A stretch of DNA of 64,000 bases from Vampirovibrionaceae bacterium NZW_1234. GTDB lineage: Bacteria > Cyanobacteriota > Vampirovibrionia > Vampirovibrionales > JAGQHJ01. The stretch covers positions 113,741 to 177,740 of the forward strand of contig JBGUGD010000001.1 in NCBI GenBank assembly GCA_041697335.1, written 5' to 3'. The position numbers were made by a program, and so were the translations under genes. How positions within the stretch are numbered: the first letter of the stretch is position 1; each line of letters starts with the position of its first letter. Positions 1-64,000 of the stretch are shown piece by piece. The notes under the pieces are model-generated. The model worked only from the letters and a program-made list of their open reading frames with translations, did not search any database and was not told the DNA's origin.

Positions 1-1
1 A

Positions 2-67
2 GAAGTTCTGGCCCCCATTCCCGCTGCCTCCGTTGAGACCCGAGTTGCTGAGCCGGCGATTTCTTAA
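2..67 (+). CDS. Possible 3' end of a CDS entering from the left edge (partial)
   Basis: Open frame EVLAPIPAASVETRVAEPAIS ending in TAA at 65-67, convergent with the next gene. Confidence 0.3.
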   Translation, partial: EVLAPIPAASVETRVAEPAIS

Positions 68-72
68 GGCCG

Positions 73-600
73 CTATTTTTTCAGGTACGAAATTAAATTT
101 TTCACAATCGCTTTGTGTTCTGGTGAATGCAGATTCTGCATGAAGGCTGGATCGTTTTCTGCCTTGCTCACCAAGCTGCGCTGGGCCTGAGCCGCGTTGA
201 CCTGGGCAATAAATTGCTGGAACTGGGCCGGATCTTTGGCAATGGTTTTGGTTAATTCCTGATACTCTTCCCAGGTGAGGCCCTTGGCGGCCAGAATTTG
301 TTTGATCTGACCTTCCGAGCGCAGGGATGAAGGCGTATAGTATGTTGGCTTTAAGACGGCCGATAATTCTTCGACGTTGGTGTTGCCATTAAAGCTTTCC
401 AACAAGAGATTAACGGCTTGGTTTTTGCCACCGCCACCGTGATAGGACACGGTTTGTGTGGTGCTTTGAAACAGGTCCGGATAAATGTCGGCGTAAGCCT
501 TCATTTTTTCCGGAGAAACCCCCATCGCCCAAGATTGGGCGATGATTAACACACTGAACCCTACCGACATGACACTTTTGCCAATCCAGCCTGTCATCAT
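73..600 (-). CDS. Secreted hypothetical protein, possibly DUF4168-like
   Basis: ATG at 600 with AAGGA RBS; signal-peptide-like N-terminus ending AQSWA; VSPEKMKAYA and GLTWEEYQEL..IAKDP motifs resemble DUF4168. Confidence 0.65.
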   Translation of the reverse strand: MMTGWIGKSVMSVGFSVLIIAQSWAMGVSPEKMKAYADIYPDLFQSTTQTVSYHGGGGKNQAVNLLLESFNGNTNVEELSAVLKPTYYTPSSLRSEGQIKQILAAKGLTWEEYQELTKTIAKDPAQFQQFIAQVNAAQAQRSLVSKAENDPAFMQNLHSPEHKAIVKNLISYLKK

Positions 601-1723
601 CCAGCCATTTCCTTCTAGCGTTTGCTCAATGAAGATATAGCCCGTATCGGACGGACGTTTGCAAAACTTCAGTAATCCTGACTCCCTGATCACAATTTGT
701 AACATGTTTCAAGTCCGTGCGATTGCTCGTCTGGGCGATTTTTCCAGGGCCTGGGAGCCCTTTGGAGAGACAGTGCTGACTGGGGTCGTGATTATTGAGA
801 TGTGGGGGTGGATGTGGACAAGGGAAAAAGGGTTGGCTTGGAGCGGCAACGAAACCCCATGTGAGGCAATTTCACCGTGCGGACAATTTGTCCGCACGGT
901 GATTTTCAGACCGGCATGGTTTTCAGAGGGGGTATTGGCGTGTAAGGTATCGAGTTGGGGCATTCTTGAAACCTTCTTGATAGGATTTTAGTGTTATTAT
1001 TCCCACTGGGTAATGTTTTTAAACGTGTATTTTGGGTAAATTAGCCTTTATATAAGCTTTTTTCCTGATTTGTTTGTGAAATTGCTTTTAAAAGTGGTGT
1101 CTTCGCCCAGGGTAATCCAACGGATTTGCGTTGCCGATCCATTGGGAATACACCGTTGGGCGGTTGGAGTGATAATGGCGATAAGCCTCTTGTGGAGGGC
1201 GTTTTTAAGATTTACTTAATGCAACATCGGCGTGTTTTTTGTTTTTAATTTATTACAGTCTTTAGAAGGACAAGTTGTCTGGCTTGCGGACTGTTCCAGT
1301 TGCAGTTTTTGGAGGATCGTCCTTTCGTACAAGGTTATGTGTGTGCGCGAAAATAATGCGTGTGTGCGTCTTACGTGCTTTCCCAAAAAGTCCAGGCCGA
1401 TTTTTCGAGCTTGTGAGTTTATCCGGTTTTTTCTCTAATCAATAAGGTTATGGACCGAGCATCTGGGGTAATAAGGCCGTGTGCCAACATTTTCCTGGAT
1501 GTGCATGAGATTGAAACAGAAACAGAATAGGTGCTTTCGCCTTCTGCAGGCCGCCATGTCCATCGGCATCCGCCCTGGGCAGGCTAACCGGCGGTGCGTT
1601 GTCAAGTGTGCTTTCTCCCCTGAAGTCACTGCTGAAGCCTACTGATTGCTGCTGAACTCTCATGCATTCGGCAGCTTTTTTTTGTCCTTTGTGTCATGAG
1701 GGTGTGGGGCAGCGTGATAGGTG

Positions 1724-2737
1724 TCAGTCAACGTTGATGACAATCTTTCCGAAATGTCGGCCACTTTGGAGGTACTCAAAGGCCGAAACAGCCTCTTCAA
1801 AGGGGAAGATTCGGTCGATGACGGGATGAATGGGGAGCTGGCTCAAGGCCTTGTTCATGGCTTCAAAAGAGGCTTTGGAGGCCACATAGATCCCCTGGAG
1901 CCGGATACGTTTCATCAGAACCGGTAGCACATTCAATTGGGATGCGGCACCGGAGAGGATGCCGATGACATGGATAGCTCCCTGATGGCGAACGGCATTC
2001 ATCGAGAGGCTTAAGGTGTTGGCCCCACCCACCTCAATGACATGATCGACGCCCTGGCCTTCGGTCAGATCCAGCACGGCCCGATCCCATTGCGGCGTCG
2101 TGACATAGTTGAGGATCTCATCGGCTCCCAGGGTTTTGGCCCGAGCGAGCTTTTCGTCACTGCTCGACAGGAGAATTGTACGGGCCCCTATGGCCTTGGC
2201 CAATTGCAGTGCAAAGAGGGAGACCCCACCTGTACCTTGAATCAGCACGGTGTCACCGGGTTTAAGCTGACCTTCATCCACCAGGGCGCTCCAGGCCGTC
2301 AGGGCGGCTATGGGCAAGGTGGCCGCCTCCTGAAAATTCAGATGCTCAGGAATCGCCACGACACCGGTTTCCGGCAAAATGACATGCTCGGCCAGAAGGC
2401 CGTCCAATGGTCCTCCCAAGGTGGCTTTGGCTTTCTCCCGGGTGAGCCCGCCCTCGAACCAGCGCTGGGCGAATAGCCCCATGACCCGATCGCCCACCTT
2501 GACCTGGCTCACGCCAGGGCCTACGGCGTCAATGACACCCGCACCATCCGAGACCGGAATCAGGGGGAGAGGTTGTTTCGGGTTGTAGAGACCTTGAACC
2601 ATCAGCAGATCCCGGTAATTAAGCGAAGTGGCTTTGACCTGGACCCGAACTTCGCCAGGCCCGGGACTGGGGGTGGGGCGTTCAGTTATGGCCAGTGCGT
2701 CCAACCCAAAGGCGTGTTGCAGTTCCCAGACGCGCAT
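1724..2737 (-). CDS. Zn-type alcohol dehydrogenase / NAD(P)H:quinone oxidoreductase (MDR family)
   Basis: SLNYRD, PVSDGAG, LIQGTGGVS nucleotide-binding motif, C-terminal HFGKIVI. Confidence 0.93.
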   Translation of the reverse strand: MRVWELQHAFGLDALAITERPTPSPGPGEVRVQVKATSLNYRDLLMVQGLYNPKQPLPLIPVSDGAGVIDAVGPGVSQVKVGDRVMGLFAQRWFEGGLTREKAKATLGGPLDGLLAEHVILPETGVVAIPEHLNFQEAATLPIAALTAWSALVDEGQLKPGDTVLIQGTGGVSLFALQLAKAIGARTILLSSSDEKLARAKTLGADEILNYVTTPQWDRAVLDLTEGQGVDHVIEVGGANTLSLSMNAVRHQGAIHVIGILSGAASQLNVLPVLMKRIRLQGIYVASKASFEAMNKALSQLPIHPVIDRIFPFEEAVSAFEYLQSGRHFGKIVINVD

Positions 2738-2972
2738 CAGCAGAATTCCTTTTCCGATTCTTGATAATGCGACTAGCTTATCACTGCTTGCCCGCTTTGT
2801 CAGTGGATGGATACTGATACCGGATTCACACCAAACACGGGGCGTGTAGCGATGATGACAACCTCGTGTTATTTGTGTTGATAACGGATTCGGCCAGGCT
2901 CAAAACATTCGAATTTGGATATTCAAGGACTGGCGTGGACTATTCCATGGGGATTCTTGTCTTGGGGGATTC

Positions 2973-3644
2973 TCATCCTGAGGTTTGGGAGCGGTTTGAA
3001 TCCCCTAACAATTGGGCGAGGCGTTGTTCGAGCTTAAGCCAGTCTCCTGCAAGCTGGAGCAGGCCTGACACGCGTGATCCGATCGGCCTCGGTTGTCTCG
3101 GCTGAGAATCGGCCCGTTGTCCTCCAATACCAGAGTCTTGGTCAGTAAAGCGCTGGCCTTGCCTTTCTGACAGTCTTTGGGAGGAGTTGGAATTGCCTAA
3201 CAACTGGGCGAGGCGTTGCTCGAGCTTAAGCCAGTCTCCTGCGAGCTGGAGCATGTTTGACACGCGTGATCCGATTTGCCTTGCTTGTCTCGGTCGAGAA
3301 CCAGCCCGTTGCCCGGCAGGATCAGAGCCCTGTTCAGAAAAGAGCCGGCCCTGTGTTTGTGGCAGGCTTGGGGATGCGAATGGGTCAACCCGGGGTTGAC
3401 TCAACAACCCCGGATTCGTTCTTTGCCAATTATTTTCAAGGCGTTGTTGTATCTCGAAATAATCCTGGACCTGGCCTAAAGCACGTGAGATGTTAAACCC
3501 TTGGGGGGTATACATATCCGAGGGGAAAAAGCCAGTTTGTGCTACGTCTTGAACAGCAGCCCAATTGCTGAGTTTTTCCAGCTCCCGGCTCAGGCGACCC
3601 CAGGGCGTCGATCCCATGAAGGAATTGTTGGCATTGCCAAACAT
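2973..3644 (-). CDS. Hypothetical Q/S/R-rich protein with an internal 64-aa duplication
   Basis: 223-aa ORF with AAGGAG RBS; LQLAGDWLKLEQRLAQLLG occurs twice. Confidence 0.65.
   Translation of the reverse strand: MFGNANNSFMGSTPWGRLSRELEKLSNWAAVQDVAQTGFFPSDMYTPQGFNISRALGQVQDYFEIQQRLENNWQRTNPGLLSQPRVDPFASPSLPQTQGRLFSEQGSDPAGQRAGSRPRQARQIGSRVSNMLQLAGDWLKLEQRLAQLLGNSNSSQRLSERQGQRFTDQDSGIGGQRADSQPRQPRPIGSRVSGLLQLAGDWLKLEQRLAQLLGDSNRSQTSG
2987..3330. repeat. Tandem 192-bp-period duplication within a CDS
   Basis: cctaaca..gggcgaggcgttg..cgagcttaagccagtctcctgc starts at 3004 and again at 3196. Confidence 0.9.
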
Positions 3645-3711
3645 GCGGGGCTCCTTCCATAGCTTATATCAATGTTTGGAAATAGACGGGAGATGATGTG
3701 CCAATTGCTTT

Positions 3712-4386
3712 CTAGGTCAATAATTCAGCTAATCCCTGAACGAGAGGGTTCTCGCCGCCGGGACGGCCGCCTTCACCTTGGCCGCCTTCGCCCATGATGC
3801 GCTCAAGTAAGCCGTTTAGAAGTTGACCCAGAATGCCTTCCGGTCCGTTGCCATTTCCGGCGCCACGGCCACCCCCGCCATTCTGGTTGGGAATCTGGTT
3901 TGGATCCATATTCTGCCGCAGGAACTGCCGGGCTTCGTCGTCATCCATTTCATCGGCCATATCTTCGGCCGTATCGCGATCGACGCCCATTTGTTGTTCC
4001 AGCACCCGGGCCACTTCGTCTTCCAGATCGTCGTCATCAATGTTATTGACGCGTTGCTCAATGGCATCCTGATCGATGCGATCCTGAAGCAGGGCGGCGG
4101 TTAGCTGGCGTAATGCCTGCATTTCCGCCTCCTGAGCGGCCTGGTTGTTATTGTTGGCCCGCCCTTGTCCGGCGTTGGCGTTGTTGTTGGCATTGCCGTT
4201 GCCTTGAACATTATTATTGTTGTTATTGGCATTGTTGTTATTGTTGGTGTTTTCTTCGGGCCCACCCATGCGGTCTTCCATGGCATCCAGACGGTTGTTC
4301 ATCCGATCCATGCCCCGTTGCAGATTTTGGGCCATATCTTGCCATGCCGCAGCATTGTTTCCGTTAATTATGACGTTACCAGCCAT
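3712..4386 (-). CDS. Hypothetical N/G/Q/D-rich, Cys-free protein
   Basis: ATG at 4386 preceded by GAGGAG; poly-Asn tracts and Leu-rich helices (GILGQLLNGLLERIMG). Confidence 0.75.
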   Translation of the reverse strand: MAGNVIINGNNAAAWQDMAQNLQRGMDRMNNRLDAMEDRMGGPEENTNNNNNANNNNNNVQGNGNANNNANAGQGRANNNNQAAQEAEMQALRQLTAALLQDRIDQDAIEQRVNNIDDDDLEDEVARVLEQQMGVDRDTAEDMADEMDDDEARQFLRQNMDPNQIPNQNGGGGRGAGNGNGPEGILGQLLNGLLERIMGEGGQGEGGRPGGENPLVQGLAELLT

Positions 4387-4736
4387 TTGTCGCTCCTCAC
4401 ACGCGTAACTATCTTCTGCCACCGATATCGGTGTCATAAACACTAACGAACCTACATCCTAAGCGTATAAAAACAAACGTTAAAATTTTTTTGACAGCTT
4501 TTTTTAGAATTTTTTTCATCCACTTAAGACGGCTTAAGAATTGGGGGCATATGGGGAGGTCGGGGGGAGACGGGGCTCTGCCTGTTTTTTTTACACGTCT
4601 CTCACACGTTTCTCGCAGGGACAAAGGCGGGTTCTGCTATCAGTGTCGACTGTGGACGCATGGTCGGGTTATCAGGCTTGTTGGTGAGGGACCTGGCTGA
4701 GGCAGCTCACTTTTTTTGCCGCTACTCAGGAAATGC

Positions 4737-4765
4737 TTGACGTGCCCGAGTGGAGTTGTTATTTT
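4737..4765 (+). promoter_or_regulatory. sigma70-type promoter of tRNA-Lys
   Basis: TTGACG (4737-4742), 17-bp spacer, TG-extended TATTTT (4760-4765), 24 bp before the tRNA. Confidence 0.7.
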
Positions 4766-4789
4766 GTGTAAGACTTGATTATGTCTTGT

Positions 4790-4861
4790 GCGTCCTTAGC
4801 TCAGCGGTAGAGCACTCCCCTTTTAAGGGATAGGTCCTGAGTTCGAATCTCAGAGGACGCA
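4790..4861 (+). tRNA. tRNA-Lys (anticodon UUU), CCA not encoded
   Basis: Acceptor stem GCGTCCT/AGGACGC, D-arm GCTC/GAGC, anticodon loop CTTTTAA, T-arm CTGAG-TTCGAAT-CTCAG, discriminator A. Confidence 0.96.
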
Positions 4862-4927
4862 TTTTCCCCTCCATATAAGGTTGTGTATGCGCCCCAATGA
4901 AGACGTTGTGGGTGCGTTTTTTTGCTT

Positions 4928-6568
4928 TTAAAGAACGTCGAGTGCCGGGGCGATGGGAGAAAAACTGTCGGGGTTGGCGCGATGCCAGTCTTTTCGAAAG
5001 CTCGCAGGAATTGGGTCTTTAAGCAGGCTATCGGGGGCAAGATAGTCATAAATGTAGCTTAAGGGGAGCACATGGGTTGGGCTGATGCGGCGTTGGATAT
5101 GGAAAGGTTGAAGCTCCGAGGGGTGCGATAGTCCGGCTGCAGCGAGGATCTCCATAAAGGCATGGACCGTGCCGTCGTGGAAATTCTGGACCCGCCGCCA
5201 TTTGTCTTCCACAACCAGGCCTTTGACCAGATCCGGATTTTGGGTGGCCACCCCGGTTGGGCAAGTGTTGGCATGGCACTGCAAGGCTTGAATACAGCCC
5301 AAGGCAAACATCATACCTCGGGCGGAATTGCACAAGTCGGCACCCATGGCGATTTTTGACGCGATATGAAACCCGGTGGTTACTTTGCCGCTGGCTATGA
5401 GGCGAATATGTTGGCGCAACCCACAGCCGACCAGGGCGCTATGAACAAAGGTCAAAGCGTCATCCAGGGGGGTGCCTACGGAATCGGAAAACTCCAGGGG
5501 AGCAGCCCCGGTTCCGCCTTCACCGCCATCGACGGTAATAAAATCAGGATAAATGCCTGTCTCCAGCATGGCTTTGCAGATGGCCAGAAACTCATGCCGA
5601 TGGCCCAGGCACAGTTTGAAGCCGATGGGCTTGCCGTCGGACAGTGTGCGCAGGCGATCAATAAACAGCAACAACTCACGCGGTGTGGAAAAAGCCGAGT
5701 GCCACGGTGGGGACAGAACATCTTCTCCCATGGGCACCAGACGGATGGACGCAATCTCGGGTGTGATTTTTTCCTTGGGCAAAATCCCCCCGTGGCCGGG
5801 CTTGGCTCCCTGGGAGAGTTTGATCTCAATCATTTTAATTTGGGGCAGGGCGGCTTTTTCCTGGAAACGATCCGGGCAAAAGGCGCCGTCCGGGGTACGG
5901 CAGCTGAAATAGCCGGTGCCAATCTGCCAGATGAGATCCCCACCGGGCTCCAGGTGGTAAGGGCTGAGGCCCCCTTCGCCGGTGTTATGGGCAAACCCAC
6001 CGGCTTTGGCGCCTTTATTCAAGGCCAGAACGGCATTTTTGCTGAGGGCACCATAACTCATGGCTGAAATATTGAAAATGGAGGCATCGTAAGGCTGGGT
6101 GCACTGAGGCCCCCCGACGCGAATGCGAAAGGGTTCCGTTGGCATGGGTTTTGGGCTTAGGGCGTGGTTGATCCATTCATAGCCGATGTCATAGACATTG
6201 CGCTTGGTGCCGAAGGGATGGGTGTTCAGATCTTTCTTGGCCCGTTGATAAATGTTGGCCCGTTTCACTCGATCGAAGGGGCGTCCGTCGATGTCGGATT
6301 CGATGAAATATTGGTTGATTTCCGGGCGAATGGATTCCAATAAATAACGCCCATGGCCCAGGATCGGGAAATTCCGGAGCACGGCATGGCGCTTTTGAAA
6401 GACATCATGAAGGCCTACGCCAATGAGCGGCAAGGCCAGAGCATAGGCAAAGCGAGCTGCCGGCCAGGCAATGGCCCACGTCTCGATGCTTAACAGGGAG
6501 ATGGCCGATGCGAAATAAAAAATACGCCGGATGGGAATTTTCCCGAACACCGCTGCTCTGCTCCACAC
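4928..6568 (-). CDS. FMN-binding glutamate synthase family protein (YerD/GltB2-like)
   Basis: ISAMSYGALS, HNTGEGG, EIKLSQGAKPGHGG, VDGGEGGTGAAP and CIQALQCHANTCPTG motifs; N-terminal TM segments. Confidence 0.93.
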   Translation of the reverse strand: MWSRAAVFGKIPIRRIFYFASAISLLSIETWAIAWPAARFAYALALPLIGVGLHDVFQKRHAVLRNFPILGHGRYLLESIRPEINQYFIESDIDGRPFDRVKRANIYQRAKKDLNTHPFGTKRNVYDIGYEWINHALSPKPMPTEPFRIRVGGPQCTQPYDASIFNISAMSYGALSKNAVLALNKGAKAGGFAHNTGEGGLSPYHLEPGGDLIWQIGTGYFSCRTPDGAFCPDRFQEKAALPQIKMIEIKLSQGAKPGHGGILPKEKITPEIASIRLVPMGEDVLSPPWHSAFSTPRELLLFIDRLRTLSDGKPIGFKLCLGHRHEFLAICKAMLETGIYPDFITVDGGEGGTGAAPLEFSDSVGTPLDDALTFVHSALVGCGLRQHIRLIASGKVTTGFHIASKIAMGADLCNSARGMMFALGCIQALQCHANTCPTGVATQNPDLVKGLVVEDKWRRVQNFHDGTVHAFMEILAAAGLSHPSELQPFHIQRRISPTHVLPLSYIYDYLAPDSLLKDPIPASFRKDWHRANPDSFSPIAPALDVL

Positions 6569-6824
6569 CTTAAGGACTGTTCCTTCAGTTTACGAAAGCG
6601 ACCATGCAAGGGAATCCTTCTTTTGGTGGAGCCAGGGTGCAGCCAAATGGCTACGGTCTTAAGAATGACTTAAGAATTGGGGTAACAACAAGGGGGCAAA
6701 TTATTGTTTTTATAACAGTATCTCATTGGTTGAAGAGACCGTGAACCGTGAATCGAAGAATCGGCACATCTAAATCCCCGTGCTGGTTTGAAATATCGGA
6801 TATTGTGCTGGAGGAAACAATACA

Positions 6825-7322
6825 ATGGCTTTTGGTAATCTTCGAGGTGTCCCTCAACGGCAACCCAGTGTCAACGGTGGCAACAACCCCATGATGCCTG
6901 ACATGACCAATGGTGCCAATGGCAACAATTTAATGGCGCAGCTCATTAATAGTCCATCGGCCAACCCAGGAGCACGTCCTGCTGGCGATGGCCAGGCGCC
7001 CGGAGGCGGTAATGCCGGCATTGATCCGCGGCAGATGTTTCAGGATGTGCGTAGCTTTTTAACCGGTGGTGGTGGCTTGCCTGACTATCTGACCGGTGGG
7101 GCCCAAGGCGGCAACGCTGGGACGCCTACAAATCTGGGTGAGGGGCTGCGCGGCATTTTTGGCAATGGCTCGAATAACGGGGCCCAGACACCGGGTGCCG
7201 ATGCGTTGGCTCAGCGGCCTGGTGGTCCCAATTTAGGCCAGAACCCCGGGCTTCAGGCCATGGGTGACATCTTTGATATGACTCGGCGCCTGGATCTGCA
7301 ATCGGGGGCTTCCGGCATGTAA
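6825..7322 (+). CDS. Hypothetical G/N-rich, Cys-free protein
   Basis: 165-aa ORF with GGAGG RBS; low complexity. Confidence 0.7.
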   Translation: MAFGNLRGVPQRQPSVNGGNNPMMPDMTNGANGNNLMAQLINSPSANPGARPAGDGQAPGGGNAGIDPRQMFQDVRSFLTGGGGLPDYLTGGAQGGNAGTPTNLGEGLRGIFGNGSNNGAQTPGADALAQRPGGPNLGQNPGLQAMGDIFDMTRRLDLQSGASGM

Positions 7323-7701
7323 TCGCTTGCTATGCCTGCTTTGAAGGCCTACTGGGGCTTTTTACCGGGTTTTCTGATCCATTTCCATCGGGCCTGGTGA
7401 GTCACCGGAAAATAGGGATTGACACGCTTTTTCGGTATTCTTGTGTCAGGTTGGGCTTGGGATCTTAATGAATCCCTAATGTTTGACCTGACACAAATTA
7501 TTGCTTTGGGTGTTTTTATATAAACACAAGGTGAAAATAACTCACCGACTCCCAACTCTCTCTCTCGTTTCTCGTGTGTGTGATAAAAACCCCTTTTTTC
7601 ATCCCGAATGAATGATGCCGGATAAGCCCATTATCGTGTGCATTGTTTTTCCCTGATAAATCAACCGTGTGTATGTGTGTGTGTTAAGGAGGTTCTCTGA
7701 A

Positions 7702-8424
7702 ATGGTTATCGCTCGTCCAATCGGTGGTCGTCCCACGACCCCGCCCACTCGTCCTACGACGCCCCCCAGACCGACGACTCCCCCAACAACCCCGTCGCCA
7801 ACCACGCCGCCCGTGACCGGGACTAGCAATAACGGCGACCGGACGTTGATGCTTCAGATTTTATTGCTCCTGTTGCAAATGATTATGAAAATGCAGCAGA
7901 CCCCCCGCTTTCCCTTCGGTGCCGGCGGTGGTTATAACCGAGCCTTCGGTGGTGGTTTAAGCGCTGGCTCGGGAAGCAGTTCCTCTCCCCGGTTCCCGAA
8001 TTCGCTGTTCCCCTCGTTCAGCAATTCGCCGACCCTGCCTTTGGCGCCGCAACGCTTGGATTCCCCATTTCGAAATACCGGTGACCTGACCCTGGATCGC
8101 TTAGTTGCGCCAGGCACCCCGGTGGCTCCCAATGACTATAACAGCACGGATTTTCTGACCGGCTTGAGCCAGTTTACCTCGCCATTCGGGCGACAGGTTG
8201 GGCCCAACACCACGCTGGAAGAAGCCCGAAATGCAACGCTGGCCGTACAATCCTACCTGCCCAGCAATATCAACAAGCAGCTGAACCTTGGATTGTTGCT
8301 CACCCAGTTGAATGCACGGGATCCTCAGCCTCTGGATCAACCGGAATACGCCCAGGCGCTGTTCGACCTGACGGGTAACATTGACCCTCAAACCCAGGCG
8401 CTGTTCAGAATCCCCGGTTTCTAG
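7702..8424 (+). CDS. Hypothetical P/T-rich protein
   Basis: ATG at 7702 after AAGGAGG; (PTTPP)n repeats and an LMLQILLLLLQMIMKM helix. Confidence 0.75.
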   Translation: MVIARPIGGRPTTPPTRPTTPPRPTTPPTTPSPTTPPVTGTSNNGDRTLMLQILLLLLQMIMKMQQTPRFPFGAGGGYNRAFGGGLSAGSGSSSSPRFPNSLFPSFSNSPTLPLAPQRLDSPFRNTGDLTLDRLVAPGTPVAPNDYNSTDFLTGLSQFTSPFGRQVGPNTTLEEARNATLAVQSYLPSNINKQLNLGLLLTQLNARDPQPLDQPEYAQALFDLTGNIDPQTQALFRIPGF

Positions 8425-8712
8425 AATCAAGTTTTCGCTACCGTTACGAGTTCTCTTCTACAACAACACAACACAACAACACAACACAAATCAGGGTAAA
8501 TGAGATTCCTATAGTGTGGGAATAATGGGCTGTGTCGGGAGGTTTGGCCACGTGCCAGGCCTCCCGACTTATTTATTACAGAAGGCTGGACAATACCATT
8601 GAGAGTAACGCTGCTTCTGGAAAAGGACGCTTTGGCGCCAAGGGCTGATTGTTTTCGGCCAAGGAGTGTCGTACACTGAAATGCAGTTTTTCGCACCGTA
8701 ACTGAAGTTTGA

Positions 8713-9672
8713 ATGATGACCGCCTCAAAGCCCGATCCGACTCCAAATTCTCCTCGCCCGGTGTCCGGGGGACCTTTGATGCCAGGGGCCTCTCCTTCCG
8801 GGGCTGGTATCTTGCCGCTCTTTGCTGAGACATTCCTGTTGGTGGGCCGGTACTTTATTATTGTTTACCCGGTGTTTCTGTATTTCATTCTGAGCAGTTT
8901 TCTGCTGCCCCACACGACACCGGATTTCAGCCATTGGGCCTGGTGGGTTGTCAGCTTGGGCCTGGTCGCCATTTTGTATATTTTCAAGGCCGGCTGGAGT
9001 CTGATGATGTACCGGGCCGTGAAAGAATGGCAGGTGTTTCAGCAACGCTTACTGCAAGGACCAGTTGCCGACGCGGATGAGCCGTTTCCGCTACCCATGA
9101 TTCCTTTTTCCCTCCTAAAAGAGTTTATTCCCGGCATGGGACAATATGGCCTGACGTTTTTACTGGGCGGCATTCTTTGGGCGCTGTGCGTGATTACTCC
9201 CATCGGCCTGTTGGTTTGGGGAGCCTATCACTGGATTGGCAGTCCGGAGTTTATTTTGCCCTTGTATAACCAGAATACCCTCACGTTTCAAGACTTCCAG
9301 CAGTTTTGGGATCGCTTGCCGATGCATCAGAAAACCCAGTTGAGTCAATGGAACCTTGTCTCCATGGCGGCGATGGGGATTCTGTTCATCGTCAATGCCC
9401 TGACGCTGTATTGGCAACAATACGTGATTTTGAAAGACACCCATGCCTTTAAAGCCTTTTGGCTCAGTGCCCGGCGCGCCGTTCGGCACCCCTTCCAGAC
9501 GGTCCTGATTCTGGTTTATTTCTGGACCTTTTACCTGTTTTTCTCCCTGGTCGGGAATATGTCTGATGTGTTGGCCTTTTTGGGTATCTTCCTGCTGATT
9601 CTGACCATGGTCTACTTTGGTCTGTTCCTGTTTTTGTATCTTCTGCGGATCGATGCCGAAGCAACCCCCTGA
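8713..9672 (+). CDS. Multi-pass membrane protein of unknown function
   Basis: About 6 hydrophobic segments; its 3' end overlaps the miaA start. Confidence 0.8.
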   Translation: MMTASKPDPTPNSPRPVSGGPLMPGASPSGAGILPLFAETFLLVGRYFIIVYPVFLYFILSSFLLPHTTPDFSHWAWWVVSLGLVAILYIFKAGWSLMMYRAVKEWQVFQQRLLQGPVADADEPFPLPMIPFSLLKEFIPGMGQYGLTFLLGGILWALCVITPIGLLVWGAYHWIGSPEFILPLYNQNTLTFQDFQQFWDRLPMHQKTQLSQWNLVSMAAMGILFIVNALTLYWQQYVILKDTHAFKAFWLSARRAVRHPFQTVLILVYFWTFYLFFSLVGNMSDVLAFLGIFLLILTMVYFGLFLFLYLLRIDAEATP

Positions 9673-10570
9673 GGTTATTGTTGTTGCAGGCCCGACAGCC
9701 ACGGGGAAGACCCGTGTGGGCGCAAGTATTGCCAAGCACTTGGGCTCCGAAGTCATTTCGGCGGATTCCCAATTGGTGTATCAGGAGCTGTCCATTGGTG
9801 TGGCCAAGCCCACGGCTGAGGAAATGCACGGGGTGGTCCACCACATGATCGATGTGGTTACTCCGACGGAGCAGTTTTCTGCGGGACAATATGCGGATAT
9901 GGCTCGGCCTATTCTGGAACGATTGCTTTCGGAAGGGCGATCGCCTGTTGTTGTAGGTGGCACCGGGTTTTATATCCGAGCCTTGCTCCAGCCCGGCCAT
10001 ATTCCCCAGGTGCCTGTGGATGAGGCCTATCGGGCGCAGTTGCGAGACCGCCTGGCGGAGGAGGGACCCGAAGCCTTGTATCAGGAGCTGCTGGTGCGGG
10101 ATCCCCAACGAGCGTCTCAATTGCATCCCAATGATACGGTTCGGGTGATCCGGGCGCTGGAGATTATTGAAGCGACCGGAAAGCCAGTGGAAGCCAGCCC
10201 CGTGGAACCTGTCTACCCTACGCGGGCCATTGGGCTTCGCTATGCCGATCGGGAGCGCCAGTGGGCCCAGATCAATCGGCGTCTGGAGGCCATGATGGCT
10301 GAAGGTTTTTTGGAAGAGGCCCGACAGGTGTATGGCCGCTACGGGTTTTGTGAAGCACTGCATAATGCCCATGGGTACCCAGAGCTGATTCAGGTCCTGG
10401 AAGGGCAACGCACTCTGGAGGATGCCATTGGCCAGATACAGATCAATATTCGCCAGTACAGCAAGCGCCAATTGACATGGTTTAATCGTTTTCCCGGTAT
10501 TCAGTGGTATTGTGTCGACCAGATGGGGTTGGATGAAGTTGTTACGGATGTCGTTGCTTTATATCGTTGA
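9653..10570 (+). CDS. miaA: tRNA dimethylallyltransferase
   Basis: GPTATGKT P-loop, ISADSQLVY, VGGTGFY, HPND..RVIRALE, YSKRQLTWF. Confidence 0.97.
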   Translation: MPKQPPEVIVVAGPTATGKTRVGASIAKHLGSEVISADSQLVYQELSIGVAKPTAEEMHGVVHHMIDVVTPTEQFSAGQYADMARPILERLLSEGRSPVVVGGTGFYIRALLQPGHIPQVPVDEAYRAQLRDRLAEEGPEALYQELLVRDPQRASQLHPNDTVRVIRALEIIEATGKPVEASPVEPVYPTRAIGLRYADRERQWAQINRRLEAMMAEGFLEEARQVYGRYGFCEALHNAHGYPELIQVLEGQRTLEDAIGQIQINIRQYSKRQLTWFNRFPGIQWYCVDQMGLDEVVTDVVALYR

Positions 10571-10685
10571 CCCGGGCAGGGGATCTTCCTTAAGATGACT
10601 GGTGTCGTAATTTTGTTGACTGTCTTGATTTGATTTTTTGTTTTCCGAGTTGTTTTGTTTGTAAGGAGCGATAGTGAGTTGGTCT

Positions 10686-10866
10686 GGCAGGAGCGCCCGT
10701 TTCATGTCTCTGAAGACACCCGGCTCCCGGTAACACAACCCTTGAAGGACATGACCTTTATTCACTGTCCCATGACGGTTGCCTTGCGTACTCGCACGCC
10801 GATTTACAAGGACTATGTCCTGTCCTCGGAACCCTATTTGCTGAATTAGGCTGGCGATGCCCTGCC
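10686..10866. ncRNA. Candidate structured ncRNA with 6S-like architecture (strand uncertain)
   Basis: About 181-nt rod folded by eye: closing GGCAGG/CCTGCC, central bubble, inner stems including AGGACAT/ATGTCCT, apical TGCG-N4-CGCA. Confidence 0.35.
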
Positions 10867-10906
10867 CTTTAGTTGGGTTGGTGAGTCAGGATGCCTCCAG
10901 AATTTA

Positions 10907-10965
10907 AAAAAAAAGAAAGAGCAGGCTGTTTGGGAGAGGGCAGGGGATGTAACAGCGCTGCTCTT
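10907..10965 (-). terminator. Intrinsic terminator downstream of the 11031-11870 gene
   Basis: AAGAGCAG-GCTGTT / AACAGC-g-CTGCTCTT stem with a 20-nt loop, followed by a U-rich tract on the minus strand. Confidence 0.6.
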
Positions 10966-11030
10966 ATTCTGCTTATTGTGCTGATAATCTGTGAGTGTTT
11001 GCGATAGCTTGAAGAGAGGGGATAGGTGTG

Positions 11031-11870
11031 TTATTTCCAGAGCCGTTTCCAGGCACTTGAGATTTTTTGCCCAACAGCCGATGCCGCATTGGAGACCTTT
11101 TCAGCGGCAGTGCTGACGGCATTGGAAATCTGGCTTGAGGAGACTTTGCCTACACCTGGAATAGTGGCTGTAACGCCTTCCTTGGTGCTGTAGCCGACAC
11201 CGACTTCAACGCCCTTGATTTTGACCGAGGCGTCAACAAATTCGCCTCGCTCCTCAGACTTTCCGGCAGTGACGCCCACTTCGGCATTCAACTTCTTGCC
11301 CAGGCCGACTTCGACTTTGGCCTCGACCGACTTTTCGCCGGGCTTGTCGGTGACAATGACACTGGGACTGCAGCTGACCGGGCCAACTTTTCCTTCCACC
11401 TTGGCCCCGTATTTGCCGTCTTCGCCGGTGTATACTGTGGCGGCCCCGCCTACGGACGCATCGATTCCGGCGACACCGACTTTGCCGATGGCAGCGACTT
11501 CGGTTTTTTCTTTGCTGACGTTGGCGCCAAGTTTTGCGGAACCTTCCAACGGAACACCTTCAAATGTTGTGGTGCTTTTCACCTCGGCCATGGCGCCAAC
11601 GCCGTCTTTGGCATTGCAGTTGGCTTTGGCACTTGCGCCCAAGGAGCCGGTCATGTCATAGCCGTTTACCTTGGCTTTCCAGTCCGCCCCGGCAGCAGCA
11701 CCGGCCTTGGGGCCATCTGCGCCATTCGAGGCATAGGCCTCGGTGGTGATTTTTTCATCGTAATTTGTGACGTTGATCTTTTTTTCAGCAGGCTTCCTGT
11801 CCGAAGGAACTGCATGCAACGGCGCGCCATAGCTTTTCGCATATGGCTTTACCCCTGAGGATAAGCTCAT
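11031..11870 (-). CDS. Hypothetical G/A/V/K-rich beta-strand-repeat protein
   Basis: 279-aa ORF with GGAGG RBS; alternating small-residue strands (AEVGVTAG, GAKVEGKVG) and an amphipathic C-terminus. Confidence 0.75.
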   Translation of the reverse strand: MSLSSGVKPYAKSYGAPLHAVPSDRKPAEKKINVTNYDEKITTEAYASNGADGPKAGAAAGADWKAKVNGYDMTGSLGASAKANCNAKDGVGAMAEVKSTTTFEGVPLEGSAKLGANVSKEKTEVAAIGKVGVAGIDASVGGAATVYTGEDGKYGAKVEGKVGPVSCSPSVIVTDKPGEKSVEAKVEVGLGKKLNAEVGVTAGKSEERGEFVDASVKIKGVEVGVGYSTKEGVTATIPGVGKVSSSQISNAVSTAAEKVSNAASAVGQKISSAWKRLWK

Positions 11871-12361
11871 ACTATATAGCCTCCAATGTCCAGCCTAGTC
11901 GTAATATCTAAAGAAACGAGTAATATTTGTATTAATATAAAAATAATTATTGAAAGATTTTTGATAGCGGAATTCGGCTGAGTTAATTGTTATAAAAACA
12001 ATCAATTGCTGGGCACTTTTGAAAAGAACCTGGTGGCGTGATTCGAGAAGTCTTTTGGATCGGATACCCAGTTTGAGGCACAGGTCTCTGAAATGCGAAG
12101 TTTTTTTAAGTATCCGTACTTTGTCTTACCTCTGGATTTGAGAAAGATATAAGCCGCGGCTGCACTCGTTTTGCACAGCCTGACCGCCTGGTCAGGTGAA
12201 CCGATGAGGCGGGTGAGGGGCCTCTGGTTTTTTGTCGACATGATGAATTGAAAACATCGATTTTCAGCGTGCATCATAGGGAATGGTATACGGTGAAAAC
12301 GCTTCAGCCTGATTGATAGTGGGCTGAGCCGTTCTGAAACTATTAATTAAGAGGAGGGTCT

Positions 12362-12628
12362 ATGGTTCCGCATTCCAAAGATGAATTGCAACAACGTAAG
12401 GAAGAGCTTCAGAAAAACGCTGAGATTGCCTATACGCAAGTTCCAACCCAGGAAGAGATGCTGAATGGAGGCAAGCCCGTTGAAAAACCGGCCGATAAAG
12501 AAGAGAATCTGAAAAAAACCGAGAAGTCCCAGGAGACGGGGCACAAGCATCACGACCAGGCGTTAGCCCAGGATATTGATGAGGCGCTTTACGAAGCGGC
12601 GCAACAAGGCAATATTGGCGGTGATTAG
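12362..12628 (+). CDS. Small charged hypothetical protein
   Basis: 88 aa; strong GAGGAGG RBS. Confidence 0.65.
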   Translation: MVPHSKDELQQRKEELQKNAEIAYTQVPTQEEMLNGGKPVEKPADKEENLKKTEKSQETGHKHHDQALAQDIDEALYEAAQQGNIGGD

Positions 12629-13752
12629 GACTTGGGCTTGGGTTTTGCGCTTTTTTGCAGGGGACGATTTTGTTCGTCCAGTTCAAAAATCCAGCGTGAT
12701 AAGGCATAGGCCGTGTTCAAAATAATAAGCGATACGCTGTCGCCAGGTTGAATATTAACTTCCTGTTTGTCCTCTTGACGTGTGGCTCGCTTAAAGCCTT
12801 CGCTGAGATCGGCATTGGCGGCTGTGTTCTCCGCATTGCTTGAACTGGTGGATGTTTCCTGAGCTGCTCCTCCCGAGTTCAAGAGCGACGTGTCAAAGAT
12901 TGCCGCAGGCAGACCGTCTTTTGCCAACTGTTCGTTGGTCTTGTCTTTCAATATCGGAAGAATTGGGGCGGCAATTTTTTCATGAAACATCAAAACACCC
13001 ACTTGCAAGGGCTCATACTGTGAGACCACGATTTTGAAACGGCCCAAGGTGTTGGTTTCCAGATACATGACGACCGACATATCACGTTCCTGGCCTTCTT
13101 CGCCGCCACTGCCGTCTTCAAAGGACAGGTCCATTTTCTGGGGTGGTACCAGGGGATAAATGGGCAGGTAAAGCAGTACGAGGGTTTCGGTCGCGTGCAT
13201 GGGGGATTGCTTTATTTTCTCACTCATCTTGTCAAGGGTCTTCACCAGCTCGGCCACTTGCGGGCCACTTTGGGTTTGACTGATGGGAGAGGCCTGAAGG
13301 AGTTTCATGAGCTTGGATTTGGCTTCATCCGTATTTTTTCCCAGGAGCTTCTGCATCTCATCCAGGGGAATGGTTAATTCGTTGGCATTGTCTTGAATGA
13401 CCTGTTTAAGTGTTTGTTTCAGGCTTTTTTTCAACGTTTCGGGCGTGGCTTCCAGGGCCATCATCATCAGTGTGGTCCGAAGCTCTTCGGGAAGCTTCAT
13501 GGCATCTTTCAAAAAAGTTGCAACCTCATCGGCCGGAAGACGTACCGATTCATCGGCAAACAAAGCCGCCATGGTGAGCTTGGCAAGCTGTTGCTGCAAC
13601 GTGGGAGGCCCTGTTGGAATGGGAGTGCTGGGAACGCCAATGTCGTTTGAACCGCCACTAATCAGTTGCTGCGCCTGGCTCAGCAAGTTTACAAGATTGA
13701 ATTTGGGAAAACCGGCGTTTGACATCATCAGCCTCATCGCGCTCTTGTTCAT
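12625..13752 (-). CDS. Hypothetical protein, possible FliK-like C-terminal domain
   Basis: 375-aa ORF; LYLPIYP followed by VVMYLETNTLGRFKIVV resembles FliK C-domain strands. Confidence 0.7.
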   Translation of the reverse strand: MNKSAMRLMMSNAGFPKFNLVNLLSQAQQLISGGSNDIGVPSTPIPTGPPTLQQQLAKLTMAALFADESVRLPADEVATFLKDAMKLPEELRTTLMMMALEATPETLKKSLKQTLKQVIQDNANELTIPLDEMQKLLGKNTDEAKSKLMKLLQASPISQTQSGPQVAELVKTLDKMSEKIKQSPMHATETLVLLYLPIYPLVPPQKMDLSFEDGSGGEEGQERDMSVVMYLETNTLGRFKIVVSQYEPLQVGVLMFHEKIAAPILPILKDKTNEQLAKDGLPAAIFDTSLLNSGGAAQETSTSSSNAENTAANADLSEGFKRATRQEDKQEVNIQPGDSVSLIILNTAYALSRWIFELDEQNRPLQKSAKPKPKS

Positions 13753-13814
13753 TATCGACGGTAAAGCAGAAAACGTGAATTCCTGAAAAGAGCGACTCTG
13801 GGTATAATATATGC

Positions 13815-14636
13815 ATGAAGTTGTTTTCCACTTATTTTTTGCTTGTGTTGGGTCTGGTCCTGGCCGTCAGTGCATTGGGCTGTCGTACCACCTTGCCTGA
13901 GAAGTCCACCGATCTGCTCCACTCGGTGCAGCAGCGGGATCAGATTATTGTGGGGACCAAATACGATTCGCCCCCTTTTGGGTATCTGGATAAAGATGGC
14001 CAGTTGAAGGGGCTGGAAGTGGAGCTGGCTCACGAAATTGCCAAGCGCCTTTTGGGTGATCCGAACAAAGTCAAGTTTGTTCAGGTGAACTCGTCCACTC
14101 GGGTTGCCGCCTTGAACGCTCGCCACGTGGACTTTGTCCTGGCAACAATGACGATTACTCCAGAGCGTAAACAAGTGGTGAATTTTACCGAGCCCTATTA
14201 CAAATCGGCCCAGGCCATTATGGTTCGTGAAAATTCCGGTATTACCTCCATCAATGACTTGGCTGACAAGCGGGTGAACTATGTTATTGGGACCACCGGG
14301 GAAGCCAACCTGAAGAAAGTCTTGCCCAAGGCCAAACTTTTGGGCTTCAAGTCCAATACTGAAGCCTTTTCGGCCTTGAGTGCCGGGCGGGCAGATGCCT
14401 TTAGCCAGGACGATTCCATCTTATACGGTTTTCTTCATGAGCATTGTGATGTCAAAGTCTTACCGGATCGGATTTCCGAAGAGCCCTATGGCATTGCTTT
14501 TCGTAAGGACGCTCGCAGTAAGCCCTTACAGGATGCAATTCAAAAAATTCTGGACGATATGGCCAAAGAAGAATACCTTCAGGGGTTACGCCAAAAGTGG
14601 GTACGTCCGGCCCCTCCTACGGTCTGTGCTCTGTAG
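13815..14636 (+). CDS. Polar amino-acid ABC transporter substrate-binding lipoprotein
   Basis: Lipobox ALGC; GTKYDSPPFG, TMTITPERK, EEPYGIA. Confidence 0.93.
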   Translation: MKLFSTYFLLVLGLVLAVSALGCRTTLPEKSTDLLHSVQQRDQIIVGTKYDSPPFGYLDKDGQLKGLEVELAHEIAKRLLGDPNKVKFVQVNSSTRVAALNARHVDFVLATMTITPERKQVVNFTEPYYKSAQAIMVRENSGITSINDLADKRVNYVIGTTGEANLKKVLPKAKLLGFKSNTEAFSALSAGRADAFSQDDSILYGFLHEHCDVKVLPDRISEEPYGIAFRKDARSKPLQDAIQKILDDMAKEEYLQGLRQKWVRPAPPTVCAL

Positions 14637-14770
14637 ATTTGTGGCCTTGCTTGAAATCAAGATATCCGGTCCGTGTCTCTTTAAAGGCGCGTGGGGTTTG
14701 CGAAAGCTTGTTATAATGAAACTAGTTCCTGCAGAAGCAATTCCCCTGGCAGCATGAAGAGATAGCGTCG

Positions 14771-15454
14771 ATGGATTTTGACATTTCGGTTTTACTGGAC
14801 CAGCGGCAATTGATTGCCCAAGGTGTTGGCTATACCCTTGCTATCTCGCTTGTGAGCATCCTGCTGGCCATGCTGATGGGCTTATTGGTGGCCTTTGGGC
14901 AATTGAATTTTACCCCGCTTCTGCAGTGGGGCATGAAGGCCTATGTCCAGTTTTTCCGAAATACGCCTTTGCTGATTCAGATCTATTTTTTTTATAAGGG
15001 ACTTCCAAATCTGGGAGTGAATTGGCCTCCGGAGGTCTGTGGTGTTGTGGCGTTGTTTCTTCAGTCGGGGGCTTACATGGCTGAAATCTTCAGAACCGGC
15101 GTCGAGTCTATTCCGAAAGAGCAGGTGGAGAGCGCTCTATCACTTGGGTTTTCCAGGCTTCAAACTTTCGTTCAGGTCATTATACCCCAGGCGGTGCGGA
15201 TTATTTTGCCGCCCCTTGGCAATCAATGTGTTGCGGTGATTAAAAACTCCTCACTGGTGGCCTTCATTACGGTTCCGGATCTGTTTTATGTGGTGTTTAA
15301 CGGGGGCGCCGAGCATTTTCGGTATCTTGAATTCTTCCTGGCCGGCATCGTGGTCTATATGATTCTGACCTTGATGGCGACCGGCCTGTTTCGTTTGCTG
15401 GAATACCAGCTTTCCCGTCGAGAGCGTCAATCTCAGGAGCCCTTGTATGTTTAA
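14771..15454 (+). CDS. Amino-acid ABC transporter permease
   Basis: FFRNTPLLIQ, AYMAEIFR, EAA-like loop, IKNSSL. Confidence 0.93.
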   Translation: MDFDISVLLDQRQLIAQGVGYTLAISLVSILLAMLMGLLVAFGQLNFTPLLQWGMKAYVQFFRNTPLLIQIYFFYKGLPNLGVNWPPEVCGVVALFLQSGAYMAEIFRTGVESIPKEQVESALSLGFSRLQTFVQVIIPQAVRIILPPLGNQCVAVIKNSSLVAFITVPDLFYVVFNGGAEHFRYLEFFLAGIVVYMILTLMATGLFRLLEYQLSRRERQSQEPLYV

Positions 15455-16130
15455 TTGGTTTCGCATTGACGATCTGATTCATTATGGCCCGTTGCTAGCC
15501 CATGGGTTAAGTTTGACGCTGTTTCTCTCCCTAACTGTGATGGTGACCTCACTATTTCTGGGGTTGCTGGTAGCCATCTGCCGCTATTATCGTCTGGTTG
15601 CAGTTCATGGGATACTGGAAGGGTATGTTTATCTGGTGCGCAGTATTCCCGTGGTGATGCTGATAGCCCTGGTGCATTTTGGATTGCTGCCCGCCTTAGG
15701 CATTGAAAATTCATTTATGCTATCTGCCTTTGTGGGGTTATCTTTGTCGACAACGGCTTATGTGGCCGAGATTTTGCGAGGCGGCTTCACGACCATTCAC
15801 CAGGAAGAATACGAAGCGGCCACCAGCTTGGGGCTCAATGTTTTTCAGCAGTTGCTCTATGTCCTGGTGCCGTTGGTCTTGTCCCGCATGATGCCGACCC
15901 TGGTGAATCAGTTTGTGACCTTGATTAAGGACACCTCGTTAGCCTCCATTATCGGGGTCATCGAGTTGACCCGGGCCTCGGAAATTGCTTATGAACACAC
16001 CATGAGAGAAGCCACTATTTTGATTTTCGTGGCTCTGATTTACTTTGTGCTTTGCTATGGTCTGTCTCGCTGGTCCCGGACACTGGAGAGCAAGAACGCC
16101 AAAGCGCTTCAGAATACAACGGCGGGTTAG
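15447..16130 (+). CDS. Amino-acid ABC transporter permease
   Basis: AYVAEILRGG, YEAATSLG, LIKDTSLASIIGV. Confidence 0.93.
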   Translation: MFNWFRIDDLIHYGPLLAHGLSLTLFLSLTVMVTSLFLGLLVAICRYYRLVAVHGILEGYVYLVRSIPVVMLIALVHFGLLPALGIENSFMLSAFVGLSLSTTAYVAEILRGGFTTIHQEEYEAATSLGLNVFQQLLYVLVPLVLSRMMPTLVNQFVTLIKDTSLASIIGVIELTRASEIAYEHTMREATILIFVALIYFVLCYGLSRWSRTLESKNAKALQNTTAG

Positions 16131-16197
16131 GTTTTTTTTGCCCATGACTTTGATTACAATGAGACCAATGCCCCTAGCTCCTGTTGAGGTTTAGTTG

Positions 16198-16971
16198 ATG
16201 ACGTTTTCATCAGAACGCTTGTTCGTCGTGCTCTGCGCCGGCTTTGTCACAGCGTTGGTGATTGCCGATATTGTGGGTTCAAAGCTGATTGCCACGCCGG
16301 AGATCACGTTTCAGCTTCCTGACTGGCTGGCCCAGCTAGCTGGTCAACCCCAATGGGTCATTCCTTCTCTGGTGATGTCGGCTGGGATTATTCCCTTTCC
16401 CTTGACCTTTGTGTTGACCGATCTGATTAACGAGTTCTATGGCAAGAAAGGGGCCCGCTTTGTTACGTTTGTTGGCTTGGGAATGGCCATTTTTGCCGTG
16501 GGATTGCTCAGCATTACCCGGGTTATCCCGGCGACACCCAATTCACCCATTCCTCATCAGGCTTTTGAGGCTGTTTTTGGTCTGTCTGGTCGGATGTTTT
16601 TAGCGTCTTTGACAGCCTACCTGATTGGCCAGTTTCTGGACATCCAGGTTTTTCATACCCTTCGGCGGTTAACCAAAGAGAAGATGTTGTGGCTTCGAAC
16701 CACAGGCTCTACGGTGATGTCCCAATTGATGGATTCATTGGTGGTAACCTTCGTCGCCTTTAGCGGCAAGCTGGCTTTTATTGATATTACCCATATCGCC
16801 ATGAATAATTATGGGGTGAAGTTCTTGATTGCCTTGAGCTTAACTCCGATTTGCTATCTGGGGCACTCGATTATTGTCAGCCTTCTGGGGTATCACCCCA
16901 GTTCTCGCTATCAGGCAGGGCACTCTCTGCCTGCTGAAATTTCTGCGGAGCCTGATAACCTGGCAGTGTAG
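16198..16971 (+). CDS. yhhQ: Queuosine precursor transporter (YhhQ/VUT family)
   Basis: FPLTFVLTDLINEFYGKKGAR, ASLTAYLIGQFLDI, LWLRTTGST..SQLMDS. Confidence 0.88.
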   Translation: MTFSSERLFVVLCAGFVTALVIADIVGSKLIATPEITFQLPDWLAQLAGQPQWVIPSLVMSAGIIPFPLTFVLTDLINEFYGKKGARFVTFVGLGMAIFAVGLLSITRVIPATPNSPIPHQAFEAVFGLSGRMFLASLTAYLIGQFLDIQVFHTLRRLTKEKMLWLRTTGSTVMSQLMDSLVVTFVAFSGKLAFIDITHIAMNNYGVKFLIALSLTPICYLGHSIIVSLLGYHPSSRYQAGHSLPAEISAEPDNLAV

Positions 16972-17082
16972 ATCTGGAAATGCCTGCTTGCCACTATGGT
17001 GTCGTCTTTTTTCAATAATTTACCTCGCTTTTCCTCATGCTAACTTCGCTGCAAGGGGTAAACCGTGTATCAACGCCACGTT

Positions 17083-17093
17083 TGTGCTATAAC
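17083..17093 (+). promoter_or_regulatory. Extended -10 promoter of the rpsB operon
   Basis: TGTGCTATAAC about 130 bp upstream of rpsB; resembles extended -10 rpsB promoters. Confidence 0.55.
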
Positions 17094-17225
17094 TGCCATG
17101 GTTCGCCCGAGGTCGGCGATGCTTGCCCCGTGTGGGGGCTCTGTGATGAATACTTGTAAATCATTTTCGAGTGTGTAAGATTGTAGAGTAATTCGTGTCT
17201 AGACAAAGAAGGAGATTCGTTTTTC

Positions 17226-18074
17226 ATGCCTGTCGCAACGTTACAAGAGTTATTGGAAGCCGGTGTGCACTTCGGCCACCAAACCAAGCGTTGGAACCCC
17301 AAAATGAAGCCGTACATCTGGGGCGAGCGCAACGGCATTTACATTATTGATTTGACCCAAACCACCCAACTCTTGAACGACGCATACGAGGTTGTCAAAA
17401 AGGCTGCCTCTCAGGGCAAGAAAATCGTTTTTGTTGGGACCAAAAAGCAAGCTGCCGACATCGTGCAGGAAGAAGCCCAACGCTGCGGGGCCTACTTTAT
17501 CAACCGTCGCTGGCTGGGTGGCACCTTGACGAACTTTGAAACCATCCGCACCCGGATCAACAAGCTGCGTGAGCTGGAAGACATGAAAGCCAGCGGGCAC
17601 TTCGATCGCTTGCCGAAGAAAGAAGTGGCTGTCCTGACTCGCCAGTTGACCAAACTGGAACGCTCCTTGGGCGGTGTTAAAGAAATGCGTGGCATGCCTG
17701 ACCTGCTCTTCATCGTGGACCAGAAACGTGAATTGAACGCTGTCCTGGAAGCCAACAAGGCGGGTGTTCCGGTTGTGGCCGTTGTGGATACCAACTGCGA
17801 TCCCGACAAGATTGACTATGTCATTCCTGGTAACGATGATGCCATTCGGGCGATCCGCTTGATTACCCGCACCATTGCCGATGCTGTTCTGGAAGGCAAG
17901 CAAATGCGCTCTGCTGAAATGACGGCTCGCGGTACTGCTGGTGGTCCGATCCAGGCCGAAGACTTTGAAGGTGCTCCGCAAGACGACCAAAAGCCTGCTT
18001 CTGAAGAAGCTCCGGCTGGCGCTGTTGAAGACGCCGCCCCGGCTGAGGCTGTTGAAGAAGAGCCTGTTTCCTAG
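17226..18074 (+). CDS. rpsB: 30S ribosomal protein S2
   Basis: [39 protein letters not shown]. Confidence 0.99.
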
Positions 18075-18154
18075 GCCGACCCTTTGCATTCGGCCCTCCA
18101 CCCCAACCACAACCTATAGCATTGACCCTCGTAGGAGATAAGGAAGTGACTACT

Positions 18155-19090
18155 ATGACTCAAATTTCTGCCAGCATGGTAAAAGAACTCCGTGAGAAAA
18201 CCGGCGCTGGTATGATGGACGCCAAGAATGCGCTCATCGAAGCCTCTGGTGATATGGAGCGTGCCGCTGAAATCCTGAGACAAAAAGGGATTCTGACTGC
18301 AGAGAAGAAAAGTGGTCGTGCGGCCGCTGAAGGGCAAGTGCTGGCCAAGTTGAGCGCTGACAACAAACAAGGCGTCCTCTTGGAAGTGAATTGCGAAACC
18401 GATTTCGTGGCCCGCGGCGAAGATTTCCAAACCCTGGCCAACCAGTTGCTCGATCAAGTGATGCAGTCTTCTGCCGCTGATGTGGATGCGATGAATGCCG
18501 AGAAAGCGCTTGCCGATCCCAGCAAGACCGTTTCCGAGATGGTGAAGGAACGTATTGGGGTTATCAAGGAAAACATCACCCTGCGTCGTTTTGCTCGCTT
18601 CAGCGTGGCTCAGAACGGCTATGTTCAGTCTTACATCCACACAGGTGGTAAAATCGGCGTGCTGCTCGAATTAACCACCGGCTCCGATGCGAGCAAGAAC
18701 GAAGCACTGGTTCAGTTGACCAAGGACCTGGCGATGCACATTGCCAGCTCTGCCCCTGAGTTCTTGACCCGTGATGATATCCCGGCTTCGGTTATCGAAG
18801 AAGAGAAGCGCATCGAAATGGGCAAAGAAGACCTGCAAAGCAAGCCTGTTGATATTCGTGAAAAAATCGTTTCTGGCCGTATCGATAAGATTCTGGGCCA
18901 GCGCGTGTTATTGGAACAGCCCTTCGTGAAAGATCCCAGCAAAACCGTAGCTGATCTCGTCAAAGAGACCGCCTCTCAGTTGGGAACTACCGTTGAGTTG
19001 AAGCAGTTCGTCCGTTACCTGTTGGGTGAAGGCCTTGAGAAGCGTGAAGACAACTTCGCTGCCGAGGTTATGGCCCAAATTAAAGGGTAA
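18155..19090 (+). CDS. tsf: Elongation factor Ts
   Basis: VKELREKTGAGMMDAK and EVNCETDFVA; directly follows rpsB. Confidence 0.99.
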   Translation: MTQISASMVKELREKTGAGMMDAKNALIEASGDMERAAEILRQKGILTAEKKSGRAAAEGQVLAKLSADNKQGVLLEVNCETDFVARGEDFQTLANQLLDQVMQSSAADVDAMNAEKALADPSKTVSEMVKERIGVIKENITLRRFARFSVAQNGYVQSYIHTGGKIGVLLELTTGSDASKNEALVQLTKDLAMHIASSAPEFLTRDDIPASVIEEEKRIEMGKEDLQSKPVDIREKIVSGRIDKILGQRVLLEQPFVKDPSKTVADLVKETASQLGTTVELKQFVRYLLGEGLEKREDNFAAEVMAQIKG

Positions 19091-19099
19091 TGGGACACG

Positions 19100-19885
19100 A
19101 TGCCGACCAATACTGACGCCACCGACACTGTCACCTCCACCCCGCTCGACGACACCGACAAGTCAGCGCTCAAGTACCGCCGTGTTCTGTTAAAGATCAG
19201 TGGCGAGGCCTTGATGGGTGATCAAGGGTTCGGAATTAAGCCGGAAGTGGTTGAGGCCATTGCCGACGAAATTTATAAAGGTGTCGCTCTGGGTGCAGAA
19301 ATCGCCATTGTGGTTGGCGGCGGAAACATCTTCCGGGGTGTTCAAAACAGCGCCAAGCTGGGCATGGATAGAGCCGCTGCCGATTATGTCGGCATGTTGG
19401 CCACGGTGATGAACAGCTTGATTCTGCAAGGCATTCTCAAGAAAAAAGGCCTTCAAATTCGGGTCTTGAGTGCCATTGCCATGGATCGTGTTGCAGAGCC
19501 CTACATTCGTCTTCGAGCGATACGTCACCTTCAGAAAGGGCGTGTGGTCATTTTTGGCGCCGGAACCGGGAACCCGTTCTTTTCGACGGATACCACTGCG
19601 GCGTTGCGGGCTGCTGAAATCAGCGCCGATGTCATTCTGATGGCCAAGAACAATGTGGATGGGGTGTATGACAAGGACCCCAATCAACATAGTGATGCCC
19701 AGAAGTTTGAGACGCTGACCTATGATGAGCTGATGATACGGAACCTCAAGGTCATGGATCAGACGGCGGTGACCCTGTGCAAGGACACCAAAATGCCCAT
19801 TATCGTCTTTGACTTTGCCAAACAGGATGCCATCAGCAATATTCTCACCGGCAAATCCGAAGGATCCTTTATCGGTCCCGCTTAA
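19100..19885 (+). CDS. pyrH: UMP kinase
   Basis: [39 protein letters not shown]. Confidence 0.99.
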
Positions 19886-20188
19886 GATCGTTTTGCTGCA
19901 TCTGTTTAGCCTGTTTGGCGAGTTCGTATTTCTGGAATGGCGCTCTGTTGAACAATGCTAAACCGGCGTCATTTTAAACTTTCTGCTGTTTTTTCCTGCC
20001 GCGAGTCGGTTTACGGCAGAAGAACTGGGGCTTAAGCATGTCTTAAACACCCTGAAATTAATCTAAAGCCTATGTCGAAGTAGCATCATTTTATAAATGA
20101 TTGTTTTTATAATTATGAATTAAGACTTTACCGTATGTGCTTTGGGATATTCGGCAGTGAAGATGTAAGCGTGAAAGGACCTTGAGAC

Positions 20189-20581
20189 ATGGTTGTAAGT
20201 TTAAATGGCGGCCGTTCTGCACAACCTGCAGGGGGCGGTATTCGAGGAGATCTCCAGCAAAAAGTCAATCAACTGGAATCCATGGTACAGCAACAGATTC
20301 AAAACCCCGGTGAGCAACGACGTATCCTGGGGGCGCTGCAAAATGTGAAGTCCGGTACGGATTTATCCGATGCCTTGAGTAGCTTGTCGGGAAAAGAGAA
20401 AACGGACTTGGCCAATCTCATTGCCTCCGTGGCGGAACCCCCCGAAGAGCTCAAAGAGTATTGTACGGTCGATAAAAACTGGAGCGAAGGCCAGGAAGAT
20501 GACTGTGCCTTGCGTCAGGTTGAAACGGCTGAAAAAGAAGGGACCAAAGACGCGGGCGGCCTGATGAACATGATGGCATGA
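20189..20581 (+). CDS. Hypothetical protein
   Basis: 130-aa ORF with AAAGGA RBS. Confidence 0.65.
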   Translation: MVVSLNGGRSAQPAGGGIRGDLQQKVNQLESMVQQQIQNPGEQRRILGALQNVKSGTDLSDALSSLSGKEKTDLANLIASVAEPPEELKEYCTVDKNWSEGQEDDCALRQVETAEKEGTKDAGGLMNMMA

Positions 20582-20681
20582 ACCCTCTTGGGTGCGCCCA
20601 GAACATAACGCCGGACGAAACTTCTAGCCCCCCCCCGCAACCAAGCTCTCTCTTCTAAAGTCAAAGGCCCCATTCTTCAGA

Positions 20682-21392
20682 CTAACTGTGTTTTGAGCTT
20701 TCGATAAGGCCGCTTTGCAGGGCTTTTACGGCTGCCTGAGTCCGGTCATCGACTGCCAGTTTCTGGATGAGGTTACGCACATGGGCTTTGACCGTATAGA
20801 TAGAGATGCACAGAATATCCGCGATTTCTTTGTTGCTCTTGCCTTGGGCAATCAATTCCAGGACTTCCGTTTCCCGTTCCGAGAGGTCATTATGGGGGTT
20901 AGGTTCTATTACGGGAGGGGACTGTCGGTCTTTCCCAACGCCCGGGCGTTGTTGAAGCACCAAAGCCACTTTGCGGGCGATGGCCGGATCCAGCCAAACG
21001 GCACCATCTTTTACGGTTTCAATGACATGAATCAGGCGCTCGGTCTTAATGTCTTTCAGGCAATAGGCATCGGCCTGGGCCGCGAGAGAGGCATAGATTT
21101 CCTCGTCAATTTGACGGGAGGTTAAAATCACAACCTTGGTTTCGGGGTACAGCGACTTGATTTTCTGGGTGGCTTCAATGCCATCAAGCTCCGGCATTTC
21201 AATATCCATCAGGATAACGTCGGGTTGGAGCTTTTCTGCAAGGGCCAGGGCTTCCAGCCCATTTTGCGCTTCGGCAACGATGTTAAACGAGCTCTTACTT
21301 TGGAGCGAAAAGCTCAGGCCCGTTCGGGTAAATTCATGGTCATCCACAACCATGACCTTGAGGGGTTTTTGATCTGAATCGGGGGTTACCAT
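20682..21392 (-). CDS. NarL/LuxR-family response regulator
   Basis: VVDDH, ILMDIEMP receiver motif, LSERETEVLELIAQGKSNKEIA HTH; start ATG at 21392. Confidence 0.95.
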   Translation of the reverse strand: MVTPDSDQKPLKVMVVDDHEFTRTGLSFSLQSKSSFNIVAEAQNGLEALALAEKLQPDVILMDIEMPELDGIEATQKIKSLYPETKVVILTSRQIDEEIYASLAAQADAYCLKDIKTERLIHVIETVKDGAVWLDPAIARKVALVLQQRPGVGKDRQSPPVIEPNPHNDLSERETEVLELIAQGKSNKEIADILCISIYTVKAHVRNLIQKLAVDDRTQAAVKALQSGLIESSKHS

Positions 21393-21399
21393 AAAGGGC

Positions 21400-23694
21400 C
21401 TATTCCTTTCGTTCGTCATTGGGGAGTACGATGGTGAAGCAGGTTCCCTTGTTCGGGACGGTGTCGACCTCAATGCTTCCCTGGTGCAGTTCGACAATCA
21501 TTTTACAAATGTATAATCCCAAGCCTGTTCCAATTTTACGACGAGCCTGATCGCCTTTGTAGTACTGTTCGAAGATATAGGGCAAGATTTCCGGCGGAAT
21601 CCCCGGGCCGGTATCTTGCACAATGAGCCGTGAACTCCGGGGGCCGTGGGTGAGGCTAATGGAAATGCTGGAACCTGATGGGCAATTCTGTAGTGCGTTG
21701 CCGATGAGGTTGGTTAACACCCGTTTCATCAGCAGATAATCCGCCAATAGGGGAGCCGAATGATTTGGAATATCGTTGATGAGCTCGATACCTTTGGCTT
21801 TGGATAATTCCTGGAGTTCAATGAAGCTTTCCTCAATCAGCACGTGGGGTGAAATGTTCTGCTTGTACGCTTTGGTAACCCCTTCTTCCAGTTGGTAGAC
21901 ATCCAAGAGCCGGTTAACCATGTCCAGCAAGCTGCTGTTGTTCTTGATAAACCCGTCCAGAAGCGAAAATAACCGCTTGTCTTCAGAAAAAGGAGAATTC
22001 TCATGCAGGACTTCCAGAATACGCTGCTGAGCAATCAAGGGGGTGCGTAGGTCATGGGTCAGGGCGGACACAAATTTTCGACGTTGCTTGGTTTTCTGGT
22101 TCAGCCTTTCCAGGGCGTCCAAGTACTGGTCTTCCAGCAGCTTGCGATCCGTAAAGTCCCGCGCCACGGCATAAATGTAGTCTTTGTTGCTATCAGAACT
22201 GGCATTCCACAGCAGCCATTTTAACGTTCCATCCTTGCAGATATAGCGGTTCTCGAAGTTGGTGACGGTTCGCCCCTGGGCCAAGGCGCTCATGACGTGG
22301 AGGGTGCGATCATGATCATCCGGGTGAACAAAATTCATAAAGGGCGAGCCCAGGAGTTCGGCCTCGCTATAACCTAAAATTCGACTAAACTCCGGGTTAA
22401 CCTGATGGAAATAGCCGTCGGCCCTGGCCACGCACATCATATCGGCGGACAGGGAAAAGAGATTCTCAATTTGTCGAAGTTGGTGCGTGGTGTGCTTTAG
22501 TTCGTCTTCCAACTGCTTGCGTTGATTCATGTCTCGAACAAAGCAGAAATAGCCCAGGGTTTCTCCATTGACATCGACACTTTTAACCAGCGCAATGGCC
22601 TGATGGGTGAGCGAGCCATCTTTTCGAATCAATCGGGCTTCTACGTCGATGCGGTCCTGGGTAAAGAGTTTTTCACCGGCTTTAACCAGCGCTGGTCTGT
22701 CATCGGGGTAAACAAAGGGTTCCCAAAACAGGCCAACCAATTCTTGGGGCTGGTATCCCAGCTCACGGGCATAGGTTTGGTTGACGGATAAATAGTGGCC
22801 CTGGCTGTCCATAATACTGATGCCTTCCAAGGCATTGTCCATAACCACGGCATAGCGCTGGAGAATGGTGTGCATCCGCTTTTGCTCGGTAATATCCTCG
22901 GAAATGCCCAATAAATAGGCCGGTTCGTGATTTTCATCGAATAAAGGCACCTTTTTCGTGTGCAACAAGCGTACTGCGCCATCCTGAACCGTAATGCGTT
23001 CTTCCGGAATGTCATGAAGGATTTTGTGGTTGAGCACGTCTCTGTCTGCGGAGGTAAAGAATTGAGCCTGCTCTGCCGGAAAGACGTCGAAGTCGTTTTT
23101 ACCCAGCAAATGCTCTCGCTGGATGCCCAGGAGATCTTCGCCTGCTTTATTGATGAGGACAAACCGAAGCTCTTTGGATTCTTTGACAAAGACCATGTTG
23201 GGGATATTTTCCACAATGGAGTTCAGCAGTCTCAGCTCATCCTGGGTATTTTGCGACGAGGTGAGGCTTTGCACCGTGATTTCCTCACAAGTACCCATGG
23301 CCTGACGCAATTGACCCGACTCATCGAAGACCGGCCACAGGGTAATCTCGTGCATCACCGGGCCTTTGTGGGGGTGGGTGGACGAGAGGCGTTGCCGGAA
23401 GGTTCGGTTGGCCTTTAACGTTGAAATCAGTTCTTGGATAAAGGCTTGTGGGGGTGCAGGCGAATAGAATTCGGTCAAAGGAAGGGGTAATGCGCTTTGT
23501 TGAACCTGGGGCAGCAGGTCACTGAATTCGGGGCTTACATAGGAAACACAGGGGACAGGAAAAATCGGGCTGAGGGTGAACATGCCTTTTACAGGAACGC
23601 TCTCTTGAGCATGGGTGCTCGAGCACTTCGGAACGTGTTGCTGGTGTTGTTGAGAATGCGGGGACATGCGATTGAATGTAACCTGTATTGGCAC
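21400..23694 (-). CDS. Cytoplasmic multi-PAS sensor histidine kinase
   Basis: Three clear PAS/PAC domains, H-box ALTHDLRTPL, NLIGNA, DTGPGI, GTGLGL; start codon uncertain. Confidence 0.93.
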   Translation of the reverse strand: MPIQVTFNRMSPHSQQHQQHVPKCSSTHAQESVPVKGMFTLSPIFPVPCVSYVSPEFSDLLPQVQQSALPLPLTEFYSPAPPQAFIQELISTLKANRTFRQRLSSTHPHKGPVMHEITLWPVFDESGQLRQAMGTCEEITVQSLTSSQNTQDELRLLNSIVENIPNMVFVKESKELRFVLINKAGEDLLGIQREHLLGKNDFDVFPAEQAQFFTSADRDVLNHKILHDIPEERITVQDGAVRLLHTKKVPLFDENHEPAYLLGISEDITEQKRMHTILQRYAVVMDNALEGISIMDSQGHYLSVNQTYARELGYQPQELVGLFWEPFVYPDDRPALVKAGEKLFTQDRIDVEARLIRKDGSLTHQAIALVKSVDVNGETLGYFCFVRDMNQRKQLEDELKHTTHQLRQIENLFSLSADMMCVARADGYFHQVNPEFSRILGYSEAELLGSPFMNFVHPDDHDRTLHVMSALAQGRTVTNFENRYICKDGTLKWLLWNASSDSNKDYIYAVARDFTDRKLLEDQYLDALERLNQKTKQRRKFVSALTHDLRTPLIAQQRILEVLHENSPFSEDKRLFSLLDGFIKNNSSLLDMVNRLLDVYQLEEGVTKAYKQNISPHVLIEESFIELQELSKAKGIELINDIPNHSAPLLADYLLMKRVLTNLIGNALQNCPSGSSISISLTHGPRSSRLIVQDTGPGIPPEILPYIFEQYYKGDQARRKIGTGLGLYICKMIVELHQGSIEVDTVPNKGTCFTIVLPNDERKE

Positions 23695-23927
23695 TAACCG
23701 GACTTTGGAGCCCTATGTTTATTATACAAAATACAAAACCCACCTCGGTCGGGCTTGCCCCAATCCAAGGCTGCAGGCTTGACGCTTCCCAAGGGTTGGT
23801 AATAAGGGCTTATGCCTAGTGTATAGTGCTTTACACAAAAAAACGAGTTTCACTCCATTGCGAACGTCATGCAAGAGGCATCCCTGTTTTCAGTTTTAGG
23901 GCCGTTTGGGCTTGAGATTACTTGCCG

Positions 23928-24458
23928 TTAGTGGGTTTGGCTGACCCCAAAGGAGGTATACTCCTCGCTTATATCCGGGATGTCTCCGGGTGCTTCCTGG
24001 GGCTGCAAGACTTTGGCACTCGGGGTCAGATCCCGTTGCAGGAGGCTTTGGAAACGGTCCAGGTCGTCAACGACGAGCAACTCCAAATGCGGATAGTGGC
24101 GCTTTTTAAACTCCTGGGAACGGGGATTTCGCTCATCCACGCAAATGCTATAGGTCATCCGGCAGGCGGTCGTATCGATGGCTTCAAAATGCACCTGAAT
24201 GGACAGGGCGACCGGTCCATTGGGTTCGCTCTGCCACGATAGGGTTTCCGGAAAATCCAGGGTATCCCGGCGCATCTTCCAGTGATACTGACGCTGATCC
24301 GTTCCGGTTTCGAACCATTCAAACACGTTGGGGGCTTTCGTTGGGCGCACGTCTGTGACTCGGTTCATAAAGCGAGGGATATTGTCCGGATTGGCCATAA
24401 AGGTATAACACAACGCTTGAGGGGCTTTGACCATCAATATCTTGGTTACCGAATCCAT
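23928..24458 (-). CDS. SRPBCC (cyclase/dehydrase-like) family protein
   Basis: NIPRFM..VTDV, LSWQS and DLDRFQ patterns. Confidence 0.75.
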   Translation of the reverse strand: MDSVTKILMVKAPQALCYTFMANPDNIPRFMNRVTDVRPTKAPNVFEWFETGTDQRQYHWKMRRDTLDFPETLSWQSEPNGPVALSIQVHFEAIDTTACRMTYSICVDERNPRSQEFKKRHYPHLELLVVDDLDRFQSLLQRDLTPSAKVLQPQEAPGDIPDISEEYTSFGVSQTH

Positions 24459-24813
24459 TTTTCACCCTCCTCGTCTCTGTTGCTTCTCTCGTCGTGGAAA
24501 GACACACGTAGGGGTAGTGTAAGGGGTGCCCCCCAGAAATGCTATTCCAATGCAGGGCAATTTGTTGCTTATGGTGGCAGTGCCGGGTTCGCTTTTGAGG
24601 AGAGTCTTCGCCACAGGGGCTTGCTAAATTCCTCATTAGCGTAGCGCAATGATATTATCATGGAATGCCTAAGGCTGCTTTCAGAGGCGCTCACGCCAGG
24701 TCGAAATTGCTCTTCCTGCTAATAGAGGCATGTCGGGTGATCGTATACGATAGGCCACTGAAAAAGTGTCTTTTTCGATATGTCGCGTAATAACTTCAAA
24801 AAAGGAGTGTCGG

Positions 24814-25308
24814 ATGATGCTACGAAGATTAGGTTTTCTCTCTCTCGGGCTGTCGATGGTGATGTCAATTTTTATGACAAATCCTGCGATGGCATTGAAC
24901 GATGATGTGGCCGCAACGCTGACGATGACCCGGCAAGGTGCAGGCGAATTTGTGGTGGATGATTTGGATGTGGGTGATACCCTGATCCTGACCCTGGTGA
25001 ATCCTACAAACAAGCCGTTGCAGTTCGAAACCACGGAAAACGTCTTTAACCAGAAGAGCTTTGTGGTTCCGGCCAATAGCCAGCGAGTCGTGACCTTTAA
25101 TTACACCAAGCCGTTTTCCGATGATGTGACCTACGTAATTCGTGAAGTGGCTCCTTCCAATGTGGAAGTTGCCCGCAACGTCCTGATTCATCGTGAAACC
25201 ACCACACAAACCACCCAGACGGGCCCCAACCAATATACTGAAACACAAACCACCCGAACCACCACCACACAAACCGGTGGAACCACCAACGTCCGGGGCT
25301 ACTGGTAA
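24814..25308 (+). CDS. Secreted hypothetical protein with Thr-rich tail
   Basis: AAGGAG RBS; signal peptide ending PAMA; ends VRGYW. Confidence 0.75.
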   Translation: MMLRRLGFLSLGLSMVMSIFMTNPAMALNDDVAATLTMTRQGAGEFVVDDLDVGDTLILTLVNPTNKPLQFETTENVFNQKSFVVPANSQRVVTFNYTKPFSDDVTYVIREVAPSNVEVARNVLIHRETTTQTTQTGPNQYTETQTTRTTTTQTGGTTNVRGYW

Positions 25309-25334
25309 GTCTCTGACATTTTTGATGAGAAACA

Positions 25335-25367
25335 AAACGAGCGGTTCTGAAGAAGAACCGCTCGTTT
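25335..25367. terminator. Bidirectional intrinsic terminator
   Basis: Perfect 14-bp inverted repeat AAACGAGCGGTTCT-gaaga-AGAACCGCTCGTTT between convergent genes. Confidence 0.85.
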
Positions 25368-25394
25368 AAATTTTACTGAATCCGACAGGTGGGT

Positions 25395-25970
25395 TTAGAG
25401 TCGGGTAATTTTGGTGCCTTCCAGGCTGAGGTTATACATCAACCCCTTCTGGTCGGTCACAAAGGCCACAACCGGTTTGTTCTCCAAACTTTTGGTATCG
25501 ATGTTCCCTTCGGCCCCAACGGTAATGACGGCAACCGAAGCATCCAAACCAATCTCCCAACCCTTGCTGTTTAAGAACTCATTCAAAGCTTGCTGGGTTA
25601 AGAAAGCCAGGATAACCGACTTGCGCTGTCCACCCAGCTGAAACCCGACGGAACCGGAGGTCATCCGATAGAAGCCGTGTTCCTTGCCTTTAATCATCAG
25701 GGCTCCTTTACCGTATTCTCCGCCAATGGCAAAGATACCGGCCTGATAGACCTTGGGGAAAACTAATACACCAGCCGCCCGTTGAACAACGTTGTAGGCG
25801 CTACGGTTTTTTTCCTGAAGATTCTGTAAGGTATCCCGGGCATCTTCGCGGATCCGTGATTTGGATTGGGCTTCAGCACTGGGCATCATAAAGAAGATGC
25901 TGGCCAGTAACGCCATGATAAACGTAAGCGCTGCAACGCGCTTGAATGAACTCAATTTGAATCGTTTCAT
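25395..25970 (-). CDS. Ysc84/SYLF lipid-binding domain protein, secreted
   Basis: GVLVFP, GGEYGKGAL, SVGFQLGGQ, KGLMYNLSLEGTKIT; signal peptide. Confidence 0.9.
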   Translation of the reverse strand: MKRFKLSSFKRVAALTFIMALLASIFFMMPSAEAQSKSRIREDARDTLQNLQEKNRSAYNVVQRAAGVLVFPKVYQAGIFAIGGEYGKGALMIKGKEHGFYRMTSGSVGFQLGGQRKSVILAFLTQQALNEFLNSKGWEIGLDASVAVITVGAEGNIDTKSLENKPVVAFVTDQKGLMYNLSLEGTKITRL

Positions 25971-26177
25971 TAATTTCCTCTCCTTGTGGTTAATACAGGG
26001 TCTACGCTAAGATTTACGCATTATGGTACTGAGTCGAGAGACCTCAGCATAGTGGTTTTCTCATATGGCTGTGAGTACCTAGATGGCTAGGTCGGGGGCT
26101 ACCCAAATAGGGAATTTTCACATTTCAATCCCAGACTAGGCTTAAAAAATAGTGATCCGTAATTAGGTAATTTGACG

Positions 26178-26732
26178 ATGAAACATGCCTTGACCCTGAG
26201 TTTGTTGATGTTACTCCTGCCCTTGTCCTCATTGGCGGAAGAGGTCACGTTAAAAGGGGGTATCAAGTGGGATGAGGAAAGAGCCCGGACCTATGCCTTA
26301 AAACACTTGAACCCGGAGATTGATACCGCTCACTTCCAGGCGGTGGATCCAATTTACCGGCAAAATTCCCTGTTGCCTCATGAATTGCCGGAAACTTTGC
26401 GCCAGGCGTTTCGACAAGTCACCTTTTTTAACAGTGGGGATTACTCGGTGGTGTACGATGGCGAGAACATCGTGCATTATTACACCCAACAAGGGGACTT
26501 GTTAAAAGTCTCTATTTGCTCCACGCCTTTTGGACCAGAAACGGATTATTCCAGCTACCCGCGCAAGTGCGTGGAATACGGCTATCCCGAGGGTCGCATT
26601 ATCACGGTCAGTATGGATGTTTCGCCAAAAGAATCCTTTGTGTTTTCGCCCTCGGGTGAATTGAAAAACCATTGGGTGGGCGAACAGTGCTTTGATGACT
26701 GTGGCAACGAGATCCTGAAGCGCCAACAGTAG
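26178..26732 (+). CDS. Secreted hypothetical protein
   Basis: Signal peptide ending SSLA; 184 aa. Confidence 0.7.
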   Translation: MKHALTLSLLMLLLPLSSLAEEVTLKGGIKWDEERARTYALKHLNPEIDTAHFQAVDPIYRQNSLLPHELPETLRQAFRQVTFFNSGDYSVVYDGENIVHYYTQQGDLLKVSICSTPFGPETDYSSYPRKCVEYGYPEGRIITVSMDVSPKESFVFSPSGELKNHWVGEQCFDDCGNEILKRQQ

Positions 26733-26762
26733 TCCGCTAAGCCCCTTTGGACTCAGTTGGGT

Positions 26763-29700
26763 TTAGACCGAGTGTGTCGCCGTCATGAGGTCGTCTTTGC
26801 CTCGCAGCCATCGGCCCAGTCGCTGGTGGGTCTGGTTGACCAGGATGTAGAAGACCGGAATCACGTACAAGCTAAAGACGGTTGAGAAGACCATGCCGCC
26901 AAAGACACCGATGCTTAAGGAATGGCGACTGCCGGAACCGGCGCCTTCAGAAAGCATCAACGGCAGAATCCCGATAATAAAGGCCAGAGAGGTCATCAAA
27001 ATGGGACGCAAACGAATCTGGGCTGCCTCAACCACGGCATCCTGCAAGGTCATGCCTTGCTGACGCAGCTGGTTGGCAAACTCCACGATCAGGATGGCAT
27101 TCTTGCTGGACAGCCCAATGAGCATGACCAGACCAATCTGGAAGAAAATGTCGTTTTGCTGCCCGGCCAGCCATTGGGCCAGGGCCGCTCCCAGCACGGC
27201 CAGGGGGACGGCCAGCATAATGATGAACGGATCCCAGACACTCTCGTACTGGGCAGCCAGAATCAAGAAGACCAGCAGAAAGCCCAGACCAAAGATGAGC
27301 AGCACCTGTGAACCCGATTCCAACACCTCTTTGGAAATCCCGGCCCATTCGTAGTCCGAACCATTGGGCATTACGGGTTTGGCTATCTTGAGCAGAGCAT
27401 CCATGGCTTGCCCGGTGCTGTAGCCTGCACGAGAGGACCCGGCAATCTCGATATTTCGGAACAGGTTGTAGTGGAAAATCTGTTGCGGGGCCGAAGTCTG
27501 GGTGACCTTGACCAGGTTCTCCATGGGGATCAGCTTGTTATTGAGGGATTTGACCTGGAGGTTGTGAATATCACCCGGTTCGCGCCGGAAGGGCTGATCG
27601 GCCTGCAGATAGACCCGATAGACCCGGTTCATATAGTTAAAGTCGTTCACATAATTCGACCCCAGGTAGGTTTGCAGGGTGTCTGCAATGCGGTCCACCG
27701 GCACACCCAGGGCTTCGGCTTTATCGCGCTGGATATCGATGTCCACGATGGGGCTGTTGGGGGTAAAGTTGGCGAAGACCGCGACCATTTCCGGGCGCTG
27801 ATTGGCTTGAAACATAATGCTGTTGGCGGCTTTGGCCATGTCATCGAAGGTCAGGGTGCCGCTTTTATCGAGAAATTCAAACTGGACATCCCCGTAATCG
27901 CCATAGCCCTGGACCGGAGGCGGAGTAAAGGGGATGACGGTCGCTTCCGGAATACTCATCAGCTTGGGCTGAAGGCGAGCCACAATGGCATTGACCGTAT
28001 GTTCATGGCCTTTACGCTCTTCATAGCCTTTGAGGGTTGGAAAGATGGCCCCCCGGTTGGGGCTGGGAGCCGATAAACTGAACCCGGCCACTTCAAAGGT
28101 TCCCAGCACATCGGGATCCTCTTGAATAATCCGGGCGGCCTTGGTCACGATGCGGCTGGTGTATTCAGCCGAGGCGCCCACGGGAGCCTGAATGTCCACA
28201 ATAAAGTATCCTTGATCTTCGTTGGGGACGAAGCCGGACGGAATAATTTTGAACAGAACGACCACGCTGGCCAGGGAGAGGCCAAAGAAGGCCAGAACCC
28301 AGGGCTTATATCTCAGAACACTGACCAGGGTGCGCTGATAGGTCCGCCGGATGAGATCCAAAACCCCTTCCACGGCCCGAAAGAAGCGATTATCCTGATC
28401 CGTGTGCCCGGTTGACATCAGTCGGGCCGAGAGCATGGGCGTCAGGGTCAAGGCCACAAAGAGGGAGATGAGAATAGACACGGCAATGGTCAGGGAGAAC
28501 TGCCGGTAGAAGACCCCGGTACTGCCCGGAAAGAACATGACGGGAATAAAAACCGCCACCAAGACCAATGAGGAGGCGATGACGGCACTGACCACTTCTT
28601 TCATGGCCAGAGGCGCCGCCTGCATGGCCGAAATCTTGCGCTCTTCCACGTAGCGGGCAATGTTTTCGATGACGACGATAGCGTCATCGACCACCAGGCC
28701 GGTGGCCAGGATGATGCCGAACAGGGTCAGCGCATTAATGCTGAAGCCAAAAAGCTTGATAAAGGCAAAGGTGCCAATCAGGGAGACGGGGATCGCAATC
28801 GCCGGAATCAACGTGGTTCTGACCCGCTTGAGGAAAAGCAGGATGATGGCAATAACCAGTAGAATCGTGATGCCCAGTGTCAGCACGACTTCGTTGACGG
28901 TGTGGCCCACGATGCTGGTGGCGTCAAAGGCCATGGTGGTCTTCAGGCCCGGCGGGAATTTTTCGGCCAGACGGTTCATTTCCCGGGTAACGCCGGTACT
29001 GACCGCAAGGGCATTGGCGCCGTTGACAGGGGAGACCAGAATGCCCACCCCGGGATGGCTGTTGTAGTGGAAAATCGCGCTGTAGTCCTCGGCACCCAGC
29101 TCCACCCGGCCAATATCCCGGAGTTTGACCAGGGCGGTTCCCGAGGCGTTTCGCTTGAGGACAATGTTTTCAAATTCCGTGGCGTCTTTGAGAAGGCCTC
29201 GGGCGTTGAGAGTAAATTGGGTGACCCGGCTGGGATCGCTGGGGGGCTGGCCGACTTGACCGGCTGCAATCTGGATGTTTTGAGACCGGAGGGCTTGGGC
29301 CACATCCTGAGTCGACAGACCCCGCATGGCCAGGCGATTGGGATCGAGCCAAAGGCGCATGGAGAAGCGCCGCTCGCCGATGAGCTGCACGTTGCCGACC
29401 CCGTCCACCCGTTTCAGGACGTCTTTGATGTAGCGATCGGCATAGTTGCTGATGAACAGCTCGTCATAGGCCCCGTTTTCCGAATACAAGGCCCCGGCCA
29501 TCAAAATGGCGGCGGACTTGGTGACCTGAATCCCGACGTTGCGGACTTCTGCGGGCAAGCGTCCTTCGGCAGCATTAATGCGGTTCTGGACGTCGACGGC
29601 GGCCTGATCGATATCGGTCCCTTGCTTGAAGACAATGGTAATGGTGCTGGTGCCGTTGTCCGCACTGGTGGACTTGATGTAGTCCATGTTCTTGACCCCG

Positions 29701-29909
29701 TTAATCTCCCGCTCCAGCGGCTGGGTTACGGAAGATTCGACGACCTGGGCGTTTGCACCCGTGTAGGTGGCGTTCACCACAATCTGCGGCGGCGCAATGT
29801 TCGGGTAGAGTTCCACGGGTAACGTGGGAATGAAGACCAGGCCCACCAGCATAATGATAATGGCGCAGACACTGGTGAAGATCGGGCGGCGAATAAAAAA
29901 GTGTAGCAT
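26763..29909 (-). CDS. RND efflux permease (HAE1, AcrB/BepE-like)
   Basis: FFIRRPIF, GLVVDDAIVVIEN, KNAILIVEFA, RLRPILMT; 1048 aa. Confidence 0.97.
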   Translation of the reverse strand: MLHFFIRRPIFTSVCAIIIMLVGLVFIPTLPVELYPNIAPPQIVVNATYTGANAQVVESSVTQPLEREINGVKNMDYIKSTSADNGTSTITIVFKQGTDIDQAAVDVQNRINAAEGRLPAEVRNVGIQVTKSAAILMAGALYSENGAYDELFISNYADRYIKDVLKRVDGVGNVQLIGERRFSMRLWLDPNRLAMRGLSTQDVAQALRSQNIQIAAGQVGQPPSDPSRVTQFTLNARGLLKDATEFENIVLKRNASGTALVKLRDIGRVELGAEDYSAIFHYNSHPGVGILVSPVNGANALAVSTGVTREMNRLAEKFPPGLKTTMAFDATSIVGHTVNEVVLTLGITILLVIAIILLFLKRVRTTLIPAIAIPVSLIGTFAFIKLFGFSINALTLFGIILATGLVVDDAIVVIENIARYVEERKISAMQAAPLAMKEVVSAVIASSLVLVAVFIPVMFFPGSTGVFYRQFSLTIAVSILISLFVALTLTPMLSARLMSTGHTDQDNRFFRAVEGVLDLIRRTYQRTLVSVLRYKPWVLAFFGLSLASVVVLFKIIPSGFVPNEDQGYFIVDIQAPVGASAEYTSRIVTKAARIIQEDPDVLGTFEVAGFSLSAPSPNRGAIFPTLKGYEERKGHEHTVNAIVARLQPKLMSIPEATVIPFTPPPVQGYGDYGDVQFEFLDKSGTLTFDDMAKAANSIMFQANQRPEMVAVFANFTPNSPIVDIDIQRDKAEALGVPVDRIADTLQTYLGSNYVNDFNYMNRVYRVYLQADQPFRREPGDIHNLQVKSLNNKLIPMENLVKVTQTSAPQQIFHYNLFRNIEIAGSSRAGYSTGQAMDALLKIAKPVMPNGSDYEWAGISKEVLESGSQVLLIFGLGFLLVFLILAAQYESVWDPFIIMLAVPLAVLGAALAQWLAGQQNDIFFQIGLVMLIGLSSKNAILIVEFANQLRQQGMTLQDAVVEAAQIRLRPILMTSLAFIIGILPLMLSEGAGSGSRHSLSIGVFGGMVFSTVFSLYVIPVFYILVNQTHQRLGRWLRGKDDLMTATHSV

Positions 29910-31165
29910 CAGAAGGTTTTCTCAGTTTTGTCGGGGTGCGGTGCAATGGGCATACCATCGGCGAGCATTTGCATCCCGGTAACGATAATCTGCTCACCGG
30001 CTTTCAGGCCCGAGGTCACCACATAGCGGTTTCCTTGAAGGCCACCCAGGGTGACGGCTTGCTGATGGGCAACATAGCCTTTGGGGCCTGCGGCTTTGGG
30101 AACGAAAACGAAGTCCCGACCATTGTTCTTGACCACGGCCAGGGCGGGAATCAGCAACCCTTGGGAATGATTCCAAATAACCCGGGCCCGGTACTGTTGA
30201 TCGGCACCCAACAGGTGTCGGGCATTGTTGATTAGGGCTTTGACCAGCAAGGTCTGGGTGTCGGGGTCGGTATTGGGGGCAATAAAGAACAGACGGCTTT
30301 CGGACAGGACTTTTCCGGCGCTGTCGAGGATCTGGACCGGGAGGTTGGACTGCAGGGCGGCCCGTTTTTCGGCAGGGACATACAGATAGGCTTCAATCGG
30401 GCCGGGATCGACCAGGGTCAGCAACGTGCTTTGGGGCGTGACATAGTCACCCACGTGAACCGGCACATCACCGACCACGCCTTGAAACGGGGCTCTCACC
30501 CAAAACTGGCTCAAGCGCACCTGCTGTAGATTCACCTGGGCCTGGGATTGGAGCATGTTGGCCTTGCTTCGCTGAACAACGGCCTGCTGGGCCTTGATCT
30601 GGTTTGTGAGGTTGTCCACTTGAGACCGGGCCCGGGTGAGGGCGGCCTGGTATTGGTCTAATTCATTGGGACTGGCGGCTTTCTGAGTGTAGAGCTGCTG
30701 GTAGCGATCGAATTGGCTTTGGGCGAGCTTCAGTTCGGCCTGGGCTGATTGCAGCTGCGCCTGTAACACCGGAACTTGGGCCTGGCTGGCCTGGCCTTCG
30801 GCAACGGCCACCCGGGTACCGGCCTGGGCACTTTGGACATTGGCTTGTTGTTCATTGGGCTCAATTTCGATCAGAACCTGACCTTGCCCCACCGCTTGCC
30901 CAGAGCGGACATTGACGCTCAAGACTCGCCCATCGACTTTGGGGGACAGGGTAATGGATTTTCGGGAGCGCAGGGTGGCCAGGTATTCGGAGGCCTCTTC
31001 CACATCGCCAATAGCCACCGGCTGGGTCGAGACGGGTAGCATCATGGGAGGTCCGCCTTGGGGTGGACCGGAGTGGCAGCCAGTGAACAGGCCGGAGACC
31101 ATGACGCTCAATGCGAGGACGAAAGCGAGGGTTTTGTAGGGATGTTGAGGGCGGGTTGCGGGCAT
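29909..31165 (-). CDS. RND periplasmic adaptor (MFP) lipoprotein
   Basis: Lipobox FTGC, long coiled-coil hairpin, RAPFQGVVG, GLKAGEQII. Confidence 0.95.
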   Translation of the reverse strand: MPATRPQHPYKTLAFVLALSVMVSGLFTGCHSGPPQGGPPMMLPVSTQPVAIGDVEEASEYLATLRSRKSITLSPKVDGRVLSVNVRSGQAVGQGQVLIEIEPNEQQANVQSAQAGTRVAVAEGQASQAQVPVLQAQLQSAQAELKLAQSQFDRYQQLYTQKAASPNELDQYQAALTRARSQVDNLTNQIKAQQAVVQRSKANMLQSQAQVNLQQVRLSQFWVRAPFQGVVGDVPVHVGDYVTPQSTLLTLVDPGPIEAYLYVPAEKRAALQSNLPVQILDSAGKVLSESRLFFIAPNTDPDTQTLLVKALINNARHLLGADQQYRARVIWNHSQGLLIPALAVVKNNGRDFVFVPKAAGPKGYVAHQQAVTLGGLQGNRYVVTSGLKAGEQIIVTGMQMLADGMPIAPHPDKTEKTF

Positions 31166-32628
31166 TAGTAGGTTCCTCCAACCGCTTTATACAGACTGAG
31201 GGCGTCCACCAGGACGTCGGTTTTGGCTTGGGAAATCCGTTGCAGCAGTTGCAGGCGTTCAATGCGCAACGGGTTTAAATCGGGTTCCACAATAAGACCG
31301 GCTTCCAGCTTGGCTTGCTGCGTGGCCAGGCGATCGGTGACCCGGGTCAGCTTGTTCTCATAATCCACCAGGGTTTCTTTATGGGTTTTGAGCGAAGCCA
31401 GCGCATCTTCCGTTTCGCGAAAGGCGCCGTAAATCGTGTCAAAGTAGCGGTGCAGCTGGCTTTCGTGCTCGGCCTTGTGGAGATCCAGGTTGGCCCGGTT
31501 CAAGCCACCGGCATAGAGCGAGCCCACCAGGGACGCACTAAAGGCCAGCAGGCGGCTTTGCCAGTTGAACAGGGTGCCCAGGTTCGTGGTAAACAGCCCG
31601 GACTGTGGGCTGAGCTGTAATTTGGGGAAGTATTCCTTGCGGGCCACCTGAACATCCAGTTTCGTGGCTCTGAGACGGGCTTCTTCGGCCAGAATATCGG
31701 GGCGCCGTGTGAGCAGCACTGAGGGCACCGACAAGGCTTCGACATCGGGCAAGGGAATGTCGTCAAGGGGCCTGAGGGCCGGCGCATCGAACTGGGCCGG
31801 GGCTTTGCCGGTCAGATAGGCCAGCTCGTTCAGGGCATATTCTTTCAATCGGACATAGCCTTCGCGCTCGGCTTTGGCGTCCAAAAACAGCTGTTCCTCA
31901 ACCCGCATGGCATCGGCGGTGACCAAACCGGCTTTCTCCCGAAGCTCCTGGCGGTGGATGTTTTCCTGGAGTTCCTCGATGAGTTCGTCCTGGATGCGAA
32001 TGGCTTGCTCTGCCCCAATGAGGTTAAAGTAGGCGCTGGCCACATCGGTCTGCAGGCTCAGGCGTGTTGCCTGGTAATCCCATTGGGCGCCATCGGCCCG
32101 TTGGGCTTCGGCCATTTGGCGATCCCGGTTTTTCAGCCAGATGTCGGCTTCGTAGTTGACGTTTAAGGGGATGGTATAGATCCGCACGGTTCTGCCCGGG
32201 GCAAAGGCCAAGCCCTGGCTCCCGCTGGCCTGGTTGAAGTTTTGTGCGCCCAGGGTGGCCGAAAAGCGCTGGACCGTATAGCTGGGGGAGGTTGTGACGG
32301 TGGGAAGGCGAGAGGCCCGGATCATTCGAACGTAGGCTTCGGCTCGTTTGCCTTCGGCCTGGGTGGCCAAAAGATTTTGGTTGTGGGTGACAGCTGTTTT
32401 CAGCAGACCCTCCAAAGCCGGGCTCTGGAACGTCTGCCACCAAGCCTCTTCCGAGGGGGCCGTGGTGGCTTGAATATCATCCACGCCGATGCCTCGCCAT
32501 TGGGTGGGCAGATCCGGCTGAGGCATCGCTTCGGGTGTTTTCTTAGGCTTGGCCATGGCCAGATCGTGGCCCTGCGTGGTGCAGAGGCCGATGACAGACA
32601 GTGCCAAAAACAGGGACCTTAGAGACAT
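31165..32628 (-). CDS. Outer membrane efflux factor (OprM/TolC family)
   Basis: WWQTF, YEADIW, RRPDILAEE, SLYKAVGG. Confidence 0.93.
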   Translation of the reverse strand: MSLRSLFLALSVIGLCTTQGHDLAMAKPKKTPEAMPQPDLPTQWRGIGVDDIQATTAPSEEAWWQTFQSPALEGLLKTAVTHNQNLLATQAEGKRAEAYVRMIRASRLPTVTTSPSYTVQRFSATLGAQNFNQASGSQGLAFAPGRTVRIYTIPLNVNYEADIWLKNRDRQMAEAQRADGAQWDYQATRLSLQTDVASAYFNLIGAEQAIRIQDELIEELQENIHRQELREKAGLVTADAMRVEEQLFLDAKAEREGYVRLKEYALNELAYLTGKAPAQFDAPALRPLDDIPLPDVEALSVPSVLLTRRPDILAEEARLRATKLDVQVARKEYFPKLQLSPQSGLFTTNLGTLFNWQSRLLAFSASLVGSLYAGGLNRANLDLHKAEHESQLHRYFDTIYGAFRETEDALASLKTHKETLVDYENKLTRVTDRLATQQAKLEAGLIVEPDLNPLRIERLQLLQRISQAKTDVLVDALSLYKAVGGTY

Positions 32629-33173
32629 GAGCCGGTTTCCTCCTGGACACGCTGTAACACATTGGCGATCATGTCCGGATCCACGGGGATGCCCAGCATC
32701 TGGTTAAACCAAATCCCATCCCCGATAAGACGAATGATAAAGGCCGACGTGGGATCCAGGCCGTCATTCTGGAGGCGCTCCTGAATGCTGTTGATTTGGG
32801 TCAGGATGGGCTCCAGTAGCTTGGGGTTGTTGGCAATGACGGCAATCAGGGTGGAGCAGAGCTTCTGGGACGGATTCTCACATTCATCTTTTTGGTAGGC
32901 CACGTTCAAGTAGGCCCGGGCAAAGCGGCCCCGGGGCTCCGGGTCGTTAAAGACCTGATCCTTGAGTTCCTGGTTCATCCCCGCGATTTGGCGATGGATG
33001 AGCCCCACCATCATGTCTTCCTTGCTTTTGAAGTGGTAGAGAAGGCCGCCTTTACTCAAGGAGGCTTTTTGGGCCACGGCATCCAGGGTCAGGTGCATGG
33101 CGCCTTGGGTGACGAGGATGTCTTGGGCGGCATCCAGGATTTTATCTCGGGTGTCGTCGGCTTTGGCATTCAT
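32619..33173 (-). CDS. TetR/AcrR-family transcriptional regulator
   Basis: LTLDAVAQKASLSKGGLLYHFKSKE HTH. Confidence 0.95.
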   Translation of the reverse strand: MNAKADDTRDKILDAAQDILVTQGAMHLTLDAVAQKASLSKGGLLYHFKSKEDMMVGLIHRQIAGMNQELKDQVFNDPEPRGRFARAYLNVAYQKDECENPSQKLCSTLIAVIANNPKLLEPILTQINSIQERLQNDGLDPTSAFIIRLIGDGIWFNQMLGIPVDPDMIANVLQRVQEETGSCL

Positions 33174-33201
33174 AGGGGTAATGTTCCTTTAGATCAGTTT
33201 T

Positions 33202-33230
33202 ACTGTACCGTCTAGACGGTTTTTTTGCAA
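33202..33230 (-). promoter_or_regulatory. sigma70 promoter of the tetR-efflux operon with palindromic operator
   Basis: TTGCAA-17-TACAGT on the minus strand; perfect palindrome ACCGTCTAGACGGT at 33207-33220. Confidence 0.8.
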
Positions 33231-33362
33231 GCGTCTTTTTTGACAAGGGTTTGGGAGTGGCGGGCGCAAGCATGAGAGGTGGATTTGGAGCCGAATCGGG
33301 AGAGTCGGGCCGGGGGATTGGAATGCTATGATGGGATCACTGTGAGCGAGGCGAGATGCGTG

Positions 33363-33869
33363 ATGTTCTCTCTTGAGGCCGAAAACCCTTTTCAGCTTTT
33401 GACCTTTATTGTGGCCCCGGCGATATTGACCAATTCATCGTCCGTTTTGTCTTTGAGTACGTCGAACCGCTTTGCCCGGGTGGTGGATCGGTCTCGGGTG
33501 CTCTACGATCGCCTGGCTCATCCGGAGAAGCTTCGGCGGGAGGAAAAGGAGCTTTACCAGCGACAGTTGCAGCTGATTGGGCGGCGCTCGCTGCTTCTGG
33601 TTCGTGCCCTCACGTGGTTTTATGTGTCTGTGGGCGCCTTTGCCGCCACGGCGCTGATCTCCCTGGTGGGGGCGGGGGTGTCGTTTTTGCATTATCTGTC
33701 GGCGGCCAAGCTGGCCATTGCCGTCAGTTTGTTCTGTGGCATCGTCGGTGTGGTTGGCCTGGTGACCGGTGCCGGGATGCTGGTGCTGGAGATGTGGTTG
33801 GCCCAGCATTTCCTGCGGGCCGAAGTGACGTTAACCGAGTCTTTGCTGGCAGAAATTCAAGAGTCTTAG
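33363..33869 (+). CDS. DUF2721-family membrane protein
   Basis: IVAPAILT..STSNRFARVVDRSR motif plus TM helices. Confidence 0.85.
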   Translation: MFSLEAENPFQLLTFIVAPAILTNSSSVLSLSTSNRFARVVDRSRVLYDRLAHPEKLRREEKELYQRQLQLIGRRSLLLVRALTWFYVSVGAFAATALISLVGAGVSFLHYLSAAKLAIAVSLFCGIVGVVGLVTGAGMLVLEMWLAQHFLRAEVTLTESLLAEIQES

Positions 33870-35116
33870 ACGCTGAGGGTGCAGGCCGGAGTCTCGGGTT
33901 CGGGTGGGCGCTGTCCTGAGCCGGTATGAATGGCCTGGAGCACCTCGTTCAGGCGAGGATTGCCGCGTTGGGCGTAGCTGATGCGGCCGCTTTTGTCGAT
34001 GACATAGACCGTGCGGTTGACCAGGAGCCCCCACAGCATCATGGCCTTGTATCGGCGGCAGACGGCTTTGTTCTTGTCCGTGAGGATCGGGTAGTGGACA
34101 TTGATTTGAGAGCCAAACCGGGCATGGGATTTGACGGATTGCGGGTTAATGGCCACGACGACGGCATCCAGGGCGGCGATGTCATCGGGGTGGCTGGCAA
34201 ATTTTTTGAGCTGGGACGAGCAGGTGGGCGTATTGTCCATGGGATAGAACAGGAGGATGACGTGTTTTTTGCCGATGAAATCGGCCAGATGAAAGAAATT
34301 GCCGTGTTGATCGGGGAGGGAGAACAGCGGGGCCTCTGTGCCCAGGGCCAGGGGGGCATCTTCCAATAGATCTTTGTTATGGATGTGAGTCGGGGTTTCC
34401 GGGGTGATGCACGAGGCATGGATGGAGTTTAGCGGGCCAAACAGCATCAGCAGGTCTCCCTGTTCAATGCGATAGTCTGGAGCCGGAAAGGCCACAGACT
34501 CATGGGCCTTGGTCACGTTCAGGACCGAGATGTTGCGGCCGCTAATCCCGGTTTCAGCCAGTGTGCGGTTCAGCATGGGGTTTTTTTCGCAGATTTCCAG
34601 CTGCACAATACCATTGCCGTTGGCACAGATGGCCACCTGCTCGTACATGACCGGTTCAACCAGATGCTCATGAAGGAGCCATTGGGTCACCATCTCTTTA
34701 ATCAGTCGGGAGACGGCGGGTTTGGAGAGGAACCTTTGGACGGCGTAGACCCCGAAAATCAGGGCGCAGAGCAGGAGGATGGGTTTGCTGAAGGTGACAC
34801 CGAAGAGAATGATTTGGTTGTCTAACGAGGCCACCAGCTGAGGGCTGGCCACCAGGGTGCCGACGAGGGTGGCCATGGTGGTGATGATGCCGGCGTTGCC
34901 GAAGCGGATGAGGTTGCGGATGATCTTGCGTCGCTGGGGGAGGCGCACGGCCAGTTCGGCTTCCTGGGTGGTGAAACCGGTGCCGGAAAAAGCGGACGAA
35001 GCCTGGAAGAGGGCCTGATCTGGGGTGAGGCCCGTAATCTCAAGGGCAATGGCGCCGATGCGGGTGACGACGGCGGACATCATCAAGGCCAGAATAAGAA
35101 GAAGCAGGCTAATCAT
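33866..35116 (-). CDS. Fusion of membrane domain, RCK-C (TrkA-C) and BCP/PrxQ-type peroxiredoxin
   Basis: TGL..DQALFQASSAFSGTGFTTQEAE..QRRKI N-domain; RCK-C (PAPDYRIEQGDLL); FYPMDNTPTC peroxidatic motif and NRTVYVID. Confidence 0.85.
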   Translation of the reverse strand: MISLLLLILALMMSAVVTRIGAIALEITGLTPDQALFQASSAFSGTGFTTQEAELAVRLPQRRKIIRNLIRFGNAGIITTMATLVGTLVASPQLVASLDNQIILFGVTFSKPILLLCALIFGVYAVQRFLSKPAVSRLIKEMVTQWLLHEHLVEPVMYEQVAICANGNGIVQLEICEKNPMLNRTLAETGISGRNISVLNVTKAHESVAFPAPDYRIEQGDLLMLFGPLNSIHASCITPETPTHIHNKDLLEDAPLALGTEAPLFSLPDQHGNFFHLADFIGKKHVILLFYPMDNTPTCSSQLKKFASHPDDIAALDAVVVAINPQSVKSHARFGSQINVHYPILTDKNKAVCRRYKAMMLWGLLVNRTVYVIDKSGRISYAQRGNPRLNEVLQAIHTGSGQRPPEPETPACTLSV

Positions 35117-35185
35117 TGGGGTTAGAACTCTCTTGGACGTTCAAGGGAATGCGTTTTCGCTGTGGTGGGTTCTGACAGGATTATC

Positions 35186-36604
35186 TCACATCTGGGCCTG
35201 TTCGGCAGCGGGGCCGGGGAAGGTTTTGGAAAGAACGGCCTGGGGCGCGAGGATGCCGACAACGGGTGGGTTGTTCTTGGGGTTGAAATAGCGATCCAGC
35301 ACCCGCTGGACATCTTGCGGGGTGACCCGTTGGAGGGCCCACTCGGCTTCGGCCAGGGTTTCGGGGGAAAGTTGTCGGCTGAGGCGATTGGTATTGTGTT
35401 TGGTGATGCCCCAGGTGGACTGTAAGTGCTCTCGCACCTCCCGTAGCGCCATGTTCTTTAGCGATGCGACCTGCTGCGGGGTGATGGGGGTCTTCAAGAT
35501 CTCGGTCACGGTGTCGTTGTAGGCTTTCATGGTCTCGCCAATGGTATTGAAATCGACATCGGAGATCACCCCAAAGTAGCCACCCGTGCGGAATGTGTCG
35601 TACAGGGGGATGGGGGTATAGGTGAGGCCCCGTTCCACGCGGATGACTTTGTAAAAGGCGCTGCTGGGACTGCTGAAGTTGGCCTGGATCAGTTGGTAGG
35701 CGGGATAGTCCGGGTGGTTTTCCGGTGGGGTTCGCCAGGCGTAGAGCACCTGGGCGCGGTTGACCCCTTCTTTGGCAACCAGCACCCTGCGGGTGTCTGC
35801 TGCCGTAGGGAGGCTGGGGACACCTGGCAAGGGCCAAGCGGGTTGATAGGGGGAGGCATAGAATCCGGACGCTTGGACAGCCTGATTCAGGAGGGTCACC
35901 TGGTGGGAGGCTGGCTGAGGGGAGACCATCATCCAGCGGATCTGCTGGGGCAAGGCCAAGGCTTGGCGGTGGTAGCCCAGGACCTGATCCAGGGTAAACT
36001 TCCGGAGGGCCTGGATGCATTCCTCCGAGCTCAGGGCATAGGGATGGGTGGGGCCAAACAGGCGCTTCCTGACGGCAGCATCTAAAATCGAGATGGGACG
36101 GCTGAGCGTCTGTTTTTGCTCTTCGATGAGGTTGCCCTTGATTTTCTCGAATTCGTTGGGGTCGATGGTGGGACGTGTCAGCAAGTGGAGGGCAATCTGG
36201 GCTAAGTGGCCTTCCTGGCCCTGGGGTCCGGAGACGCTGAACAGAAGACCATCCTGGGTGGGGCGCAGTGAGGCGTCGATGCCTTGGGTGCTCAGGTCTT
36301 CCAGATACCGGCGTGTGGCCTCCGAGCCATCGATCAGGAGTTTGCTGATCAGGCCTTGCAGCCCCGGCATGGTGGCATTAAAGGGCAGTAGGGCACTGAG
36401 CTTGCTGGTGAACTGGTTGGGAACTTCAATGGCGAAGCACTCGGCGCCGTTGGCGAGAGTGGTGGGGGTGATGCGGCTTGTGGACGGTAGAGTGCCAGGG
36501 CCAGGTGCCATAGTCGTGGCGGAGCTGCCTGGAGTCAGAACCGGGGTGTAGTTGCCATAGGGCTGTTGGGGCCAGAGGCTTTGGAGCAGATACGGGCTAC
36601 TCAT
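35186..36604 (-). CDS. M16 peptidase-like subunit, probably non-catalytic
   Basis: M16 motifs (HPYAL, FYKVIRVERGLTY, VTPQDVQRV) but no HxxEH; ATG at 36604 after GAGGAGG. Confidence 0.8.
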   Translation of the reverse strand: MSSPYLLQSLWPQQPYGNYTPVLTPGSSATTMAPGPGTLPSTSRITPTTLANGAECFAIEVPNQFTSKLSALLPFNATMPGLQGLISKLLIDGSEATRRYLEDLSTQGIDASLRPTQDGLLFSVSGPQGQEGHLAQIALHLLTRPTIDPNEFEKIKGNLIEEQKQTLSRPISILDAAVRKRLFGPTHPYALSSEECIQALRKFTLDQVLGYHRQALALPQQIRWMMVSPQPASHQVTLLNQAVQASGFYASPYQPAWPLPGVPSLPTAADTRRVLVAKEGVNRAQVLYAWRTPPENHPDYPAYQLIQANFSSPSSAFYKVIRVERGLTYTPIPLYDTFRTGGYFGVISDVDFNTIGETMKAYNDTVTEILKTPITPQQVASLKNMALREVREHLQSTWGITKHNTNRLSRQLSPETLAEAEWALQRVTPQDVQRVLDRYFNPKNNPPVVGILAPQAVLSKTFPGPAAEQAQM

Positions 36605-36608
36605 CTCT

Positions 36609-38135
36609 CTATCCTCCTCTATGCCCTTGGCGCTGTGCTCCGGCACAGGCCAGGCTTGTAGTATGGTAGGGGGACCACCCCTGAAAGGCAGGCGGTCGGT
36701 CTCCTGAAACCTGCTTATTGGTTTTGGGTTCCGGGACGCCATAGACCAAGACATAGGAGGTCGGGTTTAAGACCGTCTGGATGGTCTGTTGCAGGTCCTC
36801 CGGCGTTAGGCTGTTGATGAGCCGTTCATAGTTTATGTAATCGTCCAGAGTGTTGCTGAAGAGGGCGTTGCCCATATCCATGGCACTGAACTGGGCTTCG
36901 TTCAGGTTTTTTCGAAAGTCAAAGCACGCTTTGGCCTTGAGTTGATCCAGGTGTTGCTGAGATATCGGGGTTCGTTGCAGGGCCCGTAGTTCCGACATCA
37001 GGGCGTTGGCGGTGGCTTGTTCTTTGCCCGGGGTGACTTCGGCCAGAATGGTGAATTTGCCTGTTTCCTTGCCGCTGGTGTTCCAGGCCTGAATATTGTT
37101 TGCCAGCGGGGAGCGATGTTGAAGGGCAAGGTTCAGAACCGCTTGGGGGCTTCCTGTCAGGTGATTGAGAACCAGATCCAACGCGGCACGGGTCTTGCTC
37201 TGGCGGTGTGGGATGCTGGGAAAGGCGAGCGTCACCATGCTGTAGGTCAGCATGGGGTCTGTGACGGTGGCGGTGCGAATCTCCCCTGGGCGAAGGGCGC
37301 GCTTCAGGGCGGCCCGGTTCGTGTCGGCAGGGCCTTGCGGGATGGTGCCAAAGTACTGATTCATTAGCTGGGCCGTTTGCCACGGGTCCATATCGCCGAT
37401 CATAACGGTCGCCATCTTGTCGGGGGTGTAGAAATGGGCCTTGAATGCGTTCAGGTCTGCGGGAGTCACCTTTCGGATGTCTTCCGGGCGGCCGCCGGTT
37501 TGAAATTCCGGGCGCTCGAAAAGCAACTCGTTCACCTTGCTGGTGACCTTGTTCCGGGGACTGGCGTTGTGTTGGGCGATTTCGTTCAGGACTTCCTTTT
37601 TGCACTGCTCAATGTCGGCTTCGGGGTAGACGGCGTTGAAGAGCATTTCGGCATGCATGGGGATGACCTGCTGGAGGGCCTCCCGGTTGACGGACAGCTC
37701 GTGGATGATCTGCTCGTCTTCGGTGCTGGCGTTACGGAAGGTGCCGGTGGCGTTGAGGTGAGCATCCAGGCTGTTCTTCTGCGGGTAGTTTTTGTGGGTC
37801 AGGAAGTGGCAGTGCTCGTCCAGGTGGGCGAGACCCGGTAGGAAGCCGTCTTTGGGGTAGAGGTAACTGGCATGGATGGGCTTTTCGTTGATGGATCCGG
37901 CATTGATGAAGGTTTTGATGCTGACAAAGCCGATGGGCCGCTGCTCTAAGACCAGGCGATAGCCGTTGTTGAGGCGAAACTGATAGAGCGGGTAACCGGC
38001 TGGAGACACCCGGCTGGCCTCCAGGGTCGGCATCGACATGGGGGCCATGGGCTGTGGCATCTGCCAGAGGCCTGGGCTGTAAAGGGGATAGGCTTGGTTG
38101 GAGGCCGGAAAGGCCGGGTATCCATAGATGGCCAT
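36609..38135 (-). CDS. M16 (pitrilysin/insulinase) zinc peptidase, catalytic subunit
   Basis: GLAHLDEH inverted zinc motif, NAST, KEVLNEI, HFYTPDKM. Confidence 0.9.
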   Translation of the reverse strand: MAIYGYPAFPASNQAYPLYSPGLWQMPQPMAPMSMPTLEASRVSPAGYPLYQFRLNNGYRLVLEQRPIGFVSIKTFINAGSINEKPIHASYLYPKDGFLPGLAHLDEHCHFLTHKNYPQKNSLDAHLNATGTFRNASTEDEQIIHELSVNREALQQVIPMHAEMLFNAVYPEADIEQCKKEVLNEIAQHNASPRNKVTSKVNELLFERPEFQTGGRPEDIRKVTPADLNAFKAHFYTPDKMATVMIGDMDPWQTAQLMNQYFGTIPQGPADTNRAALKRALRPGEIRTATVTDPMLTYSMVTLAFPSIPHRQSKTRAALDLVLNHLTGSPQAVLNLALQHRSPLANNIQAWNTSGKETGKFTILAEVTPGKEQATANALMSELRALQRTPISQQHLDQLKAKACFDFRKNLNEAQFSAMDMGNALFSNTLDDYINYERLINSLTPEDLQQTIQTVLNPTSYVLVYGVPEPKTNKQVSGDRPPAFQGWSPYHTTSLACAGAQRQGHRGG

Positions 38136-38165
38136 AGCGTGAAAAGTCCTGACTCAGATTGGGGG

Positions 38166-38192
38166 TAATCGGATAACGTTTCTCAAACTTCA
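38166..38192 (-). promoter_or_regulatory. sigma28 (FliA/SigD)-like promoter upstream of the M16 pair
   Basis: TGAAGTTT-N11-TCCGATTA versus consensus TAAAGTTT-N11-GCCGATAA, 30 bp before the ATG. Confidence 0.5.
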
Positions 38193-38215
38193 AAAATGCG
38201 TGATGGGATGCGAGG

Positions 38216-38494
38216 TGAGTAAAAATGGTTTTAAAAAGGCTTTATTTTGCCTCATTTTTACTCATGAAGCCTGCTCAGGCGGGGCGTTGGGTGAGATGAG
38301 TAAAATGGATTTTTTGAAAATCCCTCGTTTTTGCTCATTTTTACTCATCTTGGCGTGGCAGGGCTGGTTTTAATGCTGTTTGGAGCCGGGGTATTTCGGG
38401 TTGTCTGGCTGTGGGGTGAGTAAAATGGAGTTTTTGAAAATTCCTCATTTTTACTCATTTTTACTCGTTTTTACTCATTTTTGACTCATTTTTT
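38216..38494. repeat. Array of three palindromic AT-rich units with 10-bp CTCATTTTTA tandem repeats
   Basis: TGAGTAAAA(A)TGG ... CATTTTTACTCA units start at 38216, 38297 and 38417; five 10-mers at 38444-38494. Confidence 0.9.
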
Positions 38495-38807
38495 GCTGTT
38501 TTGACGCCTGGGTTTGATGTCCTGATGGACGCAGAGCCGAGGGGGGGTGTTGGGATTGGGGTTCGGGGAGGAGCGGGGCGGGAAGCGTGTTGGATATAAA
38601 TAGTATATCATTGAGTCGGTCAAAAGGCCCGGTTTTTCAGGAAATCTTTAGATTTAATGGCTGTAAAACCTTATCCGGTTTACCGTTTGGGGAAAACCAA
38701 CTGGAAGAAAATCGGGCATGGGATATTCCCCAGGTAAGTAAGACGCACCTACGGATGAGCATGCTAGTATGGCCCCATATTGAGTAGAGAATCGGGGATG
38801 ACGGCAG

Positions 38808-40037
38808 ATGATGGCGTTGACACGGCTTGTCGTGGCTGGAATGGTGTTTGTAATGGCGATGGGGGTTCCCATAGCCTGGGCGAAAGAGATGAGTATTCCC
38901 AAAGGGCTTCGGGTGCCGCTGTCGTTTACGGCGCCCATCCAGGGCCGAAATATTTCCTCGTCGCAAAAGACTCCCGTGGTGGTGGCCGAGGACGTAACCA
39001 TTCACTACCAGGTGGATCAAACCCGGCCGCCGGAGACCATTGTTCTCTTTAAAAAAGGCACCCCGGGCTTTGCCAACGTGTTTTACCAAAAGCCTGGGGC
39101 CTTGGGCAAGCCAGCCTATCTGGCGGTGTTTAATGCGGCGGTCAAGGATGTCCAGGGGCATGAATGGTTGTTGAAAACGTCAACCACGGCCCAGGGGACG
39201 CCCAGCAAGGCGGCGGCCTGGGGCACGTCGTTGTCGACCATGAGCCTGTTTACGCTGCCGCTGTTGCCGGTGTTTGCCTCCATGCGGGGCAGCGATGTGG
39301 GGTTGAAGCCCCAAGACGTGATTGACGCGTACACCTTGGATGACATCCGGCTGTTTATTGATGAGGACAAACTGTGGGCCCATCGCCTGGCCGCCCAAGA
39401 GGTGACCGAGATTTTGCCCCCCGGCGCCGTGGCCCCAACCGGGCGGCAGTATTTCGAGGATTTTTCCACACAGCTGTGGTCCGCACTCAAACTGCCCTCG
39501 GATTACACCGGTGCCTTGCCCATTATTGTGTATCGGGTCCTGGAAAACGGGACCTTGGGCCGGACCAATCTGGTCAAATCCTCCGGGGATCCCAACCTGG
39601 ATCACCAGGTGATGGAGGCCCTGTACACGACGCTGGCCGAATGGCCCATGCCGCCGGATCAGCGACACAAGACCCATTACCTGGTGGTTAGCCAGTTGAT
39701 CCAGGATCCCTACCGGGTGCAGGAGTTCCAGCGCCAATCTCCGGCTTTTAAGCAATGGACCGAGGCCTCCACCGCCCTGACCCAGCGCAACACCTTGCCG
39801 CCCAGCCTGCGCTCCCAGCTTCGCAACGATGAGTACGCCCTGGCCGAAATCCTGATGGACAAGCAGGGCAAGGTCCTGTTCTGCGACATCAAGGAGTCGT
39901 CCCAGAACCCGGCGGTCAACGACGTGGTGGTCAAGTCCATTGTCGCCTCCTCGCCCTTGCCTCCCTTGCCGCCGGACTACCCCAGCGAAGCCATCCTGTT
40001 TCAGACCATGCTGAGCTACGCGGCCTTTCGCCATTAA
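38808..40037 (+). CDS. Secreted protein with two TonB C-terminal-like domains
   Basis: Signal peptide ending IAWA; VKSSGDPNLDHQVMEAL and KESSQNPAVNDVVVKSI..PLPPLP motifs. Confidence 0.75.
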   Translation: MMALTRLVVAGMVFVMAMGVPIAWAKEMSIPKGLRVPLSFTAPIQGRNISSSQKTPVVVAEDVTIHYQVDQTRPPETIVLFKKGTPGFANVFYQKPGALGKPAYLAVFNAAVKDVQGHEWLLKTSTTAQGTPSKAAAWGTSLSTMSLFTLPLLPVFASMRGSDVGLKPQDVIDAYTLDDIRLFIDEDKLWAHRLAAQEVTEILPPGAVAPTGRQYFEDFSTQLWSALKLPSDYTGALPIIVYRVLENGTLGRTNLVKSSGDPNLDHQVMEALYTTLAEWPMPPDQRHKTHYLVVSQLIQDPYRVQEFQRQSPAFKQWTEASTALTQRNTLPPSLRSQLRNDEYALAEILMDKQGKVLFCDIKESSQNPAVNDVVVKSIVASSPLPPLPPDYPSEAILFQTMLSYAAFRH

Positions 40038-40095
40038 TCCCGAATAGCGTACTTTGGGATTCAAGCAAGTGACGGGATTGAACACGCCGATAGCG

Positions 40096-41268
40096 CTATT
40101 TCTGGGCGAGCGGGTTCAGGAGGTTTCGTAAGTTATCAACCGATTCTTCCTGCCATTTTCGTTGAACCTCGGCCAGGTTATTTTTTAATGCGTCATATTC
40201 TTCGGGCGATAACGCCAGCGCAGTTTTCATGGCGTCGTAGAGATGATTTTCCGCATGGGAAATGGCGCAGGATTCCAGGCCGTAGAGGGTGGCCAGTTTT
40301 TCATGAAGGACAGGCACTACCTGGAGCCCGACAGCCACTGAAATGGAGGAGCTGATTTTGTGGGTGAAATAATCGTGTTCAAACGACTCATCAATCAATG
40401 TCAACATATAATGGGCGCCACCGATGCGGGCATAATAGTCTCGATAGGGCAGAAAGCCGTGTTCCCATTCAAAATAGGCTTCCAGGCCCTGTCGGGCGAT
40501 TTCTGACGCCAAACGCTGTGCATCGGGGGTATGGCTATTGCCCAGCAGCAGGATTTTGAACTGTGGCGGCTGGTGTGACTTGAATTTTTGCAGGACGTCC
40601 AGAAGCCCCAGATAATTCCGGCGGAAAAAGACGATATTGCCTTGGATCACAAAGGTGGTTGTCACGGTTTTGGTAAAGGGCTGCTCTGTAAAATAAGCTG
40701 GGCGATACCAGGTAACGGGGATATCGGAGGGGAGTAGGCTTCGGCAATGGGGGGCCAGGGTGATGGCCTTTATCCTGGGCGACTGTCGCAGGTGGGAATG
40801 ATAATAACGGTGTCGGTAAACCATGCTGCGACAATGAAAGGTCATCAGGACGGTAGCGTTTGTTTTGGCCAGCAGTGTTTCCAGCGTGACCCTCTGGAAA
40901 AAACGGTATTTGAAAAACCGGTATACCTGGATGACCCAAGGAAGCCCTGTGTAGATGGCTCGTTTGAGGGTTAACGATCCACTGGATTTCGCGTCATTGT
41001 AAATGGCGATATCTCGAACGGTATTGATAACAATGAGGTCATACCCGGACAACCATTGCCGTTCTTTTGGGCTTAAACGTCGGAACGCGGGGATGGGAAG
41101 CAAGCGGTAGTTTAGATGGGGGGTATAGTACAGTGAATTTTTTTCGAGATTCGTTGCGGTGGTGAGGATATCGACCTGAAACCCAAGTTGGTTGAGGTAG
41201 TAGACAAGCGACGGAAAAATTTCATCATGAGAGGTGCTTGTTTCCAGGAGTAAACACTTTTGGTCCAT
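40096..41268 (-). CDS. Putative glycosyltransferase-like (GT-B) protein
   Basis: 390 aa; FVIQGNI..RRNY, FLPYRDYYARI and KISSSISVAVG resemble a GT-B C-domain. Confidence 0.6.
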   Translation of the reverse strand: MDQKCLLLETSTSHDEIFPSLVYYLNQLGFQVDILTTATNLEKNSLYYTPHLNYRLLPIPAFRRLSPKERQWLSGYDLIVINTVRDIAIYNDAKSSGSLTLKRAIYTGLPWVIQVYRFFKYRFFQRVTLETLLAKTNATVLMTFHCRSMVYRHRYYHSHLRQSPRIKAITLAPHCRSLLPSDIPVTWYRPAYFTEQPFTKTVTTTFVIQGNIVFFRRNYLGLLDVLQKFKSHQPPQFKILLLGNSHTPDAQRLASEIARQGLEAYFEWEHGFLPYRDYYARIGGAHYMLTLIDESFEHDYFTHKISSSISVAVGLQVVPVLHEKLATLYGLESCAISHAENHLYDAMKTALALSPEEYDALKNNLAEVQRKWQEESVDNLRNLLNPLAQK

Positions 41269-41808
41269 TGTTCAACGTGGGCTTAACCTGCTTATTCTCT
41301 CATTATAGTTGTTTTCTCACTGTCATTGGGTGTCTTTGCGGGGGTTGATAGGCGCAGCCTTTCAAGGTATGGGTCCTGCGCAATACTGCCTTTCTCCTGC
41401 TCAAAGTGCAATTGCTAGCAGAGGAGCGGTTGCGTCAATTGGGAAGATGATCATAAGGTTTAATATCAATCTGAAAATGAAATGGCGTGGAATCATGGCA
41501 GCTGTCTGCACTTGGAGTTATGGATTGCCGGGAAGCGGCCCCGTGAGAATAATGTATCGGTGATAGCGGTTCCTCTCAAGATGGCTGTAAAAAGTACCTG
41601 GATTTTGCCAAGCGCAATACCGTCGACTAAGCGGATCGCTTAAAAAAGCCATCAAGGACAAGAACTTTGTCGATCCCGAGGGGACACCCCATCACGGGAT
41701 TCTGGATCCGGTGCGGGCTTTGGAGCTGACCCAGGAGCGGATGAAGGCCCGAGAGTAAGCTTATTCGTCCGTTCGTTTGGCTCATCATGGCGATTGCCCG
41801 GAAATCCG

Positions 41809-42143
41809 CTAGCCTTTGGCGTAGCCGGTGGCAAAGGCGTAGAACAGCATGGCCACAGGCCCAGCATGAAAAGGGGAGGAACCAGGATACCGCCCAAAGT
41901 GGTGACCCACGCCAGGCTGTTTAACGGCGTGATGCGGCCCAATTCTTTCAACCCACTGCGGGCACATTTTAGGGTGTGCTGCCATATGGATTCCGTATTC
42001 TGAGCGGACTGGGGCTTTTTAACGGCTTTGTGAGCAGAGGAGAACCTTGGTACCGATGTCGACAAAACCGGATTAAGACGTGTCCCTTGAATGCAGGGTA
42101 TTGCAACTGTGTAAGTGGGGTTATGAATCAGTTTCATGGGCAT
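41809..42143 (-). pseudogene. Frameshifted small membrane protein, paralog of the 42193-42555 gene
   Basis: After PPLFMLG a frameshift at about 41854-41858 restores AMLFYAFATGYAKG-stop, matching the paralog's SLLLVSFANGFAR. Confidence 0.6.
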
Positions 42144-42192
42144 TTTTAAATTGCGATGTATTCCAATGAGACGAACGAGAAAAAAATCGGTG

Positions 42193-42555
42193 TTAGGATG
42201 GGGGTGATTCACTGCGTCGTTCCGGATCGGTTGGTCGGGCAAAGCCATTGGCAAAAGAAACCAAAAGCAGGGAAATGCCGACCATCAGTAACGGTGGCAC
42301 GAAAATGCCTGCCAGGAAACTTCCCCACGCGCCAACGTTGAGTAGGGAAAGCGTGACTACCTGGCGAAACCCATTTTGTATGGATTGCTTCAGCATCAAC
42401 GGAATGTCATTCATTTCCGGGTCTGTTGACGTTGCTTGGGTGGACTTTTGTGTATTTGAATTTCCGGCAAAACCGGGACGAGCTGAATTTTTTAGCTGCA
42501 ATACAGTATGATGTGAGTTTTTAAATTTAAAATCTTGTGACCTAATAGAAGTCAT
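42193..42555 (-). CDS. Small membrane hypothetical protein
   Basis: C-terminal TM hairpin GAWGSFLAGIFVPPLLMVGISLLLVSF. Confidence 0.65.
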   Translation of the reverse strand: MTSIRSQDFKFKNSHHTVLQLKNSARPGFAGNSNTQKSTQATSTDPEMNDIPLMLKQSIQNGFRQVVTLSLLNVGAWGSFLAGIFVPPLLMVGISLLLVSFANGFARPTDPERRSESPPS

Positions 42556-42569
42556 AGCTGGCACCACGT

Positions 42570-43790
42570 TTAGGATATAAATCCACGTAAGTCAATATCA
42601 AATAAATTTTGTAAAAAGTCTTGTGCGCCTGATTGAAAGGTATCTAGCATTACTGTTGCAAAATTTGCTATTTTCCCTAATGGTCCATACCAATTTGGGG
42701 CCTTGCCTGATGCGCAATAATGTTGAAAGCCCCAGAGCATCGATAATGAAGGAAGGCCAAAACCAATACCTCCTGATAATGCACCTGTTAACTGTCCTAG
42801 TCCTGGAATAAATCTATGAAATAGGGACGTAACACGCTCACCAAAATGAACGATATTAGAAATTTGTAAAACAGGCTCTATTTCTTTATTTTCATTGGTG
42901 GGTATTTTAAATACTTTCTTCAGCTTGTTAAAAAGTACTTTATTTAAAGTCAGATGGTAAAAATCAGATGCAAGGGGAAGTAGCCCTAGGCTGCCTGTTG
43001 CACAAGCTGCACCTGTATATAATATGCACAGTCCAATGGCTTTAAAATATTGGTTTAAACTTACTTTTCGTTTGTTTCCCTCAAAAGTTAAATATCGATG
43101 GTCAGAAAAATAGGCTTTTGGAAGAGGTGCTTTGAGGTATTCTTCTAAAATTGCTTCAAATGCTTCGATGTTATTGGGGTGTTGTTTTAATTTAATTAAG
43201 GCTTTTCTGAGGGCTGGATCTTTTTTGATGTGTTTGGCGGCAGATATACTAAAATTGCACACTGCTGTGGTTTGTTGAAATTCTTTTACAGACTCCCTTA
43301 GTCGGTATAAAGTACGATACTTTCGACATTTAGCGAGTCGTTCGTTTGCTTCCTGATTACAGGCATCAGCTAGTCTGGAATAAAAATTAATGGCAATGTC
43401 GGGTTTAATTAAAAAATCAATTAAGCCTATTTCACCTGACTTCAGTGCCTTTCTGAACAACTTTATGTCACGAGTGGCGTGTTTTAATTCTTTCGGACGC
43501 TGGTAGCTTGTTAGTTCTTCCCAAAAAGAGTCAAAGTACTCTGGGTCTGTAAGATCATTCAGTAATTCACTGAGTTCAGAGTTAATTTGTGGTGCTGGTT
43601 TAATGGTTGAATGTTCAGTGTCATCTGGCGTGTTGGGCTGTAAGGGGGGCGGTTGAGATGGCAGGTGATAGGTTGGCTGCCCAGAAAGAAATGAAAAATG
43701 GTAAAACGATGGCTGAGTATTCAATGTTTTTTTATTACTATTCGGGTCTGAATTTGATTTAAATCTTATTTGCACATTCTGAATTATCAT
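42570..43790 (-). CDS. AT-rich hypothetical protein with Gly-rich hydrophobic segments
   Basis: 406-aa ORF, visibly more AT-rich than its flanks; IPGLGQLTGALSGGIGFG segment. Confidence 0.75.
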   Translation of the reverse strand: MIIQNVQIRFKSNSDPNSNKKTLNTQPSFYHFSFLSGQPTYHLPSQPPPLQPNTPDDTEHSTIKPAPQINSELSELLNDLTDPEYFDSFWEELTSYQRPKELKHATRDIKLFRKALKSGEIGLIDFLIKPDIAINFYSRLADACNQEANERLAKCRKYRTLYRLRESVKEFQQTTAVCNFSISAAKHIKKDPALRKALIKLKQHPNNIEAFEAILEEYLKAPLPKAYFSDHRYLTFEGNKRKVSLNQYFKAIGLCILYTGAACATGSLGLLPLASDFYHLTLNKVLFNKLKKVFKIPTNENKEIEPVLQISNIVHFGERVTSLFHRFIPGLGQLTGALSGGIGFGLPSLSMLWGFQHYCASGKAPNWYGPLGKIANFATVMLDTFQSGAQDFLQNLFDIDLRGFIS

Positions 43791-43948
43791 TTTTCTGTCG
43801 GATTTCTGTTTTTATAGTCACTAATCTTTGTATAAAAATATTGTTGCGTCAATATTTTAATGAAACCAGAGTGGCAACAACAACATAATTTTTTACACAT
43901 TGCCAAGAGCGTGTTTGCTGCTTAAGAGGCCGGGCCTATCTGGTGCGG

Positions 43949-46129
43949 TTAAACGGTGGCGAGGTGGGCGGGGATGGATTTGAAGGCGGGGGTTTTGGAT
44001 TCGGGGTCCAGGTGTTGGGGGACCAGGAGGTTGGCTTCGGGGTAGTACATGGCCAAAGAGCCGGGGGCGATGTCGGTGATGGAGACCCGGACCCGCATGG
44101 TGCCGGTTTCGGTGGAAACATCCACCGCTTGGCCTTCGGCAAGGTTCAGGCGCCGGGCATCGACGGGGGACATCATTACAACGTCCCGGTGGGTGTTGCC
44201 CCGGTAGAGGTCCTCTTCTTCATAGACCACGGTGTTGAACTGGCCCTCGGAGCGAATGGTCATCAGCTGGAAGGTCCCGTCCTGATACGCCAGGTCGGGG
44301 ACCGGGGTGACGTAGAAATGGGCCTTGCCGTCGGGGGTGGGGAAGGCCGGGGTGTGAAAGGTGCGGTTGGCAATCTGAAATTCAGCGCGGGTTTGGCCAA
44401 TGTCCTTGAGGGGCTCCAGGCCGGGGACCACTTCGGCGATGGCGTCGCGAAGCGCCTGGTGGGAGTGAAGGGTTGACCAGTCGTAGACGCCTTTGGGCAA
44501 AATGCGCTCGGCAATGCTGGCAATGATGTCCACCTCCGAGCGCATGTCCCCTGGGACCAGGGGCTTGCCGCCGTCAGAAAGGCGGACATAGTTGAACATG
44601 GATTCCTGGGTCGTGCTCTGGTGCTCTTCGTCTCGGGCCAGGCAGGGCAGGATGAGGGCCGTTTGCCCCCGCCCGTGGAGATGGCCTTCGTTGAGCTTGG
44701 TGGAGACGGTGATGGTGAGGGGAATGCGTTGCAGGGCCTCGGCGGCCCAGGTGCGATGGGGGTTGCTGCCGAACAGGTTGCCGCCCAGCAGGAAGGCCAC
44801 GTCGATGTTGCCCTCGTGGGAGGCGACCATGGCGCCATGGGTGTCCATGCCGCTGCCTTCGGGGAGGGTGATGTTGTAGAGGCGGCTCAGGCGCTCGGCA
44901 AAGGCCTGTTTGAGCTGAGGGGCCACCCCCACGGTGCCTACGCCCTGGACGTTGGAATGCCCCCGGATGGGAAGAAGCCCAGAGCCCGGTTGCCCCAACC
45001 AGCCCTGGCTGAGGGCCAGGTTCGACAGGGCGAGGATGTTGTCCACGCCAAAGGCATGGTGGGTGAGGCCCATGGCCCACATAAAGATGCCTCGCTTGCT
45101 GTGGGCGATGATGCGCACGGCCTGCTCAATCTCGTCGTGAGAAAGGCCGCAGGCGGTGAGCAGATCCGACCAGGAGCTGGCCTTGATGTCGGCTTCCACG
45201 GCGTCCCAGCCTTGGGTATAGCGGGCAATGTAGTCGCGGTCGAGATGCTCTCTCTCGATGAGGCCTTTGAGGAGGGCTTTGTACAGGGCAATGTCGGATC
45301 CGACCCGGGGCTGGAGGTAAAGATCACAGACGGTTGACCCGAAGAGGAGGCTCTTGGGGCGGGACGGGATTTTAAAGCGTACCAGGCCCAGCTCTTTTAA
45401 AGGGTTGATGACGATGACCCGCCCGCCTCGCTGGCGCAGTTCAACCAGTTGCGTGATGAGGCGCGGGTGGTTGCTGGCCGGGTTGGCCCCGGCGACGATG
45501 GCCAGATCGGCATGGTGCAGATCGTCCAGGGTGATGGAGGCGGTGCCGGACCCGTAAATCTTGTTGAGGGCGACCCCGGAGGCCTGGTGGCAGTAGTAGG
45601 AACAATTGTTGACGTTGTTGGTGCCATAGGCCCGGGCCATCAGCTGGAGCAGGAAGGCGGCCTCGTTGCTGGCCCGGCCCGAGGAATAGAAAAACGTCCG
45701 GTCCGGGTGGGTGCTGTTAAAGCCCCGGGCAATGCGATCAAAGGCCTCCTCCCAGGACACCATGCGAAAATGGGTGTCGCCGGGTTCGGCAATCATCGGG
45801 TACGCCAGGCGGCCCAGGTATTCCAGCTCCCGCGGGGTCAGGCGGCTCATCTGGGCAATGCTGGTCTGTTTCAGAAACTCGGGCGTGATGATGCCCTGCA
45901 TGTCCCCGGCCTGGGCCTGGACGGATTTCTTGCAAAACTCCGGAAAATGACCCGCTTCGTTGACCATGCCGCCTTTTTGCCCGCCCATGCCTAAGGCACA
46001 GGTTTTACAGGCGTTTTTGGACGCCATGCGGACAAAAAAGCGAAACAGACCGCCCGAGGTCCAGGCTTTTCGCATGGTGTAGAGAATGGCCGGAAAGCCC
46101 CCGGCGGCAGAAACGCGATATTTTCCCAT
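43949..46129 (-). CDS. FdhF/YdeP-family molybdopterin oxidoreductase
   Basis: FYSSGRASNEA, NCSYYCHQASG, NPASNHPR, PIRGHSNVQG, LMTIRSEGQFNT, SKTPAFKS. Confidence 0.95.
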   Translation of the reverse strand: MGKYRVSAAGGFPAILYTMRKAWTSGGLFRFFVRMASKNACKTCALGMGGQKGGMVNEAGHFPEFCKKSVQAQAGDMQGIITPEFLKQTSIAQMSRLTPRELEYLGRLAYPMIAEPGDTHFRMVSWEEAFDRIARGFNSTHPDRTFFYSSGRASNEAAFLLQLMARAYGTNNVNNCSYYCHQASGVALNKIYGSGTASITLDDLHHADLAIVAGANPASNHPRLITQLVELRQRGGRVIVINPLKELGLVRFKIPSRPKSLLFGSTVCDLYLQPRVGSDIALYKALLKGLIEREHLDRDYIARYTQGWDAVEADIKASSWSDLLTACGLSHDEIEQAVRIIAHSKRGIFMWAMGLTHHAFGVDNILALSNLALSQGWLGQPGSGLLPIRGHSNVQGVGTVGVAPQLKQAFAERLSRLYNITLPEGSGMDTHGAMVASHEGNIDVAFLLGGNLFGSNPHRTWAAEALQRIPLTITVSTKLNEGHLHGRGQTALILPCLARDEEHQSTTQESMFNYVRLSDGGKPLVPGDMRSEVDIIASIAERILPKGVYDWSTLHSHQALRDAIAEVVPGLEPLKDIGQTRAEFQIANRTFHTPAFPTPDGKAHFYVTPVPDLAYQDGTFQLMTIRSEGQFNTVVYEEEDLYRGNTHRDVVMMSPVDARRLNLAEGQAVDVSTETGTMRVRVSITDIAPGSLAMYYPEANLLVPQHLDPESKTPAFKSIPAHLATV

Positions 46130-46198
46130 GGGCACCAGTATACCGGATTTTGCCCCGAAGCGACAGGGCGTTTGTTTGCGCCGGAGATGGTGCCGAGG

Positions 46199-46531
46199 TT
46201 AGGGATCGGGTGCTGTGGTCGGCAGATAGGTCGCTGTACCGAATTCGTTTGCGCTGTTGGGCAGAACCCGGAGAGCACATGGCGTTTCTGCCGCTTCTTG
46301 AGGGTTCACCGAGTGGGGTGTTCCCTCAGGCGCTGAGGGCGACCAGGGCGATTTGTGGCTGCCGCAATAGCCCCCGTATTTGCCGCAATGACGGCCACAA
46401 TGACCTTGATCCGTTGCGTTCTGGGCATGCTTGAGAGGCTCAACTTCGGTCATTGCGAATAACGAAGCACTATTCGTGGCTGTTAAGGATGCTCCCAGTA
46501 CGAGAGGAAGCATTCGGGCCGCTAAGCTCAT
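46199..46531 (-). CDS. Small putatively exported Cys/His-motif protein
   Basis: ATG at 46531 after AAAGGAG; signal-like N-terminus; HCGRHCGKYGGYCGSH. Confidence 0.5.
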   Translation of the reverse strand: MSLAARMLPLVLGASLTATNSASLFAMTEVEPLKHAQNATDQGHCGRHCGKYGGYCGSHKSPWSPSAPEGTPHSVNPQEAAETPCALRVLPNSANEFGTATYLPTTAPDP

Positions 46532-46607
46532 CCGCAAACTCCTTTCCGGGTTGATTCGGCTCTTGTGAGGATTCACGGTTTCATATTACTATTGCTGTAG
46601 AATTTTG

Positions 46608-47426
46608 CTATTGCCCGGCCTCGCCATCTTGTTGGGAGGCGGGGGTGGCAAACACCGCGTCACGAACCTGAAGGAGTTGGGCCACGGTGCTGATGGCAAT
46701 TTCCTGGGGGTGATTGCTGCCAATGTCCAGGCCGATGGGGCAATGAAAGGCGGTCTGGAGCGATTCGGGCAGTCCGGCGTCCAGAACGTCCTGCTTCAGT
46801 TGTCTGGCCTTGGCCCGGCTGCCGATGACGCCAATGTAGGGAAAGGAACGGGATTTGAGGATCTCCAGGAGGATGGGCTTGTCCGTGCTGTGGCCCATGG
46901 TCATCAGCACCACGAAGGTATTCTCTTCCAAGGACCGGACATAGTGGGGCATCTCCTCGGTGTGGACTTTCTTGAGCCTGGGGCTCTCCGGCAGCCGGGC
47001 CAGCCACTCCGGGCGCGGATCGATGCAGGTGATGCGGCAGTCCAGTTCCAGAAGGATGCGGATGAGGGCCTGGGCCACGTGACCTGCCCCAAAAATGCTG
47101 ATGGACCAGGTCTTGGTATTAAAGAGCTCGAAATACAGCTTGACCGTGCCGCCGCAGGTCATCCCGATGTCCTTGTTGAGGTTCCATTGGGCAAAGCGGG
47201 TTTTTTCGCCCTGGGAGGCTTTTTGAAGCATCTCCTGGGCTTCGTCAATGGCGCGCTTTTCGATTTTGCCGCCCCCCACCGTGCCTTCGTACAGGCCCTC
47301 GGCGGTCACCAGCATCTTCGCGCCCACGTTCTGGGGGACACTGCCCAGGGCATCCACCAGGGTGACCAGGACAAAGGGCCGCTCCTGCTGTGTGAGCGTC
47401 ACCAGGGTTTCGTAAAAGGATGCCAT
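46608..47426 (-). CDS. xdhC: Xanthine dehydrogenase accessory protein
   Basis: GSVPQ..GAKM, GTVGGGKIE, GMTCGG, FGAGHVA, YIGVIGS, CPIG. Confidence 0.93.
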   Translation of the reverse strand: MASFYETLVTLTQQERPFVLVTLVDALGSVPQNVGAKMLVTAEGLYEGTVGGGKIEKRAIDEAQEMLQKASQGEKTRFAQWNLNKDIGMTCGGTVKLYFELFNTKTWSISIFGAGHVAQALIRILLELDCRITCIDPRPEWLARLPESPRLKKVHTEEMPHYVRSLEENTFVVLMTMGHSTDKPILLEILKSRSFPYIGVIGSRAKARQLKQDVLDAGLPESLQTAFHCPIGLDIGSNHPQEIAISTVAQLLQVRDAVFATPASQQDGEAGQ

Positions 47427-47434
47427 GGCAACAG

Positions 47435-49840
47435 TTAGCCTTTGATTCCTGACGTGGTGGTGCTGGGTGGAACGATAGTGACCTCCGGGCGATCCAGGGC
47501 GGTCCAGGGGCTTTTTTCGCCGTGGGCATAATGCATCAGCCGGGAGAGAATTTCCTCGTTGCTGGCCGGGGCGTTTAATTGCGGAATCTCGCCGTTGGAC
47601 ACGTATGTCAGCGCATGCTTCGCCGCCGCCCAGACGGAAATGGCCAGCATCAAGGGCGGTTCGCCCACGGCTTTGCTGCCTTTGATGTTGACGATGTTGC
47701 CGTGGTTTTCAATCCAGTCCACGTTGAAGATGTCCGGTAAATCCTGGATGTTGGGGACCTTGTAGGTGGTGGGCGAGTGGGTAAGAAGTTCGCCCCGGTG
47801 GGTGTAGCGCAGATCCTCCGTGGTGAGCCAGCCCATGCCTTGCACGAACGCCCCCACAATCTGGCCCCGGTCAATACCCGGGTTCAGGGGCTTGCCGATG
47901 TCCATCAGGAGGTCCGAGCGAAGGACCTTCATATCGCCGGTGAAGCGATCGATCAGGACCTCGGAGACGGCACAGCCCATGGTGAAGTACAAAAAGGGAT
48001 TGCCGGTGCCGGTTTCCCAGCTGAACTCCAGCCCGGGGGTGGCATAGAAGCCACGCTCGCCCAGGTTGACGCGATCCAGGTGGGCGAGGCTGACCAGCTT
48101 TTGAAAGCTCAGGCGGTCATCCGGGTGCCGGGAGTCGTAGATGCCGGTTTCGTCCCAGACGATGTGAAAGGGGGAGCCCGTGGCCTCGCCATGTTGGTGG
48201 GCAAAGTGGCGGCTGGCAAACTCGATGAGGCGATCCCGGATGGTGTTGCAGGCATTCACCGCAGCCTGGCCATTGAGGTCCGCACTGCTGGAGGCGGCTG
48301 TGGCCGAGGTGTTGTTGTTTTTTTCGGTGGAGGTGGGCATCACCCTCACCCGATCCGGGGGCAGGTGGAAGGCATCGGCCACCAGCTGCTGAATCTTGGT
48401 GTTGACGCCCTGGCCCATCTCCGTGGCGCCAGTGGAGACCTGAACGGTGCCGTCCAGGTAAAGATGCACCAGCGCATTGGCCTGGTTGAGAAACTTGGTG
48501 TTGAAGGAAATGCCGAATTTCATCCCCGTGAGGGCAATGCCTTTCAAGTGGGTTTTGGATTGGCGGTTAAAGGCGTCGATGTGCGCCCGGCGTGTCTTGT
48601 AGTCGGCCCGCTCGACCAGGGTGTCAAACAGCTCGTGGAGCGTGTTGTTTTGGAGGACCTGGCCGTAGGGGGTGATGTTGCGGTCGGTAAGGCCGTAGAG
48701 GTTGCGTCGGCGGATGTCGTAGGCGTCCTGCTTGAGGTAGGCCGCTATGGACTCCATGATGTTTTCCATGTTGAGCATCCCCTGGGGGCCGCCAAAGCCG
48801 CGAAAGGCCGTGTTGGGCGGCAGGTTGGTGCGACAAATGGTGCCGGTGATTCGGATGTTGGGGATGAAATAGGCGTTTTCCGCATGGCACATCGCCCGGC
48901 CCATGACGGCCGTCGACAGATCGTTGGCTGCGCCGCCGTTTGAGAAGAGCTGGACGTCCAGGGCCGTGATGTCGCCGTCCTTGCTGAAGCCGACTTTGTA
49001 TCGGTTCTTGAAGGGGTGACGCTTGCCGGTGCTGCACATGTCATCGTCCACGGTGAGGCAAATCCGGGCTGGACGCTTGGTTTTTAAGGCCACCAGCGAA
49101 GCCATGACCGCCGGATGTGTGGCCTGGCATTCCTTGCCGCCAAAGGCGCCCCCCATCCGCTTGGTGATGACCACCACCTGGTTGAAGGACAGCCCCAGGA
49201 CTTCGGCAATCACCGCCTGAACTTCAGAAGGGTTCTGGGTGGAGGAATGCACCGTCAAGGTGTTGTGTTCATCGGGATAGGCCAGGGCCGATTGGGATTC
49301 TAAATAGAAATGCTCCTGTCCGCCATTGACGAAGGTCCCTTCCAGGATATGATCCGCCTGGGCAAAGCCCTCTTCCAGGTTGCCCTGGGCCAGGGTCCGG
49401 GGAGCCCCGATAAATTGCTGCTGGGCAATGGCCTCATCAATGGTCAGAATGGGTGGGAGTTCCTCGAACTCGAGTTTGATGGCCTTTTTGGCTTGCCACA
49501 GGGCTTTTCGGGTTTCGGCGGCAATGACCACGATGGGGTGCCCCACGAACATGGCCACGTCTTCCACCAGAAGGACTTCATCCTGCAAAATGGGGCCGAA
49601 TAAATTGTGGCCGTCCAGGTCGGCTGCCGTAAAGAGAGCCACAACCCCTGGGATTTGTCGGGCCGGCTCCAGATCAATGGCCTTGATGCGGCCATGGGCC
49701 ACGGGGCTTCCCAGAAAGTCTACGAACAGTTCGTTACGCTGAATGGGCATATCGTCAATGTAGATGGACTGGCCCGTGACATGGCCTTTGGCCGAATCGT
49801 GGGGGATGTTTTGGCCGATGGTGGTGCCTGGGGTCGTCAT
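47435..49840 (-). CDS. xdhB: Xanthine dehydrogenase molybdopterin-binding subunit
   Basis: PHDSAKGHVTG, GGQEHFYLE, RMGGAFGGKE, TAFRGFGGPQG, TEMGQG, SKAVGEPP. Confidence 0.96.
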   Translation of the reverse strand: MTTPGTTIGQNIPHDSAKGHVTGQSIYIDDMPIQRNELFVDFLGSPVAHGRIKAIDLEPARQIPGVVALFTAADLDGHNLFGPILQDEVLLVEDVAMFVGHPIVVIAAETRKALWQAKKAIKLEFEELPPILTIDEAIAQQQFIGAPRTLAQGNLEEGFAQADHILEGTFVNGGQEHFYLESQSALAYPDEHNTLTVHSSTQNPSEVQAVIAEVLGLSFNQVVVITKRMGGAFGGKECQATHPAVMASLVALKTKRPARICLTVDDDMCSTGKRHPFKNRYKVGFSKDGDITALDVQLFSNGGAANDLSTAVMGRAMCHAENAYFIPNIRITGTICRTNLPPNTAFRGFGGPQGMLNMENIMESIAAYLKQDAYDIRRRNLYGLTDRNITPYGQVLQNNTLHELFDTLVERADYKTRRAHIDAFNRQSKTHLKGIALTGMKFGISFNTKFLNQANALVHLYLDGTVQVSTGATEMGQGVNTKIQQLVADAFHLPPDRVRVMPTSTEKNNNTSATAASSSADLNGQAAVNACNTIRDRLIEFASRHFAHQHGEATGSPFHIVWDETGIYDSRHPDDRLSFQKLVSLAHLDRVNLGERGFYATPGLEFSWETGTGNPFLYFTMGCAVSEVLIDRFTGDMKVLRSDLLMDIGKPLNPGIDRGQIVGAFVQGMGWLTTEDLRYTHRGELLTHSPTTYKVPNIQDLPDIFNVDWIENHGNIVNIKGSKAVGEPPLMLAISVWAAAKHALTYVSNGEIPQLNAPASNEEILSRLMHYAHGEKSPWTALDRPEVTIVPPSTTTSGIKG

Positions 49841-51303
49841 TTGAGTACTCCCTCAGTGTGATCCATCAGCTCCCAATACCATTTTTGCAGGATATTTTCG
49901 GCCAGAGCCAGGCGATAGTCCCGATGGCCACGGACATCGGAAATGGGGCTGATCTCGGCGGCGGCAATCTGACCGGCCTCTTTCACCAGGGCTTCGGTGA
50001 GAGGCTTGCCGGTGAGAAAGGCCTCGGTTTTCGGCAGGCGTAAGACCACGGGGCCCACACCACCATAGGCCAGTTTTGCCCAGCGAATAGTGGGGCCGTC
50101 CAGCTCAACCCGCAGGGCTGCGGTGAAGGTCGAGATGTCCAGGTGCTGGCGGCGAGAAATTTTATAGAGCTTGCGGGATTCGGTGGGGCTGGGTAAGGGG
50201 ATCCGGATGCGCTGGATGAGTTCGTCTTCGGCCAGGGCCAGTTGCCGGTAGCCGGTGTACAGCGAATTGAAATTGATCAGGCGGGTTCCGGCAGGGCCAA
50301 GGGCTTCGACCTCGGCATCCATGACGAACAGGAAGGGCAGGGAATCGCCAATGGGTGACCCGTTTGCGATGTTGCCCGCCAGCGTTCCGGCATGTTTGAT
50401 TTGCGGCGAGCCGAAGCGCTCGAGCATCTGGGTGAATTCCGGGAAGATGTCGCCAAGCTGCTGCTCCAGCTTCGCCAGGCTGACTTTGGCCCCGATGGAG
50501 ACAAAGCCGTCCTCGATGGTGATGCCCTGGAGCCCGGCGACATTGGCGAGGCTGATCACGGTTTGCGGTTCCGTGTGGCGTTTATTGCACACCACATGGA
50601 CATCGGTTCCGCCGGAGACAATCACTGCCTTGGGGTGGGCGGCTTTGAGTCGGACCGCATCAGCCAGGGAGGTTGGCAGGAAGACCTGCTGTGTCGAGCC
50701 CTGGACGCAAGCGGGTTGGCGTTTGAGCGCTTCCAGGTCTTCTATGATGGAAGCGGCTGGGTAGAGCTCTCGCAGTTTGGGTTGAGCGTTCAAAGAAACC
50801 TGGGTTCCGGCTTTGAGGATGGCTTCATAGCCTGTGCAGCGACACAGGTTGCCGGTCAGGGTATCCTGGATGTCTTTTGGGGAGGCCGGTTGCGTGTCGG
50901 GTTTGGTATCAAAGAAGCCGCACATGGCCATCACAATGCCGGGGGTACAGTAGCCGCATTGGGCGCCGTTACAGGCGATCATGGCTTCCTGGACCGCGTT
51001 GACGGATCCGGCCGGGGTCATCCCCTCCAGCGTCACCACATGGGTGCCATCCAACTGATACATGTATTGAATACAGCCGTTGACGGCCTGGTAACTCAAC
51101 TCCTGATCCTCGGGGCGGCCGATTAAGAGCGTACAGGCACCACAATCCCCTTCGGCACAGACGACTTTGGTGCCGGTGAGGTGCAGGTGATAGCGCAAAT
51201 AGTCGGTTACAGGGGCAAAGGCCAGGTCTCCGGCAATCTCGTGCCGTTTGCCGTTGATGTAGAGGACTAATTTGTCCCGTAATGACGCACCGGATGGATT
51301 CAA
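49837..51303 (-). CDS. xdhA: Xanthine dehydrogenase small (2Fe-2S/FAD) subunit
   Basis: CAEGDCGAC, QCGYCTPG, GNLCRCTGY, GNIANGSPIGD, PISDVRG. Confidence 0.95.
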   Translation of the reverse strand: MNPSGASLRDKLVLYINGKRHEIAGDLAFAPVTDYLRYHLHLTGTKVVCAEGDCGACTLLIGRPEDQELSYQAVNGCIQYMYQLDGTHVVTLEGMTPAGSVNAVQEAMIACNGAQCGYCTPGIVMAMCGFFDTKPDTQPASPKDIQDTLTGNLCRCTGYEAILKAGTQVSLNAQPKLRELYPAASIIEDLEALKRQPACVQGSTQQVFLPTSLADAVRLKAAHPKAVIVSGGTDVHVVCNKRHTEPQTVISLANVAGLQGITIEDGFVSIGAKVSLAKLEQQLGDIFPEFTQMLERFGSPQIKHAGTLAGNIANGSPIGDSLPFLFVMDAEVEALGPAGTRLINFNSLYTGYRQLALAEDELIQRIRIPLPSPTESRKLYKISRRQHLDISTFTAALRVELDGPTIRWAKLAYGGVGPVVLRLPKTEAFLTGKPLTEALVKEAGQIAAAEISPISDVRGHRDYRLALAENILQKWYWELMDHTEGVLK

Positions 51304-51377
51304 GGACGACCCCTGCCTGAGCTAAAACTATCTCCTCCTAGTATACTCAAAACTTGGGCGTCAACGGGAGTCGACTC

Positions 51378-52661
51378 TCACGCAGCCGAGGGGTGGCGGG
51401 TTGGGGTTGTCGGCATCCCAAAGGTGGCCAGAACGGCCAGAAAAACAGCCACCCCGGCCACGGGAAGAATGACCCGGTAATCGTTGAAGAGGGTGATGAG
51501 ATGGCCGGTGATGAGGAGGCTGTAGAGCTGAGGAACCGATAAAAACAGGTTGTACAAACCTGCATAGGCGCCCTCGTGTTGTTTGGGGCAGAGTTTGAGT
51601 AACAGGGACAAGGGAAAGACCACCATTCCGGCAAAACTGATTCCTAAAAGGACGCTCATGAGGGCGGCACTGGCCATCTGGTGGACCAGCGCATAGGCCC
51701 CGAACGCCACGGTCCCGAAAAAAATCAACGCCCACCGATACAGGGTCCGGTTCTCCAGGCGGTCGGCCAGTTTGCCCAGGGGGAGCGCAGCACCCACCAT
51801 GACCAGGGTGAGGATGGCCAACAGCCCGTTGGACCATTCAAAGCTGAGATGAAGCGCCTTGGTCCCGAAAAGGACGAAATACCCGCGAAGGGCCTGAATG
51901 CCAATCCACGAGAAAAACAGCACGGTAAACAGCCTGAAAATGGCATGCTGCTCCGGAAAGCGGATGACCCGGCGCTGAATGGCGGGCAGATAAATCAAAG
52001 GGGGTAAGGCGTATACCAGCAGATTCCATGGCGAAAACAGGCTCTTGTCGGGGAGGATTTCGGTGTTCTGGCTCTGGAGGCTGGTCTTGGCCTTGGGGGC
52101 ATAGCAAAAAAACAGGATAAACGTGATGAGGAGGACGGCCCCGCCAATCCAGAAGGGATAGGGGCTGGTTCCAAGACCGCTGCAAAGGGCGAACATGCTA
52201 AAGCTGCCCGCCCCGGAGAACAATCCCACATAGCCGCTGATGAGGCCCTTGTGGGAGGCCAGGAATCTTCGCCCCGAGACATCGGTGACCAGGGCACGAT
52301 AGGTGACCATGAGCACATTGAAGGCCGCATAGAAAATACCCATCAGGACGATCATGCCGACAGTCGACAGGTGTCCCGAGAGCCAAAGGGTGGCCCCAAA
52401 GGATGCAAGAAGGCTTATGGCCATAATCCGGCGTCGATCCAGGCCTTGTCGCTGCCAATGGTCACCGAACCAGCCGATGAGCGGTTGGATGAGAATCCCG
52501 GCTGCCGGGCCCAGGGACAGCACCCAGCCAATGGCCCTGGCATTGTGCAAGCGACTGTCGAGCATGATCTGGAATTGGGTTGCATCCAGAGCCATGGCCA
52601 TGTAGATGCCGAACCAGCCCAAGGTCAGTAGCAGGATGGGGAATCCGGGATGTCGCGGCAT
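51378..52661 (-). CDS. MFS transporter (maltose/sucrose-type)
   Basis: GPAAGILIQPLIGWFGD, YRALVTD, GAYAGLYNLFLSVPQ; about 12 TM helices. Confidence 0.88.
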   Translation of the reverse strand: MPRHPGFPILLLTLGWFGIYMAMALDATQFQIMLDSRLHNARAIGWVLSLGPAAGILIQPLIGWFGDHWQRQGLDRRRIMAISLLASFGATLWLSGHLSTVGMIVLMGIFYAAFNVLMVTYRALVTDVSGRRFLASHKGLISGYVGLFSGAGSFSMFALCSGLGTSPYPFWIGGAVLLITFILFFCYAPKAKTSLQSQNTEILPDKSLFSPWNLLVYALPPLIYLPAIQRRVIRFPEQHAIFRLFTVLFFSWIGIQALRGYFVLFGTKALHLSFEWSNGLLAILTLVMVGAALPLGKLADRLENRTLYRWALIFFGTVAFGAYALVHQMASAALMSVLLGISFAGMVVFPLSLLLKLCPKQHEGAYAGLYNLFLSVPQLYSLLITGHLITLFNDYRVILPVAGVAVFLAVLATFGMPTTPTRHPSAA

Positions 52662-52673
52662 TGGGTTGGTGGG

Positions 52674-53717
52674 TTATTGCTTGACGGCTTCAACAATCGC
52701 ATGTTCGCTGTGGGGGCCAGAGATCACGCGAGTGAGCTTGAAGCCCGCTTGGGCGAATAAAGCTCTGTATTCTTCTTCCGTACGTTCCCGACCGCCGGTC
52801 ATCACCAGCATGTTGAGGTCCATAAACTTGGCCATACCGGGTTTGTTGCCTTCAGGCACCACGGACTCCACCAAGAGGACTTTGCCGTTATCAGCAATGA
52901 CCTTATGAATGTTGCGCAGGATGGTGAGTGAACGCTCGTCGTCCCAGTCGTGGATGATGTGGCCCATAATGTAGGCATCACCGCCCGGGGCAACGGCCTG
53001 GAAGAAATCACCGGATTCGATGGTGCATCGATCCGCCAGGCCGGCGGCTTTCAATGGCTCGACGGCACCTTGCGCCACATGGGGCAAGTCAAAGAGGATG
53101 CCCTTGAGGTGCGGGTACTTGTTGAGAATCAAGGCAAGCAGTTGACCGTGGCCACCACCAATGTCTACCAGGGTGTTGATGCCGGAAAAATCATAATGGT
53201 CAATCACGGCACTGTGGATGTTTTTTACCATGGCGGTCATGGCGCCGTTAAACACCTCACTGACCTCGGGGTGTTGTTGAAAATACTCGAATACCCCCAT
53301 GCCATACATGGCCTGAAACGGTTGGGTCCCGGTTTTGACGCCGTCGGCAAGACGACCCCATGCATGGTAATGCTCTTCACCCATCAGCAGCGCCATCGGC
53401 TTAAACGACTGAGGGTGCTGGCTCCGCAGGAGATCCGCTTTGGCCGTGAGCTGGAAGGTGCGATTGGGAATTTCTTCAAAAATGCCCACACTGGCCAACG
53501 CACGTAACACGCGATACAGGTAATCCTCGTTGGCTTGAGCCCGGGCTGCCAGTTGGTCAATCGGCAAAGGGCCATTTTCAAGCAGATCGGCAATCTGGAG
53601 TTTGGCAGCCGTATAAATGGCTTGCGAGATCCAGTAACCGGAAATCATTTGCATCAGTTGAGGACCTTCGCTCAACATTGTCCCAGGGGTTTGGAGGGCA
53701 TTGGCGGCCGTTGGCAT
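52674..53717 (-). CDS. SAM-dependent O-methyltransferase (dimerisation domain plus Methyltransf_2)
   Basis: LVDIGGGHG, FDLPHV, GDFF, HIIHDWDD, GGRERT. Confidence 0.94.
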   Translation of the reverse strand: MPTAANALQTPGTMLSEGPQLMQMISGYWISQAIYTAAKLQIADLLENGPLPIDQLAARAQANEDYLYRVLRALASVGIFEEIPNRTFQLTAKADLLRSQHPQSFKPMALLMGEEHYHAWGRLADGVKTGTQPFQAMYGMGVFEYFQQHPEVSEVFNGAMTAMVKNIHSAVIDHYDFSGINTLVDIGGGHGQLLALILNKYPHLKGILFDLPHVAQGAVEPLKAAGLADRCTIESGDFFQAVAPGGDAYIMGHIIHDWDDERSLTILRNIHKVIADNGKVLLVESVVPEGNKPGMAKFMDLNMLVMTGGRERTEEEYRALFAQAGFKLTRVISGPHSEHAIVEAVKQ

Positions 53718-53795
53718 CAGGGGGCTCCTTGTCTGTTTCTATTTTCTCGGAAGCTCCATTCTACCCCAAATCGCTTTTGAAAACCGATGTGGTCC

Positions 53796-55451
53796 TTAGG
53801 ATTTTGAAAAAGGCCACAGCCGACCCAAAGCCTGTCCCCAGCCCTTGAGCCAGCCCTTGTTCGCGGCCTGGGAAATTTGGTCGATGAGGTCAAAGCCTTG
53901 TTCTAATGTGGGAACCCGGTCCAGGAATTTCTGAATTTCCAGAATCCGTTTCATATCAATCACACGCGCCAGTGGCATCAGCTTCAGCAAGGGTTGTGCC
54001 GGATCGGTGAGTTGACGCAGGGCCTTTAGGTTTGCATTGGCATAGAGCCAGTTGTTGAGGTTGAATTCCAGACGTTCTTTTTCCGACTCGAGGGCGTGGG
54101 AACTGAATCCCAGATCTCGCCTTAGAAGGGCACGCTTGTTGCCAGGGGTACTGTAATACAGCCACAGTTCGGGGAGCAGATGCCGATCGGTCTTGGTGAT
54201 GTTGTGAATGTTATCTTGAAGCGCTTCCAGGGTCTCAACGGGTAAGGGTCGCCAGGTTTGGAAGGTCTGTTTCAGGAGGGCATTGCCTTGTTTCAGCAGG
54301 TCAAGAATCCGGTGACGATTGTTGACCTCCTGCTCAAGGGGTGTTCCTAAGGCTTCGGGAATGGGGATTTTAAAGCGTTGGCAATCGGCCTTTAGCTGTT
54401 CAAAGAACGGTGCTCTTAAGGACCGTTCTGCTTCAGCACATCGGACCTCGATGGGGGAAAAAAGATAAAAGAGACGTTTGCGTTGGGGTTGGGTGGCCAT
54501 GCCCAGCCGACATAGGGCTTGTTCCAGCTCGATTTGGAGTTGAGCGACCGGGTCTTTGGTGTCTTTCAAGTGGGCTTGGGTTGCTTGGGAAACCGGGAAC
54601 GGCAACTCCTGTCTGAGGGCCTTACGGCATGTCTGGTCAACCTGTTGTCGCGCATAGAAATAATGAAAGGCTTGGCGCAGTTCCTCAGGGGATAGCCTCG
54701 GATCCTCCAATGGCATCGGGAAATCCGGTCGGCTCCGGATGATGGCCTCAACGGATGGGAGCTTTAGAGTCCGAAAATCCAGATCATTCAGCTTCTCAAT
54801 AGTGGGGTTGGTGATGTAAGCCACAAAAAGCGTGAATAATTTGTTGAAGGTCTCTTCCGAGACCTTGGGCGGAGTGACACGCTGGTCGGTGACAAAGTCA
54901 TAGAAAGTTTCCGGGTATGGATGGAAAGCGTCGGACACGGTTTTGTAGGCCTTAATTCTGTCATGTTTTGCAAGTCGCCCCCGGAGTTCAGTGTCGGCTA
55001 CGGCATGTTCGTTTTCATGCAGCAAGACTTCAAGCGCTTCACCGCGGTTCAGAAGTGATTTGCATTGCACTGTGTGGGTTGTGATTAAATAATGGCCTTT
55101 GAGGTCCTCAAAAATACGTTCCGGCGTGTGGGCGCCATCCACGGCATCTTTCCAAATCACGTGCGGCATTTCATTGGGGGCAAGGCGGTTGCGGGCCATC
55201 AATTTCTTTAAAACAAATGCCGTTTCATCCGGATCTAACGATCCGGTGCCTGTGATTTTGAAGTCTTTTGAGGTGCCTGACGTTATTTCTCCCAGACTGA
55301 AGGTCCATGGTTTCGGAGTTGATTCGGCCTTCTTCTTTGGGCTTGCACCGAAGGTAACGGAATCGCACCTTCCCGGAGCCCGCATGCTGGGGTTCAGGTT
55401 GGGGGTCAGCATTGGTTTTTGCCAAGGTACGAGACTGAGGGACGAAATCAT
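53796..55451 (-). CDS. Hypothetical protein with HEXXH zinc-metalloprotease motif
   Basis: VLLHENEHA plus downstream YLFSPIEVRCAEAE as a candidate third-ligand motif. Confidence 0.7.
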   Translation of the reverse strand: MISSLSLVPWQKPMLTPNLNPSMRAPGRCDSVTFGASPKKKAESTPKPWTFSLGEITSGTSKDFKITGTGSLDPDETAFVLKKLMARNRLAPNEMPHVIWKDAVDGAHTPERIFEDLKGHYLITTHTVQCKSLLNRGEALEVLLHENEHAVADTELRGRLAKHDRIKAYKTVSDAFHPYPETFYDFVTDQRVTPPKVSEETFNKLFTLFVAYITNPTIEKLNDLDFRTLKLPSVEAIIRSRPDFPMPLEDPRLSPEELRQAFHYFYARQQVDQTCRKALRQELPFPVSQATQAHLKDTKDPVAQLQIELEQALCRLGMATQPQRKRLFYLFSPIEVRCAEAERSLRAPFFEQLKADCQRFKIPIPEALGTPLEQEVNNRHRILDLLKQGNALLKQTFQTWRPLPVETLEALQDNIHNITKTDRHLLPELWLYYSTPGNKRALLRRDLGFSSHALESEKERLEFNLNNWLYANANLKALRQLTDPAQPLLKLMPLARVIDMKRILEIQKFLDRVPTLEQGFDLIDQISQAANKGWLKGWGQALGRLWPFSKS

Positions 55452-55551
55452 CGCATTCCCTTCGAATAAGCTGAGGGGTCTGTTCTGTCGATATGAAACA
55501 GCCTGAACCTGAAAAGTTGCCTTTGTCTTTTTTACCGGGGTCAGTGTGGTT

Positions 55552-57084
55552 TTATAAATTCCCGAGCAGGTAGTCAGGAATTCTCCGAAAACGTTTCGAT
55601 TTCATCATTTCGCCAGGATTGGGTAAATAGTTCGGCAGTTGCAGGGGCGTATCCGGTGTGTCATCCTTGAGCTGTCTTAACCCCAAGCACATGACGTCGG
55701 CCAAGGTAAGCGTGCTGTTTAGGTCTATGGCGTGTGGCTTGTGGAGTGTCCTAAAATTGCGGTCTTTTTCGACCAGGTAGCGACATAGCCCGACACTGTA
55801 AGTTTTCTTTGGATCGAGAGGAGCCCAATGGCCTGGGCGTTCTTCAACTTCAATGTTTTGGGCTTGGGGTCCGTGAAGGGTGAACCGCAGGCCGCTGAAA
55901 ATAAGAAAGGGCTTGTATAGGGGGGCGTTTAAATTTTGTGTGGATTGTTGCACCGCCAGGTTCAGTTCCTCACCGCTCAGGCGGATCCGGGTCAGGGGGT
56001 GTTGATAGGGCAGGGCCAGATCGACATCGATGGGGGTGATCTCACCTTGCAGGGCGCGTCTGAATTCGTTGGCGCGGATAATGCCAATTTGAGCCTGGGC
56101 TGCCTGGCGAGCCGAATGGGCCAGAAAATAGGGCTGGTTCAGAATCTCCATGGGGCTCAGGTCCTGCCCCAGTCGGGCCAATGTATCCGTGCGCTTGCCA
56201 TAGTGATGAAGGAGATCGACCACGGTCGGATCCATATCAAAGTTTCACGCGGCATGGAGCTTGTTTGCCTTAAAATGAATGCCATTTTCGCCCACAACGA
56301 TGTCGGCGACTCCGACCTTATCGGCAAAGGCACCGGCATTCAGGACAAGCAGGGGCTTGCCGTTGGGTTTTGTGAAAACGGTTTTGCCTTGGCGCAAGGT
56401 GTCTTTTCGGGTATGAGAGTGCCCCCCCATAATGACGTCGATGTCATTTGCCTGAACCGATTGGGTAAAGGCTGCGTCCCAGCGATAACCGCGATGGGAC
56501 ATCAGGATGACCAGTTTGACGCCTTGGGCTTTCAATTTTTGGGCCTGGGCCGCTATTTTTTTCACGGCAAATCGATCCTGAATGCCAAAGGAATGGGTTT
56601 GAATACTTTCGGCAGGGGCGTGAATGGAAATGAAGCCGTATTGGCCGTTGGCTTTGCTCACAATGAGGGGAGTGGTTTTAATTAAGCCCGCCTTGAGGAG
56701 CTGTTTATAGAGTGCATCGAGCGGTTTTTTCAGGGTTGTGCCCAAATACGCGGTTTTACCCCATTCCAGGAGGCGTCCTGCGAATTCTTGAAGAGGAAGG
56801 AGGGCTTCGTGATTGCCCAGGCACATGGAATCGAATCGGAACAGTTCGTTCAGGCGGATGTTTAATGGCCAGAATTGAGGGCTCATGCCGGTGTGCGTGT
56901 CGCCTGCATTGAGGCGAAGGACATCGTAGCCTTTTCGTTCGCCTTCCTGGGTGAAGTAATCCATTCCCGTCTTGTTTCGCGCGGCCAAGGGATAATTGCC
57001 ATGGATGTCGGTGTTATAAACCAGGCGAACTCGGGTGGGGGAGGCTGGCAAGCTTACACTAGCCGATATTCTAGGGGGGCTCAC
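55552..57084 (-). pseudogene. Metallophosphatase/5'-nucleotidase (UshA-like) interrupted by one in-frame TGA at 56245-56247
   Basis: N-part: NTDIHG, NAGD, GNHE, MSH, GGHSH. C-part: 5'-nucleotidase C domain (GEITPIDV, FSGLRF, PLDPKKTYSV). Both ORFs are in the same frame. Confidence 0.75.
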
Positions 57085-60005
57085 GCAGGGGATTCCTCAG
57101 GTGGGTGACTGTCCGGTAAGGCAGGCGAGTCTGACTTGAGCGGCTCGACACGGGCCACACGGGACAATTCAGCCGGGAGACTGCGGTAAAACTTTTCCAG
57201 AACGGTTCGGATGCCTTTGACGGTAATACTGTCGTCCGTTAAGCCCAGGTCTTTCTTGAGCCGCTGGGTCAGGGCTTCAGGGCGAAGTCTTTCGCCGATG
57301 CGAAGGTAGAGAATGCGTTTTTGAAAGCCGGTCAGGTTGGGCCATTCGGACCACTGGGTGAGTTGCTTCCATGGCTCTGTGGGTTTGAAACTGGCCGGAA
57401 CCACCACGTCAGGTACCAAAGAGTAAACGGCCTTACCTGTGTGCTGGGCTAAAATAGGAAACACCCGGCGAATGAACTCGGCATCGCTATAGGTTAGTAT
57501 CGCATCTCGTTCGGTCTCGTTGGGGATATGCTCAGTGACTAAATCCGTGAAGGCTTGCAGTTCTTTGACACAGCTTCGAACCATATTCTGGTAGCGCCGG
57601 TAGTCATCGGCAGGCATGGTTTTTTTCAAATTCTCTGCCTGAGGCAATTTGTCCAGGATTTGGCGTCGCTCCAGATTGAGGAAGAGGCGCATCCGATTGA
57701 GTAAGGGGTCTTCGGCCAGTCGTTTTAACAGGTAGGGGGCCGGGATATGGAACGGCCATTTGCCTCTTGTGGGATGAGATTTTGAAGGCTCGGGTGGGAC
57801 TGACGGCGTTTGGGGAATATCAGCTGCTTCACTCTCTCGGGTGATGGGCTCTGAAGTGATGGGGGGCACGGGTGAGGCCTCTTTTTGGAGGTCCTCGTAT
57901 AATACCTCTTCGGCTCGCCGCAGCAGTTCGATGGTCTTATGCCCCGCCATCGGCCATTGGGCGGTCCAGTCCTCCGGGTGTGTCAGCTGAAGTTGTTTGA
58001 GTCGGGCCAGCTCTGACTCGACGGCTGTTTTCGCAACCAGCCCTAGTTTTTGTACCAGGGGCTGTACGGCATCCGGGTTTGCGTCCAGATACAGAAGAAA
58101 TAACTTATGCGTGGTCGAATACCCCAAGGCGACAGACTGATCATCCATGGCGCGTTTTTTGAGGGGCTGCAGCTTCAGAAACCCGGTGCGGTAGAAATCG
58201 ACTTTCTGCGTGTAGGGTTGGGCCGAAGCCGTGATCTGTAATAGGCTGTCTGAATGTTTAATCAGGGCTTTATAACGCTTGTAGACTTTGTCCCGAGTGG
58301 CTCGAGGGAAGGTTTCCAAGTAACGTGGATTTTCCCCGAGGCCTAAGAGCACCTTTTGTTCCTGGGGCGAGAGAAAAGGGCGGAGCCACCCAAGTGGAAC
58401 AGTAAAGGGGGTTTGTAATGCTTTTTCCAGGACGGGTTGAAGCGTGGTGGATGATTGCTGGGCGCCTCGGGCTCGAAGCTCTAGGGCCACGCGTCGGCTC
58501 AACAGGGATTTAAATTGACCTTCGTCAAGTTGCTTAAAAGCCTCAGGCCTGGCTTGATAGGCTTGCTGCACCTGAGGAAGAAGAGAAGCACTGTCCAGCT
58601 CGGGAAGGAGCTTCTGTGCGTCAGCTTCATGCAGAAATTCGGGTGTTTTTGCGCTGCTTGTCTCCAGGGTGGAGTCCAAGTCCTGAAGACGAATGCCAAG
58701 GTCCTGGCTAATCTGCTTGGCGGAAAGCCCCAGGTGGTTGCCCAATGTAACGAGTTGAGCCTGCAAGTCCTGAGCGGGGTTGCCGGTGTAGGAAAACGCT
58801 CGTTTGAGGATGCTTTGAACGTCTCGGGTTCGATCCAGGATGTCGGGCTTTACGACAAAAGGGGTATTTTTCAGCTGATGACCCAGTTCCTGCAATAACG
58901 GTGGAAGATATGCCGGCAGGCGCTTTGGGTTCCAAAGAAGTTGTGCGGGCTGATGCTGTAGAAAGGCCAAATACGTTGAAAGAGCCAGAGCCTGGCCCGG
59001 ATTGAATCGATAGTGGATGACCTGGTAGGGGTGGAGGGGCTTTTCCAGAAGTCCCCGGAGTTTGTCTAAGGCACGTGTCTCCAATTGGCGTGAACGTTCT
59101 CGGGTGCGTCCGCCAATGGCTTTCCCTGCCTCGCCTAATGTCGCTTGTCCCGCCGCAGCCTGTGCCTCTGGAGGAAGCAGATTAAAGCGTTTTCGCAGGA
59201 TGAGGATTTCATTGGGGGTTAATAGGCCTGTGGGTTCGGCAATACCGATAATGCTTCGGAGGTGGGCTACCGTTTCGTCTTCAATGACATAATCTTCCGG
59301 TGCCTCTGTTTCGGTTGAGGCGGTTAATTCTTTTCTGGAGGAACTTTTTCCAGTGGAATTAGTGTCTAAAGGCGTATCCAGGGAAACACCCGGGGTGGGA
59401 CGGTTAAATCGGTGCTGAATTTCATAGGAGAGGTCTTGCTTTGCCAGGGTGTAAACATAATTGACCAGGGTGCCCTTGGAGTCGTTATAGGTCACAATCG
59501 CCCGGATGGCGGCCTGATAGGCTGTATTGAAACCGTGGTTTTTATATTCATCCAGATTCCACCCCTTGTCCAGTGCGAATGGAATACGTCTTTTCACACA
59601 GTGTCTGAGGATGGGCTCCATAACAGACAGGATCCCGTCAAATTGCCTTCCAGCTTCCGGATGCAGGCGTTTCCACTCATGAAACCCGGCCAGGTAAGCT
59701 TCTTTTTGGGTGAGGCTTTCACCTCCTTTGGTTGCTCTTCCTAGGCTCAGAAGGTGGCTTAATGCGTTAAAAGCATCAGCGTGTTCTTGGGCCATTTGGG
59801 AAAGCGATGCTTGACTGGCGGCTTCGATGTCCACCTGGTATGTCTTCTTCACGCCCGAGGTGTTGTTATCTCCGATTCCGGATTGACGCGCGGATTTTTG
59901 ACGCGCCTTGGCCCCGGCGAAGTAAACCGGATGACCCGCAATGGAACTGAGTCGAGGAGGAACCATGACAGAAACGGTATCCACAATCATTGATCTTGGG
60001 TTCAA
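57081..60005 (-). CDS. Large sigma70-family-like protein (regions 2, 3.2 and 4 plus ~650-aa extension)
   Basis: AIRAIVTYNDSKGTLVNYVYTLAKQ (region 2-like), VSLDTPL, LTPNEILILRKRF..TLGEAGKAIGGRTRERSRQLETRALDKLR (region 4). Confidence 0.8.
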   Translation of the reverse strand: MNPRSMIVDTVSVMVPPRLSSIAGHPVYFAGAKARQKSARQSGIGDNNTSGVKKTYQVDIEAASQASLSQMAQEHADAFNALSHLLSLGRATKGGESLTQKEAYLAGFHEWKRLHPEAGRQFDGILSVMEPILRHCVKRRIPFALDKGWNLDEYKNHGFNTAYQAAIRAIVTYNDSKGTLVNYVYTLAKQDLSYEIQHRFNRPTPGVSLDTPLDTNSTGKSSSRKELTASTETEAPEDYVIEDETVAHLRSIIGIAEPTGLLTPNEILILRKRFNLLPPEAQAAAGQATLGEAGKAIGGRTRERSRQLETRALDKLRGLLEKPLHPYQVIHYRFNPGQALALSTYLAFLQHQPAQLLWNPKRLPAYLPPLLQELGHQLKNTPFVVKPDILDRTRDVQSILKRAFSYTGNPAQDLQAQLVTLGNHLGLSAKQISQDLGIRLQDLDSTLETSSAKTPEFLHEADAQKLLPELDSASLLPQVQQAYQARPEAFKQLDEGQFKSLLSRRVALELRARGAQQSSTTLQPVLEKALQTPFTVPLGWLRPFLSPQEQKVLLGLGENPRYLETFPRATRDKVYKRYKALIKHSDSLLQITASAQPYTQKVDFYRTGFLKLQPLKKRAMDDQSVALGYSTTHKLFLLYLDANPDAVQPLVQKLGLVAKTAVESELARLKQLQLTHPEDWTAQWPMAGHKTIELLRRAEEVLYEDLQKEASPVPPITSEPITRESEAADIPQTPSVPPEPSKSHPTRGKWPFHIPAPYLLKRLAEDPLLNRMRLFLNLERRQILDKLPQAENLKKTMPADDYRRYQNMVRSCVKELQAFTDLVTEHIPNETERDAILTYSDAEFIRRVFPILAQHTGKAVYSLVPDVVVPASFKPTEPWKQLTQWSEWPNLTGFQKRILYLRIGERLRPEALTQRLKKDLGLTDDSITVKGIRTVLEKFYRSLPAELSRVARVEPLKSDSPALPDSHPPEESPA

Positions 60006-60033
60006 TAAAAACCAGACCCAAGTAGAAGATTGC

Positions 60034-60630
60034 CTAACTGTTTTGAGACTCGCGTGATACTAATGAAACGGCCTCATCCACCCATGTTGACATGTTCTGG
60101 GTGCCGTTGTCGTTAACCCAGTCATAGGTTTTAAAGAAATGGGACAGGCGCGCGCCGTCGGTATTTTCAATGGGTAAGGTCAAATTCTCAATGGCTGTCT
60201 CTCCGCAGCGTTTCCACTCGTTGGCCCACTCGTGCAGGTCGACTCGAAAATTTTGCCGATCGACGTAAAAGCCTACGTAATCCAAAGGATTTTCTCCTAA
60301 GGGCAAGGTGTTGCCCTTGATATCAGGAAGACTGTTAATGTGAATGCCAACAATCGCGTTGCCACGAGCCAGACTTTGTAACAGTTCATAGCGAACCCAG
60401 CGTCGTTTGAAGGTGTTGGTGCCAATCAAGACAAACGTTAGTTGAGTATGATTCAGTCCCGTATCGATCAAAGCCATGGTGGCCGCATCCCCATTTTCGG
60501 CTCGCTCCTCCCAGGTGTCCGGGTCCCAGAAGCCGGCCGCCTCAGAACCGGGGAAAGAAAGCCAATGGCTTCGGATCTGATTGACACGCCAGATATCGGG
60601 TTGATAGTGAAAGCAAAAGTAGGCACGCAT
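60034..60630 (-). CDS. TIR-domain protein (ThsB/DUF1863-like)
   Basis: YFCFHY..DIWRVNQIR, GFWD..WE, VLIGTNTFKRRWVRYEL (catalytic Glu), GNAIVGIHIN. Confidence 0.88.
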   Translation of the reverse strand: MRAYFCFHYQPDIWRVNQIRSHWLSFPGSEAAGFWDPDTWEERAENGDAATMALIDTGLNHTQLTFVLIGTNTFKRRWVRYELLQSLARGNAIVGIHINSLPDIKGNTLPLGENPLDYVGFYVDRQNFRVDLHEWANEWKRCGETAIENLTLPIENTDGARLSHFFKTYDWVNDNGTQNMSTWVDEAVSLVSRESQNS

Positions 60631-61874
60631 GGGGCGGAAATTTTCGATGCTTTAATAACGCGACGCTAATCATTACAAGTATATCATTCTGCCGAGACAT
60701 TTTTGAGGGAGGATGTAGATGAACGCTGACAATCGCTCTGCCTGGACCTAAATACATTTAAGTTCCCAAACCGTTTCGCTATCTGCTGTGTGTATTTCAG
60801 GTGGATTTTCGGGCAAGAGGAAGCGTGTGGATTAACGTCCCGTTAAATTCTAATAAGGAGCCTTTGGTTTTGGTGGTCTTTGCTCCGTTCTACATTCTGT
60901 ATTTGGCATTTATTTTTACTTGGTGTGGTCTTCGCGCAAGGATATTGTGTAATTCGCTTTTTGTCCTAACCGTATGGAGGTTTCGAGTCCCGTCAATGAG
61001 TCAGGGATTTTTTAAAGGACCTTATTGGCATTTTGAAATAACACTTGTGAACAATTAGAAAAATGTTGATAGTAATGCTCCGGTTTTTTAATTCGCAGGT
61101 AAAGTAACTCTGGAAGCATTATTTTTTACTTGAGATGCGAAGATTGAAATGTGCAGTTGATATTGACATATATTTTTTAAAATATAGCTTCTGCAAGCGC
61201 GATTATAGTGGCAGTGGGTATTTTTAAATCAGGTTATCTTGCTGTAGTGTTTGTTTCTACATCAGGAATCAGCTTTGCTTATTACTGGATTTCCTCCATA
61301 GAGAGTAGGTATGTTTAATACATTTATGGGAAATCGGACTCGGGAATAATAATCGCATCTCAGTAAATAAGGATTTGATTTGAGCGTGGATCATTCTTTA
61401 TTTGCTGTAGAAGCTCAGTATTCTTGTAGGTACGGGAGAGAATTTTATCAAGGCTAGAACTGTTTTAGGGTTGAATTCCAATATTTGGTTGATTCAATCT
61501 AAGCTTCAACCGTTTACTATCAATAATAAATATTTGTGAACAATGTTTGTTCACGTTGCCCTAAAAAGGGTTTTTTAGAGAGAAGCATTTGCGATTAGAG
61601 AAGGGAGTCATAATTTTCAGGGATATTTTTATTAATATCATGATTTGAAACAAGACTTTTTATTGAGGCTTGCATTGTTGTGCTATTAACCCTGGAATGG
61701 CGCTAATACAGATTTAAGAAGAGACGCTGATGATCAGTAATTGAACAGATAGGCGCTTTTCCATTTCAAAACTCAGATCAAAATTTAGTCTGAAAGAAGG
61801 ACTTTAGTAATTTTTGTTTTTAACGATACCGATGCAAATATATAGACTTTTTAGGAACTAGCAGGAGTGATCAT

Positions 61875-64000
61875 ATGCCCACCATCACAGGAACGTCAGG
61901 GAACGACTTTTTAGAAGGCTCATCAGGAAATGACACACTTCTTGGTCTGGCAGGGAATGATGTTTTAGTTGGTGATACTGGTAATGATAGTTTAGATGGT
62001 GGTGCCGGCGCTGATCAAATGTATGGCGGTGACGGTAACGACACCTATGTTGTTGATAATGTTGGCGATATCGTTAATGAGTACGCAAATGAAGGGACGG
62101 ATACGGTTCGCTCAAGTATTACCTATGAATTGACCGATCATGTGGAGCATTTGATCCTGACGGGTACAGGTAATATTCATGGCACAGGGAATGATCTGAA
62201 CAACTCCTTGACGGGTAATGCTGGCAATAATACCTTAGACGGTGGCTTAGGTGCTGATACCATGGCCGGGGGCGCTGGTAATGATGTTTATATCGTGGAT
62301 GATGCCGGTGATGTTGTTACGGAATTGGCGAACCAAGGGGTTGATACGGTACGTTCCGAAGTCAGCTTTAGCTTGGGTGCAAACATCGAAAATTTGGTTT
62401 TAACGGGCACCGATGATACCAATGCCACCGGTAATGGCTTGGCCAACTCATTAACAGGTAACAGTGGTAGCAACACCCTGGATGGGGGTGCCGGTGCTGA
62501 TACCATGGCCGGGGGTGACGGTGATGATATCTATGTGGTTGACAATGCCGCGGATGTGGTGACGGAACAAGCGAACCAGGGTATTGATACGGTTCGCTCC
62601 AGTGTGACTTTTACTCTGGGTAACAATATTGAAAATTTAGTTTTGACTGGGTCAGCCAGTGTGAATGCAACCGGCAACAGCTTGGCCAATTCCCTAACCG
62701 GCAATAGCGGAAATAATTTGCTTGATGGTGGAACAGGTGCTGATACCATGGCCGGGGGTGACGGCAATGATACCTATGTGGTGGATAACGCCGGTGATGT
62801 CATTACAGAGAATGCCAACGAAGGGACGGATACGGTTCGGGCCAGTGTGAGCTATTCCTTGGGTGATCACCTGGAGAACTTGGTATTAACCGGGATCGGT
62901 AACACCAATGCTACGGGGAATGCCCTGGGCAACTCCTTGACCGGTAATACCGGTAATAACACCCTGGATGGAGGGACCGGTGCGGACACCATGATTGGTG
63001 GCCTCGGCAATGATACCTACATCGTGGATGATGCCGGGGATGTGGTGACGGAACTGGCCAATCAAGGGACCGACACGGTTCGGGCCAGTATTTCGTACAG
63101 CTTGGGCACCAACATGGAGCACTTGGTGTTGACGGGTAGTGGTAACATCAATGCGACAGGGAATGCCGGAGCCAACTCTTTGGCCGGTAACAGCGGCAAT
63201 AACTCCCTGGATGGTGGAGCAGGCGCTGATACCATGGCTGGGGGCGACGGTGACGATACCTATGTGGTGGACAACGCCGCTGATGTGGTGACAGAGAGTG
63301 CCAACGAAGGGACCGATACGGTTCGGGCCAGTGTTTCCTACAGCTTGGGTAACCACCTGGAAAACTTAACCTTGACCGGCACGGCTGCCATTAATGCCAC
63401 CGGTAACGCTTTGGCAAATACCCTGACGGGTAACAGCGGCAACAACACCCTGGATGGGGGCGCTGGTGCCGATACCATGATTGGTGGCCTCGGCAACGAC
63501 ACCTATGTGGTGGACAATGTCGGTGATGTCATTACGGAGAATGCTAACGAAGGAACGGATACGGTTCGTGCCAGTGCAAGTTATTCTTTGGGTGACCACC
63601 TGGAGCACTTGGTTTTAACCGGAACCGGTAACACCAATGCTACGGGGAATGCCCTGGGTAACTCCTTGACCGGCAACAGCGGCAACAACACCCTCGATGG
63701 CGATGTTGGTGCAGACACCATGGCTGGCGGCCTCGGCAATGATACCTATGTGGTAGACAATGCCAGTGATGTGGTAACGGAACTGGCCAACCAAGGGACC
63801 GACACGGTTCGGGCCAGTGTGAGCTATAGCTTGGGCTTGAATGTTGAACATTTGGTATTAACCGGTAGCGGTAACATCAATGCGACAGGGAATGCCGGAG
63901 CCAACTCTTTGACCGGTAACAGCGGCAACAACACCCTGGATGGTGGAGCAGGCGCTGATACCATGGCCGGGGGCGACGGTGACGATACCTATGTGGTGGA
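61875..64000 (+). CDS. RTX / hemolysin-type Ca2+-binding repeat protein (5' part, runs off the window)
   Basis: ATG at 61875 after AGGAG; open to the window end; GGxGxDxL nonapeptides in 81-aa units (DTYVVD..GD.V.E.A..GTDTV). Missing from the ORF track because it has no stop. Confidence 0.93.
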   Translation, partial: MPTITGTSGNDFLEGSSGNDTLLGLAGNDVLVGDTGNDSLDGGAGADQMYGGDGNDTYVVDNVGDIVNEYANEGTDTVRSSITYELTDHVEHLILTGTGNIHGTGNDLNNSLTGNAGNNTLDGGLGADTMAGGAGNDVYIVDDAGDVVTELANQGVDTVRSEVSFSLGANIENLVLTGTDDTNATGNGLANSLTGNSGSNTLDGGAGADTMAGGDGDDIYVVDNAADVVTEQANQGIDTVRSSVTFTLGNNIENLVLTGSASVNATGNSLANSLTGNSGNNLLDGGTGADTMAGGDGNDTYVVDNAGDVITENANEGTDTVRASVSYSLGDHLENLVLTGIGNTNATGNALGNSLTGNTGNNTLDGGTGADTMIGGLGNDTYIVDDAGDVVTELANQGTDTVRASISYSLGTNMEHLVLTGSGNINATGNAGANSLAGNSGNNSLDGGAGADTMAGGDGDDTYVVDNAADVVTESANEGTDTVRASVSYSLGNHLENLTLTGTAAINATGNALANTLTGNSGNNTLDGGAGADTMIGGLGNDTYVVDNVGDVITENANEGTDTVRASASYSLGDHLEHLVLTGTGNTNATGNALGNSLTGNSGNNTLDGDVGADTMAGGLGNDTYVVDNASDVVTELANQGTDTVRASVSYSLGLNVEHLVLTGSGNINATGNAGANSLTGNSGNNTLDGGAGADTMAGGDGDDTYVV
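61990..64000 (+). repeat. 243-bp tandem coding repeats (8 or more copies)
   Basis: GAD(T/Q)M anchor at 62007, 62250, 62493, 62736 and onward to 63951. Confidence 0.92.

Follow-up and report, generated by a model that had tools for sequence, protein, structure and literature searches.

To our knowledge, the accepted view is that a sigma factor works solely within the cell encoding it, or in the plastid after import from the nucleus of the same organism. T4 gp55 and AsiA are sigma-appropriating phage proteins, and Bacillus pro-sigmaE/K offer a precedent for a sigma pro-peptide. Working ECF (group 4) sigmas lack both the tryptophan dyad and domain 3, and the residues that contact core are reportedly conserved across sigmas (10.1101/534826, in part). 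The early flagellar type III signal is N-terminal and of an uncleaved type; its small hydrophobic motif, located around residues 36–40, is read at FlhB (PMC8983047, in part). For Vampirovibrio chlorellavorus, the predation model proposes protein delivery into prey via a type IV system (PMC4451040, in part); the main text of that paper does not contain the terms “type III”, “T3SS” or “sigma”.

The window, a stretch of 64,000 nucleotides, comes from an uncultured member of the Vampirovibrionia that is related to Vampirovibrio, a predator of algae; the Vampirovibrio-like organism supposed in the initial annotation holds at the level of the class, but placement in the genus Vampirovibrio is unsupported. 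The 974-aa sigma70-like ORF described there is genuine and the motifs quoted from it are all present in the translation, including the acid-poor leader (Table 1). Behind this leader, the protein carries a divergent sigma-2, the sigma-3.2 finger, a sigma-4 of RpoD/RpoS type and a wholly helical tail in which two domains resemble sigma-4/HTH. Its database entry (P0009) has 969 aa and begins at Met6. The GC3 of the gene (0.562) equals the genome median, its codon use is native, and recent horizontal gain is not indicated. A whole-protein single-sequence AlphaFold model was set aside (pLDDT 37) and gave no confident structure for sigma-2.

Table 1. Features of the sigma gene, in window coordinates
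Feature	Position	Strand	Details
Whole ORF	57081..60005	(-)	974 aa from TTG; probable start ATG at 59990, giving 969 aa
Acid-poor N-terminal leader, ends P-V-Y-F-A-G	59913..59990	(-)	Marginal member of the [PV]RF[GS] leader family in this genome
Divergent sigma-2	59406..59645	(-)	aa 121–200; lacks tryptophan dyad
Linker with group 1/2-type sigma-3.2 finger	59232..59405	(-)	aa 201–258; lacks domain 3
Sigma-4, RpoD/RpoS type	59052..59231	(-)	aa 259–318; -35 recognition helix T-R-E-R-S-R-Q
Helical region common to P0003/P0008	58668..59051	(-)	aa 319–446; weak HTH-like piece at end, aa 426–438
C-terminal module, all-helical	57135..58619	(-)	aa about 463–957; separate protein P0002 elsewhere (fragment P0006)
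Sigma-4-like HTH domain	58227..58400	(-)	aa 536–593; VIA Z 6.5 to SigF and Fusobacterium sigma-H, 6.4 to sigma-28
Pro/Thr/Glu-rich low-confidence linker	57762..57890	(-)	aa 706–748; pLDDT under 50
Terminal HTH domain	57135..57377	(-)	aa 877–957; VIA Z 6.0 to SigA domain 4 (4g6d)

The protein is similar to the group 1/2 sigma70 factors (RpoD, RpoS, SigB-like) with respect to the 3.2 finger, a region 4 carrying T-R-E-R-x-R-Q, and its best NCBIfam and PDB matches. The NCBIfam RpoS/RpoD C-terminal models span aa 200–322 (E 1.7e-6), and Pfam Sigma70_r4 matches aa 262–317 at 22 bits by hmmscan (E 1.2e-4, below the 24.1 cut-off) and at 25.8 bits, above the cut-off, in the genome search, in agreement with the well-preserved region 4 described previously. 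In contrast to group 1/2 sigmas, regions 1.1/1.2 are not detected (no Pfam r1_2 match), domain 3 is a gap in the profile alignment (no Pfam r3 match), aa 174–200 contain no Trp of the dyad in either alignment register, and a leader and a 650-residue tail are added. Region 2.2 is also altered, reading DEYKNHG where primary sigmas have DLIQEG, and is followed by a four-residue insertion. The earlier view that region 3 is mostly missing applies to domain 3, but not to the finger, which is kept as VSLDTPL.

Remote homology points to the presence of a sigma70 region 2 domain. Pfam Sigma70_r2, the other domain for which a scan had been proposed alongside Sigma70_r4, gives no match to sigma-2; the assignment is backed by ESM Atlas clusters with Sigma70_r2 (0.95–0.96), by PHROG 351 over aa 163–322 and by a match to 26 sigma-2 rows in a local profile alignment (E 0.0022, with an HH probability of only 12.9%), the score of which was equalled by 0/40 column shuffles. 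Together with the Sigma70_r4 and NCBIfam matches, this supports assignment as an atypical sigma70-family protein, as first proposed. Relative to the homologue P0003, sigma-2 is 41% identical, and the best-kept parts are region 2.2–2.3 (58% over aa 146–183, compared with 34–41% in neighbouring parts) and sigma-4 (62%); the Gln-Glu pair usual in region 2.2 is absent from both homologues.

The arrangement of sigma-2, linker and sigma-4 only, without the tryptophan dyad, is that of the ECF sigmas (10.1101/534826, in part). However, the linker and region 4 match those of SigA/RpoS, of group 1/2 type, and neither TIGR02937 nor the ECF models matched the protein at E up to 1. It also differs from ECFs with C-terminal extensions, in that its tail contains HTH domains. 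The initial annotation had taken YVYTLAKQ as degenerate and hence as a possible sign of a decoy; since ECF sigmas also lack the dyad and sigma-3, their loss does not imply a decoy, and this reading is unsupported (10.1101/534826, in part). A further likeness, by analogy, is to phage-encoded sigma factors (PHROG 351, which matches aa 163–322) and to sigma-appropriating phage proteins, in that a foreign sigma-like protein would redirect a host polymerase. Phage sigmas are made in the infected cell from phage DNA, whereas the present gene is chromosomal, with native codons, and its product would arrive as protein.

The predicted structure shows the fusion to carry at least two HTH domains in addition to sigma-4: aa 536–593 and 877–957 resemble sigma-4 and other HTH domains with middling scores (Z about 5.5–6.5) in a VIA search that returned no chain at Z 8 and barely tested the model parts beyond 85–142 and 426–506. 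The terminal domain also resembles Fur/LuxR-type HTHs (Z 5.5–5.7) and is 46% identical to P0002, while the low-confidence linker is identical to P0002 at 3/22 aligned residues. By HMM, the results for the three extra modules were weak and uneven. For aa 536–593 the region-4 repeat HMM gave 6.4 bits (0/300 shuffles); aa 395–455 scored 4.6 bits by HMM (0/300 shuffles), where the true region 4 reaches 31.2 bits; and the score of aa 885–950 was equalled by 64/300 shuffles with the canonical region-4 model and by 1/300 with the repeat model. A profile of the P0008 tail repeats matched none of the three well. The extra region-4/HTH-like modules claimed for the tail are thus upheld by predicted structure at two places, but aa 395–455 is only weak by HMM. 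Foldseek, proposed earlier for the extension, found nothing for the C-module model in PDB or BFVD with E as high as 0.001, searching PDB with a profile gave no match, and the ESM Atlas score for the C-half is just 0.82.

The leader is a weak example of a motif, [PV]-R-F-[GS] in a Ser/Pro/Thr-rich stretch, that occurs on hundreds of non-flagellar proteins and in this respect is unlike a flagellar signal; it is at most a putative counterpart of the gate recognition motif. It is found on 399/3073 ORFs of the genome, and a paralogue lacking the leader exists for 75/333 strong leader proteins, both counts resting on a greedy gene set that had dropped a genuine gene (the second FlhB). RFG occurs 23–32 times per 10-residue bin at aa 10–49 and 0–10 times at aa 80–199 (2246 ORFs), and N-terminal hydrophobic stretches are rarer in leader ORFs (41/399 versus 625/2674). 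A DNA-level origin was rejected: leader codon use is that of the genome, and the motif is a protein-level one. With itself left out, the leader of the 974-aa protein scores 8.2 bits, at the threshold, a value equalled by 2.0% of interior control windows; the threshold is passed by 48/2376 interior windows and by 27/959 ORFs of unrelated bacteria. Leader-bearing second copies include FtsH, Lon, ClpP, ClpC, DegP, S1, a release factor, citrate synthase, biotin carboxylase and what we take to be PurA, identified from its sequence without a family scan. Obligatory export does not necessarily follow from the leader, because the only NAD synthetase (NadE) found in genome G000 (94.75% complete) bears a strong one and the only SpoVR is likewise tagged. 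The occurrence of the leader on hundreds of other proteins suggests that the organism may export sigma factors to seize control of transcription in another cell or compartment.

A candidate route resembling flagellar type III export is present, since the genome encodes a second flagellar-type set comprising FlhA, FliI, FliH, FliF, FlgB/C/F/G, FliP/FliR and FlhB. The second FlhA is conserved in gut Gastranaerophilales and is therefore not predator-specific; its FlhA score exceeds its SctV score. In contrast to the type IV model for V. chlorellavorus, which belongs to the same class, VirB4 was not found in G000. The sequencing runs that hold the sigma gene bear the labels hot spring and microbial mat; none of those listed is an RNA run.

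Four genomes of the family (G000, G001, G003 and G004) hold nine odd sigmas with leader-like tags. Together with the homologue P0008 (Sigma70_r4, 30.3 bits), these ten have leader scores of 4.4–19.0, 3/10 falling under the threshold, compared with 6.1 or less for 17/17 ordinary sigmas, and a simple leader rule passes 8/10 versus 1/17, although the two groups were defined post hoc, after the data had been seen, and kin are not independent. Leaders occur on both recurring halves of the fusion (P0008, 19.0 bits; P0006, 8.8; P0002, 6.8). The leader of a 1078-aa sigma scores 7.2 bits, below the threshold, when excluded from training. Orthologous pairs of G000 and G003 keep the FG leader despite mere 23–25% identity. 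KKRKV in a 719-aa sigma was dropped as a candidate, NLS and PTS1 motifs not being clearly enriched in leader proteins. Word-indexed protein searches returned nothing, or P0003 alone, and two metagenome scans found no relative. A TIGR02937 scan of six sister-family genomes gave no sigma frame over 450 aa, with a model that also misses the present protein.

From the sequence evidence, the best reading, which we put forward tentatively, is that the protein is an effector derived from a sigma and exported to act on an RNA polymerase of bacterial type. The leader would route the protein via the second flagellar-type apparatus into a cell or compartment with such a polymerase, most simply a prey or host bacterium and less likely a plastid. 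There, sigma-4 would grip the flap and read sigma70-type -35 elements, sigma-2 and the finger would dock in ECF fashion, and the extra HTHs might contribute DNA contacts, such that resident sigmas are displaced and transcription is redirected or choked; proteases, translation factors and metabolic enzymes exported alongside it could remodel the same cytoplasm. The initial annotation had raised an exported sigma as speculation; independent support for it now comes from the leader family, from the second set of export genes and from the tagged sigmas found family-wide. Its plastid or algal target fares less well: the runs carry hot-spring and microbial-mat labels, and none of the 153 leader proteins scanned belongs to ankyrin, F-box, SET or ubiquitin-system families. 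A preference for a plastid over bacterial prey is unsupported; nothing favours it. Points against an exported effector are the protein's own threshold-level leader, the odd sigmas that score below the threshold, the leaders on the sole NadE and SpoVR, the region 2.2 without Gln-Glu, the TIR and nucleotidase neighbours and the wider distribution of the second FlhA.

An endogenous alternative sigma with an ECF-like layout and a long regulatory tail, its leader being a pro-peptide, a localisation or turnover tag, or a developmental-compartment signal, appears unlikely. Sigma-2, finger and sigma-4 form a working layout (10.1101/534826, in part), and native codon use, the tagged sole copies of NadE and SpoVR, and the failure of the Pfam r2 model to match even the leaderless FliA-like sigmas of G000 all fit such a role. 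However, G000 already has eight full-length sigmas without a leader, no orthologue of the protein was found among 48 genomes of the order or of the C-module among 400 of the class, and leader sigmas diverge rapidly and exchange tails.

Quite unlikely, too, is a multi-HTH DNA-binding protein descended from a sigma, or a partial decoy, exported or not. Here sigma-2 would have lost productive docking on the beta-prime clamp, and the protein would use sigma-4 and its additional HTHs to repress -35-type promoters or block the flap. The altered region 2.2 with its insertion is consistent with this possibility, as are P0002, a C-module that bears an FG leader but stands alone without a sigma core, and the related proteins, which are mostly region-4 repeats. 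Against it, region 2.2–2.3 is conserved between the two homologues above the level of its surroundings, the finger is retained, and further leader sigmas (the 719-aa one of G000, L259 and L262) have nearly intact regions 2.2–2.4.

The neighbourhood raises the very improbable alternative that the protein serves as the effector in an anti-phage system triggered by TIR. The sigma gene is part of a run of genes on one strand: a ThsB-like TIR gene stops 28 bases before the TTG, and downstream is a split 5'-nucleotidase, the start of which the sigma gene overlaps; a 551-aa protein without family is also nearby, and an anti-sigma gene is not evident among these neighbours. NCBIfam includes MzaA, a defence-associated sigma, but the match reaches 15 bits where the cut-off is 800. 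PADLOC flags only the TIR gene among seven proteins scanned, with no match for the 974-aa protein, P0008 or P0002; ThsA is absent from the five window proteins scanned; and no TIR gene is evident beside the other two odd sigmas among listed ORF starts.

Finally, two genes merged by an assembly or sequencing error, an explanation prompted by the C-terminal half standing alone elsewhere, is largely refuted: the protein is a natural fusion, because a separately assembled Logan contig (run X1, possibly the source sample) bridges the junction, covering window positions 58364–58819 with zero mismatched letters or gaps, and each half is also standalone in other leader-bearing proteins, with no internal leader at the junction in the alignment.

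Extending the exported-effector reading to the family, its members may inject a repertoire of R-F-G/S-tagged sigmas through a flagellum-derived type III machine into prey or host, reprogramming transcription alongside co-exported enzymes. We regard this broader proposal as possible but doubtful; the target would be a cyanobacterium, another bacterium or a plastid, and takeover would be phage-like, by protein delivery. If true, a sigma exported into another cell would constitute a new effector class, and feeding in the Vampirovibrionia would be recast as one in which the prey cytoplasm is run, rather than only dissolved. Our literature searches found no mention of an RFG-type leader, a class-wide second flagellar-type export machine or a modular sigma family, and these would remain, even if export is wrong, with the leader carried by about a tenth of the proteome.

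The reading frame at window 57081–60005 (−) runs uninterrupted over 974 codons, with a database start at Met6, and its GC3 (0.562) equals the median of the long leaderless genes of the source genome (G000). Its translation contains every motif quoted in the initial annotation. Pfam scored Region 4 at 22 bits, below the cut-off, in one search and at 25.8 bits, above it, in a second; RpoS/RpoD models match residues 200–322, including the 3.2 finger, and domain 3 is missing. Region 2 gave no match in the Pfam search. It is matched by ESM Atlas clusters carrying Sigma70_r2 at 0.95–0.96, local profile alignment with 26 sigma-2 rows gave E 0.0022 with an HH probability of just 12.9% (a score matched by 0 of 40 column shuffles), and PHROG 351 matches residues 163–322. 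These three remote tests agree; of the two domains expected from an HMM scan, Region 4 was recovered by Pfam and Region 2 by remote tests only. Forced global alignment with canonical sigmas gave 98.9%, owed mainly to the C-terminal part. The protein is, on its sequence, a real modular variant of the sigma70 family, hitherto undescribed.

HMMER over 1.84 billion representatives returned six proteins, three with E < 1e-30, one of these being an identical fragment. A homologue (P0003/P0008) aligns over residues 71–443 at 40% and beyond them carries a different tail, while P0002, a stand-alone protein of 534 aa with its own FG leader (a Ser/Pro/Thr-rich N-terminal tag), aligns with residues 498–955 at 35% and is resembled by the fragment P0006. 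Because the two parts occur separately, the 974-aa sigma is a fusion of two modules; fusion by sequencing error is contradicted by a contig of run X1, possibly the source sample, which spans the junction (58364–58819) without differences. A search of 40 relatives gave no full-length orthologue, and neither did the N-module profile when run against 48 genomes of the order, its matches there being limited to region 3.2–4. The C-module was looked for in 400 other genomes of the class and found in none, and the genomes searched included none of the same genus as G000. Runs with at least half of the gene's words (4 of the 11 listed) bear hot-spring or microbial-mat metagenome labels; they may be a single data set filed twice.

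The AlphaFold model of the C-module, built on a three-row alignment, is all-helical (pLDDT 67.7) and gave no significant Foldseek match. A VIA search related residues 536–593 to the sigma-4 domains of SigF, Fusobacterium sigma-H, sigma-28, SigR, SigD and sigma-E (Z 5.9–6.5), and residues 877–957 to HTH domains (SigA domain 4, Z 6.0; Fur and LuxR types; BrxC, Z 6.4). Since no chain attained Z 8 in the wide search, these matches may merely reflect common arrangements. Two of the three extra HTH-like pieces proposed at the outset were matched; the third is weak by HMM (4.6 bits on the region-4 model, exceeding 300 of 300 shuffles; the true region 4 scores 31.2 bits).

In G000, the RFG motif is enriched within residues 10–49 of ORFs. 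An iterated leader matrix, with its threshold chosen so that 48 of 2376 interior windows pass, accepts 399 of 3073 ORFs, implying approximately 340 ORFs beyond chance with a leader, which is Ser/Pro/Thr-rich and ends in [PV]RF[GS]. In unrelated bacteria it accepts 27 of 959 ORFs; at the Vampirovibrionia FlhA loci it accepts 1 of 176, and FG-type leaders of different composition were spotted there by eye. Codons at the motif follow genome usage, and hydrophobic signal-like stretches are rarer in leader proteins. Pfam matched 62 and left 91 of the 153 high scorers scanned (from 274 at ≥11 bits; a few are false leaders). The matches are to bacterial-type functions and comprise FtsH, Lon, ClpP, ClpB/C, DegP, S1, a release factor, RtcB, citrate synthase, biotin carboxylase, enzymes of beta-oxidation, Ppx, NAD synthetase and SpoVR, with TPR and HEAT repeats and one weak calpain-like match; ankyrin, F-box, SET and ubiquitin-system families were absent from the 153. 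A leaderless paralogue exists for 75 of 333 leader proteins, and many leader ORFs encode a duplicate of a cytoplasmic protease, translation factor or metabolic enzyme. Strong leaders are borne by the sole NAD synthetase and sole SpoVR found, and by an adjacent DUF444 gene (G000:C14:96263–98695; C5:198089–201952). That these sole copies are tagged disfavours a strict export reading; an endogenous sigma, its leader a pro-peptide or internal targeting tag, is an appreciable though unlikely alternative. The 974-aa sigma scores 8.2 bits, at the threshold, and P0008 19.0 bits.

G000 encodes two further tagged sigmas, of 1078 aa (region-4 repeats) and 719 aa (regions 2.2–2.4 intact), and G003, of the same family, has orthologues of both with FG leaders (23–25% identity). 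Odd sigmas occur in family members G004 (979 and 776 aa) and G001 (654 and 388 aa); no odd tagged sigma was seen in G002 (56% complete). Ten odd sigmas score 4.4–19.0 and 17 ordinary ones ≤6.1, and a simple leader rule passes 8/10 and 1/17, with groups and rule defined post hoc on data already seen; one sigma (L262) was classed as odd partly on its leader, and reclassing it by hand gives 7/9 and 2/18. L269 and L161–L167 were omitted from this comparison, the top score among omitted sigma frames being 4.4 (L163). KKRKV directly follows the leader of the 719-aa G000 sigma. L163 (G005) and L164 (G017), from another family of the order, are SigA-like sigmas of 600–624 aa sharing an uncharacterised N-terminal domain. 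L161 (G181:C27), an RpoD of proteobacterial type that turned up in a genome of this order, is probably contamination.

Besides its flagellar genes, G000 carries a second export gene set (see table), and at least two FlhB matches were present in 5/5 genomes tested; no VirB4 was found in G000. Next after the second FlhB gene comes a FliA-like sigma that lacks domain 3. The second FlhA is closer to FlhA (678 bits) than to SctV (586 bits), both below cut-off. Its best 13 loci share 62–67% and the remaining 67 ≤51%; titles of the 13 include Vampirovibrio sp., Gastranaerophilales and Melainabacteria, others being uninformative or discordant. We take these matches to place G000 in the class Vampirovibrionia and, more tentatively, in the order Vampirovibrionales. 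This FlhA is conserved across Vampirovibrionia, gut lineages included. Early flagellar substrates are described as carrying a signal at the N-terminus that includes a hydrophobic motif around residues 36–40 and is read by FlhB (PMC8983047). We infer that the second machine may read the RFG-type leader. For Vampirovibrio predation type IV delivery has been proposed, in a report whose main text mentions neither type III nor sigma (PMC4451040).

Features of the window and of related genomes (G000, G001, G003 and G004 belong to one family; L, loci)
Feature	Location	Strand
Tandem region-4-repeat sigmas, leader-tagged, 654–1088 aa	G000:C8:33258-36494 (L016); G003 L159; G001 L261	
Group 1/2-type sigma, leader-tagged, region 2.3 intact, large insertions	G000:C2:10943-13102 (L017); G003 L160	
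ECF-type sigma, leader-tagged, then GntR-like winged-helix repeats	L260:1162-3492 (G004)	
Second flagellum-derived type III set: FlhA, FliI, FliH, FliF, rod; FliP, FliR; FlhB	G000:C32:10110-20950, C8:66046-69954, C29:178739-180600	
Lone ThsB-like TIR gene, directly upstream of the 974-aa sigma gene	window 60034-60630	−
Split 5'-nucleotidase: 279-aa metallophosphoesterase half and 227-aa C-terminal half	window 55552-57084	−
551-aa leader-bearing protein, H-E-N-E-H metallopeptidase-like motif	window 53796-55451	−
Large RTX-like Gly/Asn/Asp repeat protein, runs past contig end	window 61875-64000	+

Among the window neighbours scanned there is no ThsA. The metallophosphoesterase half overlaps the stop of the sigma gene and begins Ser/Pro-rich, without an FG motif; the 551-aa protein matched no Pfam, NCBIfam or PADLOC family.

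Conservation between the 974-aa sigma and its homologue is highest at residues 146–183 (58%) and in region 4 (62%), other parts reaching 34–41%. The recognition helix retains the R-E-x-x-R-Q pattern of SigA; in sigma factors this helix acts at the −35 element. No tryptophan lies within residues 174–200, and the gap-free register used initially and that of the profile alignment are offset by three residues, neither restoring the dyad. An RNAP-sequestering decoy was among the readings initially proposed for this protein. ECF sigmas, as described in 10.1101/534826, lack both the tryptophan dyad and domain 3 and yet initiate, their linker serving as the 3.2 finger, so that these absences are no sign of a decoy. 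Region 2.2 reads D-E-Y-K-N-H-G (E-E-F-T-G-H-G in the homologue; D-L-I-Q-E-G in primary sigmas) and is followed by four additional residues. Clamp-contacting residues are reported to be conserved across sigmas (10.1101/534826), and the altered region 2.2 is the more telling feature, to be set against the high conservation of residues 146–183. A multi-HTH repressor independent of core, or a partial decoy, is somewhat less probable still than an endogenous sigma.

Searches of the open PMC and bioRxiv literature at the level of abstracts gave no account of the RFG leader, of Vampirovibrionia with a second type III-like system or of an exported sigma, though annotation tables in supplements could list these genes. 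Many functions seen among leader proteins are also present in organelles, which makes a plastid target possible, if distinctly improbable; nothing here favours a plastid over bacterial prey. The genomic setting, with its leader family and second export machine, makes export of the 974-aa sigma plausible. The most likely reading, a tentative one, has the protein exported to another site, where it would engage a bacterial-type RNA polymerase with its sigma-4, finger and remodelled sigma-2 as candidate contacts and the additional HTHs would supply contacts to DNA.
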